Both the position numbers and the translations under genes were made by a program. Shown here one piece after another: positions 1 to 64,000 of a stretch of 64,000 nt of DNA. This DNA comes from Bacteroidales bacterium (GTDB lineage Bacteria > Bacteroidota > Bacteroidia > Bacteroidales > VadinHA17). How positions within the stretch are numbered: position 1 is the stretch's first letter; each line of letters opens with the position of its first letter. The notes beneath the pieces are model-generated. The model was not told where the DNA came from and did no database searches. It was given only the letters and a program-made list of their open reading frames with translations. The stretch is from NCBI GenBank assembly GCA_017882305.1, contig JADGPU010000002.1:1022-65021 (forward strand). Direction: 5' to 3'.

Positions 1-8980: not shown

Positions 8981-10888
8981 ATGTCGGACAATACACCTTT
9001 CGAACCTCTGTCCAACGGAGAAGTTTACCATCCTTCATCAGACTTTATAGCCAAAGCTAATGTGCCGGCATGGGATGCAAAAACCAATCAGGCAGAGCAG
9101 GATCTGACTGGTTTCTGGGCTGCAAGAGCCCTTGAACTTGAATGGTATCAACCATGGAGCAAAGTACTCGATGAGAGTGACAAACCTTTCTACAAGTGGT
9201 TTGTGGGAGGCAAAGTGAACATTGTCCATAATTGTCTCGACCGCTATGTAAAAACATGGCGCCGGAATAAACTGGCTCTTATATGGGAAGGAGAACCCGG
9301 AGACCAGCGTTCCTTCTCATACCATGCTCTGAACCGTGAGGTATCCAAATTTGCAAGTGTCATCAAGGCCATGGGGATAACAAAAGGTGACCGTGTGACT
9401 ATATATCTGCCGCGTATTCCGGAGATTGTTATTGCAATGCTGGCCTGTGCCAAAATCGGCGCTATACATTCAGTAGTATATGGCGGCTTCTCAGTCGAAT
9501 CTTTGCATGGACGTATTCTTGACTCTCACTCTAAGATTGCAATTACTGCCGATGGCGGATGGATGAACGGCAAGATTATTAAGCTCAAAGATATGATGGA
9601 TGAGGCGCTTCAGCGATCGCCGAGTGTGGAGCACGTAATTGTAATTAAGCGAACCGGGCAGGAGGTGATGATGGAACCGGAACGGGATTTGTGGTATCAC
9701 GACCTGATGTCCCTTCCTATTGCCAGTCCAAAATGTGAGACTGAAGTGATGGATGCAGAAGATCCATTGTATATTCTTTATACATCAGGTACTACCGGCA
9801 AACCCAAGGCAGTTCTGCACACACATGGCGGTTATATGGTTGGAATTTATGCCACTCTCAAGGATGTTTTTGACCTGAAGGATGAAGACAGATGGTGGTG
9901 CACGGCTGATCCAGGATGGGTCACCGGCCATTCTTACCTGGTTTATGGTCCTTTGCTGAATGGTGCTACATCATTTATGTATGAGGGTGCACCAACATTT
10001 CCTTACCCAAACCGCTGGTGGCTGATGATTGAAAAATACGATCTGACAATTCTTTATACGGCACCCACAGCCGTTCGCGGTTTGATGCGCTTCGGTGAAG
10101 CCTGGCCCAACAGGCATGACCTTACCTCTTTGCGTCTGCTCGGCTCGGTAGGGGAACCTATCAACCCTGAGGCATGGAAATGGTATCATCGTGTCATTGG
10201 AAAAGGGAACTGCCCTATCATGGATACATGGTGGCAGACTGAAACCGGAATGTTTATTATTACGCCAACACCCGTTTTGCCATTGAAACCGGGTTCAGCC
10301 ACACGTCCCTACTTTGGGGTTGATGCTGAAATTGTAGATGCTAATGGAGAGACTGTACCAGCCGGAGAAGAAGGATTCCTGGTTCTTAATAAACCCTGGC
10401 CGGCAATGATCCGCACCATTTATGGAGATCCTGACCGATATATCAATCAGTACTGGAGTACATACCCTGACAAATATTTGACCGGTGATTCGGCAAGGCG
10501 CGACAAGGATGGATATTTCTGGATTATCGGGCGTGTTGATGATGTAATCAAAGTTTCAGGTTACCGGTTAGGTTCCGCCGAGATCGAATCTGCCCTTATA
10601 AGCCACCCTGCTGTAGCCGAGGCGGCGGCGATCGGCCTGCCACATGAAGTGAAAGGAAATTCTATTCACACTTATGTCATCTTACGTACCGGCTTTGATC
10701 CCTCAGATTCATTAAAGGAGGAACTTCGTAACCATATCGGTCATGAAATCGGTCCGATTGCAAAACCTGAGTCAATTACATTTGTGGACAAACTGCCCAA
10801 AACCCGGTCGGGAAAAATTATGCGGCGACTTCTTAAAGCACGTGCGCAAGGACTACCCGATGGAGATATTACTACATTAGAGGATTAA
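8981..10888 (+). CDS. acs: acetyl-CoA synthetase (acetate--CoA ligase, AMP-forming)
   Basis: 635-aa ORF with AMP-binding motifs YTSGTTGKPKAV and GDSARRDKDGYFWIIGRVDDVIKVSGYRLG, and a C-terminal PKTRSGKIMRR. Length and N-terminus are typical of Acs. Confidence 0.95.
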   Translation: MSDNTPFEPLSNGEVYHPSSDFIAKANVPAWDAKTNQAEQDLTGFWAARALELEWYQPWSKVLDESDKPFYKWFVGGKVNIVHNCLDRYVKTWRRNKLALIWEGEPGDQRSFSYHALNREVSKFASVIKAMGITKGDRVTIYLPRIPEIVIAMLACAKIGAIHSVVYGGFSVESLHGRILDSHSKIAITADGGWMNGKIIKLKDMMDEALQRSPSVEHVIVIKRTGQEVMMEPERDLWYHDLMSLPIASPKCETEVMDAEDPLYILYTSGTTGKPKAVLHTHGGYMVGIYATLKDVFDLKDEDRWWCTADPGWVTGHSYLVYGPLLNGATSFMYEGAPTFPYPNRWWLMIEKYDLTILYTAPTAVRGLMRFGEAWPNRHDLTSLRLLGSVGEPINPEAWKWYHRVIGKGNCPIMDTWWQTETGMFIITPTPVLPLKPGSATRPYFGVDAEIVDANGETVPAGEEGFLVLNKPWPAMIRTIYGDPDRYINQYWSTYPDKYLTGDSARRDKDGYFWIIGRVDDVIKVSGYRLGSAEIESALISHPAVAEAAAIGLPHEVKGNSIHTYVILRTGFDPSDSLKEELRNHIGHEIGPIAKPESITFVDKLPKTRSGKIMRRLLKARAQGLPDGDITTLED

Positions 10889-10939
10889 TGTACAGTAAGG
10901 CAAATTTGCTTATTTTGTATGTAATTTAACCTTATTAAA

Positions 10940-11677
10940 ATGAGAAATAATATCCTTCCCCGTCTTTTTGTTTTTTGTCTTATTCTGGGAGCAAAAAATA
11001 TTAATACCGGATTACTTGCGGCAAATTCGGGCCATGATTCAGTTACAATTAAAAAATGTAAGGATTTTAAGATAACCGGCGATGGAGTTTCAGACCCCTG
11101 GAAGAGCACAAATTGGATAGCCCTTCTTCAGCAGAATACCAGTACTTTGTCATACAAAACTAAAGTTAAAGTCCTCTACTCTGAAACAGGTATATATTTT
11201 CTCTTCAACTGTGAAGATAAAAAGCTTACATCGTCAATGAAAGCGGATAATTTGAATTTATGGGAAGAAGATGTTGTTGAGGTTTTTCTGTGGACCGATG
11301 AAAATTTCCCGGTTTATTTCGAGTATGAACTTTCTCCGTTTAATTTTGAATTGCCCATTATGGTCCCTAATAATAAAGGGAATTTTTTAGGCTGGCTTCC
11401 CTGGCATTACGAAGGTGATAGAAGAACTCAACATGCCACTAGCGTTACCGGAGGTAAGATGGAAAGCGGAAGTATTATATCAGGCTGGATCGCTGAGTTT
11501 TTTATCCCTTATAAATTGCTTACCCCCTTAAGCCATGTACCCCCTGTAACCGGAACAAGATGGAGGGTAAACATGTATCGTATTGATTATGACAATGGTG
11601 AGGTACCTTATGCCTGGCAAAAGACAAGCCAGACATTTCATGAGTATAACAAATTTGGCACATTTATTTTTGATTAG
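10940..11677 (+). CDS. carbohydrate-binding family 9-like (DOMON-like) secreted protein
   Basis: 245-aa ORF with a signal peptide. Blocks WEEDVVEVFLW...YFEYELSP and TRWRVNMYRIDYD match the CBM9-like family pattern as I remember it. Confidence 0.65.
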   Translation: MRNNILPRLFVFCLILGAKNINTGLLAANSGHDSVTIKKCKDFKITGDGVSDPWKSTNWIALLQQNTSTLSYKTKVKVLYSETGIYFLFNCEDKKLTSSMKADNLNLWEEDVVEVFLWTDENFPVYFEYELSPFNFELPIMVPNNKGNFLGWLPWHYEGDRRTQHATSVTGGKMESGSIISGWIAEFFIPYKLLTPLSHVPPVTGTRWRVNMYRIDYDNGEVPYAWQKTSQTFHEYNKFGTFIFD

Positions 11678-11701
11678 AATAAGGCGAAATGATTATTGAG
11701 C

Positions 11702-11734
11702 ACAAACAATAGTTTCCCTTGTTTGTTTTATTTT
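11702..11734 (+). terminator. possible rho-independent terminator after the CBM9-like gene
   Basis: The hairpin acaaacaa-tagtttccc-ttgtttgt is followed by tttatttt, ~25 nt after the stop. The stem is AT-rich, so the call is weak. Confidence 0.35.
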
Positions 11735-11822
11735 CAAGCGACATTTAATAAAGAGCAGAATAAAATAAAATTGCTTTAAGGTGAACTAAAGTTTATTTTT
11801 GTATTAAATAAATAGTGAGATA

Positions 11823-12092
11823 ATGACACAAAGTGAGAAATCAAACCATGAATCGTTTAAAGTCTCCGGCGATGAGATATTATCTAAGGTTAAAGAGATA
11901 ATTAAAGAGGGAAATGCCAGAAGAATAATTATAAAAAACGAAAAAGACGAGACCATAATTGAATTCCCCCTGACAATTGGGGCCATCGGAGTCGTTTTAG
12001 CTCCTATTTTTGCAGCCGTCGGTACATTAACTGCACTGGCAACACATTGCACGATTATAGTTGAAAAAAGAAATAATGAAGAGGAAAAATGA
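11823..12092 (+). CDS. DUF4342 domain protein
   Basis: The 89-aa ORF has FKVSGDEILSKVKEIIKEGNARRIIIKNEKDETIIEFPLTIGAIGVVLAP, the typical DUF4342 pattern. Confidence 0.65.
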   Translation: MTQSEKSNHESFKVSGDEILSKVKEIIKEGNARRIIIKNEKDETIIEFPLTIGAIGVVLAPIFAAVGTLTALATHCTIIVEKRNNEEEK

Positions 12093-12122
12093 TTTTAAAG
12101 TTTTAATCGAATAATATGTGGA

Positions 12123-12347
12123 ATGATGAAAACAAGTAAAGCAAAAACAGTCAGCAAACCAAAGAAAACTTCTGATGCAGGTATAACTTTAAAGAAAAAG
12201 AAAGTTACGACCGGCAAAAATGTACCGGGTGAAGAAGAAATCCGTGAGAAAGCAAGAGAAATCTACTACGAGCGTATCGCCCGTGGCGAACATGGAACTC
12301 CCGAAAGCGACTGGCGTGAAGCAGAGGAACTTTTAAGAGGTTCCTGA
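12123..12347 (+). CDS. DUF2934 domain protein
   Basis: The 74-aa ORF has a Lys-rich N-terminus. It then reads EIREKAREIYYERIARGEHGTPESDWREAEELL, the DUF2934 signature. Confidence 0.65.
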   Translation: MMKTSKAKTVSKPKKTSDAGITLKKKKVTTGKNVPGEEEIREKAREIYYERIARGEHGTPESDWREAEELLRGS

Positions 12348-12546
12348 AGTTTTAGATTTTAAAGCTATAGTCGGGAACCTGATCTAATTGAAAAAAAAGG
12401 TAGAATTGTAAGTGAATCCATTTTCACGTAACCACCAGCGAAAAGCTTTGGCGATCTTTCTTTTTTTTAATAAGAAAACGCCGTGCTCGATTGATATGAT
12501 CCTGTAAACAGCTTTCATAGCTATATTTCTTCTGCTTTATTCTTTA

Positions 12547-13113
12547 TCACTTCAGATCGTAATATCTGAATTTCTTAAGATAATCATATATAGATGTCCC
12601 AAGAATATCCTCCTTGTTTATCCTTCCATTTGAATTCAGGAATTTCTCTAAAGAGCCTGCACCACCAAGATGAGATGCAGCTATCATTCCTGATTTCGTA
12701 ATTACGACACCATTGATAGAATCCCCGATAAAATGTTCATAATCCTCCAGAATCAGAAGATTTACCCTGATAAGAGTCTTTAGAACTTCTATCTGCAATT
12801 CCCTTGGAAAAACTTCGGGATTTGTCTTAAACTTCTTTAAAGTTATTTTTTTGTGTCCGAGATACTTCAGGGTAGATTCATCAAACTGCCATTCACCAAA
12901 ACAACCTATCCGGTTAACACATAGCCAGTTGTTTCCTGACTCGCTGTAACCAAGGTCATTAATAAATCTGGATAATTCCGTTTCATGGTATCTCTCTTCA
13001 ACAAACTCTGAAAATGATTTGAATCTAATCATCCCCAGTCGAAAATCAATATTCGGAGCGCTACAGATATGAGAGATAAAAATAAGCAGGAATGTCAGAA
13101 AAACTTTTCTCAT
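12547..13113 (-). CDS. small secreted protein, lysozyme / lytic-transglycosylase-like (tentative)
   Basis: 188-aa ORF with a signal peptide (MRKVFLTFLLIFISHICSA). YSESGNN ... GCFGEWQF ... AASHLGGAG resembles the E-S / G-x-x-Q / AYNxG spacing of SLT-type muramidases. The match is weak and motif-only. Confidence 0.45.
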   Translation of the reverse strand: MRKVFLTFLLIFISHICSAPNIDFRLGMIRFKSFSEFVEERYHETELSRFINDLGYSESGNNWLCVNRIGCFGEWQFDESTLKYLGHKKITLKKFKTNPEVFPRELQIEVLKTLIRVNLLILEDYEHFIGDSINGVVITKSGMIAASHLGGAGSLEKFLNSNGRINKEDILGTSIYDYLKKFRYYDLK

Positions 13114-13877
13114 GAATAAATAGATTAAGAAATATATTCCTCCAATTCAAATGTTTAATTATCACTTCAAAGTTAGACCTTATATGTACTGAAGTCAATC
13201 ATCGGAAGTCATGATTGAGGTTAAATGAGCCATGATTATTTCTGTTTCATCACAGAAAACCAGACGGTTAGCTATGAGATTTAACGATTAATAAACAGAT
13301 TGAGCCGGTTAGTCAAAATGGAAGGAAAATTTACTAATAATATGGGGATAATGAGATTATTCAGATATACTCGTAAAACATAATACAAAGATAATAAGAG
13401 TAATATAAAAACTTAACCATCTTAGTTTTAAGATTATTTCTAAATATGGAATTTTGACTAAATATCAATTTATTTAGATGAAAAATCAGACGCCTTTCCT
13501 AGATCACATTGATTCCATTGGAATTTTTCATTTCAAAATAAATAACTCGAGGTCGACAAGATGATTTTGTTCAGGTCGGGCAGGTGGTCTGTTACCTCAT
13601 TGAGACAATATATTAAAATCTTAAGCATTTGTTTTACAGTATATTCTCTTTTCCCTCATTTAACAATCGGACAACTTGCCGGACGGGTAAAAGAAGGATC
13701 ATCATTAATTGTATTATCCGGATTAATTGATGCAAATGGTGAAAGGAGCCTTCGTATTCCCGATTCAGGAACGCAGTTTTTCACTGCCACGATATACATC
13801 CCCCCGACAGGGGAAACAACCAAACATGAATGAAGTAAATTTATTAATCTGACATTAACCAAGCTGAAACAATTCAG

Positions 13878-14327
13878 TTAACCAGGCTGGCTCGGTGAAC
13901 ACTCTTTCAGGAATTGTTTTATCCTGCTCCAATAATTGGTTGTAAGATGTCCTGATCCATTCCATCTTCTGGCTATAAGTTCTAAATTATAAGGACCAAC
14001 CTGATCAGCGTAGTATAAAAAAATCTTTTCTGAAATATCATAGTTAAACAGGTCTTTCCTGCTATAGCTGCTTCCTGTTCGTTTATTAAAATCAATAAGT
14101 CTGATAGGACGGATCTGAAAAATTCCGGCTGCTTTTTCGATAGGATTGTAAGCCAGGGTATCACCTTTTGTTTCTACCATTCCTACGGCGAAAGCAATCT
14201 GCTTATATGGTTCTATTGGGGCAAACTCAAAAATAGTTACTAATTTCATACTGGGTGCCGAAACCTGAAGTGAAAAGGATAACAACATGAAGCAGACAAT
14301 TTTTATCCTTTTCAGATTAATGTACAT
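13878..14327 (-). CDS. small secreted lytic transglycosylase (SLT-domain)-like protein
   Basis: The ORF track gives 13878-14360. The internal Met (MYINLKRIKIVCFMLLSFSLQVSA) gives a signal peptide. VGMVETKGDTLAYNP...AAGIFQIRP fits the catalytic-Glu and GxxQ blocks of SLT-like enzymes. Confidence 0.55.
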   Translation of the reverse strand: MYINLKRIKIVCFMLLSFSLQVSAPSMKLVTIFEFAPIEPYKQIAFAVGMVETKGDTLAYNPIEKAAGIFQIRPIRLIDFNKRTGSSYSRKDLFNYDISEKIFLYYADQVGPYNLELIARRWNGSGHLTTNYWSRIKQFLKECSPSQPG

Positions 14328-14416
14328 CGCAAAACGCTGAATTATTTGTGTAAAATGCAAACCGGATTATTCTAATTGTTTTATTACGATTTAATGACAA
14401 ACCATGCCTTAGACAA

Positions 14417-14441
14417 ATTTACAACATAACTTGTTGTAAAT
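14417..14441. repeat. perfect 10-bp inverted repeat (atttacaaca-taact-tgttgtaaat)
   Basis: Read directly from the sequence. It lies in the spacer upstream of the SLT-like gene and downstream of the orphan ORF 14634-15197. Confidence 0.6.
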
Positions 14442-14633
14442 AAATGAAATTCGTCTTCTTTTATAAACAAACTTTCAACCATTCCAAATTAGCCTTTGAG
14501 AAGGATCTGCCTTACTTTTTATCCTTTAATTCTTGCTGATCACAAGTACACTTGTTTTTAACAGATCGCAGACAGTAATAAAATTCTCTGTAAATTATCG
14601 GATACATATAATTTGATGAAACCATATGAAGAG

Positions 14634-15197
14634 TTATACAGCTGTTCTGTAATTTTGTGTTCTGAAATATGTTAACCCATTAATTTCTGTCATGTCAATT
14701 ATTTTGAATCCGTGAGACTCAAGAAGTCTTGAGAAATCCCTGCTATCTATATCAACATCGATCTTTGAATCCAAAATATTAATGAACTTTTTGTACAACC
14801 TTGAAATTATATTAACTTCTTTTTGAGTTTTTCTGTCGTAAAAGCATCCTATAAAATTTGTTTTCGGCGATAATCCATTGTAGAGAGTATGCAAAAAATC
14901 ATCCAAATGTTTAATAAGGTTGAGTTTCTTTAGGTTAATTAAGGTGGTCACATCTTTTAATTCTTCATAATCATAATAATAGTGAAGCTTAGAAGAGAGT
15001 ACCAGTAAATTGTCTTCATTTGCAAGACCATGCCAGTTAAGGTAATTTATAAAGTTCTCGTCAACCTCTGCAATAAGTCTGTCGGGAACTAAAATATTTT
15101 TTCTTGTTTCAGGCTGAACTTTTGTCTGTTTTAAATTTGTTCTGACTTTTCTATCGGCAGTTGTGACCGGCCTTTGTAAAATTGAAATAGCTTCCAT
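14634..15197 (-). CDS. hypothetical protein (orphan; faint methyltransferase-fold resemblance only)
   Basis: The ORF track gives 14634-15266. The start is probably at MEAISILQRP. I saw no catalytic or cofactor motif. Coding is supported mainly by ORF length inside an otherwise ORF-poor AT-rich region. Confidence 0.45.
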   Translation of the reverse strand: MEAISILQRPVTTADRKVRTNLKQTKVQPETRKNILVPDRLIAEVDENFINYLNWHGLANEDNLLVLSSKLHYYYDYEELKDVTTLINLKKLNLIKHLDDFLHTLYNGLSPKTNFIGCFYDRKTQKEVNIISRLYKKFINILDSKIDVDIDSRDFSRLLESHGFKIIDMTEINGLTYFRTQNYRTAV

Positions 15198-15752
15198 AAT
15201 TAATTGTTTGTTATCCGATGTAAATGTATTGCTTAATAAGATGCCTGTCAAGCAGCTAATGCCCAATTAATGGGGAAATGGGACTAGTCTGATTATACTT
15301 TGTCGTTAAAATCAGGATATATAATTACGGTAATAAACTGTTAACACCTTAAAATTGGAGTTTCGTCAAAAAAGGTGTGCCTTTTATGAACCAACAGGTA
15401 AAAATCCAACTAAAAAGCAATCATTAAAAAATGAATAACAATGATATTCAGCGTGATATGCATTAAAATGCGTTAGCATATTCAAAAAAATCCAAATAAT
15501 TGAATTTTGACTAACATAATGTATAAAGTGATGAAAAATTATACCAGTCTCCACAATTGCAACTGGCATGCCTAATTCCTGGCTTATCCGGCGAAAGAAA
15601 TTGCTTTTCTGCTATCAGGATTTAGAGCTGTAATCATTTATAATAGTTATCTATCTGGAACGGATAAGTAAAAACCATATCTTTAATGTTGATATCCTTT
15701 AATTCTGATCTGGCCTAGATTAATTTATTAAGATTACTTTATTTTACAGAAT

Positions 15753-16889
15753 ATGAAAACCTTAATTCTGACTTTAATATTGACTGTCTTAACTCTGTGC
15801 AGTTTTGGACAGAAGCTTCCTTTCCCTGCCGATAAAAAAGCAACTAATGAAACTGTAATACTTTTTCAGTCTTTATATGAACTTAAGAACAAAGGCGTAA
15901 TGTATGGCCACCAGGATGACCTGATGTATGGTTATACCTGGTGGTTTGAAAAGGATCGTTCGGATACAAAAGAAACCATCGGTGATTATCCTGCTGTTGC
16001 TGGTTTTGAACTCGGGCACATTGAGCTCGGAGGTGAACGAAGTCTTGACTCAGTAAGTTTTACCCAGATTGCAGAACAAATCAAAGTGCATTATAACCGG
16101 GGAGGAGTAATTACAATTAGCTGGCATCTGAACAACCCCCTAACCATGCAACAAAAGGATGTCCTCTCCTCCTGGCCGCATGGATCAGCCTGGGATGTGA
16201 GTTCAAAAGAGGTGGTATCCTCCATACTTCCCGGTGGTAAGTATCATGAACTGTTTAACAATTGGCTGGAACGGCTGGCCACATTCTTTACAGGATTAAA
16301 AGATGACAAGGGTTTACCAATCCCATTTATTTTCAGACCGTTTCACGAACATTCAGGTTCCTTTTTCTGGTGGGGCACCAACATTTGTACCGATCAGGAG
16401 TATGCTGCCTTATGGCGCTATACAGTCAGCTTTTTGCGGGATAAAAAGAATATTCACAACATACTTTATGCTTACAATACCGATAGGGTAACCAGTCTTG
16501 ATCAATACATGAGAGGGTATCCGGGGGATGACATTATCGATATGCTTTCACTGGATATGTATGACCGTGGGGAACCGTTTGGCGGAGAACTAGACTCTGC
16601 CTTAAACTTTGTTACTAAGGAAGCCATATCGAGAAATAAACTGACGGCGTTAAGCGAAACAGGCGAAAGAAGAGGAATGAATAACTGGTGGTCTTCAGTA
16701 CTATTACCTGTTGTAAGCAAATATCCTGTTGGTTATGTATTAACCTGGAGAGATACATACAATACAAAGTTTTCAGTATCGGGAAACCCGATTCAATCTT
16801 TCCCTGAAGATTTTAAATATTTTTATAACTCTCCCAGGTCCCTGTTTTTAAAAGAGGTCAGGGAAGCGAATGTTTACAAAAGGAAGTAA
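15753..16889 (+). CDS. glycoside hydrolase family 26 (beta-mannanase-like), secreted
   Basis: 378-aa ORF with a signal peptide. The GH26 signature FRPFHEHSGSFFWWG carries the acid/base Glu, and ALSETG carries the nucleophile Glu. Confidence 0.85.
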   Translation: MKTLILTLILTVLTLCSFGQKLPFPADKKATNETVILFQSLYELKNKGVMYGHQDDLMYGYTWWFEKDRSDTKETIGDYPAVAGFELGHIELGGERSLDSVSFTQIAEQIKVHYNRGGVITISWHLNNPLTMQQKDVLSSWPHGSAWDVSSKEVVSSILPGGKYHELFNNWLERLATFFTGLKDDKGLPIPFIFRPFHEHSGSFFWWGTNICTDQEYAALWRYTVSFLRDKKNIHNILYAYNTDRVTSLDQYMRGYPGDDIIDMLSLDMYDRGEPFGGELDSALNFVTKEAISRNKLTALSETGERRGMNNWWSSVLLPVVSKYPVGYVLTWRDTYNTKFSVSGNPIQSFPEDFKYFYNSPRSLFLKEVREANVYKRK

Positions 16890-16915
16890 AAACAAATTTA
16901 TACCGGTTTCAGGGA

Positions 16916-19009
16916 TTATTCTTTTATCACCTTAATAGATTTCCTAAAATCCCTGTTATAAACTTCGACAATATAAACACCTTTGGCCATGGTGCTAATA
17001 TTGATAATGGTCTGGTAACGTCTATTTGTCAGTTCCCTGACTTTCTTGCCCATAGTGTTAAATATCTGAACATTATATAGTGCATCCGTGCTGAGTGCGA
17101 TTGTGAATTCTTCGCTGGTAAAAGAAGGCCACAAAAATACTTCAGGATCGGCTGAAAAATTTGCTTTTTTTACATAAACATATATCGTATCGCTTATTTC
17201 AACTCCGCAAGTACCTGAAACGGTAGTTCTGTAAAGTCCAATATCGGTAGCATTCAGTTCTGCCAATAACAAACTTGAAGTATTACTATTATCGATCACA
17301 TTACCGTCTTTTTGCCATTGATACACCAGGTTATGGCCATCTGCATTAACTTCCAGTGTAACATCATTCCCAAAAGGCACCTCGACATTTGGAGAAATAT
17401 AGGTTATGTTGGTCACCGGGTAAACTGTCAGTTTTATAATGTTGGATAGTACTGTCCCGCAAGAACCGGTTATTTCGCAATTATAATTACCGGAATCATC
17501 GATTGTTGCTGTCGAAAAACTCAATTTAGATGAGGTGCCTGATTGAATAACATGACCATTCTTAAACCATTTGTAATTAAGATTATATCCTTGTGTATTT
17601 ACATTAAGAGTAACCGGTCGTTTTGCACATATAATAGTATCACCTGATTGGCTGAGTAGTTTGGTATTAAGGACTACATTACCATCAAGCCTTGACCAAT
17701 CTGAAACCTTATTATTAACAGTAATCCTTACAATTACATTTACAGGTCCTGTATAACTAATATTCCAGAGCACAGAAGCATTACCGTCACTCCCTGAAAT
17801 AACACCGGCAGATGCTGGCAGGAGGTTCCATTCATAATTAGTGGCTCCTGTAATGGTTCCTATTGAATACTGGCTTGATTTCGTTCCCTGGCAAATTATT
17901 GAATCACCAACCGGAGAAGGAGGTTTAAAATTATAAACTATACCGGTTTTTGTCTGAATCCATGCTTCAAAATCAGAGGCTCGTGTATAAGCTCCGTAAG
18001 TGTTGCAATTTGAACTACCCCAACTTACAATTCCTGCTAGTTTATACTCCCCTAGTATAGGAACCACCAGGGGCCCGCCACTATCCCCATTACAGGCATC
18101 TTTATTTCCGTTAAGATAGCCTGCCATGAGATCAGTAGCCTGGATGTTACTCCAGACTGTAGAAGCCTGAGCATTGGAAATAATTGGTAGCTGTACTTTC
18201 TGAAGTACAGATGGTGATACATCAGGATTGACATGGGTCAACCCCCATCCTGTTACCCATGACATAACCCCTGGATTAATTGCTCCCTCGGCAACATCAT
18301 CAGATGTTACTATTTTTATTGGTACTGCATTTGGATAATTTATTGAATCTGTAAGTTTTAACAGTGCAATATCGTTTAAAAGGGTTTGACTATCGAATCC
18401 TTCATTAACTATTGCTTGGCTTACAGAATATGTTTTCCCTTCAAGAGCATTTGATGGATTATTTGCTCCGACTTTTACAGACATTTCAGATGCAGGGGTT
18501 GCCCCCCCTATGCTGTTTTTAGTACAATGCGCAGCCGTGACTACCCATTTTCCGCTGAGTATTGAACCACCGCACCTGAAATTGCCGGAAATATAATAAA
18601 CCTGCCATGGAAAATCGGAAATAACTGCATTAGTGCCACCTGTAATCTTCGCATCGATGGATCGTATTCCTGTGAAAAATGGAAATAAATGATCACCTTT
18701 TCCTATATCTGATTTTATAAACAAGATAGGTTCTCCATTCATACGAAGTGTACATAAGCTTATCTCAGGATTAGTATTCTCAGAAACAGAGATCTTTAGA
18801 AAATAGCGCTTGTTTGCATCAAGACTAAATGTAACAGTATCATTTTGCAGATATTCAATTCCTGAAAAGACTGTTATATTCTGATCATCAATAATTTGCC
18901 AGGAAGTCAAGCCTGAGTGCTTTGGCTGTAATACCTGTATAGTCACCTTCTGTGCCAGGACAGAGAATGAGATCAGATATAAAAGGGAAATGAATAAAAA
19001 CCTTTTCAT
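16916..19009 (-). CDS. S1A (trypsin/chymotrypsin-type) serine protease with Ig-like domains and T9SS C-terminal sorting domain
   Basis: The ORF track gives 16916-19066. The start is placed at MKRFLFISLLYLISFSVLAQ (signal peptide). The catalytic triad blocks are WVVTAAHC, NDIALLKL and GDSGGPL. Two Ig-like repeats carry D.G.Y.C-type motifs (DDSGNYNCEITGSCG, TDIGLYRTTVSGTCG). The C-terminal ~80 aa (KGVYIVEVYNRDFRKSIKVIKE) are typical of a T9SS CTD. Confidence 0.85.
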   Translation of the reverse strand: MKRFLFISLLYLISFSVLAQKVTIQVLQPKHSGLTSWQIIDDQNITVFSGIEYLQNDTVTFSLDANKRYFLKISVSENTNPEISLCTLRMNGEPILFIKSDIGKGDHLFPFFTGIRSIDAKITGGTNAVISDFPWQVYYISGNFRCGGSILSGKWVVTAAHCTKNSIGGATPASEMSVKVGANNPSNALEGKTYSVSQAIVNEGFDSQTLLNDIALLKLTDSINYPNAVPIKIVTSDDVAEGAINPGVMSWVTGWGLTHVNPDVSPSVLQKVQLPIISNAQASTVWSNIQATDLMAGYLNGNKDACNGDSGGPLVVPILGEYKLAGIVSWGSSNCNTYGAYTRASDFEAWIQTKTGIVYNFKPPSPVGDSIICQGTKSSQYSIGTITGATNYEWNLLPASAGVISGSDGNASVLWNISYTGPVNVIVRITVNNKVSDWSRLDGNVVLNTKLLSQSGDTIICAKRPVTLNVNTQGYNLNYKWFKNGHVIQSGTSSKLSFSTATIDDSGNYNCEITGSCGTVLSNIIKLTVYPVTNITYISPNVEVPFGNDVTLEVNADGHNLVYQWQKDGNVIDNSNTSSLLLAELNATDIGLYRTTVSGTCGVEISDTIYVYVKKANFSADPEVFLWPSFTSEEFTIALSTDALYNVQIFNTMGKKVRELTNRRYQTIINISTMAKGVYIVEVYNRDFRKSIKVIKE

Positions 19010-19142
19010 GTTCAAATATAATCTATGCCAGAGATATAATGAGAAATATTCTCCATCCGTAAGCACTTCAATTTTATCAGTAGATTAAAATAATAATCTT
19101 ATCCTTTAGAACAGACAAGCAAAGCAGATGTTTTGTTCCCTG

Positions 19143-19559
19143 TTATCTGATGCCGGTATCTATATTTACGTCCAGTAAAGTTTTATCCTGCGAAGTAATT
19201 GAAACTGCCACTGGCAGATTGCTCCCACCGATATTATTCTGCGCTTTTTCTAAGACAACCAGGTAATCCCCGGACGGAAGCTCACTGATGTAAGAGCCAT
19301 CCAATGAGGGCTTAAGCTGTGTTATTTTAATCTTTCCGTCAGAAGTAAATACACTTACCGGATATGCTTTATAAGTTTCGGCAGTTGGCAGACATGCAGG
19401 ATCAGGAGGAACTTTCTCAACAGGACAAATTGGACCTATAGAAATGGTTCCTTCAAGGAAACCCGTAGCAAGAGTCTTATTCTTATCGCAACCTGAAATC
19501 AAAACTATCCCCGTGAGGAATATAATACTGAAAATCTCAGTATAAGCATGCTTTTTCAT
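19143..19559 (-). CDS. hypothetical lipoprotein
   Basis: 138-aa ORF with a lipobox (VLISGC). No other motif was recognised. Confidence 0.55.
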   Translation of the reverse strand: MKKHAYTEIFSIIFLTGIVLISGCDKNKTLATGFLEGTISIGPICPVEKVPPDPACLPTAETYKAYPVSVFTSDGKIKITQLKPSLDGSYISELPSGDYLVVLEKAQNNIGGSNLPVAVSITSQDKTLLDVNIDTGIR

Positions 19560-19618
19560 AGTTAATTATTCTGGTCAATAAGTATTTCCTCAATTATTAT
19601 GCCAGAGTCCTAATGTTT

Positions 19619-20083
19619 TTACTTTGCATTTTCCAATGCCTCCTTTACCGATGCCCTGAAGATATTATATGACCAGGTAGCTCCTGATATTGCGTCAATT
19701 TTGTTAATGTCCTGTCTTTCGGATAATTTTTTCGGATATGTCTGAACACCTTTCCAGTCATTCCTGCTTTGTTGAATATATTCTGCATTCCCCTCAAAGT
19801 GCTTTTCATATTCTGCATTGAAAGTTTCATGCAGGCTCGAATCTCTTATAATAAAATTAATATCAGTAAATAATCCGTTCTTAAGTGTGAAATGTACGCA
19901 ACCCCAGAAAGGTTCGAACTTATATGTTGCCCGTGATATCCCCTCGTATATACCATCTTTATAACTGACTGAGGTATCTTGTACGGCTTTTCCCGGTACC
20001 TTAAGATCCTGAGCATAAATTGAAGTTGAAAAGACTATACTAAACATTAGAACAATCAGAAAGTGGATATCAGGCTTTTTCAT
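19619..20083 (-). CDS. FMN-binding domain protein, secreted
   Basis: 154-aa ORF with a signal peptide. The C-terminal AISGATWSYNIFRASVKEAL matches the FMN_bind (SGAT) motif. Confidence 0.65.
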   Translation of the reverse strand: MKKPDIHFLIVLMFSIVFSTSIYAQDLKVPGKAVQDTSVSYKDGIYEGISRATYKFEPFWGCVHFTLKNGLFTDINFIIRDSSLHETFNAEYEKHFEGNAEYIQQSRNDWKGVQTYPKKLSERQDINKIDAISGATWSYNIFRASVKEALENAK

Positions 20084-20185
20084 CTATAAAAAAAATAAGT
20101 GAAATAAGTGGATTCATTTAATATACAAAATCAATAAATAGGACCGTATGACAACTCTTTTCCCCTGTCGTATGATAAACAATTA

Positions 20186-20216
20186 AAGAAAAAGAACCGG
20201 CATTTGAACCGGTTCT
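20186..20216 (-). terminator. rho-independent terminator of the TIM-barrel gene 20245-21150
   Basis: On the minus strand, the hairpin agaaccgg-tcaaatg-ccggttct is followed by a T-rich run (ctttttctttaa). It lies ~30 nt after the stop. Confidence 0.6.
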
Positions 20217-20244
20217 GTATGTTTCAATTCTGAAATAATAAGGA

Positions 20245-21150
20245 TTAATAGCCCCATTTTTTCATCGCGGCAAGGTCGTCTTTAACACAATCCATTGGGC
20301 TTTCGTTCTGATAGGCCTCCTGTTCAATGATCATTAACCATGCCCCATTTTCTACGGCAAGTGCCAAAACGTCTTTAACATCGAGAACACCTTTCCCAAG
20401 AATTGTACTGTCATGGCTGTTATCTTTGTTCTTCTCTTTCAATACATCTTTAACGTGCAGGGAGACGAATCGTCCAGGGTATTCTTTTATAACATCCATC
20501 GGGTTGGTGCCTGCCGCATTGTACAAATTGGCAATATCAAACTGCTGAATGGTTAATTTCGGATCCGAATGCTTCATGATAATATCATATAATTTCATAT
20601 TATTCAGGATGGCATTTTCGTTGAAATCATCGTGGTATCCGAATTTCATTCCATATTTCTGGCAAAGTTCCCCGCATTTGTTCCAGAGGTCAATCACTTT
20701 TAAAAGTGTATCATAATCCTTCTGGGCATTTTCGGCCAGTTCGGGAGTGATAACAAATTTCTGCCCCATAAAGGCGGCATCTTCCACTGTATGTTTCCAG
20801 GTATCCGTAAAATCCTTTTTTGAAGCATCCCAGGCCTGCATCCCGAAATCGACATGACCGCTATACATCTTCAGATCCAGGTCTTCCAGTATTTTTTTAA
20901 ATTCTGAAGGCACAAAACCGTAAAATTTCCCATCAGCGTAACCGGCATGTTCAACCACCTTATAACCCATATCGGCTAATTTCTTCAGCGATCCTTTTGG
21001 ATCACTTTTCATATCATCGCGTACAGAATACAACTGTAACCCAACTATTCCCTTTTGAGCACCGGAAGCAAAAGCTAAGCGTGGAAGAATCGCTGCGCCA
21101 AGAGCTACCATGGCACCCGATTTTAAGAATGTTCTTCTTGAAGTTTTCAT
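20245..21150 (-). CDS. sugar phosphate isomerase/epimerase-like TIM-barrel protein with Tat signal
   Basis: 301-aa ORF. The N-terminus MKTSRRTFLKSGAMVALGAA is a twin-arginine signal. It shows a xylose-isomerase-like TIM-barrel pattern. Confidence 0.75.
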   Translation of the reverse strand: MKTSRRTFLKSGAMVALGAAILPRLAFASGAQKGIVGLQLYSVRDDMKSDPKGSLKKLADMGYKVVEHAGYADGKFYGFVPSEFKKILEDLDLKMYSGHVDFGMQAWDASKKDFTDTWKHTVEDAAFMGQKFVITPELAENAQKDYDTLLKVIDLWNKCGELCQKYGMKFGYHDDFNENAILNNMKLYDIIMKHSDPKLTIQQFDIANLYNAAGTNPMDVIKEYPGRFVSLHVKDVLKEKNKDNSHDSTILGKGVLDVKDVLALAVENGAWLMIIEQEAYQNESPMDCVKDDLAAMKKWGY

Positions 21151-21267
21151 TGATATGAGTTATTAATTTTAAATAAAGGTAAATTTAATCATGATTAGTT
21201 ACTGATAAAGTTATAAAATCAGATAAACAAAACAAATAAATCCTGACAATTGCAATTGCCGGTTTTA

Positions 21268-24159
21268 TTAATTAGATAAATTCTTCACCCCTCCGATTTT
21301 CTTTTCTGATATTTTTGTTTTGAATAACGCAACAAGTTCCCCTGGACTCAGCGCCTGCGAAGGATTGAATCTATCAGACGACATGTATTTGAGAATTGTG
21401 CTAAATAACTGTCTGCCTTCGGGTTTATTCTTTATTGCTTTAAGGTCAGACATGCATACCAGCAATTTCCCCTTTCCTACTGCGAATTCAAAGATTAAAC
21501 CCAGTTTATGATTCCTTTCAATATTATCAATCACCTGTACAAGAGGGCGATAATTTTTCGGCGCATTATCCAGGATAAACGGGCGGCTGTTTTTAACAAT
21601 AGGCCACCACTGCCAGTTTGTATGAAATTCAGTAGGAAAATCAATGAATAAAGGAAGATCAGGATTTGTTAGAATTGACATGGTACCGGGCGATACGGGT
21701 TTATTATTTGATTCAGAGATGTTTCTAAACATCCTGAAATTCCAGTAATCGGGGGTAAACAATCCTCCGACTGAAAGATCTTTTACATCATTAAAATCGG
21801 GGAATAATAATACCATTGCGCCGTCAGTAAGTTTAGAAAGAGTGGTTTTATCCAGATTCTTTGATACAAGGATGTTAACGGGTACTTTTATATTTACATT
21901 AGAGGGGTAAACCCAGAGAGGATACGAGTTCTCATAATGTGTTCCTTCCAAAAAGATTCTAAAAGTCAGTTTTTCTGCCTTCGAAAACCTTAATAGATCA
22001 ATATTAATAGTTCCAACATTGGTCAATCCCCCTTGTAAAATATCAACTATTGCATCATTCTGGAAGACTATTTCACCCTTCCCGGTTTTAAGTTCCCATT
22101 TTACATGTTGAGCTTTTAATGAAGTTTCGGAGTAATTTGCTACCTCGATTTTTCCTATGAATTGTTCATTGCTTGTCCAGCAATATTTTTCCATAATAAC
22201 TAAAGGTACCACTCTGTTACAGAATTGACTGAATTCCTCAGGAGTCATAACACCTTTGCTATCCATAAATGCATCTAGAAGACCCACTAATGCAGTTCCC
22301 TGCCCAGGGAAATCCTGAAGATCGAGCAGGTGAAAACCCCCAAAGCCGGGAGTTCTCATTGCCATTTCAATATCAGCTTTATAACAGATTGCACTCAATG
22401 CCCCGGAAGCCCTGAAGAAATCCACAGCCTGATCGCTCATGTTATTCTCTATAAGTCGCTCCCTGAAGACTTCAAAATTCCAGGGTTTCATTACACCTGT
22501 ATATTTCTTTATCTCAGCATAATTGGGATAGATCTGATACTGGCCTACCTCGGTGCCGATAGACGGAACAGTACATTTTGAAATAGCACCTGAATAATTC
22601 CGATTTGTCGATGGATAGCGGCCATTAATATATCCACCATCGTTTGCATTGGCAAATGAGAATGAGCCCCGGATATGTGTGCTGTAAGTTGTATCAGTAT
22701 CGGCTCCGACGCGGCAGGCGGCATAATAATCCTCACCCTCAGCTTGCCCCTTGAAACCAAGATAATTATTTGATCCATAGGCCATTAAATGACGACTGTC
22801 AACCGATTTAAAATGATTCAAAAATTCTTTCATTACATCAAAATTGCCTGAAAGTTCATTCCCAAGTGCAAACATTACAAAAGATGCATGATTTCCATAA
22901 GTGTCAAGAATATTGTCACCCTCCTTAAGCAAAAAAGTATTCAGATTGGAATTCCTGTTTTTGCTGAATCCACCCCAGAAAGGCAATTCAGGCTGAAGAT
23001 AAATTCCTTCAATATCTGCAGCATTAAAAGCGGCCAGCGGCGGTGTCCAAGAATGGAAACGATAAAAATTGATATTGTACGATTTTACAATCCTGAAAAC
23101 TTTTTGCCAGCTTCCAACATCCATAGGAGGATAACCTGTCAATGGGAAAACACATGCATCATGTTTTCCGCGAAGAAATGTCTTTGTACCGTTTATTGTA
23201 AACTGTGTCCCCTGAGTGGAAAATTTTCGCATTCCAAAATCAAGGGTAGTATTATCCAGCACTTTGCTACCCTTCAGAGTAACGACCAGTTTGTATAAGG
23301 CTGGATTAAACTCACTCCAAAACCGGGTTTTACTTCCCATGGTGTAAGTAAGTTCAATTGTATTTTCACCTTTCCTGAGCGTAACAGGAAATGATTTTGA
23401 TGGAACACGATGTTTTGCATCGGTATTCCAGGCATCAGCTTTCAGTATCAGGTCGGTTTTTTCAGCACTTCCTTCAGGATTAGCTATTCTAACCCTTACT
23501 GTGATTTTCTTCAGGACAATATCTGGATAAACCTGAACCGATTCAATATGAACCGGATTATACGCTTCGAGACAAAATTTACCGATAATCCCATTCCAGT
23601 TGCTTTGCGTGTGCTCAGTCCAGGCGTGGGAACCTGTTACTCCTCCCGGAACAGAATTATTCTCATTATTTACCAGAATAGTCAGTACATGTTTCCCGGG
23701 AGTCAGATGGTCTGTAAGATTGAAGTACTGTGGCGTAAGTATATCATTGCTGCTACCGATGAGATTATTGTCAACCCAAACTTGTGTCGGTTTAGTCCTC
23801 TCCATCATTAACCTGATAAAATGACCTTTCCAGTTTTCCGGGATACTGACAGTCTTTTGGTACCATGCCATTCCGGCGTACATTAGTTCACGTGAAAGCC
23901 TCATAGTTTCCTTCCTGTTGGTATTTGGAATCCCCCTTTTGTTTTCATCGAGTGTTCCGGGTAATTTAACCGAATCGGAAAGAGTCCGGCTGTACCACTT
24001 TTCAGCGATGCCAACTTTGGTTGTATCTAATGCGAACTTCCATGAACCGTTAAGATTTATTGTATTGTGAACGGGAACAAATGACCCTCCATTGCAGGAT
24101 GCCACTGCTAACACTATTGCTATTAAGACATATTTAATTTTATGAGACATGGAAGCCAA
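21268..24159 (-). CDS. glycoside hydrolase family 2-like enzyme (lipoprotein)
   Basis: 963-aa ORF with lipobox LAVASC. It has the GH2 N-terminal sugar-binding pattern (INLNGSWKF...). The TIM-barrel part reads FTINGTKTFLRGKHD...NFYRFHSWTPP, and ALGNELSG is the acid/base region. Confidence 0.75.
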   Translation of the reverse strand: MASMSHKIKYVLIAIVLAVASCNGGSFVPVHNTINLNGSWKFALDTTKVGIAEKWYSRTLSDSVKLPGTLDENKRGIPNTNRKETMRLSRELMYAGMAWYQKTVSIPENWKGHFIRLMMERTKPTQVWVDNNLIGSSNDILTPQYFNLTDHLTPGKHVLTILVNNENNSVPGGVTGSHAWTEHTQSNWNGIIGKFCLEAYNPVHIESVQVYPDIVLKKITVRVRIANPEGSAEKTDLILKADAWNTDAKHRVPSKSFPVTLRKGENTIELTYTMGSKTRFWSEFNPALYKLVVTLKGSKVLDNTTLDFGMRKFSTQGTQFTINGTKTFLRGKHDACVFPLTGYPPMDVGSWQKVFRIVKSYNINFYRFHSWTPPLAAFNAADIEGIYLQPELPFWGGFSKNRNSNLNTFLLKEGDNILDTYGNHASFVMFALGNELSGNFDVMKEFLNHFKSVDSRHLMAYGSNNYLGFKGQAEGEDYYAACRVGADTDTTYSTHIRGSFSFANANDGGYINGRYPSTNRNYSGAISKCTVPSIGTEVGQYQIYPNYAEIKKYTGVMKPWNFEVFRERLIENNMSDQAVDFFRASGALSAICYKADIEMAMRTPGFGGFHLLDLQDFPGQGTALVGLLDAFMDSKGVMTPEEFSQFCNRVVPLVIMEKYCWTSNEQFIGKIEVANYSETSLKAQHVKWELKTGKGEIVFQNDAIVDILQGGLTNVGTINIDLLRFSKAEKLTFRIFLEGTHYENSYPLWVYPSNVNIKVPVNILVSKNLDKTTLSKLTDGAMVLLFPDFNDVKDLSVGGLFTPDYWNFRMFRNISESNNKPVSPGTMSILTNPDLPLFIDFPTEFHTNWQWWPIVKNSRPFILDNAPKNYRPLVQVIDNIERNHKLGLIFEFAVGKGKLLVCMSDLKAIKNKPEGRQLFSTILKYMSSDRFNPSQALSPGELVALFKTKISEKKIGGVKNLSN

Positions 24160-24186
24160 TTTTGGATTATAAACGTCAATATTATT

Positions 24187-24948
24187 TCATTCATACATAT
24201 TATCAAGATCTGCCATTGATAACTCTGTCATAAGATTTCCAATCTTATTAATGACCTCTTTAAAACATTTTTCTCCTTTTTCCGGGGTTGCTTTATGTGG
24301 ACTGCCAATTCCGGTATCAACTGTGACCTTCGACCATTTTCGTTCAGCCCAGGCCCAGTTTTCGTTTAAGGCTTTTATTCTGAATTTTTTACCAATGCCA
24401 TCTCCTGCTTCATTTAATGGCAAAACTAATTCAGGCGCAATGAATTGCATGACACTCGTTTCCATTTCATCAGCATGACCTCCGCTATTTTCAAAAAAAT
24501 CTGAATTTGCAAACGACTGATACCAGTTGCATCCACAGATAAACATTTTGGGATATTTAGCCCCCAGTTCTCTGATTATCTGTTTAAAATCATTACCTCC
24601 ATGCCCGTTCAGTATCAAAAACTTGTAAATTTCATGTCTGTTAAGGACGTCCGTCAGGTCATTTAAAATCGCGAACTGAGTACTGGGATTCAGATTAATA
24701 TTTAATTTAATATCCAGCTGTCCGGTATTGACACCAAATGGAATTGTCGGCAGGACAATTACTCCGGAGCCATTATTCCAGGCTACCTGAGCTGATTCCA
24801 TTGCAATTTTCTCAACCATTATATTATCAGTAGCAAATGGTAAATGATAATTATGCGCTTCAGTTGCACCCCAGGGCAAAACAGCCAGGTCGATTTTTTT
24901 GTCTTTTAATGTCTTCCAGTTCGTCTCGGATAATACAAATGGTTTCAT
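24187..24948 (-). CDS. creatininase (creatinine amidohydrolase) family protein
   Basis: The 253-aa ORF has LPWGATEAHNYHLPFATD and LNGHGGN, the characteristic metal-binding blocks of the family. Confidence 0.8.
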   Translation of the reverse strand: MKPFVLSETNWKTLKDKKIDLAVLPWGATEAHNYHLPFATDNIMVEKIAMESAQVAWNNGSGVIVLPTIPFGVNTGQLDIKLNINLNPSTQFAILNDLTDVLNRHEIYKFLILNGHGGNDFKQIIRELGAKYPKMFICGCNWYQSFANSDFFENSGGHADEMETSVMQFIAPELVLPLNEAGDGIGKKFRIKALNENWAWAERKWSKVTVDTGIGSPHKATPEKGEKCFKEVINKIGNLMTELSMADLDNMYE

Positions 24949-24972
24949 GCTTTAAAAATATTTGTTGTTTTC

Positions 24973-25016
24973 CACCACAAAGGCATACAAAGGTTATCAC
25001 GAAGACTCACAAAGGG
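24973..25016. repeat. short-period word repeat (ACAAAGG-type words every ~11 nt)
   Basis: caccacaaaggcatacaaaggttatcacgaagactcacaaaggg lies in the spacer upstream of the creatininase-family gene. It has the same architecture as the CACAGAG element at 53455-53561. Confidence 0.6.
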
Positions 25017-25129
25017 TTTTTTAAATGCCCCCGATACTCCGGAAGACGAAAATAGTAAATTATATCACATTCTGGAAATGATTGGCCCTTATGCGATGGA
25101 TTCATAATGAGCAGTTATCCGACTTCAGG

Positions 25130-25441
25130 TTATTTCTTTGACTTGGTCAGCTTTTTTATCTCTTTATCTTTTTGGGCTGACTCTTCTTCAAGTCTGCCGA
25201 TTTTATCATTAAGCTTCTCAACTTTGGCAGTAAGTTTATCTATTTCGTCCTTCAAACCTGCAACCTGCCTGATTAATTGGGCTTTATCAGCTTCAAGACC
25301 TTTTATTACCGGAGTATAAACCGACTTTGCATAGAACCATGCAGTAAAATATCCGATTATTACCGCAACAAGGAGCAATGCGACTATGGTTATTACGGCT
25401 CCTGTTACAGTCTGGGTGAGTTGTATAAATAATAGTGTCAT
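25130..25441 (-). CDS. small membrane protein with C-terminal coiled coil
   Basis: The ORF track gives 25130-25528. The start is placed at MTLLFIQLTQTVTGAVITIVALLLVAVIIGYFTAWFY (two hydrophobic stretches). Its ATG then sits immediately after the stop of the upstream OmpA-family gene (TAACATG). The tail is heptad-like (DKAQLIRQVAGLKDEIDKLTAKVEKLNDKIGRLEEE). Confidence 0.5.
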   Translation of the reverse strand: MTLLFIQLTQTVTGAVITIVALLLVAVIIGYFTAWFYAKSVYTPVIKGLEADKAQLIRQVAGLKDEIDKLTAKVEKLNDKIGRLEEESAQKDKEIKKLTKSKK

Positions 25442-25442
25442 G

Positions 25443-25988
25443 TTATTGCATTTTAATTGATATTTCTGTTCTTCTGTTTTTTGCTCTCCCCTCTTTGGTG
25501 AGATAATCTGCGGAAGGGTTACTTTCACCTTGCGATTCCGTTATAATCCTCTTTGAGCTTATACCCTTAGACTCAAGGTACTTTCCTACTGCCAAAGCTC
25601 TTTTCAACCCAAGAGCTTTATTATATTCGGTTGTTCCCACGAGATCGGTATTTCCGGTAACGGAAAGCATCGATCCGGTATATTTGTCGAGCCATACTTT
25701 AAACGCAGCAATGTTGTTGTCGGTTTGCAGATCAGTTTTGAATTTTGTGTCATTAAATTCAAAATAGATCAGAAGGATTTCAGGCATCGATGCTTTAAGT
25801 TTCATTAAAGAATCTGCCTCATTAGATTGTGATTCAGGAATTGTCTGTACCGTGACCGGTTTTTTCATAGCAGGTAAAAGCTTATCATTATAAAGCCAGG
25901 CGGAAATAAAACACCAGATCACGAATATGACAAATCCGGTAATAAGGATTCTCATTTTAAGATTAGTTAAATTATAAAGATCAGCCAA
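25443..25988 (-). CDS. OmpA/MotB-family protein (N-terminal TM helix + peptidoglycan-binding OmpA-like domain)
   Basis: 181-aa ORF. An alternative start at MRILITGF would be at 25955. The OmpA-like block is TGNTDLVGTTEYNKALGLKRALAVGKYL...NRRTEISI. Confidence 0.8.
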   Translation of the reverse strand: MADLYNLTNLKMRILITGFVIFVIWCFISAWLYNDKLLPAMKKPVTVQTIPESQSNEADSLMKLKASMPEILLIYFEFNDTKFKTDLQTDNNIAAFKVWLDKYTGSMLSVTGNTDLVGTTEYNKALGLKRALAVGKYLESKGISSKRIITESQGESNPSADYLTKEGRAKNRRTEISIKMQ

Positions 25989-26271
25989 TTGTCCCTACAA
26001 GTTATAAAATAATTACAAAACAGAGACCATTGAAAATGTATTAATTTCTTAAGTCCATGATTTTAATTATATAATGAATATTGGTTCAGGAAAGCTAATG
26101 GCTTGAAAGGTACTTGCGGGCAGGAGTAAGAAACAATATTCTTTTAAAAATATAAGCTAATAATTAATAAGTTATTTTATAAATAAATTCAAATTTTAAT
26201 ATTATAAGAACCGTTATCTTTACACAGTTTGATAATATCTGATATTTTCCTGAACTAATAAATAATAAGAT

Positions 26272-28137
26272 ATGAAGAATAATGTCAATAAAACTGATAA
26301 CGGGCAAACACCCTATGAAACTGCCAGAAACTGTCGCCATTATGCTATGTGCAAAATAGATTTCCTGGGCAGTGGTGTATGCGATTCAGGCCTGGAAAAA
26401 CATTTCGTAAGCTACTATCCCCAGGGAAGAATGATACTTTATGAAGCTCTTGTAGAAAATAAAATTCCGATAACTGAAAAATGTGTCGAGATTGCAGATA
26501 GTTGTGATTTATGTGGTAAATGCGATTACCAATGTTACTTTCTTAATGAAATGAGGCCTACAAAAGTTATGGAGGCATTGAAGAATCATGTTGAGACTTT
26601 CATTAAAGAAGGTGGTAAGATTAAACCTCCAAAAGAAGACAGAATGCTCACAGAAATCAAAATAATTGTAGGTGAAAACTGGGCAACGAATGATGAGGCA
26701 ATTACGATAACTTATTCTCACGACCTTAGTTCTATTTCTGACCCCAAAATTCCTGATTATGTGGTAATGCCAGATACTAAGGAAGAAATTTCATCTCTGG
26801 TTAAACTATTTAACAAGAATAATATCACTTATACCATTCGTGGCAATGGTCAGAATCTTCTCGGATTTGCTATAAATGAAGGCGTGATTATTGATCTTAA
26901 CAGGATGAAAACAATTGAATTTGATGAGAAGAACTGGCTTGTAAAAGTAGGCCCGGGAGTTGCAGCATTTGATCTTCAGAAACAAGCTCAGAAAAGAGGG
27001 TTCAGAATAAATGCAGCTGAGCCCGCAGCTCTTGTTTGTGCCAATATTATGTGCTCAGGAATAATGTCAACTTTTTCTACAACTTATGGGATAAATGCCG
27101 ATAATATTATTGATGCAGAATTTGTTAATAAGGAGGGTTCTATTTTTAGTTTAAATGATATCTCTTCTCCAAATCTTTATTCATACAAAAACCTGGAACA
27201 TAAAAATTCTCCGGGTATTTGTATATCAGCCAGCATTAAACTTCATCCTGTTACAGATGATGAAAGTGGTATTCTCGTGCCATTTCAAACTCTTGAAAAT
27301 GCACTTGATTTTATTAAGGATTGTGCCATTAGGCATATTGGTCTTGCTTTAGGTATTGTCGGTACTGAATATATATCTGTATTTCTTTCCCCTACAAAAA
27401 AAATGGCATCTGAAATAAAAAGTATATTCGTTGATAAATTAAACATACACTGGCTTGTTGTAGTAATCGGAGATAAATATGCAATCCGCACTATCGGTGA
27501 AATGGGATTTCCTTTCTTTGATCAGAACCTGTTTAACTCACTTTATCTTGGATTACCATCTCTAAAAAAAGCACAATGGCTCGATCTGGTAAAAGAGCTT
27601 TCTGATGATGAACCTTATTCCTATTTAAAAATTAAAAGTTTCGCTGAACTTTTTGAAACTGCACTTTCACCTTCTCCGGCTTTATATTCACAGGAAATCG
27701 ATAAGGAACTCCGGCCATTTTTTGAAAAGCTTTTCTCCCGGCAGGAAATGACAGATCTTGTCTGGTTAAATATGTACCGGATAATGAGTACACGTCTGGG
27801 TCGCAAAAAACCTTTTTTACCGGCACTCATGTATTTGCCTATAGATAACATATTGATTAATGAACTATCTGACAAATTCAGACTTATAGCTGAGAAGCAT
27901 CAGATTGACCATGATTTTGGTTTTATCACTCCAATCGATAATGGGAAAAGATGCATTTTTGAATATGATTTCTTTTACGATTATAATGATCCGGATGACA
28001 TACAAAGAATAAGAAAGGTAGCAACTGAAGCAAATATGTTAATTGATGATTATTCAGTTAAAACCGGTAAAGTAAAAGGACATCCTTACGTTTTGTATCA
28101 GGGATTCTGCCGGAAAGAGAATTTACTCTATTCATAA
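26272..28137 (+). CDS. Fe-S (GlcF-like Cys motifs) + FAD-binding PCMH-type (FAD_binding_4-like) oxidoreductase
   Basis: 621-aa ORF. The N-terminus has CRHYAMC..GVC, PQGRMILYEAL and CDLCGKCDYQC (CxxCxxCxxxC). The central part reads DYVVMPDTKEEISSLVKLF...IRGNGQNLLGF...VIIDLNRMK...VGPGV...YGINADNIIDAEFVNKEGSIF, which follows the FAD_binding_4 pattern with a divergent Gly loop. Confidence 0.65.
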   Translation: MKNNVNKTDNGQTPYETARNCRHYAMCKIDFLGSGVCDSGLEKHFVSYYPQGRMILYEALVENKIPITEKCVEIADSCDLCGKCDYQCYFLNEMRPTKVMEALKNHVETFIKEGGKIKPPKEDRMLTEIKIIVGENWATNDEAITITYSHDLSSISDPKIPDYVVMPDTKEEISSLVKLFNKNNITYTIRGNGQNLLGFAINEGVIIDLNRMKTIEFDEKNWLVKVGPGVAAFDLQKQAQKRGFRINAAEPAALVCANIMCSGIMSTFSTTYGINADNIIDAEFVNKEGSIFSLNDISSPNLYSYKNLEHKNSPGICISASIKLHPVTDDESGILVPFQTLENALDFIKDCAIRHIGLALGIVGTEYISVFLSPTKKMASEIKSIFVDKLNIHWLVVVIGDKYAIRTIGEMGFPFFDQNLFNSLYLGLPSLKKAQWLDLVKELSDDEPYSYLKIKSFAELFETALSPSPALYSQEIDKELRPFFEKLFSRQEMTDLVWLNMYRIMSTRLGRKKPFLPALMYLPIDNILINELSDKFRLIAEKHQIDHDFGFITPIDNGKRCIFEYDFFYDYNDPDDIQRIRKVATEANMLIDDYSVKTGKVKGHPYVLYQGFCRKENLLYS

Positions 28138-28153
28138 ATCTAAACTTCCGGGT

Positions 28154-29329
28154 ATGGCTGATAAAAGCAAACCAACAATAGCCCTGACCGGAGCAACTGG
28201 TTTTCTGGGCAGCCACCTGATGTCTTCTATGCTTTTAAAAGGATATACGGTTATAGTTCTCGGCCGTTCGACCAAAGAAGAGCCTTTGTATGAAAGAATC
28301 TCCAGACTTTTAAGATGGTTCGGAATTGAAAACCGCTTAAATCAGGTAACCTGCGTCGATACCGATTTATCGCAAGATAATTTAGGAATAGAAAATGAAG
28401 AGTATTCCAGGCTTTGTTCAGTTGTAGGTTCTTTCATTCATTGCGCGTCGGATACAAGCTTTTCTGAAAGCAAACGCGATAAGGTAATGGCTGCAAATAT
28501 AAATAATCTGAAAGGAATCCTGGAATTCTCCAGGTATGCAAGGGTTAATTTTTTCCATTACATAAGCACTGCGTATGTTGCCGGGTTAAGTGAAAATGTT
28601 TGTAAAGAAAATCTTCCTGTAACAAATTCTTTCACAAATGTATATGAAGAGAGTAAAGCCGGAGCTGAAAATATTATTGCACAATATTGCGATAAGAATT
28701 CTATTAATCTTTCAATCATAAGACCATCCATTGTTTACGGAGATTCTCAAAACGGACGGTCTCTTAAATTTAATGCATTGTATTTCCCGATTCGATCTGT
28801 TCAAAGCATCAGGGATATCTACCTGAATGACCTGAAAAATAATGGAGGTAAAAAGGCACTCAAAAACGGCATTTACATTGACAAAGAAGGATATCTGTTC
28901 TTACCGCTCAAAATCTATCTGCCTAAGGAAGGAGATTTAAATATTATTCCTGTGGATTATTTTGTAAACGCAACTATTAAAATAATTGAGAATTGTTTCC
29001 CTGGTGGAATTTTTCATCTTACAAACAATTCTCCTACAAGAATGACCACTCTTGTAAAGTATTATGAACAACTTATGAAAGTAAGAGGGGTGGAAATTAT
29101 TTATGGTAAATCAGCAGACAATTTATCAAGGAATCCCTCTGAAGAACTGTTTGATCGTTTTATTGAACCTTACCGTCCATATTTATCCGACAATAGAATT
29201 TTTGACAGAACAAATACTGATCTTGTAACAGGTAATCTGAATCCCCCGGAATTTACTTATGAAATATTTAAAAAATGCATGGAATATGCCATCAGGGTAA
29301 ACTGGGGAGCTTCGATTTTTGATAATTAA
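28154..29329 (+). CDS. extended SDR of the thioester-reductase / fatty acyl reductase type (NAD_binding_4-like)
   Basis: 391-aa ORF with LTGATGFLGSHL, VLGRS...RI, a DLS...LGI motif, FIHCASD, YISTAYV and YEESKAGAE (YxxxK), then IRPSIVYG. This is the pattern of terminal reductase domains and acyl-CoA reductases. Confidence 0.75.
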   Translation: MADKSKPTIALTGATGFLGSHLMSSMLLKGYTVIVLGRSTKEEPLYERISRLLRWFGIENRLNQVTCVDTDLSQDNLGIENEEYSRLCSVVGSFIHCASDTSFSESKRDKVMAANINNLKGILEFSRYARVNFFHYISTAYVAGLSENVCKENLPVTNSFTNVYEESKAGAENIIAQYCDKNSINLSIIRPSIVYGDSQNGRSLKFNALYFPIRSVQSIRDIYLNDLKNNGGKKALKNGIYIDKEGYLFLPLKIYLPKEGDLNIIPVDYFVNATIKIIENCFPGGIFHLTNNSPTRMTTLVKYYEQLMKVRGVEIIYGKSADNLSRNPSEELFDRFIEPYRPYLSDNRIFDRTNTDLVTGNLNPPEFTYEIFKKCMEYAIRVNWGASIFDN

Positions 29330-29371
29330 ATACTGAGACTAATACGTCGGGATTTTTTAAAAAAACTAATT

Positions 29372-30907
29372 ATGGCTAAGGTATTACTCATTAACTCAAA
29401 TAGATTCAAACACCCCTGGCCTGTCATACCTTTCGGGCTCTGTTACATAGCAACTGCCCTTGAAACAAACGGAAATCACACAGTCCGTTTTCTCGATTTA
29501 TGCTTTTCTTCAGATTGCGAACTTGATATTCAGAATTCAGTGCGGAATTTTGTCCCTGATGTAATTGGTATTAGTATAAGGAACATTGATGATACGGGAG
29601 GCTTTAATGTCCATTTTTTGTTAGAAGATGTCAAGAATGATGTCATTGATTATTGTAAGAAAGAATTCCAGGGTCCTATAGTTATAGGAGGTCCTTCGGT
29701 AGGGATCAGCGGCAAAGAGATGCTTGATTATTTTGACCTGGAATATGCAATTCGGGGCGATGGTGAAGCTGTAATGCCCGAATTTGTAAAACGTATTGAA
29801 AATCAACAACCTCTGGAAGGATTAAGAGGTTTGATTATCCGCCGAGAAAAGACAATTATTCAGGATAATGAACCATTCCGTGTTCAGGACTTAGACTCGC
29901 TACCTTTCCCTAAACCACTTCGATATATGGATCTTAACCAGTATCGCCGTTTTGGGTCTCCTGTCCACATACAGACAAAACGAGGCTGTGCCTTCAGGTG
30001 TTCTTATTGTACTTACAATAAAATTGAGGGTAATCAGTACCGCTTAAGGAATCCTAAACTTATTGCCGATGAAATTGAAATTCTTGTTAAGGAAACGGGT
30101 ATCAATCAACTTGAATTTACTGACAGCATTTTTAATATGCCCCTCGCTCATACAAAAGAAGTTTTAAGGGAAGTTATAAGTAAAAAACTTGATCTCAGAG
30201 TGCATACCATGGGCCTTTCCCCTGCGGCAGTTGATGAAGAACTTCTTGATCTGATGAAAAGTGCCGGTTTTAATGAAGTGGATATCGGTGCCGAGTCTGC
30301 ATGTGACGAAGTACTTGAAAGTCTGGCCAAAGACTTTAAACGTTCAGATGTTATAAAAACAGCGGATCTTTTAAGAAGGAAAAAGATTCCTGTAACCTGG
30401 TTCATAATGCTTGGCGCCCTTAAAGAAACAAGAGAAACTGTGCTTGAAACTCTGAATACTATTGGCAAGGTTGCTTCAAAATGGGATTTGGTTTTTGTCT
30501 CAACAGGAGTTCGGGTATATAAAGGGGCTCCTATAGCTGATGAAATCATGAAAAATTATATACACTGTACAAGTGATAACTTTTTGCACCCTGTAAAAAT
30601 TGAACCGGAGAAAATAAGTTTAGAGGATATCCATTCAATTGCGACAGACTTCTCCTTTAGATTCCCCAACTTTTATTTTTATGAAAAAGAACATATAATT
30701 CCCGGATGGCTTCTAGTAACAGCTAATTATTTACTAAAGGCGTTCCACTCCCATCAACCGGTCTGGCGATTACTCATACTTTTAAAAAGGACTGAACGGT
30801 TTCTGGCTATTACTTTAATAAGAAAATGGATATACACATTAAAAATGAGATCATTTGATAAGAACAATCGGATAACAAATGGATTTTCTCTTATCATACA
30901 CAAATAG
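29372..30907 (+). CDS. B12-binding-domain radical SAM protein (class B)
   Basis: 511-aa ORF. The N-terminal ~140 aa resemble a B12-binding Rossmann-like domain (VLLINSN...GLCYIATALE...VIGISIRN). The radical SAM cluster motif is CAFRCSYCTY (CxxxCxxC). The C-terminus is hydrophobic/amphipathic (IPGWLLVTANYLLKAF...WRLLILL). Confidence 0.85.
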   Translation: MAKVLLINSNRFKHPWPVIPFGLCYIATALETNGNHTVRFLDLCFSSDCELDIQNSVRNFVPDVIGISIRNIDDTGGFNVHFLLEDVKNDVIDYCKKEFQGPIVIGGPSVGISGKEMLDYFDLEYAIRGDGEAVMPEFVKRIENQQPLEGLRGLIIRREKTIIQDNEPFRVQDLDSLPFPKPLRYMDLNQYRRFGSPVHIQTKRGCAFRCSYCTYNKIEGNQYRLRNPKLIADEIEILVKETGINQLEFTDSIFNMPLAHTKEVLREVISKKLDLRVHTMGLSPAAVDEELLDLMKSAGFNEVDIGAESACDEVLESLAKDFKRSDVIKTADLLRRKKIPVTWFIMLGALKETRETVLETLNTIGKVASKWDLVFVSTGVRVYKGAPIADEIMKNYIHCTSDNFLHPVKIEPEKISLEDIHSIATDFSFRFPNFYFYEKEHIIPGWLLVTANYLLKAFHSHQPVWRLLILLKRTERFLAITLIRKWIYTLKMRSFDKNNRITNGFSLIIHK

Positions 30908-30930
30908 ATAATATGTGAAAACTTAGTAAA

Positions 30931-31758
30931 ATGCAGAAAATTTCTGAAGAAATATACAGCCGAATAGATAACAACATTTACAACCTGGAAGGAGACAGGT
31001 GGTGGCAGACTGATTTCTCACTCAATCTGATAAGAACATTAATTAATCCATTCCGGGTTGGTTATGCAAAAAAGATAATTGAACAAATTAGTAAAATTGA
31101 TTCAGAGAAAATAAGTGTGCTTGAAGTGGGTTGTGGCGGAGGAATATTATCTGAAGAGATTGCTAAAATTGGATACATAACCACTGGTATTGACCCATCA
31201 GAGTCATCATTGAATACAGCTATTGAACACGCGAAGGAGAACAATCTAAAGATAAAATATGGGAAAGGGATCGGTGAGAATCTGCCATTTCAACCCGATT
31301 CTTTCAACGTAGTACTTTGTTGCGATGTATTGGAACATGTGCACGATTTGCCGAAAGTAATTTCAGAGATTTCACGTGTATTGAAAAACGGAGGTGTATT
31401 CATATATGACACCTTTAATCGCACATATTTCAGCAAAATAAGTGCCATCAGAATTTTACAGGAATGGAAGCGATGGGCCATAATGCCCCCGAATCTTCAT
31501 GTTTGGGAAATGTTCATCAGACCTGATGAGATGATATCTTTACTACGCGAAAATCAATTGGAATGGAAAGAACACCGTGGAATTAAACCAAATATTTCAT
31601 ATTTGAAAATGCTTCGTTATCTTCATAAAAGAGCTATCGGAGAATTGACTTATGAAGAATTTGGTAATAAATTTCATATGGTTGAAAGCAGTAGTACTCA
31701 AATTATGTATATGGGATATGCTGTCAAATCATTTTCCCTTCACCTGCAAAAAAATTAA
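30931..31758 (+). CDS. class I SAM-dependent methyltransferase, UbiG-like
   Basis: 275-aa ORF. RWWQTDFSLNLIRTLINPFRVGY resembles the UbiG N-terminal block. SAM motif I is VLEVGCGGGILSE, followed by CCDVLEHV. Confidence 0.75.
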   Translation: MQKISEEIYSRIDNNIYNLEGDRWWQTDFSLNLIRTLINPFRVGYAKKIIEQISKIDSEKISVLEVGCGGGILSEEIAKIGYITTGIDPSESSLNTAIEHAKENNLKIKYGKGIGENLPFQPDSFNVVLCCDVLEHVHDLPKVISEISRVLKNGGVFIYDTFNRTYFSKISAIRILQEWKRWAIMPPNLHVWEMFIRPDEMISLLRENQLEWKEHRGIKPNISYLKMLRYLHKRAIGELTYEEFGNKFHMVESSSTQIMYMGYAVKSFSLHLQKN

Positions 31759-33033
31759 AATAACACCCGCAAGGGTCATAAGGACTAATGCGGCAAAACC
31801 AAGAATATTAGATATTTTCCCGTTTATGTTTTTACCCATTATTTTTTTATTGTTTGAAATATGTAGAATTATTGCGATTAGAACAGGGGCAGTCAGACCA
31901 TAGAGAATGGCAGAATAAATCAGTGCTTTAATCGGTGAAATGCCAATGTAATTCAAAGATAGGCCCAGGATCAACGAAATGGCAATAATGAGATAAAATG
32001 CTTTTGCTTTTTGAAATTTTTTATCTAATCCTTCTTTCCAACCAAATGATTCGGTGACTATGTAAGAAAGTGAACCACTCAAAACAGGAATAGCTAATAG
32101 TCCGGTGCCTATAACTCCTAAAGCAAAAAGTAAATATGCTGCGTTCCCTGCCAATGGTTTCAACGCCTGAGCTGCTTGTTCTACTGTGTCAATCTGATGA
32201 ATGTTTCCATTAAATAAAACCGACCCTGTTGTCAGAATAATAAAGAACATAACAAGATTTGAAAATAACATTCCAAAATCGACATCTTTCCGCATTTCGT
32301 TTATTATTCTTTTATTCACAATTAAATTCTTTTTCTTTCCCTTTTTGTCTTCCACTTCCATTGTTGCCTGCCAGAAGAACAGATAGGGTGAAATGGTCGT
32401 TCCCAGAATTGCAACTAGAATGCTGAGAAAGTCCTTATCAAACCTTATTTTTGGAATAAAGGTGGCTTTTAGTACCGCGACCCAATCTTGTTTGTATAAA
32501 AACGGAACTATCACATAAACCAAAAGAATGAGACAGAGATATTTTAGAACAGTGGCAATTTTTTGATAAGGCAAATAAATAATTAATAGTAAAAGCACTA
32601 GGGTAAATCCTATGCTGAAATAAGTTGCTTTTATTGAAGGGAACAATAGATTTCCTACAGCCCCCATCCCGGCAATGTCAGCTCCTATATTCATTACAAT
32701 AGCAGGAAAACTAAATAGCAACATCAAATATAAAACAGGTTTTGAATAATTAGTTTTAAGGGTTCCTGCTAATCCATGCGACGTAACCAGACCTATTCTA
32801 GCACACATTTCCTGAATTGAAGCCATGAGTGGGAATGTAATAAGTGCTGTCCAGAGAGTTGATAGTCCGTATGCAGCGCCAGCTTGTGAATAGGTTGCAA
32901 TTCCTGAAGGGTCATCATCACTTGCACCTGTTACAAGACCGGGGCCGAGTATTTTCCAAAAACGAAAAAGTTTCGATGACTTTTTATCATCGTGCTGACT
33001 TTTATTATCTAAAGGAGTCTTCATTATATCCAC
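31729..33033 (-). CDS. NRAMP (SLC11)-family cation transporter, non-canonical binding-site motifs
   Basis: 434-aa polytopic membrane ORF. The TM1 block is GPGLVTGASDDDPSGIATYSQAGAAYG, with DPSG where canonical MntH has DPGN. The TM6 region reads TTISPYLFFWQ instead of the MPH block. Confidence 0.8.
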   Translation of the reverse strand: MDIMKTPLDNKSQHDDKKSSKLFRFWKILGPGLVTGASDDDPSGIATYSQAGAAYGLSTLWTALITFPLMASIQEMCARIGLVTSHGLAGTLKTNYSKPVLYLMLLFSFPAIVMNIGADIAGMGAVGNLLFPSIKATYFSIGFTLVLLLLIIYLPYQKIATVLKYLCLILLVYVIVPFLYKQDWVAVLKATFIPKIRFDKDFLSILVAILGTTISPYLFFWQATMEVEDKKGKKKNLIVNKRIINEMRKDVDFGMLFSNLVMFFIILTTGSVLFNGNIHQIDTVEQAAQALKPLAGNAAYLLFALGVIGTGLLAIPVLSGSLSYIVTESFGWKEGLDKKFQKAKAFYLIIAISLILGLSLNYIGISPIKALIYSAILYGLTAPVLIAIILHISNNKKIMGKNINGKISNILGFAALVLMTLAGVILIFLQVKGK

Positions 33034-33081
33034 AAATTAAAATAGTAAAACATTGTTCCTGATTAAACTGTCAGATGCAGG

Positions 33082-34623
33082 TCAATGATCTCTAAGATCC
33101 TTTAACCGATTGGTCCAGAATTCATTAAAACTTGTCTTTGGATACTCACACAGATAAACAGCAGTCCCAAATTCCCTGGCATCAGGATTTGATATCTTAC
33201 CAATGAGGGTAATTTTATTAAACAATCTCTGTATATCTTCGCCCAATTCACCATTTATATAAATAAATGATTTAATATCCGGGTCAAATTTCCGGGGAAT
33301 CCAATACCTGAAACTTTCACTGAAGCAGACAGCTTCAGGAAGGCCATATTTTTTTCCGATAACAGTAATTGCACCTGCGTGTCCGTAATTTTCGCAATAG
33401 ATAAAGCTTGCTTTTTTATCTCCGATCATCTTATATGCCTTGTTCGCAATAGAAGTTAACTCCTCCCACCCCAGCATATCGGCATAATCCTGTGGTAATG
33501 AATGTATCGATCCGTCTTCAAACTTTCTTCCAATAACTATCCCGTATTTCAATTCAAGGTTTCTGAAATAGGTAACCAGCCCTTTTGCCTTATAAACCGG
33601 TAACCCGATTGGAAGCATAGGAATAGTTAACAGAATCAGCAAAAAAGGCAACGCGATCTTCATCCAACGCTTTTTTAACCATTTTTCATACGAAACAGCT
33701 CCGGCTGCAATTAGAAATGGGAATACTCCAATAGTATAGTAGCCTTTCCCATGCAAGATGAAGAGGATAACAATTAACAGAATCGAAGCAAATCCCAGAA
33801 ACCTGTATTTCTCTGCACTTTTATTGATAAGAAGATAGAGCAATCCGGCTATTGTCAGTACTGATGCAAAGGATGGCATTATTAACTGATCTGCTAAGAA
33901 AGCCAGTCTGTCAACATGAATAAGCTGTGTTCTCTCAAGCTCTGAAAGATGACCAAATACAGGTAACCCATGAACAAATTGCCAGATCAGGTTCGGGAGA
34001 AATATTATCATCCCGCCAAGAATACCGAACCAGAAATTTCTGTTTTTAAAAACTTTCCTGTTTTGGCCAAATGGAATGACAATTACCAGACTTAAAAATA
34101 ATATCCCGATCAAGTACTTATTCAACAGCGACAGACCTGCAATAATGCCAAGTAAGACAAGGTATTTACCTGATGAAGTATTTAGGTATCTGATTACCAG
34201 GTAAATGATAATTGTCCAGAATATGACATCTATATAAACAGGCATAAATAATGAAAATGTCCTGAGAACAAAACCGGAAATTATAATTCCAATCCCTGCA
34301 AGAATCCTGGAATATGAAGTACCTCCAAGTTCCTCTGCAATAGCTGCTGCTAATATTACCAAAATCCCGCTCAGAATTGCAGGAAGCAGACGGACTGCAA
34401 ATAATGAATATCCGAAAATATTTTGTATCAGCCAGGCAATCCATCCAATCATCGGGGGAACTGTTGCATACCCGAAATCAGGATGCTGCCCTAACGAAAA
34501 ATAGAGAAGTTCATCCCGGTGATATTCGAGGTTATTGATTACAAGGAGATGAATTGCCACATTGAACAGGGCCAGCAAAATAATTATAAGGTTTTGGGGT
34601 GTCTTTCCGGCAAAAGATTTCAT
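33082..34623 (-). CDS. GT-C fold glycosyltransferase, family 39 / ArnT-like
   Basis: 513-aa ORF with ~10 or more hydrophobic helices. It has an N-terminal loop with HRDELLYF (a DE motif) and a soluble C-terminal domain, typical of GT39/ArnT-type lipid-linked sugar transferases. Confidence 0.7.
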   Translation of the reverse strand: MKSFAGKTPQNLIIILLALFNVAIHLLVINNLEYHRDELLYFSLGQHPDFGYATVPPMIGWIAWLIQNIFGYSLFAVRLLPAILSGILVILAAAIAEELGGTSYSRILAGIGIIISGFVLRTFSLFMPVYIDVIFWTIIIYLVIRYLNTSSGKYLVLLGIIAGLSLLNKYLIGILFLSLVIVIPFGQNRKVFKNRNFWFGILGGMIIFLPNLIWQFVHGLPVFGHLSELERTQLIHVDRLAFLADQLIMPSFASVLTIAGLLYLLINKSAEKYRFLGFASILLIVILFILHGKGYYTIGVFPFLIAAGAVSYEKWLKKRWMKIALPFLLILLTIPMLPIGLPVYKAKGLVTYFRNLELKYGIVIGRKFEDGSIHSLPQDYADMLGWEELTSIANKAYKMIGDKKASFIYCENYGHAGAITVIGKKYGLPEAVCFSESFRYWIPRKFDPDIKSFIYINGELGEDIQRLFNKITLIGKISNPDAREFGTAVYLCEYPKTSFNEFWTNRLKDLRDH

Positions 34624-34670
34624 TTCATTTTATTATTCTTAAATAATTCTAATAATTACCTTTTTGTCAT

Positions 34671-35393
34671 CTACCTTGGGATGCCAGCCAGATCGCGTAT
34701 TACTACCGAAGCGCATGCAATTCCGAACGAAGCAGGCATATATGAGATAGTACCTACTATTGAAGCCTTATTCTGTTCGCCATTTGTTGCAATTATCTTC
34801 GTTTTATCAATTACTTCAGGAGAATATACTGCAGTAAATCCTTCACTGATTCCCAGCCGATGCAGTCGTTTTCTCAATATCCTGGCGAGTGAACAATCGG
34901 TTGTTTCTGAAATATCGGAAATATTTACCTTTGCAGGATCAAATTTTCCACCTGCTCCCATCGAACTTACAAGAGGAAGATTTCTTTGCAAGCTGTTAAA
35001 AATAAGAAATATCTTAGGCGATAAAGTATCGATAGCATCGACCACATAATCAAAACCTTTGTCAATAATCTCTATCATCCTGTCATCTTTTATATATTCC
35101 TGAATGACAGTGAGTTTGATATCAGGGTTTATGTCCATTATTCTTTGCCCCATAACCTCGGCTTTGGCCAGGCCTTCGGTACTCTTAAGTGCTGGCAGCT
35201 GTCTGTTCCTGTTAGTGGGATGAATATGGTCGCCGTCAACTATTGTCATCGATCCTACACCCGACCTGCAGATCATCTCGGCTGCATAGGCACCTACTCC
35301 TCCTAAACCTACAACCAGCACATTAGCGTTCTTAAGTTTTATCAGCTTCTCGCTATCCAGAAGTAATTCTGTCCTTTTCAGCCAATCATACAT
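34671..35393 (-). CDS. tcdA: tRNA threonylcarbamoyladenosine dehydratase (ThiF/E1-like)
   Basis: The 240-aa ORF has VLVVGLGGVGAYAAEMICRSGVG...DGD...NRNRQ. Size and motifs fit TcdA/CsdL. Confidence 0.75.
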   Translation of the reverse strand: MYDWLKRTELLLDSEKLIKLKNANVLVVGLGGVGAYAAEMICRSGVGSMTIVDGDHIHPTNRNRQLPALKSTEGLAKAEVMGQRIMDINPDIKLTVIQEYIKDDRMIEIIDKGFDYVVDAIDTLSPKIFLIFNSLQRNLPLVSSMGAGGKFDPAKVNISDISETTDCSLARILRKRLHRLGISEGFTAVYSPEVIDKTKIIATNGEQNKASIVGTISYMPASFGIACASVVIRDLAGIPR

Positions 35394-35405
35394 ATATTGA
35401 AATTT

Positions 35406-36080
35406 TTATTTAAAAAAATTATCAAAATTAGACAGAACAATGGATTTTAACTTATCTACAGATATCTTAAGATCGGATGCAACTTTGGTATAAACTGCTC
35501 TGATATCGACATCTGCTCCATCAGTTTCAAGAAATATCCTATCCGCTGGCAAGCGTCTTAACAGATTGCGTGACTCAGGTCTGAGAACAAAATCAAACCA
35601 GAATGAAAGATACATTCCTTTCGATAACAGTTGAGCTGCAAGTTCCATGTTTCCCCTGAATCCATGGACAAGCCATGGCATTTTTGGTTTTAGTTTTTTT
35701 TTAACTGATAAAAGTTCGTCCCATGCCCTTACGCAATGAATGATAACGGGTTTCCCTGATGCTTCCGAAATGGCCACCTGTTCTTCAAACGTTATGCGTT
35801 GAAGCTCAATAGAAGGTCCTCTCAGCCTGTCAAAACCAGCTTCACCAATAGCTATTACATCGGGATGATTGATTGAATTTTCAACAGAAATTATAAGTTG
35901 TTTATGATTATCTTCATTAAGGAACCATGGATGTATACCATAAGTGTATGAGACTCCTGAAACCTCTGCAGGTAATTTATCTTCATGTGCCATCAGGCTT
36001 TCGAGGATAAATATTCCTGAAACGGGTGTACCGCCATGAATATGGATATCAATATAGTCTCCGGGTTGCGGAAGATACAT
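35406..36080 (-). CDS. TatD-family metal-dependent hydrolase
   Basis: The 224-aa ORF has DIHIHG, IGEAGFD, IIHCV and ETD blocks, the TatD-type amidohydrolase fold. Confidence 0.7.
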   Translation of the reverse strand: MYLPQPGDYIDIHIHGGTPVSGIFILESLMAHEDKLPAEVSGVSYTYGIHPWFLNEDNHKQLIISVENSINHPDVIAIGEAGFDRLRGPSIELQRITFEEQVAISEASGKPVIIHCVRAWDELLSVKKKLKPKMPWLVHGFRGNMELAAQLLSKGMYLSFWFDFVLRPESRNLLRRLPADRIFLETDGADVDIRAVYTKVASDLKISVDKLKSIVLSNFDNFFK

Positions 36081-36085
36081 CTCTT

Positions 36086-37594
36086 TTATTTGCTTAACAG
36101 ACTAACTCCTTTGTCAATACGTTTCAGGGTTTCATCCTTACCGATCCAGCTGATAATATCAAATATATGAGGGCCTCTCAGCGCACCGACAATTACCAGC
36201 CTGAAGGCGTTCATTATTGCTCCGGTGTTATAGCTATTTTTCTCAATCCATGCTTTAATAACCGATTCAGTATCTGCAGCGGAAAAATCAACCATATTCT
36301 CAAGCAGTGATCTTAATTCCGTGAGAATTACTGCAGAATCCTCTTTCCAATGTTTCTTAACAACTTCCTGATCATAAGATTCAGGGGTTTTAAAAAAGAA
36401 ATCAGTTTGTTCCCAGATATCCTTCACAAAACTTACCCTCTCTTTTACCAATCCAACAAGTGCTTCAAGTTTAACGATATCATCTTGATAACCATGTGCT
36501 CTCAGAAACTCTCTGAATTCCAAAGCAAGCTGATTATTAGTCTTTTTTTGAAGGTATTGGTGATTAAACCATTTTGCCTTTTCAGGGTCAAAACGGGAAC
36601 CTGATTTGCCGACTCTGTCAATTGAAAAGGTACTAATCAGTTCATCCATTGAAAATATTTCATGTTCAGTTCCCGGATTCCAGCCCAACAATGCAAGCAT
36701 ATTAATAAATGCTTCGGGATAATATCCATCCTCTCGATAACCCTTTGCTGTTTCACCATAAGGCCAGAAAAGAGGAAAGACAGGAAATCCCATTTTATCT
36801 CCGTCGCGTTTGCTTAGTTTACCTTTTCCATCGGGTTTCAGCAGCAAAGGCAGGTGGGCAAAATGAGGCGGGTCCCAACCAAATGACCGATATAGTATAA
36901 TATGAAGCGGTAATGAAGGCAGCCACTCTTCCCCCCGGATTACATGGCTTATCTCCATCAGATGATCATCAACTATGAATGCCAGATGATAAGTCGGCAT
37001 GCCGTCGGATTTGATTAAAACTTTATCATCAAGGGTTCCGGTATTTACAACTATATGTCCGCGGATAATATCATCAAAATGGATATCCTCGTTAAATGGC
37101 ATTTTGTACCTGATAACATAAGGCTCTCCTTTATCAAGTTTCTCCCTCCATTCAGTTTCCTTTAAAGAGACTGAGTTAATCAGTTTTTCTCTTACTTCAG
37201 CATTATAAACAAAAGTCTTTCCTGCTTTTTCTGATTCTCCTCTCAGAGATTCAAGTTTTTCGGGAGTATCAAAAGCATAATAGGCATCACCTTTATTTAT
37301 AAGGATATCTGCGTATTGCTTGTAAATTGCTTTCCGGTCGCTTTGGCGATAAGGACCATAATTTCCACCCTCCCTGATTCCTTCATCAACTACTATTCCG
37401 CACCATTCAAGCGATTCCATAATATATTCTTCGGCACCTTCTACGAATCTTACCTGATCGGTATCTTCGATCCTTAAGATAAAAGTACCGCCATTCTTTT
37501 TTGCGAAAAGATAGTTGTAAAGAGCAGTTCTTACACCTCCGATATGGAGGGGTCCTGTAGGACTTGGGGCAAAACGCACTCGTACTTGTTCCAT
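36086..37594 (-). CDS. gltX: glutamate--tRNA ligase
   Basis: The ORF track gives 36086-37651. The start is placed at MEQVRVRFAPSPTGPLHIGG (HIGH motif). A KLSKR motif is present (GKLSKRDGD). Confidence 0.95.
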   Translation of the reverse strand: MEQVRVRFAPSPTGPLHIGGVRTALYNYLFAKKNGGTFILRIEDTDQVRFVEGAEEYIMESLEWCGIVVDEGIREGGNYGPYRQSDRKAIYKQYADILINKGDAYYAFDTPEKLESLRGESEKAGKTFVYNAEVREKLINSVSLKETEWREKLDKGEPYVIRYKMPFNEDIHFDDIIRGHIVVNTGTLDDKVLIKSDGMPTYHLAFIVDDHLMEISHVIRGEEWLPSLPLHIILYRSFGWDPPHFAHLPLLLKPDGKGKLSKRDGDKMGFPVFPLFWPYGETAKGYREDGYYPEAFINMLALLGWNPGTEHEIFSMDELISTFSIDRVGKSGSRFDPEKAKWFNHQYLQKKTNNQLALEFREFLRAHGYQDDIVKLEALVGLVKERVSFVKDIWEQTDFFFKTPESYDQEVVKKHWKEDSAVILTELRSLLENMVDFSAADTESVIKAWIEKNSYNTGAIMNAFRLVIVGALRGPHIFDIISWIGKDETLKRIDKGVSLLSK

Positions 37595-37730
37595 ATTATG
37601 GGTAAACCGGTTTATGTAAATGCAAATATAGACAAACCCGATTACATACAATACTATAACGAAAATCAGGTTTTGAACTCCGGATTTGTATTACTTTTGC
37701 ATTTATTTTATTTTTTTGTTTATGGATAAG

Positions 37731-38756
37731 ATGAAAGCACTTGTTAAAGCCAGACCCGAAAAAGGTTTATGGATGCTGGAGGTTCCGGTTCCTGAACCGG
37801 GCCTTAATGATGTAATAATAAAGGTCAGGAAGTCTGCAATATGTGGCACCGATCTCCATATTTATGAGTGGGATGAATGGTCGAAAAAAACAATCCGGAC
37901 TCCAATGGTTATTGGTCATGAGTATATGGGTTATATCGAAAAGATGGGTGCCGGAGTGACCAATCTCACAATTGGGGAAAGAGTTACCGGGGAAGGCCAT
38001 CTGGCTTGCGGTCATTGTCGCAATTGTCGCCGCGGGAAGGAGCATGTATGTGAAAACACTGTTGGAATAGGAGTGCATATCGATGGATCATTTGCAGAAT
38101 ATGTGAAAGTACCTGCCGTAAACGTCATTCCGCTCGATCACAGAATTCCTGACGAATGGGCCGCAATTATGGATCCTTTCGGAAATGCAACTCATACCGC
38201 TTTATCGTTTCCATTGATTGGTGAAGATGTTCTGATTACCGGATCGGGGCTGATTGGCAGTATGGCCGTTGCAATAGCAAAATTTGCCGGTGCAAGATTT
38301 ATTGTCGCCAGCGACCTAAGCGAAGCACGTCTTGAAATTGCTAAAAAGATGGGAGCTACTCTTACTGTCAATCCGTCAAAAGGAGAGAAAATCTCAGATG
38401 CTGTTAAAAAGCTGGGGATGAGAGGATTTGACATCGGACTTGAAATGTCCGGATCTCCCAGGGCATTCGTGGAGATGCTCAATAACATGTACAATGGTTC
38501 CAGTATCTCATTACTTGGAATACTCCCATCAAATTTCGAGGTTCCATGGAGTGATATCATTTTCAAGGCAATAACTTTAAAGGGAATATATGGCCGCGAG
38601 ATGTGGGAAACCTGGTATAAGATGGAGCAAATGATAATCGGGGGAATAGATTTAAATCCTGTTATAACACACCGGTTCTCAATTGATGATTTTCAGAAGG
38701 GATTTGATGAGATGGAAAAGGGCAATTGCGGAAAAGTTATCTTAAACTGGGATTAA
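37731..38756 (+). CDS. tdh: L-threonine 3-dehydrogenase (Zn-dependent)
   Basis: The ORF track gives 37686-38756. The start is placed at MKALVKARPEKGLWM, as in characterised Tdh. GHEYMGYI and the structural-Zn motif CGHCRNCRRGKEHVC are present. It is followed by kbl. Confidence 0.9.
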   Translation: MKALVKARPEKGLWMLEVPVPEPGLNDVIIKVRKSAICGTDLHIYEWDEWSKKTIRTPMVIGHEYMGYIEKMGAGVTNLTIGERVTGEGHLACGHCRNCRRGKEHVCENTVGIGVHIDGSFAEYVKVPAVNVIPLDHRIPDEWAAIMDPFGNATHTALSFPLIGEDVLITGSGLIGSMAVAIAKFAGARFIVASDLSEARLEIAKKMGATLTVNPSKGEKISDAVKKLGMRGFDIGLEMSGSPRAFVEMLNNMYNGSSISLLGILPSNFEVPWSDIIFKAITLKGIYGREMWETWYKMEQMIIGGIDLNPVITHRFSIDDFQKGFDEMEKGNCGKVILNWD

Positions 38757-38773
38757 CTAATAATATAAAGATT

Positions 38774-39964
38774 ATGTATAATAATTATCAGAATCATTTA
38801 GTTAAGATTATTGACGAGATTAAAGAAGCAGGTTTATATAAGAATGAGCGTATTATCGTATCTCCACAGGGTGCCGAAATTGAACTGAACACGGGACAGA
38901 AAGTATTGAATTTCTGTGCAAATAATTACCTGGGACTTTCTAATAATCCATTACTTATTGAAGCAGCAAAAGCATCTCTTGACGATCATGGTTATGGAAT
39001 GTCGTCGGTAAGATTTATCTGTGGTACTACCGATCTCCATAAGGAACTTGAGAAAAAGATCGCAGAGTTTTTCAGCACTGAAGAAACGATTCTTTATGCT
39101 GCCTGTTTTGACGCTAATGGCGGAGTTTTTGAACCTCTTCTGACTGAAGAGGATGCAATTATTTCTGATTCCCTTAACCATGCTTCGATTATTGACGGTA
39201 TCCGTCTTTGCAAAGCCCAGCGCTACAGATATGAAAACGCTGATGTGGCAGATCTCGAAAAACAGCTTCAACTTACTCATAATCAGCGATTCAGACTTAT
39301 AGTAACCGATGGAGTATTTTCTATGGACGGGAATGTAGCACCTCTTGACAAAATTGTAGAACTGGCAAATAAATACAATGCCATGGTAATGGTCGACGAA
39401 TCACACTCAGCAGGAGTAGTAGGAAAGACTGGAAGAGGAGTAACCGAACTTTTTAATATTAAAGGAAAGGTGGAAATCATTACAGGGACACTTGGAAAAG
39501 CCTTCGGTGGTGCAATTGGTGGGTTTACCACGGGCAAAAAAGAGATTGTCGAGATTTTGAGACAAAGGTCAAGGCCCTATCTCTTCTCAAACTCTATCCC
39601 CCCTATGGTCGCAGCAGCGGGTATCAGGATGATTGAGATGATAACAGAAACTAATGTACTTCAGGATAAACTTCATTACAATTCTGATTACTTTATTGCC
39701 GGTATGAAAAATCTGGGTTTCGATATAAAGCCTACCAAATCAGCAATTTGTGCAGTGATGCTTTATGATGCAAGATTATCTCAGGACTTTGCAGCAAGAC
39801 TTTTACAAGAAGGTATATATGTTATCGGATTCTATTTCCCTGTCGTACCAAAAGGTCAGGCAAGAATCAGGGTCCAGCTTTCTGCAGGTCATGAAAAGGA
39901 ACATCTGGATAAAGCAATCAGGGCTTTCGAAAAGATCGGTAAGGAACTCGGTGTAATAAAATAA
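38774..39964 (+). CDS. kbl: glycine C-acetyltransferase (2-amino-3-ketobutyrate CoA ligase)
   Basis: The ORF track gives 38726-39964. The start is placed at MYNNYQNHL. It has alpha-oxoamine synthase blocks (NNYLGL, DESHSAG) and the PLP-Lys block TGTLGKAFGG. The tdh-kbl pairing supports the call. Confidence 0.9.
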   Translation: MYNNYQNHLVKIIDEIKEAGLYKNERIIVSPQGAEIELNTGQKVLNFCANNYLGLSNNPLLIEAAKASLDDHGYGMSSVRFICGTTDLHKELEKKIAEFFSTEETILYAACFDANGGVFEPLLTEEDAIISDSLNHASIIDGIRLCKAQRYRYENADVADLEKQLQLTHNQRFRLIVTDGVFSMDGNVAPLDKIVELANKYNAMVMVDESHSAGVVGKTGRGVTELFNIKGKVEIITGTLGKAFGGAIGGFTTGKKEIVEILRQRSRPYLFSNSIPPMVAAAGIRMIEMITETNVLQDKLHYNSDYFIAGMKNLGFDIKPTKSAICAVMLYDARLSQDFAARLLQEGIYVIGFYFPVVPKGQARIRVQLSAGHEKEHLDKAIRAFEKIGKELGVIK

Positions 39965-39966
39965 TT

Positions 39967-40044
39967 CATCAGCGAAAATCTGCGTGATCATCGGGAATAA
40001 GTTTAAATGGTTTCCGAGCAGATTTCGCTGATTAACGCTGATTG
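39967..40044. repeat. dyad element built from ATCAGCG/CGCTGAT words (possible terminator of kbl)
   Basis: The left arm catcagcgaaaatctgcg pairs with the right arm gcagatttcgctgat (about 15 bp with one bulge, ~33-nt loop). The word is reiterated as cgctgattaacgctgatt, 11-nt period. Confidence 0.55.
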
Positions 40045-40074
40045 AAAATTGTTTGTATTTATATCTCAGTGGAA

Positions 40075-40959
40075 ATGAACAAATACTTCTTCCCAATATA
40101 CAGGATACTGGTTCCAAAGCCATTGAGGACGATTATTTTGAAAATAAACCTTCGGAATAAAATCCTTAATTATTTTACCTCCTTACCGGAAAATGAGGTT
40201 AATGATGAGCAAAAAGAGGTACTTAAATACCTTGAGAACAATAAGATCAGGATATTTCCATATCCTTTTCATAACAATTATTCCCCGGAGAAGATTGAAG
40301 TAATGTATGACAGGGAAAATGATATGCGATATGTTTTGCAGGAAGGGAAACGTTTATATTTTAAAAAACGCTGGAATGAGAAAAGGATTAGAAGGTCCTA
40401 TTGCGATCTCATGAGGGAGCAGGATCCGGATAGTCCTCACAGGTATCTGACTGATTCATTTACAATTGGGAAGGATGACGTATTAGCTGATATCGGAGCT
40501 GCCGAGGGCAACTTTTCATTGGCTGTAATAGAAAATATCAGAAAGGTCTACCTGTTTGAATATGACCCTGAGTGGATAGAGGCACTCAGGGCCACGTTTG
40601 CACCGTGGTCAGAAAAAGTTGAGATTATTAATAGGTATGTATCTGATCACAATGATGCATCACATATCAGGTTCGATACTTTTTTTGAAAATAAAAAAGA
40701 TGTCACGTTTCTAAAGATTGATGTTGACGGTGCTGAATCGGTTGTTTTAAATAGTTGTAATGATGTATTCAATGCCCATGAGTCTTTTAAGATAGCACTA
40801 TGTACCTATCATAAGAATAATGATGAGAAAGATTTTACATTATTGCTTAATGATTACAGGTTCAGAATTGGCCCTTCAAAGGGATATATGATTAATTATT
40901 ACGACAAAAAAATGAAAGCCCCATACCTTCGAAGAGGGTTGATCAGGGCAGTAAGATAA
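40075..40959 (+). CDS. FkbM-family methyltransferase
   Basis: The ORF track gives 40042-40959 (TTG start). An ATG at MNKYFFPIYRI is more likely. ADIGAAEGNFSL and FLKIDVDGAE are the two FkbM (Methyltransf_21) signature blocks. Confidence 0.7.
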   Translation: MNKYFFPIYRILVPKPLRTIILKINLRNKILNYFTSLPENEVNDEQKEVLKYLENNKIRIFPYPFHNNYSPEKIEVMYDRENDMRYVLQEGKRLYFKKRWNEKRIRRSYCDLMREQDPDSPHRYLTDSFTIGKDDVLADIGAAEGNFSLAVIENIRKVYLFEYDPEWIEALRATFAPWSEKVEIINRYVSDHNDASHIRFDTFFENKKDVTFLKIDVDGAESVVLNSCNDVFNAHESFKIALCTYHKNNDEKDFTLLLNDYRFRIGPSKGYMINYYDKKMKAPYLRRGLIRAVR

Positions 40960-41029
40960 AAAAAGGTGCTCCGAAGAGCACCCGCTGATTTATGATAATT
41001 CCCAAAACCTGGGACCCCATAATAAAAAT

Positions 41030-43663
41030 CTAACCGCATTTGGATGATCCGCAATCTTTGCAGATCAGACATCCCTCCTCGTAGACAAGGTTGCCTGAAC
41101 CACATTCTCCGCATTTGCCTTTTGCTTTCGTTCCGTTTGGTATATATTTTTTCAATGCTCTTTCAACTCCATTCTTCCAGTTATTAATCGACTCACTGTC
41201 AAGCTTTAATGATGTTACCAGATTAACCACATCCTGGATTGGCATTTCATGTCTTAAAACACCTGAAATAAGTTTCGCATAATTCCAGAACTCCGGCTTA
41301 AACATGTGTGAAAGACCTTCAATATTCTTCTTATAACCTATTTTGTCGGTGTATTGGAAATCATAACGTGTCTTTCCGTCCTCATCCTTGATTTTAATGA
41401 TTTTACCTTTTATGATGCTTTTAGGAATAGGAAATATCTCCTCGTCTGCAATACCTGTAAAGATCTCATAAGGACGGCTCTCTTTCAATCCAACAAAAGC
41501 GACCCATTTCTCTTCATTTATATTAAACCTGATAACATCACAGTCAAGAACTTTTGGCCGTTTTGGCCTTTCTGGCCTCACTTCTGTTTTTCCTGCGATA
41601 AGTACTCCGTTTCTTGATCCGTCGCGATATACTGTGGCTCCTTTGCATCCCGATTTCCAGGCTGTCAGATAAAGTTCGCTTACCAGTTCTTCCTTTGCTT
41701 CGGCAGGAAGGTTTATAGTAACACTTATTGAATGGTCAACCCATTTCTGAATTGCACCTTGCATCTTGACTTTAGCAATCCAATCTACATCATTTGCCGT
41801 GGCTTTATAGTAGGGTGATTTTGCAATTATTGATTCAATCTCCTCGTCTCCCATTCTGGTAACTTCATCGGTATCGTACCCGTTCAGTTTAAGCCAGTCG
41901 ACAAATTTATGATGGAAAACATTAAATTCTTCCCAGCAATCGCCAACCTCATCCTTAAATGTCACCTTTACATCCAGATCATTAGGGTTAACCTTTCTTC
42001 TTCTTTTGTAGAAAGTGGAAAATATCGGCTCGATTCCGGAAGTTGTCTGTGTCATAAGGCTTGTGGTGCCTGTCGGGGCAATTGTAAGCAGTGCTATGTT
42101 TCTTCTCCCGAATTTAACCATGTTGTTATACATAACATGATCTGCCTCTTTCATCCTTAAAATAAAAGGGTTGTTTTTTTCCCGTTCGGCATTATAAATT
42201 GCAAAAGCTCCTCGCTCTTTTGCAAGGTATGTTGATGCCTTGTAGGCTTCGAGTGCCAGTGTTTTATGTACTTCGACCGAGAAATTTGTAGCATCATCGC
42301 TGCCATATCTCATCCCAAGACCCGCCAGCATATCTCCTTCTGCCGTTATTCCAATTCCGGTCCTTCGTCCCTCTTCTGATTTTTTTCTTATGTTACTCCA
42401 GAGGCTTTTCTCCACACGTTTTAATTCTTCAACCTCGGGATCTGCTTCTATTTTTGCAAGAATTACATCGATCTTTTCAAGTTCAAGATCAATAATGTCA
42501 TCCATCATGCGTTGAGCCAATCCTACATGTTCTTTATATAAGTCAAAGTCAAATTCAGCTTTGTCGGTAAATGAATTGTTGACATAACTGTACAGGTTAA
42601 TTGCCAGCAGACGGCAACTGTCGTATGTGCACAGAGGAATTTCACCGCATGGATTTGTTGAAACTGTTGCATATCCCAGATCGCTATAACAATCGGGAAC
42701 ACTTTCTCTGATTATTGTATCCCAGAACAATACTCCTGGCTCGGCTGATTTCCATGCGTTATGTATAATCTTGCTCCAGAGCTGAACCGCATCTATATCT
42801 TTTGCAAATTTTGGCTTGACAGAATTAATAGGATATTGTTGTCTGAAAAGTGTTTTGTTTTCAACCGCTTTCATAAAATCGTCGGTCAGTTTAACTGAGA
42901 CATTCGCACCTGTAACTTTCCCGCTCTCAAGCTTGGCATCTATGAATTTCCCCGAGTCAGGGTGTTTGATTGATATAGACAGCATAAGTGCACCCCTTCT
43001 GCCATCCTGTGCTACTTCGCGTGTTGAGTTGGAATATCTTTCCATGAAAGGCACCACACCCGTGGAAGTGAGAGCGCTGTTAAGCACAGGAGTACCTTTC
43101 GGTCTTATGTGCGACAGGTCGTGACCTACACCACCCCGACGTTTCATAAGTTGTACCTGCTCCTGGTCGATTTTCATAATTCCTCCGTACGAATCTGATG
43201 ATCCATCGTTGCCAATCACAAAACAGTTCGATAATGAAGCAATCTGGTAATCATTCCCGATACCTGTCATTGGGCCTCCCTGAGGAACAATATATTTGAA
43301 ATCTTTGAGAACATTATAAATCAACTCTTCAGAAAGCGGGTTTTTATATTTCATCTCTACCCGGTGTATTTCACGAGCCAGTCTGTGATGCATATCGTCG
43401 GGTGACTTCTCATACAGGTTCCCGAATGAATCCTTTAAAGCATATTTGTTTGCCCATACTCTTGCGGCAAGTTCATCGCCATTGAAATACTGAATACTTT
43501 CTTCAACAGCTTCTTCATGAGAATAAACAACTTTTTCAGGTCCTCGATTCTTAGACTTTTCAATATTTTTCCCTTCACCTGTTTTCTGAACCTCAGGTGC
43601 TGAATTCTGGTTCTTTGCTTTTTCAGTTGCAATAGCTGATTCCTGGACAAATAATTCTTCCAT
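41030..43663 (-). CDS. nrdJ: class II (adenosylcobalamin-dependent) ribonucleotide reductase
   Basis: 877-aa ORF with the active-site block VSTNPCGEIPL, TIAPTGTTS, and a C-terminal Cys-rich tail CGECGSGNLVYEEGCLICKDCGSSKCG. It is a single subunit with no nrdB-like partner. Confidence 0.9.
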   Translation of the reverse strand: MEELFVQESAIATEKAKNQNSAPEVQKTGEGKNIEKSKNRGPEKVVYSHEEAVEESIQYFNGDELAARVWANKYALKDSFGNLYEKSPDDMHHRLAREIHRVEMKYKNPLSEELIYNVLKDFKYIVPQGGPMTGIGNDYQIASLSNCFVIGNDGSSDSYGGIMKIDQEQVQLMKRRGGVGHDLSHIRPKGTPVLNSALTSTGVVPFMERYSNSTREVAQDGRRGALMLSISIKHPDSGKFIDAKLESGKVTGANVSVKLTDDFMKAVENKTLFRQQYPINSVKPKFAKDIDAVQLWSKIIHNAWKSAEPGVLFWDTIIRESVPDCYSDLGYATVSTNPCGEIPLCTYDSCRLLAINLYSYVNNSFTDKAEFDFDLYKEHVGLAQRMMDDIIDLELEKIDVILAKIEADPEVEELKRVEKSLWSNIRKKSEEGRRTGIGITAEGDMLAGLGMRYGSDDATNFSVEVHKTLALEAYKASTYLAKERGAFAIYNAEREKNNPFILRMKEADHVMYNNMVKFGRRNIALLTIAPTGTTSLMTQTTSGIEPIFSTFYKRRRKVNPNDLDVKVTFKDEVGDCWEEFNVFHHKFVDWLKLNGYDTDEVTRMGDEEIESIIAKSPYYKATANDVDWIAKVKMQGAIQKWVDHSISVTINLPAEAKEELVSELYLTAWKSGCKGATVYRDGSRNGVLIAGKTEVRPERPKRPKVLDCDVIRFNINEEKWVAFVGLKESRPYEIFTGIADEEIFPIPKSIIKGKIIKIKDEDGKTRYDFQYTDKIGYKKNIEGLSHMFKPEFWNYAKLISGVLRHEMPIQDVVNLVTSLKLDSESINNWKNGVERALKKYIPNGTKAKGKCGECGSGNLVYEEGCLICKDCGSSKCG

Positions 43664-43956
43664 ATATTTTTGTTATTCTCTGATTTTAATGAGATTAAAC
43701 GGCCACTGATTTTCGAAGCGGATAATCGCTAAATTAAACAAGCGCTCCAGTGAATGCAAGCGTAAAAATTTAAGTTTATTAACATTTGGTAGAATAGTTA
43801 TTAACTATTATATATGTACTTGATTTTAATTTAGTTAACAACTATCTGCCTATCATATAAACAATTATTATCTGTGAAAGTTCAAAGCTGATATCAAAAT
43901 TTAGGGACCTATTGACTTGTATAAACTTTATTATCAATTTTTTTAAAAAAACCAGT

Positions 43957-43991
43957 AAAAAAAGGGAGGCGTCAGAATCTGACAGCCTCCC
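43957..43991 (-). terminator. rho-independent terminator of the TonB-dependent receptor gene
   Basis: On the minus strand, gggaggc-tgtcag-att-ctgac-gcctccc is followed by seven T residues. It begins ~25 nt after the stop at 44015. Confidence 0.75.
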
Positions 43992-44014
43992 TATGAAAAA
44001 TCAAAAATATAATT

Positions 44015-47000
44015 TTAGAAAATCAGACGAATTCCCAGAAGGCAACCCCAGGTACTGGCAGTACTAATATCTTTACTAAGGGTTGTCTTTGATATAAAAT
44101 CATCCAGCGATGTAGCATTAAGTTTATAAACAGGAGCTGTGGTTGAAGTACCTCTTGTCACAACTGTTAATGGACGTACGTTATCGTAACTGGCCAATGG
44201 ATTGTACGTGAATGCACCCCATTTATCGTTCAGTAAATTACCAACATTGAGTATATCAATACTAATCTGAAGCGTATATTTGTGGTCAGTTCCAAAGTTT
44301 GAAAATACATCCTGAAGTATTTTTGCATCGAAGCGATGGATCCATGGTTTTACTTCACCAAAACGTTGAGTATATATTCCTTCATGCGACTTGAGATATT
44401 TATTGTTCTGCACATAAGCCCAGAATGCATCCTGCTGTTCAGCTGCAGTCATACCACTGGCAGCAACAAAATTGATATCAGTAGCACTGGATGGAACATA
44501 CATCAGGTCTGATGAGACACCGTCACCATTAAGATCATTGGAGTATGTATAAGACCAGCGTCCTTGCTGATAGCCCTGGTAAACCAGTGAAAAAGTGGTT
44601 GCGAACATTTTTGCATACTCAATACGGTAAGATAAATCACCAACCAGTTTGCTGGGTGTAGCGAAATATGAGTAGCTTAGTCCCGGATCATTCAGACTTC
44701 CGATAGCCGTATTTGAAGAAAATGCAGAATAAGCAGATGAACCCGGGTTAGAGGTTACATCTTTAGCCATCGTATATGTATATGCAAACATTCCTGAAAA
44801 TCCATTGCTGAAGTTCTTTGTCAGCTGAGCTGTAAGTGAATACTGATAGCCTTCCTTTGTATTAGAGAGTTCCATCGCATTACTTACGCTGGAAACTACT
44901 TTCGCAACGGTACTATTGGTCCAATATGGACGAATATCAGATCCGGTCATGGTACCGGTAGGAGCAGCTTCATTAATATTAACCTGTGTTATTGCATTTA
45001 TATCTTTTGAGTAGATTGCCTCACCGGTGAATATCATATTCCATGGAAGTTCAACATCGAAAGCTAAATTGGAACGCCATATCTGAGGAAATTTAAAGTT
45101 TTTGGCAACCTGGGCAAGTGATGAACCATTTGGTAATGATCCAGAACTCTGTGGAAACAGATCAGGTCTACTGGCTATAAACGCCTTATAATCAGGGTCG
45201 AATGCAAGTCCTACAAGGTTGGGGTTTCCAGGGCCCCATCCAATTTCCGGTACCTGAATCACACCTGAGTTAGTTGGCTGGTTGGTGAACCATACAAATG
45301 GAAGCAGTCCGGTGAAAACACCAGAACCTCCACGAATCTGAAGTGAACGATCTCCCTTTAAATCCCAATTGAACCCTAAACGAGGAGATACAATTATTTT
45401 ACTCTCCGGCCATGTACCTACGTCCATCTTTTTACCGTCAGCAAATGTAAGGTCCGAGATTGCAGGATTGTTCTGCAGTTTATTTAAGTAGAATGGCCTC
45501 TCAAAGCGAACACCATAGGTTATTTTCAACCCTGACATAACCTGCCACTCATCCTGTCCGTAAATAGCGCCAAGTCCAAATGTTGCGTCAGCACCGGGAG
45601 CATCATTTCCATTATATCCATAGGTAACTCCGAATCCTGTAGGATCGGCACCATTAATAAAGTCATCAACAGAGTTATATCGATAATACGAAGTTCCCTC
45701 ACGTATATATGAATTAAGGAAGAAAAGCCTGTCGAATGAAGCTCCTGCAGTAAGAATGTGTTTGTTAAGATTAATTGTTACGTTATCGGTAATACTCAGA
45801 GTTTTATTCACTACATTGTTGTTGTAACTGAACAGTTCATAACCGAACGACATATACTGATCACCGCCTTCCCAGATATCAACAAACGGGAAAAGGGATG
45901 AGGGGCTGGTACGGGTATCCTGGATGTATGTGTAGCTGGCAAGAAATTTATTCGAGATCTTTGTTCCAAAGGTACTGTTCAACTCACCTGTTATAGAACG
46001 TACTATATTCTTGAATCCATAAAATGCATTTGAAAAGGCTAAACTCTGGCTGCTAATACGGCCTGAGTTACGTGCATTGTTAGGTGGTCCGCTATTCGGG
46101 TTAGTTTGCTGGTCAGATGTTCCTACAACATCATTGTATCGCAATGTAAACTTGTGATTATTTGAAATATTCCAGTCAATACGTGCCAATATCTTATGGT
46201 TCTTATTCTGGAATGGATCAAAGTTACTGTATTTTCCAGGATCATAATTATATGTTGACGTAAGGTAATCCTTAACACGGATCATATCTGCTTCTGTTGT
46301 ACGGGAGATGTTCTGATCAGGTACGGCAATGCCGTCAGTGCTTGGCTGCCAGGTTACACCCGGAATAGATTGTTGCTCATATTCACCGCTTAAAAAGAAG
46401 AATAATTTATTTTTAATGATAGGTCCACCAACACGAAAACCGTAATTTTGCAGACTACTGGAATTTGCACCTGCCACATGATTCCCGTCTACACTACTCC
46501 CTGTAAATGATTTAGGACGCAGGTAGGTGTAAACAGATGCTTTAAATGTGTTATCTCCACTTCGCGTAACTGCATTTATACTTGCACCTGTAAACTGAGA
46601 TACAGTTACATCGTAAGGAGCAAGTCTTACAGAGACTTCTTCAATTGCATCCATTGAAATTGGCTGAGCATTTCCCCCGGGAAGTGGATTACTGCTTAAC
46701 CCGAAATTATTATTGAATGCTGCACCATCAACTGTGATAGTATTAAAACGACCGTCACGTCCGCTAAAAGAATTACCCTGAGACTGTGGAGTGTATTTTG
46801 AGAAGTCCACAAGACTACGGTTGATAGTAGGAAGTATTGCCAGATCACGAGAGCTAACATTAGTTTGTGTACCTGAATGCTCAGAACTTAAGATTGAGTT
46901 TTTGAGCCCGGAAGTAACTATAACTTCATTCAATGTAGTTGTAGTCTCGGTTAATTGACCATCTTGTATATAGGTCTCGCCCAGTTTGAGGGTAATCTCA

Positions 47001-47284
47001 GTGTAACTATTGGATTTATATCCTATAAAAGAGACAGTTACCGTATAAGGGCCTCCTATACGCATGTTCTGAATACGATAGTTACCAGCATTATCGGTCA
47101 TGGTTGCATACTGTGTTCCTGAAGGAACGTGAATGGCAACAATACTGGCACCAGGAAGAGCTTCTCCTTTGCTGTCAGTTATATTACCACTCAATGATGA
47201 TGTTGTAGCCCCCTGCCCATATACCATAACTGAAATGAACAAGAAACTCAGCATCGTAAACATTCGTTTGAATTGCTTCATCAT
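44015..47284 (-). CDS. TonB-dependent receptor, Oar-like (carboxypeptidase-regulatory-like N-domain, no SusD partner)
   Basis: 1089-aa ORF with a signal peptide. It has a CarbopepD_reg-like block (SGNITDSKGEALPGASIV...YRIQNMRIGGPYTV), then plug and long beta-barrel texture. It ends in an aromatic residue (LIF). Confidence 0.9.
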   Translation of the reverse strand: MMKQFKRMFTMLSFLFISVMVYGQGATTSSLSGNITDSKGEALPGASIVAIHVPSGTQYATMTDNAGNYRIQNMRIGGPYTVTVSFIGYKSNSYTEITLKLGETYIQDGQLTETTTTLNEVIVTSGLKNSILSSEHSGTQTNVSSRDLAILPTINRSLVDFSKYTPQSQGNSFSGRDGRFNTITVDGAAFNNNFGLSSNPLPGGNAQPISMDAIEEVSVRLAPYDVTVSQFTGASINAVTRSGDNTFKASVYTYLRPKSFTGSSVDGNHVAGANSSSLQNYGFRVGGPIIKNKLFFFLSGEYEQQSIPGVTWQPSTDGIAVPDQNISRTTEADMIRVKDYLTSTYNYDPGKYSNFDPFQNKNHKILARIDWNISNNHKFTLRYNDVVGTSDQQTNPNSGPPNNARNSGRISSQSLAFSNAFYGFKNIVRSITGELNSTFGTKISNKFLASYTYIQDTRTSPSSLFPFVDIWEGGDQYMSFGYELFSYNNNVVNKTLSITDNVTINLNKHILTAGASFDRLFFLNSYIREGTSYYRYNSVDDFINGADPTGFGVTYGYNGNDAPGADATFGLGAIYGQDEWQVMSGLKITYGVRFERPFYLNKLQNNPAISDLTFADGKKMDVGTWPESKIIVSPRLGFNWDLKGDRSLQIRGGSGVFTGLLPFVWFTNQPTNSGVIQVPEIGWGPGNPNLVGLAFDPDYKAFIASRPDLFPQSSGSLPNGSSLAQVAKNFKFPQIWRSNLAFDVELPWNMIFTGEAIYSKDINAITQVNINEAAPTGTMTGSDIRPYWTNSTVAKVVSSVSNAMELSNTKEGYQYSLTAQLTKNFSNGFSGMFAYTYTMAKDVTSNPGSSAYSAFSSNTAIGSLNDPGLSYSYFATPSKLVGDLSYRIEYAKMFATTFSLVYQGYQQGRWSYTYSNDLNGDGVSSDLMYVPSSATDINFVAASGMTAAEQQDAFWAYVQNNKYLKSHEGIYTQRFGEVKPWIHRFDAKILQDVFSNFGTDHKYTLQISIDILNVGNLLNDKWGAFTYNPLASYDNVRPLTVVTRGTSTTAPVYKLNATSLDDFISKTTLSKDISTASTWGCLLGIRLIF

Positions 47285-47441
47285 AAAATTAGGATTAAGG
47301 ATTAATAAATTTTCGATAAGGTTATCGTAAATACTTGATTAGCCGGTTACATCAGAATTACAAAAATGTAAAATACAGCACATCAATTTACGGCTCTTTA
47401 AAGGAACCTGCCCAATTATGAAAAGATTAGTTTTTAACAAA

Positions 47442-48707
47442 TTATGAATGCTGCCTGTTAATATCTTCTTTGAAAATTTCTTTGATAATAATTTCAGTAG
47501 CACCGGCATTTTCTATTACATAATTTGATGCAATTTCAGCTGAAATTGTATAAAGCTTCTCATCTGTCAGCCACATATCCAGGATCCCTTTAAAATCTTC
47601 AAAAGTAACGAATGATTTAGCTCCACCGGCATATTTCAAATTAACAGCTTCCATGAACCTTTCATGATTGGGACCAAAAATAACCGGAATTCCCCAGCAC
47701 GCGGGTTCAAGAATATTGTGGATCCCCTTTCCGAATCCACCACCGATTAGAGCAATATATGCATACCTGTAAGCTGAAGAGAGCATACCGATATTATCAA
47801 TAATAAGAACACGGGCATCAGCTGAAACTTCAGTATATTCCGAGAATCTTATACATTTTACTTTAATAAGCTTTTCAAGTCTTTCTATATTTGACTTATC
47901 AATTTCATGCGGTGCGAAGACCCATTTCATTCTTGTGGGGAAACTGTTGATATACTCTGCAATTATCTCTTCATCCTGCCTCCAGCTGCTTCCTGCCAAA
48001 AATAATTTTTCATTTCCTCGAAATTGCTCAAGTTGAGGAATGTCTCTGGCTGTACCTGTTATCTGAACCACTCTGTCGAACCTTGTATCACCTGCAAGAA
48101 AAACTTTCTCTATCCCAATGCTGTTAAGAAGGTCGAAGGATCCTTGATCCTGTACAAATATTTTATCAAATTTCCTTAACATTCCTCTGAAAAACGACCC
48201 GTACCATTTGAAAAAATGTTGCCCTGGACGAAATATTCCAGATATAAGAAACAGGGGAATCTTGTTCCTGTAAAGTGCTGATATATAATTATTCCAGAAT
48301 TCATATTTGACGAATATTACAACTTCAGGTTTAGCCAGATCTATAAATTTTCCGGCATTGCCTGGTGTATCCGAAGGGAGATAACTAATACAATCCGCAT
48401 TGCTATAATTTTTTCTTATTTCATATCCTGAGGGAGAAAAAAAAGTAAGCACAATTTTAAATACCGGCATTTCTCTTTTAATCGCTTCAATTACTGGTCT
48501 TCCCTGCTCAAATTCACCCAATGATGCACAATGAATCCAAATAACCCTGTCTCCCGATTTTATTTTATCTGAAATCTTTTCTGCCCAATTTCTTCTTCCT
48601 TTAACCCATAAAGATGCTCTGGAATTAAACGGAGCTATAAGTTGAGCAAGTGATGAGAAAATCAGGATTCCTATGTTGTATAAAACTTTCATATTTCCCT
48701 GTTTCAA
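47442..48707 (-). CDS. waaA: 3-deoxy-D-manno-octulosonic acid (Kdo) transferase
   Basis: 421-aa ORF with an N-terminal anchor. WIHCASLGEFEQGRPVIEAIKRE and the GT30 C-terminal block (GGSF-type, GGGFGKGIHNILEPA) are present. Confidence 0.85.
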   Translation of the reverse strand: MKQGNMKVLYNIGILIFSSLAQLIAPFNSRASLWVKGRRNWAEKISDKIKSGDRVIWIHCASLGEFEQGRPVIEAIKREMPVFKIVLTFFSPSGYEIRKNYSNADCISYLPSDTPGNAGKFIDLAKPEVVIFVKYEFWNNYISALYRNKIPLFLISGIFRPGQHFFKWYGSFFRGMLRKFDKIFVQDQGSFDLLNSIGIEKVFLAGDTRFDRVVQITGTARDIPQLEQFRGNEKLFLAGSSWRQDEEIIAEYINSFPTRMKWVFAPHEIDKSNIERLEKLIKVKCIRFSEYTEVSADARVLIIDNIGMLSSAYRYAYIALIGGGFGKGIHNILEPACWGIPVIFGPNHERFMEAVNLKYAGGAKSFVTFEDFKGILDMWLTDEKLYTISAEIASNYVIENAGATEIIIKEIFKEDINRQHS

Positions 48708-48760
48708 ATGGCCAAAGGTAATAAAAACTCCTATTTTTGTAGTATTATAACGCCATTGCC

Positions 48761-49708
48761 ATGGTACGACTTATTGCCTTAATTATCTCAATTGTTTTGC
48801 AGATAATTGCTGCATCAATTGCATTGAGATTCATGAAGCTTACCAAATACAGGCTATCATGGATACTACTTTCCCTTTCTTTTGTATTAATGGCTGTTCG
48901 TAAAATCGTACAGCTTTTTGAATATTTCCGAGGTACTCCCTCATATACATGGCAGCTGATAGACGAATGGATCGGAATTATCATTTCAGTAATGATCATT
49001 GGAGGCGTTATTCTCATCCGCGAAATTTTTTACTCACTAAAACGTGCCGAGACAGACAGGTCATTTTCTGAAAAAAGAGTTATAAATGCAATCATAAACA
49101 CTGAGGAAAATGAAAGAAAAAGGTTTGCAAAAGATCTCCACGACGGGCTCGGACCTATTCTGTCAACTGTAAAAATGTCTCTTTCGGCACTAACTGACAG
49201 AATCAAAGATCCGTCCGGATCGGTAATCCTTAATAACACTAACCATCTCGTAAATGAAGCTATAAACACTATCAAAGAGATATCCAATAACCTGAGCCCA
49301 CATATTCTTTCGAATTTTGGACTGGCCAGCGCTATCAGTGCATTTACAACTAAAATTAATCAGACCAAAGCTGTTGAAATTGATTTTAAGTCGAACATGG
49401 AGGCTCAGCGACTTGACAACGAAAAGGAAGTGGTTGTCTATCGTGCTGTTTGTGAGCTTATTAATAATTCAATTCTGCATTCTGGAGCTTCCAGGATTGA
49501 GATAGAATTAAACAAACACGAAAAATTTATTACCTTGCAGTTCTATGATAACGGACGTGGTTTTGATACATCCTCATTAAGCAAAGAAGACACAAAAGGG
49601 ATGGGATTATCAAACATTGAGACCCGCGTAAAAACCGTTGAAGGTGTATTTATCCTGGAAAGCACTCCCGGTAAAGGAACGAGTGCTCTTATCAAATTGA
49701 TTGAATGA
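48761..49708 (+). CDS. sensor histidine kinase (HisKA_3 / NarX-DesK type)
   Basis: 315-aa ORF with three N-terminal TM helices. The H-box is ERKRFAKDLHDGLGPILS. The HATPase region has NNSILHSGAS, DNGRGF and GMGLSNI. Confidence 0.85.
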   Translation: MVRLIALIISIVLQIIAASIALRFMKLTKYRLSWILLSLSFVLMAVRKIVQLFEYFRGTPSYTWQLIDEWIGIIISVMIIGGVILIREIFYSLKRAETDRSFSEKRVINAIINTEENERKRFAKDLHDGLGPILSTVKMSLSALTDRIKDPSGSVILNNTNHLVNEAINTIKEISNNLSPHILSNFGLASAISAFTTKINQTKAVEIDFKSNMEAQRLDNEKEVVVYRAVCELINNSILHSGASRIEIELNKHEKFITLQFYDNGRGFDTSSLSKEDTKGMGLSNIETRVKTVEGVFILESTPGKGTSALIKLIE

Positions 49709-49733
49709 TTCTTATTAACTCGGAATTGACTAA

Positions 49734-50375
49734 ATGGAAAAAATACAGATAATAATTGCAGATGATCACCAACTATTTCGTAACGGATTAAAAATACTTC
49801 TGAATGCATTCCCCGAATTCGAAGTGACAGCCGAAGCTTCAAATGGCGAAGAATTTTTGAAAATTCTGAAGAATACAAAGGCAGATGTTGCCCTTATGGA
49901 TATTAATATGCCTGAAATGGATGGGATAGAAGCTACAAGAAAGGGCCTGAAGATTTGTCCGGGAATTAATATTATCGCTCTTTCAATGTATGGAGAAGAA
50001 GAATACTATTATAAGATGGTAGACGCCGGTGCCAAAGGATTCCTGCTTAAGGATTCGGATATCTCGGAAGTCAAAGAAGCAATTCTCACTGTAAGAAAAG
50101 GAGGCAGCTATTTCTCACAAGAGCTGCTTTATCATGTCATTCAGAAGATCAAATACCGGGAACAGGAAAGCAAATCAGCCAACCTTTCAAAAAGAGAAAA
50201 AGAAATACTGTTTAAAATCTGTGAAGGATTCTCTAACCAGGAGATCGCTGAGTCACTTTTTATAAGTAAAAGAACAGTAGATAAGCATAGGGCAAACCTT
50301 CTCGGAAAAACAAACTCCAAAAATACAGCAAGCCTGATACTTTTTGCTATAAGAAATAAACTTATCGAGATATAA
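49734..50375 (+). CDS. response regulator, NarL/LuxR family
   Basis: 213-aa ORF. The receiver domain has IIIADDH and DVALMDINMPEMDG. The C-terminal LuxR HTH reads LSKREKEILFKICEGFSNQEIAESLFISKRTVDKH. Confidence 0.9.
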   Translation: MEKIQIIIADDHQLFRNGLKILLNAFPEFEVTAEASNGEEFLKILKNTKADVALMDINMPEMDGIEATRKGLKICPGINIIALSMYGEEEYYYKMVDAGAKGFLLKDSDISEVKEAILTVRKGGSYFSQELLYHVIQKIKYREQESKSANLSKREKEILFKICEGFSNQEIAESLFISKRTVDKHRANLLGKTNSKNTASLILFAIRNKLIEI

Positions 50376-50385
50376 CAAATCGTCT

Positions 50386-50751
50386 ATGACCGAGTCACAT
50401 AACCTGGGTCAAAAAGGAGAAGACCTGGCAGCAGATCACTTGAAAAAAGCTGGTTTCAAAATACTCTTCCGGAACTGGAAATGGGGGAAACACGAAATTG
50501 ATATAATAGCTGAAAACCAGGATTTTATCGTATTCATAGAGGTAAAAACGCGGAATGACGACTTCCAGATGCATCCTGTCACCGCTGTAACCAAAGAAAA
50601 ACAAAAATCAATAATCTGGGCAGCCAATGGCTATCTACAAAAATTCAATATAGATAAAGAAGGCAGGTTTGATATTATAACTGTAATTAAATCTGTTGAT
50701 TTATATAAGATTGATCATATAGAAGGGGCGTTTTATCCGACCCTCAGATGA
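50386..50751 (+). CDS. YraN-family (UPF0102) endonuclease-like protein
   Basis: The 121-aa ORF has GQKGEDLAADHLKKAGFKILFRNWKWGKHEIDIIAE...VFIEVKTR, the family signature. Confidence 0.8.
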   Translation: MTESHNLGQKGEDLAADHLKKAGFKILFRNWKWGKHEIDIIAENQDFIVFIEVKTRNDDFQMHPVTAVTKEKQKSIIWAANGYLQKFNIDKEGRFDIITVIKSVDLYKIDHIEGAFYPTLR

Positions 50752-50829
50752 ACTCACTCCCAACACAAGGGGGTGAGTACATAAGTATAAGAATAAGGAT
50801 AAAAAGGTTAATATCAAAGAATAATTTTC

Positions 50830-51153
50830 ATGGATATAGTTACATTAAGAGATTACTGTATCTCAAAAAAAGGTGCATCCGAAAGTTTCCCTTTCGGAGA
50901 CGATACACTTGTTTTTAAAGCCGACGGAAAAATATTCGCCCTGGTCAACCTCGATGGTGATTTGAGCATCAACTTAAAATGTGATCCTGAGTTTGCTATC
51001 GATCTACGGGAAAGATACTCCTCAGTCATACCCGGTTACCATATGAATAAAAAACACTGGAATACTGTTATACTCAATGGATCAGTTCCTGATAAGGAGG
51101 TATTTTCGTGGATTGATCATTCTTATGAACTGATTACAGGTAAGCGTCATTAA
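50830..51153 (+). CDS. MmcQ/YjbR-family protein
   Basis: The 107-aa ORF reads ...KGASESFPFGDDTLVFKADGKIFALV...PGYHMNKKHWNTVILNG, the typical YjbR pattern. Confidence 0.75.
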   Translation: MDIVTLRDYCISKKGASESFPFGDDTLVFKADGKIFALVNLDGDLSINLKCDPEFAIDLRERYSSVIPGYHMNKKHWNTVILNGSVPDKEVFSWIDHSYELITGKRH

Positions 51154-51295
51154 GAATGACGTGAAACATATATTATGATCAGATCGGAATTTTCCTCCCT
51201 GACTTTCTTAATTGAATTGCAGATAAGTTCTTTGTTGATGGAAAAATTTCTGATATGGATTGGTCTGTGCAACATTAAATCTCAATTAAAGCATG

Positions 51296-52126
51296 TTAAA
51301 AGGTCATCCCTATCCGGAATGATAACAATTTCTGAGTAACCACATTCGATGACTGATCTCCGTTATCCGTGGTAATGTCAAATAAGTTTTTTTCAAATCC
51401 AATACCAACAATAAAGCTATTATTTCCTGCGAGAGGATATTCCATACCCGCCATTATATGGAATGAAAGGTTGAATATGTTTAGTTCCGGCGAAGCATTA
51501 CCTCCTTTTATATTGAGTGATGGGATGTCTGCCCTGCCTCCGACTACGATTTCTGGATCTAATCCAACATCTGTAAAAAATCTCCCGTAACCGATCTGGT
51601 TTGTCTGGAGTTTTATACCCAGAGGTATGGAGAGATAGGTTATTCTATATGTAATTGCTTCTCCGGGCTGGACGGTAAGAATTGAGCTGCTGTAATTTTT
51701 CAGCTCGAAATGGGTGGTCTCTCTGTTGATAAGTCTTCCGCCGGCATTAATAATATTTATCCCTGAAGAAAAGGAATAGTTGGGACTAAAATACTTGTTA
51801 TATGAAATGCCGAAATTAAATCCGGGAACTACTCCGTCACTGCGGGTATCATAACTGTCAGTTGAAAACCAGCTGATTAGAGGATCAAAATGAATGCTGA
51901 AGCTTATGAAAGGCTGAAAGCCGCCCGTTTGCATATATGGGTTATAACCTTGACGGTTACTTTGCATGGGCGGATTCGGAACAATGACTGAACGATAAGG
52001 TGGCATACGCAACCAGGGAGAATAACGATAACCTGGCTGGGCATTTATATTCCGGCACATTAATATCAGAGAAACAGCGATTATTGCTATAATCGTTCTG
52101 GTTGCGTATTTATAATTGCGTATCAT
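51296..52126 (-). CDS. outer-membrane beta-barrel protein (porin-like), Pro/Gln-rich N-terminal region
   Basis: 276-aa ORF with a signal peptide and alternating hydrophobic beta-strand texture. The C-terminus ends in Phe (FRIGMTF). Confidence 0.6.
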   Translation of the reverse strand: MIRNYKYATRTIIAIIAVSLILMCRNINAQPGYRYSPWLRMPPYRSVIVPNPPMQSNRQGYNPYMQTGGFQPFISFSIHFDPLISWFSTDSYDTRSDGVVPGFNFGISYNKYFSPNYSFSSGINIINAGGRLINRETTHFELKNYSSSILTVQPGEAITYRITYLSIPLGIKLQTNQIGYGRFFTDVGLDPEIVVGGRADIPSLNIKGGNASPELNIFNLSFHIMAGMEYPLAGNNSFIVGIGFEKNLFDITTDNGDQSSNVVTQKLLSFRIGMTF

Positions 52127-52357
52127 TGGTTAAAAGAATAAGTCAAATTATCAATTAAAACCTGGCAGTACTATTAATACTATCCTGAAGTTATAATTGC
52201 AAATATTATACCAGCTTTTAGTGTTGATGATATTAGTTGTCAAATTGGATAACTGGATTTACAGGCTCTATCTTAATATTCATTCATTTTATCACATATT
52301 TAATTTTTAATTATTTGTTTGTATTTCATCTATTAATATAGTATAGTTAAAATCCAA

Positions 52358-52455
52358 TTGAATAAGAAACACTGGAACACTGTTTTGCTCGATGGATCCA
52401 TACCTGACAAAGAGGTATTCATCTGGATCGATCATTCATATAATCTGATTATAAA
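52358..52455 (+). pseudogene. 3'-terminal remnant of a second YjbR-family gene
   Basis: About 100 nt align by eye at roughly three-quarters identity with 51053-51150. The translation NKKHWNTVLLDGSIPDKEVFIWIDHSYNLI compares with NKKHWNTVILNGSVPDKEVFSWIDHSYELI. There is no upstream coding part. Confidence 0.65.
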
Positions 52456-52584
52456 ACGGATCTGTTTTAGATTCATTTCTGTTTTTTATTGATTTTATTT
52501 CTCCATTATTTTTCTAGCTTAGCATTTTCATAAATTGATCTTATTTAATATTCCAGATTTAAATAGTTATTAAATTCTAATATT

Positions 52585-53420
52585 ATGAAAACCCGTATCC
52601 TGCCGGTATTCATTTTATCACTTTTTATTGCACCGACTTATGCCCAAAAGAAATATATTGATCCTCAGAAAACCAAAGAGGGTTATAAGTTTACTCCTGT
52701 GGTGGAATTAAAAGCCACTCCTGTTAAGAACCAGTCCAAAACAGGAACCTGTTGGTGCTTTGGAACTACATCATTTATTGAATCTGAACTCATTAGGAAA
52801 GGTAAAGGAGAATTTGATCTTTCTGAAATGTGGATTATAAGACATAACTATGGTGACAGATTGAAAGACAACTTCATCCAGCAAGGAAAAGGCAATCTGA
52901 AAGAAGGAGGTCTTGCTCATGACTGGATGATAGAATTTGTACAAAACGGCATTGTACCAGATGAAGTTTATACTGGTCTGAATTACAGCATGACAAATCA
53001 TAATCACGTCGAACTTAATTCTTTTATAAATGCTATCTCTACTGTCCCACTTAAGAGAAACATGGAGAGCGATCAGTATTTCACAATAGTCGATGCAATT
53101 CTTGATACCTATCTTGGTAAGGTACCTCAGACTTTTACATACAAAGGTGTGGGTTACACTCCAAAATCCTTCGCCAAAAGCCTGGGAATAAACCCGGATG
53201 ATTACATGGAGATTACTTCATTCACCATTTTCCCATTCTATACACAAGGACTCGTTCCTGTTTTCGACAACTGGGAAAAGTAAATTTCTATAATGTACCT
53301 CTTGATGACCTGATCGCAATAATGGATTTTTCTCTAAATAACGGATACACAATTGATTGGGATGGTGATGTAAGTGAAGATGGATTCGCATATGGCAAGG
53401 GAGTGGCCATCTGTTCTTAA
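52585..53420 (+). pseudogene. C1-family peptidase (aminopeptidase C-like) pseudogene: frameshifted and 3'-truncated
   Basis: The 232-aa ORF (52585-53283) has a signal peptide and the Cys block NQSKTGTCWCFGTTSFIESE. Homology to the paralog at 7208-8464 continues in another frame (NFYNVPLDDLIAIMDFSLNNGYTIDWDGDVSEDGF versus YCNVPLDIFMETLKKVVRNGFTISIGGDVSEPGF). It stops at ~53420, before the catalytic His region. Confidence 0.7.
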
Positions 53421-53454
53421 CGAGCAGCTTTTTTATATTTTGAATATTCAATTT

Positions 53455-53561
53455 GTTACACAGAGTTTCACAGAGGTCCCACAGAGGACCACAGAGAGGC
53501 TTTATGATAGTCATTACATCTCTGTGTAACTCTGTGTCTTCTCTGTGCCACTCTGTGTAAC
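53455..53561. repeat. CACAGAG/CTCTGTG word-repeat dyad element
   Basis: The left arm gttacacagagtttcacagaggtcccacagaggaccacagagagg has four ACAGAG words about 10-11 nt apart. The right arm atctctgtgtaactctgtgtcttctctgtgccactctgtgtaac is its imperfect reverse complement. The words pair and the spacers differ. Confidence 0.8.
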
Positions 53562-53570
53562 TATGAAATA

Positions 53571-54563
53571 CTAATCGACCAGAAGATTGCATCCTCGGAT
53601 ATCACTGTTATCAAACCTTCCCAGAACTTCAAACCCGCCATCTTCGTGAAGCATGCCAAGATCTCCGGTAGCAATAAAGGAACATGAGTTTATATTTGCC
53701 AGGTCGATTATATTAATTCCTCCGGTTCTGGCTGGTTCGTTATAAAGAGTTAGAGGATCCTGCAGATCCCTGATGATTATCTTCATCCATGGCGGACAAT
53801 AGAATATTCCATCTCCTTTTGAATAAGCCTGGCTCATTAATTCAGTCATCCCATACTCCGAATGAATTGAAAGTACATTCAATTTTTCTTTTAGAATAGA
53901 ATGAAGTTCTGAACGGGTCAGTTCTTTTTTTCTTCCTTTCATCCCACCTGTCTCCATAACTATTACTCCCGAAAGATCAGGAGACTGGATTTCCGCCAGA
54001 TCGAGTAGAGCAAAACTGACGCCGAGCAGCAATACTTTTTGTTTTTCTTTTTTGGCCTTTCCGATTGTCAGAATCAGGTCTTTGATATTAGATTTGTAGA
54101 AACCGCTATGAGGATTTTTGCTTCTCTTAATCAGATTATCAGCCATATAAACGAGTGAAGACCCTTCTATTTCGGTGTTTGAAGGAAGCAAAGCAGCAAT
54201 GAGATATTCTTCAGGTTCGCCGTAAAACAGTCTGAAAGATTTCAGAAAGCTTTCTTCATATAAGCCTAAATCATTTACGAAATGTTTCCCGGGAGTAATT
54301 CCTGTTGTCCCGCTACTTTTAAAGATCATTTCTACCGGTAGATCCCCGCTTATTATTTTATGATTTCTGAAGAATTCGACCGGAAGAAAAGGTATTTTGT
54401 AAGGAGTTTTTATTTTAGAAGAATCTTTCCCCAGACATTTTATAAAGTTGTGATATAGAGCATTATTATTGTATTGATAATTAAATATTTCAAGTGCAGT
54501 TTCCCCAAAGTCCGCGTTACTTGAAATATTGAAAATCCGCCTTTGCAAATTATGCAATTGCAT
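53571..54563 (-). CDS. LuxE/PaaK-like acyl-adenylate-forming enzyme (usually annotated 'acyl transferase' in Bacteroidota)
   Basis: The ORF track gives 53571-54623. A start at MQLHNLQRRIF avoids overlap with the upstream gene. FKSSGTTGITPGKH (SSGTTG) and METGGMKGRKKE blocks are present. Confidence 0.65.
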   Translation of the reverse strand: MQLHNLQRRIFNISSNADFGETALEIFNYQYNNNALYHNFIKCLGKDSSKIKTPYKIPFLPVEFFRNHKIISGDLPVEMIFKSSGTTGITPGKHFVNDLGLYEESFLKSFRLFYGEPEEYLIAALLPSNTEIEGSSLVYMADNLIKRSKNPHSGFYKSNIKDLILTIGKAKKEKQKVLLLGVSFALLDLAEIQSPDLSGVIVMETGGMKGRKKELTRSELHSILKEKLNVLSIHSEYGMTELMSQAYSKGDGIFYCPPWMKIIIRDLQDPLTLYNEPARTGGINIIDLANINSCSFIATGDLGMLHEDGGFEVLGRFDNSDIRGCNLLVD

Positions 54564-54565
54564 TA

Positions 54566-55096
54566 TCATTTGCCTGGAAAAGTTAATGAGCCATCCGGCT
54601 GATAGACCCATTGGAAAGTGCATTCCCCATATGCAATCCCCTGCCTGGTTTCATTAACTGTACTGACGATCCTGAATTTTGTATAGTCATCATTTCCTGA
54701 CCTGTAGATCCATACCTGGTTGGAAGAAATTGGATCGGCCATATCCTGCCATTGAGTTACAGAAAAGGTTTTCAGATTATCAAAAGCCGATTGAGCAGTC
54801 GTTTCATTGGCAAAATCACCTACTTTAAAAAACGACGGCTTCAGATTATTAGACTGAAGTGTTAATATTGGGGTTATGTTGTCAATATTAACATATATAG
54901 CAATATCCGGCCCGGGGTTAACAGTAGTGGCGATCAGTTTTGCTCCGGAAAATGAAAACCCATAACCATAATAAGTTGTAGAGAAGTAGATGATATTATT
55001 AATAGTATCTGTGCCGGATGTACGGGTCGGTTCTTTTTTTGTGCAGCCCGACAGAATTGAAAATATTGAAAATAATATAAATACTATCTTTTTCAT
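54566..55096 (-). CDS. hypothetical lipoprotein
   Basis: 176-aa ORF with a lipobox (FSILSGC). No other motif was recognised. Confidence 0.55.
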   Translation of the reverse strand: MKKIVFILFSIFSILSGCTKKEPTRTSGTDTINNIIYFSTTYYGYGFSFSGAKLIATTVNPGPDIAIYVNIDNITPILTLQSNNLKPSFFKVGDFANETTAQSAFDNLKTFSVTQWQDMADPISSNQVWIYRSGNDDYTKFRIVSTVNETRQGIAYGECTFQWVYQPDGSLTFPGK

Positions 55097-55124
55097 AATG
55101 CAAAGATAATAGTTTTATCAACTT

Positions 55125-55231
55125 CGGAATGCGGATTGCGGAATGAAAAATCTGAATCGATCAAAGCGAACTCGGCAAAGCCAATTCCAAAAACTTCGTC
55201 TCCTCGTCTCTTAGTCTCTACGTCCTTTCGT
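55125..55231. repeat. composite word-repeat element (GCGGAAT/GCGGATT words, then CGTCTC/AGTCTC words)
   Basis: cggaatgcggattgcggaatg ... cttcgtctcctcgtctcttagtctctacgtcctttcgt fills the spacer between the pgk stop and the lipoprotein gene start. Confidence 0.55.
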
Positions 55232-55234
55232 ATT

Positions 55235-56497
55235 CTATTCTCCCCTAATCGCAGTAATTCCAGGAAGCTTTTTCCCTTCCATATACTCAAGCATAGCACC
55301 ACCACCGGTTGAAACGTAGCTCACTTTATCTGCAAGTCCGTTTTTGTTTATTGCAGCTACTGAGTCACCGCCTCCGATGAGACTGTATGCCCCTTTTGAT
55401 GTTGCAGCTGCAATAGCTTTAGCAATGGCAGTTGTGCCTTTTGAGAATTTCTCCATCTCAAAGACTCCCATGGGCCCGTTCCATAGAATTGTTTTAGAAT
55501 TTTCAATCACCGAAGAAAATTCCTTAATAGTTTTCTCTGCTATATCGAGACCCAGCCATCCGTCTTCAACGGCGTTGGCAGCAGTAACTTTAGTATTAGC
55601 CTCATTATCAAACTTATCAGCATTCAGACTGTCGACAGGAAGATAAAGTTTAACTTTCTTTTCTTTGGCTTTTTCAATCAGATTCAAAGCCAGATCAAGT
55701 TTGTCCTCTTCACAGAGAGACTTACCAATTTTACCGCCCATTGCTTTAATAAAGGTATAGGTCATCCCTCCTCCGATAATCAGATTATCAACCCTGTTGA
55801 GAAGGTTTTCGATCAGCATGATCTTATCTGAAACTTTTGCGCCGCCCATTATTGCTGTAAATGGCCTCTGCGGATCCTTAAGAACCTTATCCATTGCTGC
55901 AAGCTCACTGTTGATGAGGAAACCAAACATCCTTTTCTCAGTGTCGAAATAATCAGCCATAACAGCAGTGGTTGCATGTGCCCTATGGGCTGTACCAAAG
56001 GCATCATTAACATAAATTTCTGCATAACCTGCCAGCTTTTTTGCCATCTCTTTCTGTCTGATCTTCATCTCAGCTTTGGCGGCTTTCTTCTCTTCGTCAG
56101 TAACTGTCTCAGGCAGAATGGGTTTTCCTTCTTCTTCCGGATAAAACCGTACATTCTCAAGAAGAAGGATCTCACCCGGTTTCAGTGCAGCTGACATTTT
56201 CACTGCAGATTCCCCGAGGCAATCATCTGCAAACAGCACCTTTTTACCAAGAAGTTTTTCCAGAACCGGAAGAACAGGCTTAAGTGAATATTTCTCCATA
56301 CGGCCCTCTGGTCTGCCAAGATGGGACATAAGTATCAGACATCCACCGTCGTTAAGAATTTTATTAATTGTCAGTAATGCTCCCCTGATTCGGGTATCAT
56401 CAGTTACCGTAAAAGTCTTTTTGTCGAGGGGTACATTGAAATCGACCCTTACTATTGCCTTCTTTCCTTTGAAATTAAAGTCCTGAATCATTTTCAT
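55235..56497 (-). CDS. pgk: phosphoglycerate kinase
   Basis: 420-aa ORF with [24 protein letters not shown] and GGGDS...STGGGA blocks. Confidence 0.95.
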
Positions 56498-56593
56498 AGA
56501 TCAAATATTTTTATTTAACACAAGAAATTCTCATTTACAAACCTACATTTTTTTTGGAAATATTCATTTGTAAAAATGTCTCAAAATATTAAC

Positions 56594-56610
56594 CTCTGTG
56601 TAACTCTGCG
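56594..56610. repeat. solo copy of the CTCTGTG word pair
   Basis: ctctgtgtaactctgcg lies upstream of tpx. It is nearly identical to part of the right arm of the element at 53455-53561. Confidence 0.45.
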
Positions 56611-56647
56611 AATTCATAAAAGATTAATTAAATTTGAAAAAAAAGTT

Positions 56648-57148
56648 ATGGCAAAAATTACATTTAAAGGAAATCCGGTAAACACCTCCGGAGATCTTCC
56701 TTCGAAGGGCACTAAAGCTCCGGATTTTTCACTTGTAAAATCAGATCTCGGGTCATTGTCGTTATCAGAACTTAAAGGGAAAAAAGTCATTCTAAATATA
56801 TTCCCCAGTCTCGACACATCAGTCTGTGCAACAACAGTCAGAAAATTCAATCAGATGGCCTCAGGAATGAAGAATGTGACAGTGCTCGGGATATCAAAAG
56901 ATCTTCCTTATGCGCATGGACGTTTCTGTTCCACCGAAGGCATTACCAATGTTATTACACTGTCGGGTTTCCGCGACAGAGAATTCGGCAAAGCTTATGG
57001 TGTTGATTACATTGACGGCCCCGTTGCCGGACTATATGCAAGAGCTATAGTTGTAATTGATGAAACCGGGACTATCGTTTATAACCAACTGGTTCCGGAA
57101 CATACACAGGAGCCTGATTATGAAGCTGCACTTAAAGCAGTTCAATAA
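56648..57148 (+). CDS. tpx: thiol peroxidase (atypical 2-Cys peroxiredoxin)
   Basis: The ORF track gives 56576-57148. The start is placed at MAKITFKGNPV as in Tpx. The peroxidatic Cys block is PSLDTSVCAT and the resolving Cys is in RFCSTEG. Confidence 0.9.
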   Translation: MAKITFKGNPVNTSGDLPSKGTKAPDFSLVKSDLGSLSLSELKGKKVILNIFPSLDTSVCATTVRKFNQMASGMKNVTVLGISKDLPYAHGRFCSTEGITNVITLSGFRDREFGKAYGVDYIDGPVAGLYARAIVVIDETGTIVYNQLVPEHTQEPDYEAALKAVQ

Positions 57149-57202
57149 GGTTAATCGTTACAGAAACTCTTCATTCTTTATGTTTTTGTTTGAGACAGAC
57201 AT

Positions 57203-58336
57203 ATGAATTTTGCTCAGATTCCAGGTCAAAAAGAGATTAAAGGAAAGCTTCTCCGGTCAGTAAAGGAAGAAAGAGTCAGTCATGCCCAGCTTTTTACCGG
57301 ACCTGAAGGGTGTGGCAATATGGCTCTGGCATTGGCATATGCAAGGTATATCAGTTGTGAGAACAGGACTGACTTCGACTCATGCGGTACATGTAAGTCG
57401 TGCGTTAAATATGAGAAACTGATACACCCCGATCTTCATTTTGTATTTCCGGTCATAAAAGGAAAGAAAGCGACAGATCCGGTCAGTGACAATTATTTAG
57501 AGGAATGGAGAGAGTTTGTAAAGATCTCTCCCTATTTTACACTTAATAACTGGATGGATTCTATTGAAGTCGGGAATGCCCAGGGGATGATATTTGCTTC
57601 GGAAGCGTCTGAAATCATAAAAAAACTGAGTCTCAAGACCTTCGAATCAGACTTTAAAATAATGATAATCTGGCTCCCTGAAAAAATGCATCAGGCAACA
57701 GCTAATAAACTTCTGAAAATGATTGAGGAGCCACCTGAAAAAACTCTTTTTCTCCTGGTTTCTGAAGAGCCCGATAAGGTAATTCCTACAATTCTTTCAA
57801 GGTGTCAGCTTGTTAAAGTCCCTTCCTTCAACAATCGTGATATTGAAAAATATCTTATAGACAGGTTTAATATCTCAATTGATAAAGCTGCTGATATATC
57901 ATGTGTATCAAACGGAAATATAACAAGAGCAATTGAGCTTTGTGAAAACGAAGATTCTTCACTGGCAAATCTTGAACGTTTTAAAAGCCTGATGAGATTT
58001 GCCTGGAAACGCGACATTATTTCAATTATAAATTGGTCGGAAGAGATTTCAACAACAGGCAGAGAAGCTCAGAAAAACTTTATTTCCTTTTCTATGAGGA
58101 TACTCCGGGAAAACCTGATGTTATCTCTCGATCAGCTGAAAAACAGTCTGGTTTTTCTGACAGGTGAGGAAGCAACTTTCTCAGGAAATTTTCACCCCTT
58201 CATAAATCAGAATAATATATATCCGCTTACAGAAGAGTTCAATCTTGTCTATTCCCATATTGAGTCAAACGGAAATGCAAAAATAATCTTCCTTGACCTG
58301 GCATTAAAAGTTACCAGGCTTATCCGTCGATCATAA
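57203..58336 (+). CDS. holB: DNA polymerase III subunit delta'
   Basis: 377-aa ORF with HAQLFTGPEGCGNMALA (a degenerate P-loop), a Zn module CGTCKSCVK, and SRCQ. Confidence 0.8.
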   Translation: MNFAQIPGQKEIKGKLLRSVKEERVSHAQLFTGPEGCGNMALALAYARYISCENRTDFDSCGTCKSCVKYEKLIHPDLHFVFPVIKGKKATDPVSDNYLEEWREFVKISPYFTLNNWMDSIEVGNAQGMIFASEASEIIKKLSLKTFESDFKIMIIWLPEKMHQATANKLLKMIEEPPEKTLFLLVSEEPDKVIPTILSRCQLVKVPSFNNRDIEKYLIDRFNISIDKAADISCVSNGNITRAIELCENEDSSLANLERFKSLMRFAWKRDIISIINWSEEISTTGREAQKNFISFSMRILRENLMLSLDQLKNSLVFLTGEEATFSGNFHPFINQNNIYPLTEEFNLVYSHIESNGNAKIIFLDLALKVTRLIRRS

Positions 58337-58405
58337 CCCTGAATGTTGAAATTGATTCAATTATTCACTACTTTTGCGGAGTAATTTCTGAATCTAAAGA
58401 GTTTT

Positions 58406-59557
58406 ATGACAGATAGCGAAGATATTCAAGGGCAGGCCGGGGAAGAGATCCGCATGCCTGATATAACATATAAGCCCGGATATAATAAACTGGATTCTTT
58501 CAACTGGTTGAAAGATCTGCCTGACACTCCCGACCTGAATGACATAGTTGAAATCCGATTCAAAAATACCAGGAAAGGGTTTTTCAGGAATGTAAACGGG
58601 TTAAGACTTGAGATTGGTGATGTGGTTGCAGTGGAGGCATCCCCCGGGCATGATATAGGCAGAGTTTCGATGGTTGGACATCTGGTTCAGGAACAACTAA
58701 AAAGACTCAAGGTACATCCATCGCCCGATGATCTGAAAAAAGTTTATCGTAAGGCAAAAGCTGTTGACGTTCAGAAATGGGAAGAGGCAAAAAAATTGGA
58801 ATCCCCGACAATGTTGCGTTCAAGAAAGATTTCTGAAGAACTCAAACTTAATATGAAGATTGGGGATGTTGAATACCAGGGCGATAAGACAAAGGCCATA
58901 TTCTATTACATTGCCGATGAGAGAGTGGACTTCCGCCAGCTTATTAAAGTTCTGGCCGATGAATTCAGGGTAAGAATTGAGATGCGCCAGATAGGTGCTC
59001 GCCAGGAAGCTGGAAGAATCGGAGGAATTGGCTCATGCGGAAGAGAACTATGCTGTGCAACACATATAACTAATTTTATTTCAGTTACAACAACTCATGC
59101 AAAATACCAGGAGTTGTCTCTCAATCCTCAGAAACTCGCGGGGCAATGCAGTAAACTGAAATGCTGCCTCAACTTTGAATTAGACTGTTATGTTGACGCA
59201 CAAAGGTCATTTCCACCACGAGATGTACCTCTTGAAGCTCTTGACTGTACAGCTTACTTCCAGAAGCTTGAAGTTCATAAAGGGCTTTACTGGTATTCAA
59301 CAGATCCACATTCAAATGCGAACCTTATTGCACTGCCGGTACAGAGGGTCAGAGAGATTCAGGCTCTTAACAGAAAAGGAAAGAAAGTCGAAAAGCTTAA
59401 GCTGGTCGATGAATTATGGGAGGTAACACCTGTTTCTCAGGACCTGTTGAAAAATAACAGCCTTACAAGGTTCGACCCTCCTGAAAATAAAAGTCAGCAG
59501 AGCAAGAGTCCAAACAAAAGAAAAAACAGAAGATTCAATGATAAAAGGAATAAATAG
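58406..59557 (+). CDS. PSP1 domain protein (RicT/YaaT-like)
   Basis: 383-aa ORF. The PSP1 C-terminal block is RQIGARQEAGRIGGIGSCGRELCCATH...CSKLKCCLNFE. Confidence 0.8.
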   Translation: MTDSEDIQGQAGEEIRMPDITYKPGYNKLDSFNWLKDLPDTPDLNDIVEIRFKNTRKGFFRNVNGLRLEIGDVVAVEASPGHDIGRVSMVGHLVQEQLKRLKVHPSPDDLKKVYRKAKAVDVQKWEEAKKLESPTMLRSRKISEELKLNMKIGDVEYQGDKTKAIFYYIADERVDFRQLIKVLADEFRVRIEMRQIGARQEAGRIGGIGSCGRELCCATHITNFISVTTTHAKYQELSLNPQKLAGQCSKLKCCLNFELDCYVDAQRSFPPRDVPLEALDCTAYFQKLEVHKGLYWYSTDPHSNANLIALPVQRVREIQALNRKGKKVEKLKLVDELWEVTPVSQDLLKNNSLTRFDPPENKSQQSKSPNKRKNRRFNDKRNK

Positions 59558-60020
59558 ATTTTCATTCATTTTAATATTGACATTCTTAATATTACTCTTC
59601 TCATGCAACAGCAAAGTTGTATATACAAATTCCCAGACAATGGCGGAAGAAACCTGGAAACTGATGGATATTCCTACTTTTAAAGTTCCAATAACAGATA
59701 CCCTTAACAGCAATAATGTATTTTTTACTATCAGAAACGGCTCCTCTTTTCCATTTCGTAATATTTTTCTTTTCGTTACCACAATATCCCCGGATGGAAG
59801 AAAAATCACTGATACTCTTCAGTACAACCTTGCTGATGAAAAAGGAAAGTGGTACGGCAAGGGATTTGGCGATATTCATGAACTGAATCTGCCATATAAA
59901 TCAAATGTCTATTTCCTCCTAAAAGGCACATACGAGTTTAAGATTCAGCATGGTATGCGCATTGAAAATCTAAAGGGTGTTTATGATTTCGGATTGAGAA
60001 TAGAAAAGATCAGAAAATAA
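59538..60020 (+). CDS. gldH: gliding motility lipoprotein GldH
   Basis: 160-aa ORF with lipobox LLFSC. FFTIRNGSSFPFRNIFLFV...DTLQYNLADEKGKWYGKGFGD...GVYDFGLRIE follows the GldH pattern as I recall it from Flavobacterium. It overlaps the PSP1 gene by 20 nt. Confidence 0.75.
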   Translation: MIKGINRFSFILILTFLILLFSCNSKVVYTNSQTMAEETWKLMDIPTFKVPITDTLNSNNVFFTIRNGSSFPFRNIFLFVTTISPDGRKITDTLQYNLADEKGKWYGKGFGDIHELNLPYKSNVYFLLKGTYEFKIQHGMRIENLKGVYDFGLRIEKIRK

Positions 60021-60030
60021 ATCTCGGGAA

Positions 60031-60741
60031 GTGGGAAAGAATAAACTGGCAAGATGGACTGAGTTGGGATCATACGATAATGTTATTCAGCCCGAAATCG
60101 GGGATGTTACCGGTAAAGATCACCCCATAAAGGGGAGATGGAATCGAGAGCTCTTTAAAAATAAAAACCCTATTGTTCTCGAACTTGGATGTGGCAAAGG
60201 AGAATATACTGTAGGTCTGGCAAACAATTTCCGTCACAAGAATTTTATAGGAATTGATATAAAAGGAGCTCGTATGTGGCGGGGAGCCAAAACAGCCAAT
60301 GAACAGAAATTGCCAAATGTAGCTTTCCTGCGCACAAGAATTGAATTCATCAATTCCTTCTTCTCTGAAGATGAGGTTGATGAGATTTGGATTACCTTCC
60401 CCGATCCTCATCCTGGTGGACGAAACTCAAATAAAAGACTAACATCGCCATGGTTTCTTAATTCCTACCGCCTTTTTCTGAAAGATAAAGGAATAATTCA
60501 TCTAAAAACCGATAACAAAGAGCTTTATGAATTCACAGGTAAGGTTTTAAGTTATAATAGCCTTGAAACGATCCGCTCGATGAATGATCTGTATGCGGAA
60601 AAGATTGATAGGATTCTTTCGATCAGAACCCATTATGAAAAGATTTTTCTGGATGAGGGACTAAAAATAAACTACCTCTCCTTCAGACTGGATAAAAAAA
60701 AAATTATCGAAAATGCCTCAGTTAAAGCAAAAAGCGAATGA
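60031..60741 (+). CDS. trmB: tRNA (guanine46-N7)-methyltransferase
   Basis: 236-aa ORF with a GTG start. LELGCGKGEYTV (SAM motif), ITFPDPHP and LKTDN blocks are present. Confidence 0.85.
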   Translation: MGKNKLARWTELGSYDNVIQPEIGDVTGKDHPIKGRWNRELFKNKNPIVLELGCGKGEYTVGLANNFRHKNFIGIDIKGARMWRGAKTANEQKLPNVAFLRTRIEFINSFFSEDEVDEIWITFPDPHPGGRNSNKRLTSPWFLNSYRLFLKDKGIIHLKTDNKELYEFTGKVLSYNSLETIRSMNDLYAEKIDRILSIRTHYEKIFLDEGLKINYLSFRLDKKKIIENASVKAKSE

Positions 60742-61063
60742 AGACTTTTTCTCAAAGGTATATGAGCTGACAAAGTGTATACCATACGGAAGGATATCCT
60801 CATATGGCGCCATTGCACGCTATCTGGGTTCCGGAAAATCAGCCCGTATGGTTGGATGGGCACTTAATGCGAGCCACAGCAATAGGGAATTTATACCTGC
60901 CCACAGGGTTGTAAACCATAATGGTCTTCTCACAGGGAAACATCATTTCGGTAATTCAACAACTATGGAACAACTGCTCGAAAATGAGGGGATCATAATA
61001 GAAAATGATCGGATTATCAATTTCAAAGAAAAGTTCTGGGACCCAGGTACAGAACTTAAATAA
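60713..61063 (+). CDS. MGMT-family DNA-binding protein lacking the acceptor Cys (alkyltransferase-like, ATL)
   Basis: The 116-aa ORF has IPYGRISSYGAIARYLG..ARMVGWAL and then IPAHRVVNHNG. The canonical PCHRV site has Ala in place of Cys. Confidence 0.7.
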   Translation: MPQLKQKANEDFFSKVYELTKCIPYGRISSYGAIARYLGSGKSARMVGWALNASHSNREFIPAHRVVNHNGLLTGKHHFGNSTTMEQLLENEGIIIENDRIINFKEKFWDPGTELK

Positions 61064-61095
61064 GTTCGGAGTGCCTAAAGAGAAACCCCCTTTCA

Positions 61096-61193
61096 TTCCC
61101 CCTACGGGGGGAAAAATCCTCACTGTTTTATTGTAATTATTGTAAGTACCAGAGCATTATCGCCCCCTTGGGGGAGATGTCAGCGCAGCTGAC
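61096..61193. other. cluster of three short GC-rich hairpins in an AT-rich 300-nt spacer
   Basis: The hairpins are ttccccc-tac-gggggaa, a cccccttggggg palindrome, and gtcagc-gca-gctgac. None is followed by a T-run. Confidence 0.4.
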
Positions 61194-61364
61194 AGAGGGG
61201 TCTTACTTCCGAAACAATTCCCCTGTATGGCATCCTAACTCTAGCTCACTCTAAACTTTTAGCATATACATTTTGTATTTACGCAAAAAACCGGTAAACT
61301 TGCACCTTGTTTATATTTAAATCAAATAAAAATAACCTTTTAAGCTGGTTGTTTTAATATTAAA

Positions 61365-62471
61365 ATGATGTTTTCAAAAGATCAGATACTAAAAGCTCTT
61401 TCCAGGGTCATTCATCCGGGAAAAAAGAAAGATATCGTTGCTCTGGAAATGGTCACCAAAGTTGAATCAGGTGAAAACGGGATATCTCTCACCCTGACGC
61501 CGGAAAAGTCAAACGATCCTTTTATTTCATCAATCAGGAGCACAATTGTCAGGACAATAAAAGAGGTTCTGGGAGCGGATGCGATAATTAACGAAATAAA
61601 AGTTCAGCCAAAGGTTATAGTTGGAAAACAACAGGAAAAACTCCCGAATGTTTTACCCGGAGTGTCAAATATAATTGCTGTCGCATCAGGCAAGGGGGGC
61701 GTTGGTAAAACTACTATAGCTGTTAATCTGGCTATCTCACTTGCCCGTATGGGATATAAGGTTGGACTTCTGGATGCAGATGTTTTTGGACCATCAGTTC
61801 CAAAAATGTTTAACGAGGAAAAATACAGGCCCGAAGTAAGAAGGGATAATAATTCTGATCATATTATCCCTCTGACGAAATTCGGAGTCAAAGTTCTTTC
61901 GACAGGTTTTTTTGTCGATCCGGCAGATGCAGTTATCTGGAGGGGACCTATGGCTTCTAATTTTCTTAAACAACTGATAACCCAGGGCGAATGGGGTCAA
62001 CTCGATTATCTGCTTGTTGATTTACCTCCCGGAACAAGTGATATTCATCTAACTCTTGTTCAGGAGGTTCCGGTAACAGGAGCAATTGTTATCAGCACTC
62101 CCCAGGAGATTGCTCTTGCAGATGCTATAAAAGGAATTGCAATGTTCAGGAGCGATAAAATAGATGTGCCTGTACTCGGATTGGTAGAAAACATGTCGTG
62201 GTTCACACCTGCAGAATTTCCGGAGAACAGGTACTACATTTTCGGAAAAGAAGGATGTAAGAAACTTGCTGAAAAAATGAATGTTCCTTTGCTTGGGCAA
62301 ATTCCTCTTGTTCAGAGCATATGTGAAGGCAGCGATACCGGGCAGCCCGTATCCATGGGTGATTCAATTACGGGAAATGCCTTTATGAAGCTTGCGGAGC
62401 AGCTTATTAAAAGAGTCGGACAAAGAAACAAAGAACAGGGACCAACTGTTAAACTTAAGGTAACTAAATAA
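61365..62471 (+). CDS. mrp: Mrp/NBP35 (ApbC) family Fe-S cluster carrier ATPase
   Basis: 368-aa ORF with an N-terminal DUF59-like part, a deviant Walker A (VASGKGGVGKTT) and DLPPGTSD. Confidence 0.9.
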   Translation: MMFSKDQILKALSRVIHPGKKKDIVALEMVTKVESGENGISLTLTPEKSNDPFISSIRSTIVRTIKEVLGADAIINEIKVQPKVIVGKQQEKLPNVLPGVSNIIAVASGKGGVGKTTIAVNLAISLARMGYKVGLLDADVFGPSVPKMFNEEKYRPEVRRDNNSDHIIPLTKFGVKVLSTGFFVDPADAVIWRGPMASNFLKQLITQGEWGQLDYLLVDLPPGTSDIHLTLVQEVPVTGAIVISTPQEIALADAIKGIAMFRSDKIDVPVLGLVENMSWFTPAEFPENRYYIFGKEGCKKLAEKMNVPLLGQIPLVQSICEGSDTGQPVSMGDSITGNAFMKLAEQLIKRVGQRNKEQGPTVKLKVTK

Positions 62472-62484
62472 AATTAAAACAGAT

Positions 62485-62724
62485 ATGACAGAAACTAGTA
62501 GTATTAAAGACCGCGTTATGAAAGCGCTTGAAAGAGTAAGACCTTATCTTCAGTCTGACGGAGGAGATATAGAATTCATAGATGTTTCCGATGATATGAC
62601 CGTCAAGGTTAAGCTTACAGGTGCTTGTCATGGATGTCCTTACAGTATGCAGACTTTAAGGGCAGGGGTTGAACAGGCTATAATGAAGGAAGTACCCGAA
62701 ATAAAGAGAGTTATTTCAGCCTGA
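62485..62724 (+). CDS. NifU-like (C-terminal NifU domain) protein
   Basis: The 79-aa ORF has RPYLQSDGGDIEFIDV...VKLTGACHGCPYS (CxxC). Confidence 0.85.
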   Translation: MTETSSIKDRVMKALERVRPYLQSDGGDIEFIDVSDDMTVKVKLTGACHGCPYSMQTLRAGVEQAIMKEVPEIKRVISA

Positions 62725-62804
62725 GAAACCACATCAGTCCAATTTTGTTTACCTTTGAAATACTATACACAAAATTAGTTAGTTATAGTATTAAAAGTCA
62801 TTTA

Positions 62805-64000: not shown

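Follow-up and report, generated by a model that had tools for sequence, protein, structure and literature searches.

A conserved flavoprotein-reductase gene pair of anaerobic bacteria that possibly tailors phenolic or quinol-type compounds

Introduction

What do four closely packed genes of a Bacteroidales bacterium do together, and do they form a unit at all? The question is raised by a stretch of 64,000 nucleotides (contig JADGPU010000002.1; hereafter the window), in which a flavoprotein with Fe-S motifs (P1), an extended SDR reductase (P2), a cobalamin-dependent radical-SAM enzyme (P3) and a methyltransferase (P4) are encoded one after another. An initial annotation made from the letters alone had assigned these four families, and profile searches against Pfam and NCBIfam upheld all of the assignments. 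It had also recognised no described cluster, in agreement with which we found no curated family or paper describing the P1-P2 module in NCBIfam, Pfam or the full-text literature. The module is an undescribed combination, the constituent enzyme superfamilies of which are known.

Results and discussion

Organization of the locus

The four ORFs lie on the plus strand at 26272-31758 with intergenic gaps of 16, 42 and 23 nt, which bears out the tight co-directional set first described, and this set is indeed closed off by a convergent gene, an Nramp-family gene on the minus strand (31729-33033) that overlaps the 3' end of P4 by 30 nt. The AT-rich spacer noted 5' of P1, then put at about 280 nt, measures 283 nt with 23% GC (25989..26271, plus strand). 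No riboswitch was recognisable in this leader: an Rfam scan with a threshold of E=1 gave one hit, which lies outside it, and the fold z-score is -0.53. The exact TAnnTTTG motif was looked for there and not found. In nine aligned upstream regions from Bacteroidales relatives, the sole conserved stretch was a plus-strand block at 26203..26241 (TATAAGAACCGTTATCTTTA...GTTTG), about 30-70 nt 5' of the P1 ATG, and this block probably serves the unit as promoter or operator.

Conservation of the module

Close packing alone could arise by chance, with four unrelated genes and no functional unit. A promoter scan (27 against 24.4 expected) and a terminator scan (5 against 3.8 expected) say little either way, but this explanation is extremely improbable and already contradicted by conservation data. 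Our comparison covered 89 non-duplicate related loci, 81 of which had flanking DNA long enough to judge P1-P2 adjacency, and in 73 of the 81 (90%) P2 lay directly downstream of P1 in the same orientation, the stop codon of one gene often overlapping the start codon of the next. The adjacency persists for P1 homologues at 33-46% identity and spans more than 10 phylum-level labels; the pair is also found in MAGs labelled Acetivibrionales, Oscillospiraceae, Syntrophomonadaceae and Patescibacteria. Across hundreds of anaerobe genomes, P1 and P2 co-travel, usually with a quinone-type methyltransferase, and P2 appears to be an obligate partner of P1.

All four families are co-located in 23 loci, a co-conservation that had been proposed as a check on the unit. 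They stand there in three gene orders, 1-2-3-4 (Bacteroidales-type), 3-4-1-2 (L033) and 4-1-2-ABC-3 (L040), and they are flanked by 16 different neighbour families upstream and 15 downstream. The recurrence of the same four families amid such varied neighbours points to an arrangement beyond chance, and, with flanks that are unrelated between genomes, the module is self-contained and mobile as a unit; horizontal transfer has probably spread it among anaerobes living in peat, sediment and groundwater. The P3 family is present in 22-23 of the 89 loci, which belong to a Bacteroidales-type clade except for two deltaproteobacterial loci with shuffled order, and is missing from close relatives (L008, L013, L023 and L028) and most other lineages. 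P4-P1 without an adjoining P2 was seen in five Aminicenantes/Acidobacteria loci. Judged from these neighbourhoods, the core of the unit is P1-P2, usually with a methyltransferase, and P3 is an optional add-on. The four-gene operon of the initial annotation thus stands as a conserved unit but not as a fixed four-gene set.

Among 116 genes neighbouring the module, no further family was enriched. No prenyltransferase, ring-forming enzyme, CoA ligase or carrier protein was a conserved partner at any locus, and sugar-nucleotide, glycosyltransferase and isoprenoid genes were not recurrent nearby. UbiD and UbiX flank P1-P2 at one locus (L085), and UbiD, UbiX and UbiE-type genes each occur in one or two lineages. 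Five related Aminicenantes-type loci encode a FabK-like NMO protein upstream, phospholipase A1 follows P4-P1 in L030 and L050, and the L040 module includes an MsbA-like ABC transporter. Stress or detoxification genes (DJ-1/PfpI, Glyoxalase_4, OsmC, CsbD and YtxH) adjoin some loci and are not enriched.

P1, the hub flavoprotein

P1 (26272..28137, plus strand; 621 aa) was characterised by profile searches and an AF2 model, and all features given below lie on the plus strand as well. A helical Fe-S domain at its N-terminus (roughly residues 17-110; 26320..26601) carries the motif C21-x5-C27-x2-D30-x6-C37 ... C78-x2-C81-x2-C84-x3-C88; in 19 sequences of 25-83% identity, the seven Cys (C21, C27, C37, C78, C81, C84 and C88) and D30 of this motif vary little or not at all. 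This region matches Fer4_8 (dicluster ferredoxin) weakly (E 0.08), its Cys motifs are similar to those near the N-terminus of GlcF-type subunits, and the P1 homologue P0129 carries a precomputed PF13183 annotation. We infer that the domain binds two Fe-S clusters.

The second, PCMH-type FAD-binding domain (about residues 120-337; 26629..27282) holds the sole Pfam match of P1, FAD_binding_4 (PF01565; residues 161-294, 8.7e-26). In the family profile, residues 120-347 align to D-LDH, glycolate oxidase, VAO-type enzymes and AGPS. Using Foldseek, the AF2 model (pLDDT 88, pTM 0.88) was placed in the VAO/PCMH/D-LDH/AGPS superfamily at a TM of about 0.5 and 13-16% identity; the TM-scores (0.46-0.53) do not tell VAO-type, D-LDH and AGPS folds apart, and the lowest E-values were those of 4-alkylphenol oxidoreductases (vanillyl-alcohol dehydrogenase and eugenol oxidase). 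The fused Fe-S domain implies real electron transfer, a role for P1 in favour of which the Cys/D30 helical domain, the weak Fer4_8 match and the confident VAO-type fold all speak.

Residues 338-621 (27283..28134) make up a putative family-specific cap (substrate) domain with conserved R508, R511, G558, E564 and D566, for which there was no Pfam match even at E<=10 and no sequence homologue in the PDB (best E 0.77). Across the family alignment, neither the FAD nor the cap domain has a conserved His, and P1 showed no FAD-oxidase_C match and no CCG domains. An AGPS-like ether-lipid enzyme, the analogy drawn at first, is not supported for P1: FAD-oxidase_C, the conserved His and a PDB sequence homologue of the cap are all absent, and AGPS needs no redox Fe-S wire, whereas P1 has one.

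The top profile matches of P1 are D-LDH, D-2-hydroxyacid dehydrogenases and glycolate oxidase (5e-26 to 2e-23). Together with the GlcF-like Cys motifs and the stress-related neighbours, they could suggest that small hydroxy acids and aldehydes are handled, for detoxification or as an electron sink, by a GlcD/D-LDH-like P1 with a GlcF-like relay, while P2 would turn a short acyl thioester or aldehyde (e.g. a lactoyl or glycolyl thioester) into the alcohol. D-2-hydroxyacid dehydrogenases have a metal site with His. P1, however, lacks a conserved metal-site His as well as the FAD-oxidase_C and CCG domains, and scores 51 bits against the GlcD model TIGR00387, the cut-off of which is 568. The lack of enrichment of stress-related neighbours also counts against this explanation, which leaves the recurrent UbiG/UbiE-type methyltransferases and the B12 radical-SAM gene unexplained, and we consider it highly doubtful.

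P2, the reductase partner

P2 (28154..29329; 391 aa) is a stand-alone extended SDR of the R-domain/FAR type with a strong match to NAD_binding_4 (PF07993; 5e-42, 144 bits) and a match to the fatty acyl-CoA reductase-type model PRK07201. Its nearest solved structures are MxaA and PKS terminal reductase domains, its closest relatives reduce acyl thioesters, and TGxTGFxG, S138 and Y164-x3-K168 are invariant. Weaker matches were obtained to Epimerase (2.5e-18), 3Beta_HSD (2.7e-15) and HpnA (46-62 bits).

These weaker matches, and the position of a VAO-family flavoprotein beside a translationally coupled SDR, recall DprE1/DprE2, in which oxidation by a flavoprotein and reduction by an SDR are coupled. 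By analogy, P1 would oxidise a secondary hydroxyl to a ketone, with electrons leaving via Fe-S, and P2 would reduce the ketone with NAD(P)H to give inverted stereochemistry or further reduction, before the methyltransferases cap the product; a polyprenyl-phosphate sugar, a hopanoid or steroid, or another envelope precursor could be the substrate. We hold this improbable. The NAD_binding_4 score of P2 is far above those of Epimerase and 3Beta_HSD, and DprE1 carries a second, ALO-type domain, of which the Pfam matches of P1 give no counterpart. Genes for sugar nucleotides, glycosyl transfer and isoprenoids do not recur nearby, and UbiG/UbiE-type methyltransferases would be unexpected on sugars.

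P3, P4 and other methyltransferases

P3 (29372..30907; 511 aa), the facultative member, is a cobalamin-dependent (class B) radical-SAM enzyme (PF02310 and PF04055), and its cluster motif C206-x3-C210-x2-C213 (CAFRCSYC; 29987..30010) is invariant in 22 orthologues, the two deltaproteobacterial ones included. For both P3 (291 bits) and the deltaproteobacterial radical-SAM genes, the top NCBIfam model was TIGR04072, named 'lipid biosynthesis B12-binding/radical SAM protein'; the scores ran over 291-333 bits, all under the 360-bit cut-off. BzaD and TsrM-type models came next for P3. The nearest solved structure is TsrM (6wte, 1e-33), and TsrM and BzaD, the nearest characterised relatives, both methylate aromatic sp2 carbons. 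The 'hydrophobic C-terminal tail' once ascribed to P3 turned out to be amphipathic (maximal 19-residue Kyte-Doolittle average 0.97), and the case for a membrane-associated substrate made from it is weak, none of the four proteins having a transmembrane-grade segment.

P4 (30931..31758; 275 aa) is a class I SAM-dependent methyltransferase with Methyltransf_11/23 domains. It scores 144.5 bits against the UbiG model TIGR01983 (cut-off 102.95, which may be lenient), the range for P4 together with orthologues from three lineages is 144-158 bits, and among solved structures E. coli UbiG (4kdc, 8e-23) is the nearest. This family adjoins P1 or P1-P2, upstream or downstream, in 42 of the 89 loci. In a distant P1 clade (L083, L093 and L095), the same operon position is occupied by a UbiE/MenG-family methyltransferase (TIGR01934, 204-224 bits against a cut-off of 158).

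Proposed function

Our leading, still tentative reading is a self-contained mobile tailoring module with a two-enzyme redox core acting on a hydrophobic phenolic or quinol-type substrate. With NAD(P)H, P2 would form an aldehyde or alcohol from a carbonyl substituent or an activated carboxyl group (a thioester), and P1, with its private substrate cap, would carry out the following two-electron step at the same alpha or benzylic carbon. Electrons would pass between the FAD of P1 and an outside partner at the ferredoxin or quinone level by way of the two fused Fe-S clusters, so that O2 would not be required. P4, or the UbiE/MenG-type enzyme in other clades, would place a methyl on a ring O or C, and P3, as kin of the aromatic C-methylases TsrM and BzaD, would add an extra methyl in the Bacteroidales clade. 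The step order, the direction of electron flow through P1 and the substrate are all part of this proposal; candidates are precursors or derivatives of a naphthoquinol or benzoquinol, and alkylphenols or aryl acids from the environment.

The accessory enzymes lean weakly to an aromatic or quinol-type substrate over an aliphatic lipid, with an aliphatic acyl chain as the less likely alternative. This leaning derives from the UbiG and UbiE/MenG partners, UbiD/UbiX at L085, the TsrM/BzaD kinship, the 4-alkylphenol oxidoreductase matches of P1 and a Leptospirillum quinone cluster, in which a cobalamin radical-SAM methyltransferase adjoins UbiA, UbiC and a UbiE-like gene (PMC11874023). Several points count against it. 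First, there is no conserved prenyltransferase, ring-forming, ligase or carrier partner, and Ubi-type genes are confined to one or two lineages. Second, the UbiE/MenG genes could be the hosts' housekeeping menG, and the UbiG cut-off may be lenient. Third, the pair occurs in Acetivibrionales, Oscillospiraceae, Syntrophomonadaceae and Patescibacteria, lineages from which respiratory quinones are often missing. Finally, D-LDH and glycolate oxidase head the profile matches of P1, kin of P2 reduce acyl thioesters, and the best, sub-cut-off model of P3 is named for lipid biosynthesis.

The kin of P2 and the lipid-biosynthesis model of P3 would suit aliphatic lipid tailoring, in which P2, as a fatty acyl-CoA/ACP reductase, would draw on the common acyl pool to give a fatty aldehyde or alcohol, and P1 would convert that product or an unsaturated chain, by AGPS-like ether formation or by reducing an exomethylene installed by a methyltransferase (BfaB/BfaA or SMT/DWF1 logic). 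P3 would introduce methyl branches at unactivated carbons, and the outcome would be a membrane lipid of the ether, methoxy or methyl-branched kind. A precedent is an actinobacterial operon in which a methyltransferase is paired with an FAD-binding oxidoreductase to make 10-methyl stearate (PMC5660069). The NAD_binding_4 and PRK07201 matches of P2, the loci with P4-P1 minus P2 and the lipid-related neighbours also favour this reading, and a module free of ligase and carrier suits a universal substrate such as acyl-ACP or acyl-CoA. We nevertheless consider it unlikely, since those neighbours are confined to single lineages, every TIGR04072 score is sub-threshold, the AGPS features are missing from P1, membrane segments are absent from all four proteins, and the methyltransferases are of the UbiG and UbiE/MenG types, not Cfa or SMT (for P4, CMAS is a sub-threshold match at E 0.004). 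From the substrates initially listed, an ether or methyl-branched aliphatic lipid has the P2 family and the sub-threshold P3 match to recommend it and is not favoured, and 'phenolic lipid' fits best, on account of the UbiG-like and UbiE/MenG-like partners, UbiD/UbiX at one distant locus and the kinship of P3 with TsrM and BzaD.

Organization and spread of the module

The four genes of the module follow one another on the + strand of the window: P1 (26272-28137, 621 aa), encoding an Fe-S and FAD flavoprotein; P2 (28154-29329, 391 aa), an extended SDR of the R-domain/FAR type; P3 (29372-30907, 511 aa), a B12 (class B) radical-SAM enzyme; and P4 (30931-31758, 275 aa), a UbiG-like methyltransferase. 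The genes are separated by gaps of 16, 42 and 23 nt, and the unit differs little in GC content from the window as a whole (36.1% against 38.2%). Positions, strand and gaps agree with the initial annotation, and every one of its domain calls was upheld by Pfam and NCBIfam searches; the C-terminal tail of P3, which had been described as hydrophobic, turned out to be merely amphipathic, and no transmembrane-grade segment was found in any of the four proteins. An Nramp-family transporter gene on the - strand (31729-33033) is convergent with P4 and overlaps its 3' end by 30 nt (31729-31758), so that there is no room for an intergenic terminator between the two genes.

Upstream of P1 lies a 283-nt spacer of 23% GC. 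The sole part of this AT-rich leader that is conserved among Bacteroidales relatives is the block TATAAGAACCGTTATCTTTA...GTTTG (26203-26241), about 30-70 nt 5' of the P1 start, the rest being divergent; judged from this conservation, the block is a plausible candidate promoter or operator. The exact Bacteroidetes TAnnTTTG motif is absent from the leader. No Rfam match was found there and the folding energy is not in excess, which speaks against a riboswitch or structured leader, and the sigma-70 promoter and terminator scans gave counts equal to the shuffled expectation and were hence uninformative. On the - strand upstream of the module, an OmpA-family ORF (25443-25988, TTG start) overlaps a 132-aa coiled-coil-like ORF (25130-25528, GTG start) by 86 nt, and one of the two start codons has probably been set too far upstream.

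The P1 family is sharply bounded: only 74 of 1.84 billion representative proteins fell below 1e-30, about 20 of them full-length with 25-46% identity. Relatives of P1 were found at 307 places across about 185,000 species-representative genomes (one genome per species), and more than 1000 were present among the 90%-identity clusters scored in a metagenome protein collection. By record-title label, the best 80 of the 307 loci comprise Bacteroidota (41), Aminicenantes/Acidobacteria (16) and Geobacteraceae with other Deltaproteobacteria (11), together with Chloroflexi, Firmicutes, Leptospirales, Verrucomicrobiota, Chrysiogenia, Ignavibacteria, Omnitrophica and Patescibacteria, at one or two loci apiece. 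MAGs of anaerobes from fen, peat, permafrost, lake sediment and groundwater account for most of them, and at least three hosts are in culture (Marinilabilia rubra WTE16, Geofilum rubicundum JCM 15548 and Desulfonatronum thioautotrophicum). P1 proteins from different phyla share 57-63% identity, a high value for a protein of 620 residues that suggests horizontal spread; a few of the phylum labels may be binning errors. In two MAGs labelled Ignavibacteria and Omnitrophica (L016 and L025), P1 is 81-84% identical to that of the window, reflecting either very recent transfer or binning errors.

Gene order was analysed by ORF prediction, BLAST and clustering in the related loci and in 13 further loci for distant homologues. 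Of the 81 non-duplicate loci with sufficient DNA, 73 have P2 immediately 3' of P1 and co-directional with it, and the stop codon of P1 often overlaps the start codon of P2; this pairing holds even for P1 homologues of only 33-46% identity, and the core pair also occurs in Firmicutes-labelled MAGs. A gene for a UbiG-like methyltransferase is adjacent in 42 of 89 loci; the Bacteroidales-type clade has it on the downstream side, and Deltaproteobacteria, Aminicenantes and others have it on the upstream side. No more than 22-23 loci carry the B12 radical-SAM gene, and four close relatives (L008, L013, L023 and L028) lack it and read P1-P2-P4. At two deltaproteobacterial loci, the module is adjoined by a similar but more distant radical-SAM gene (32-36% identity; TIGR04072 again the best model, at 320-333 bits), in the orders 3-4-1-2 and 4-1-2-ABC-3.

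The initial annotation had proposed a gene-neighbourhood comparison as a check of the operon; when it was run, all four families were found together in 23 loci, with 16 different families as upstream neighbours and 15 as downstream neighbours. Clustering of the ORFs of 82 loci revealed no further conserved partner, and no family was enriched when 116 neighbouring genes were surveyed with Pfam. The UbiD, UbiX, UbiE, PLA1, FabK-like, ABC and CoA-ligase neighbours are each limited to one lineage. Because the P1-P2 order is conserved while the flanks differ and no extra family is conserved, the comparison of loci argues for a self-contained, mobile module in three layers, with P1-P2 as the core, a methyltransferase as the usual companion and the radical-SAM enzyme as an option. 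We consider it very probable that the module is a functional unit.

P1 as a distinct VAO-type flavoenzyme

FAD_binding_4 (PF01565; 8.7e-26, 90.7 bits against a cut-off of 26.4) was the only Pfam or NCBIfam domain detected in P1, with the N-terminal 115 and C-terminal 280 residues unmatched. With the family profile, too, the alignment to many solved structures was limited to the FAD domain (residues 120-347); D-LDH and glycolate oxidase ranked highest. An AlphaFold (AF2) model from a 19-sequence alignment was confident (pLDDT 88, pTM 0.88) and predicts an N-terminal helical domain, an FAD domain and a cap domain. When searched by Foldseek, the model matched VAO-type, D-LDH, PCMH and AGPS structures with a probability of 1.00 over about 520-550 aligned columns, all at 13-16% identity. 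The lowest E-values (3e-18) were obtained with vanillyl-alcohol dehydrogenase and eugenol oxidase (TM about 0.5 to VAO-type enzymes), the highest target-normalised TM with D-lactate dehydrogenase, and the lowest TM (0.45-0.46) with AGPS. On the strength of this model, P1 can be assigned to the VAO/PCMH superfamily, among whose members Foldseek does not discriminate.

The N-terminal domain carries the pattern C21-x5-C27-x2-D30-x6-C37 and C78-x2-C81-x2-C84-x3-C88, whose seven Cys and single Asp vary little or not at all; the Cys include one canonical CxxCxxCxxxC motif. Of the helical dicluster ferredoxin models (Fer4_8/Fer4_17) typical of GlcF/GlpC/HdrD-type Fe-S subunits, Fer4_8 matches the window P1 weakly (E 0.082, 13.9 bits, cut-off 27), and PF13183 (Fer4_8-type) is precomputed for the P1 homologue P0129. 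We infer two Fe-S clusters that would wire the flavin to an external redox partner. No CCG domain was found in P1, and the FAD domain comes straight after the Fe-S domain. The cap (residues 338-621) gave no Pfam match at E<=10, and searching with a profile likewise retrieved no PDB sequence homologue; its conserved residues are R508, R511, G558, E564 and D566, with no His among them. Across 19 family members, no His is conserved at >=80% anywhere in residues 120-621, and the only His-rich columns of P1 are residues 23 and 325, at about 50-60%. AGPS has a catalytic His-rich loop and a Tyr in the cap, and D-LDH/D2HGDH have a His/His/Glu metal site there. The lack of a conserved cap His therefore argues against an AGPS-type His loop, a D-2-hydroxyacid-dehydrogenase metal site and His-linked covalent FAD in P1.

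Compared with the known flavoprotein systems, P1 shows partial likeness to three. First, it shares with GlcDEF, YdiJ and LctD the PCMH-type FAD domain, the GlcD/D-LDH clade giving its best profile matches, and a predicted Fe-S relay (CxxCxxCxxxC) coupled to flavin. In contrast to these systems, the Fe-S module of P1 is N-terminally fused, lacks CCG domains and is followed by no FAD-oxidase_C cap (no match to PF02913), and the obligate partner is an R-type SDR. Handling of a small hydroxy acid or aldehyde, which these profile matches might suggest, is highly improbable, since a P1 of the D-2-hydroxyacid type is contradicted by the missing FAD-oxidase_C and cap His metal site and by GlcD scores far under the cut-offs (TIGR00387, 51 bits against 567.9; PRK11230, 27 against 897); the YdiJ model gave 29 bits against 1350.

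Second, the FAR plus AGPS route of eukaryotes and myxobacteria also combines an NAD_binding_4 reductase with an FAD_binding_4 protein, and AGPS is among the structural and profile matches of P1. An analogy to this enzyme (alkyl-DHAP synthase) had been drawn in the initial annotation; however, the AGPS cap features were looked for in P1 at the sequence level and not found, and the module has no acyltransferase partner. The Fe-S domain would moreover imply net redox chemistry, unlike that of AGPS. Membership of the ether-lipid (AGPS plus FAR) route was rejected on the lack of FAD-oxidase_C and of a conserved His and on the fused Fe-S domain.

Third, the 4-alkylphenol oxidoreductases of the VAO/PCMH group (vanillyl-alcohol oxidase/dehydrogenase, eugenol oxidase and p-cresol methylhydroxylase), to which the lowest Foldseek E-values belong, resemble P1 as O2-independent flavin enzymes with an external electron acceptor and a dehydrogenase/reductase partner. 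These enzymes work together with an alcohol dehydrogenase in anaerobic alkylphenol catabolism. P1 differs from them in having a cap without a sequence homologue, no conserved His for covalent flavinylation, an Fe-S relay rather than a cytochrome c subunit, and a partner of the NAD_binding_4 type. No NCBIfam model scored above its cut-off for the architecture of P1 (N-terminal Fe-S domain, PCMH-type FAD domain, private cap). P1 defines a distinct, uncharacterised subfamily of VAO-type flavoenzymes, marked by a private substrate domain and by a fused domain that is predicted to act as an Fe-S wire.

The partner enzymes

P2 is a clear member of NAD_binding_4 (PF07993; 5e-42, 144.3 bits against a cut-off of 20.1). 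Its extended-SDR motifs (TGxTGFxG, Ser and Tyr-x3-Lys) are all invariant among 17 orthologues of 28-80% identity (G13, T15, G16, G19, S138, Y164 and K168), and the nearest solved structures are the terminal reductase (R) domains of MxaA (myxalamid) and of a type I PKS. The thioester reductase model TIGR01746 covered only the Rossmann half (residues 9-207) at 102.9 bits against 213.35, and no carrier protein or ligase is conserved near P2 in the related loci compared. An AF2 model of P2 from the single sequence was too poor to interpret (pLDDT 38).

P3 has an N-terminal B12-binding domain and a radical-SAM core, scoring over the cut-offs of both PF02310 (40.9 bits) and PF04055 (80.3 bits), and the three Cys of its CxxxCxxC motif (C206, C210 and C213) are invariant. 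Its best model is the 'lipid biosynthesis' B12-binding/radical-SAM family TIGR04072, at 291.2 bits and under the cut-off of 360, as are the deltaproteobacterial radical-SAM genes of the module (319.9 and 333.1 bits); BzaD (167.1 against 450) and the TsrM-type TIGR04428 (157.5 against 500) follow. TsrM is also the closest solved structure (1e-33).

P4, a class I methyltransferase, matches the UbiG model TIGR01983 over positions 10-209 of 228 at 144.5 bits, above the cut-off of 102.95, and its orthologues at three other loci score similarly (L033, 145.7; L090, 158.1; L094, 153.6 bits); the best solved structure is E. coli UbiG. No other ubi genes lie inside the module, and to our knowledge ubiquinone is not expected in Bacteroidales or the other anaerobic hosts. 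In a distant P1 clade (41-46% identity), the operon methyltransferase belongs to the UbiE/MenG family in place of the UbiG-like one, with 204-224 bits against a cut-off of 158 in Desulfonatronum (L083), L093 and L095. UbiE/MenG is a functionally narrow family of quinol C-methyltransferases. Taken by the curated models, P1 and P2 fail every equivalog, P3 stays under the TIGR04072, BzaD and TsrM-type cut-offs, and P4 alone passes one (UbiG), in a setting without the rest of the ubiquinone pathway. Each protein belongs to a known superfamily, and the module can be classed as a compact redox-plus-methylation tailoring operon that is not categorically new. A literature search found no paper describing this gene combination, and nothing about the module overturns current understanding.

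Possible substrates and pathway

Two lines of context, one of lipid type and one of aromatic/quinol type, compete, and both are weak. An aromatic or quinol substrate is our tentative choice, held with somewhat less than even confidence, and this line was weighted somewhat higher because of the functional narrowness of the UbiE/MenG family. The clues are faint: in several lineages the orthologues of P4 score above the UbiG cut-off, UbiE/MenG appears in the distant clade, UbiD and UbiX flank P1-P2 at one locus (L085), and the nearest characterised kin of P3, TsrM and BzaD, methylate aromatic carbons. We know of no quinone pathway to which the P1 and P2 families belong. The methyl-plastoquinone cluster of Leptospirillum (LFE_2122-2125) offers a further likeness to the quinone ring-tailoring sets (UbiG, UbiE/MenG, UbiD/UbiX), as a cobalamin radical-SAM methyltransferase gene there adjoins UbiA, UbiC and a UbiE-like gene (PMC11874023). 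Unlike such sets, no locus of the module has a linked UbiA/MenA prenyltransferase or any ring-precursor or ring-forming gene, and the quinone-type neighbours, methyltransferases apart, are each limited to one lineage; both points count against a quinol, as does the presence of the core pair in MAGs with a Firmicutes label.

Tailoring of an aliphatic lipid, including methyl branching, is rather unlikely. The P2 family and the sub-threshold TIGR04072 match of P3 point faintly in this direction, as do the phospholipase A1, FabK-like and MsbA-like ABC transporter neighbours, each seen in a single lineage. The TIGR04072 family was defined from gene clusters of anammox bacteria and some Deltaproteobacteria; these were once proposed to make ladderane-type fatty acids and carry ACP, FabF, FabZ and phytoene-desaturase-like genes (PMC2649909, PMC13459092). 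Those genes are absent from the module, and all its TIGR04072 scores are under 360. Another parallel is BfaA/BfaB, a two-gene, translationally coupled unit of an FAD-binding oxidoreductase and a methyltransferase that acts on a lipid-linked substrate to give 10-methyl stearate (PMC5660069). However, BfaB is Cfa-type and the system NADPH-using, no Fe-S domain is described there, and P4 is not of the Cfa/CMAS type, its PF02353 score (E 0.0037, 17 bits) being below the cut-off of 27. DprE1/DprE2 is likewise a two-gene, translationally coupled pair, an FAD oxidase and an SDR working on a lipid-linked substrate, and a similar oxidation-reduction couple in P1-P2 can be imagined, though we consider it very unlikely. 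The SDR of that pair, DprE2, is of the classical short type, and DprE1 carries a second domain of the ALO type; neither this system nor BfaA/BfaB includes a UbiG/UbiE-type methyltransferase or a B12 radical-SAM enzyme.

For the module as a whole, we infer the order of steps, the direction of electron flow and the substrate as follows. P2 would use NAD(P)H to reduce a substituent that is either an activated carboxyl or a carbonyl; the following two-electron step at the same carbon would fall to P1, which would need no O2 and would exchange electrons via its Fe-S clusters; and the methyltransferase, with the B12 radical-SAM enzyme where present, would methylate the product. Within the aromatic/quinol reading, a bolder and quite unlikely proposal is that the P1-P2-methyltransferase trio, with the radical-SAM enzyme in Bacteroidales, forms an undescribed O2-independent route to a modified, possibly soluble, quinone or phenolic in anaerobes. 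In one such scheme, P2 might act on the thioester of an aromatic carboxyl group, for instance 1,4-dihydroxy-2-naphthoyl-CoA, and reduce it to the benzylic alcohol, and P1 might run VAO/PCMH chemistry in reverse, removing the hydroxyl reductively via a quinone methide with electrons fed by Fe-S; the carboxyl carbon would become a ring methyl, and O- or C-methylation of the ring would follow. Were this so, the VAO family would gain a new reaction type, and peat and sediment microbiomes a new class of redox-active metabolite. More generally, a modified quinone or phenolic product would matter for electron transfer and for redox shuttling in anoxic soils rich in carbon, and a lipid product could be one origin of the ether or methyl-branched biomarkers whose source is unknown. 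The module has a wide distribution in carbon-rich anoxic habitats, and as a compact system of two to four genes it is small enough for direct testing.

Additional observations in related loci

Several loci depart from the usual layout. In five Aminicenantes/Acidobacteria loci in all, P4-P1 occurs without an adjacent P2, and in two loci with these labels an outer-membrane phospholipase A1 gene follows P4-P1 in place of P2 (L030, 5632-6573; L050, 10117-11058). Two proteins that appeared to be fusions, P0237 (methyltransferase with P1) and P0155 (P1 with P2), align in broken pieces and come from GC-rich metagenome contigs; they were rejected as true fusions and look like frameshifted read-through gene calls. 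At L085 (6556-16503), the genes run UbiD, P1, P2, a GFO/IDH/MocA oxidoreductase, UbiX, an MFS transporter and two PEP-synthase-like halves, a content that resembles that of anaerobic aromatic (de)carboxylation and phosphorylation systems. At five loci labelled Aminicenantes, Acidobacteria, Chrysiogenia and Patescibacteria (L056, L057, L066, L075 and L080; about 7050-7900 and 11080-14950), two families without a Pfam match stand beside P1-P2, one of ~265 aa upstream of P1 and the other of ~287 aa or longer downstream of P2, and four of these loci also carry a FabK-like NMO protein.
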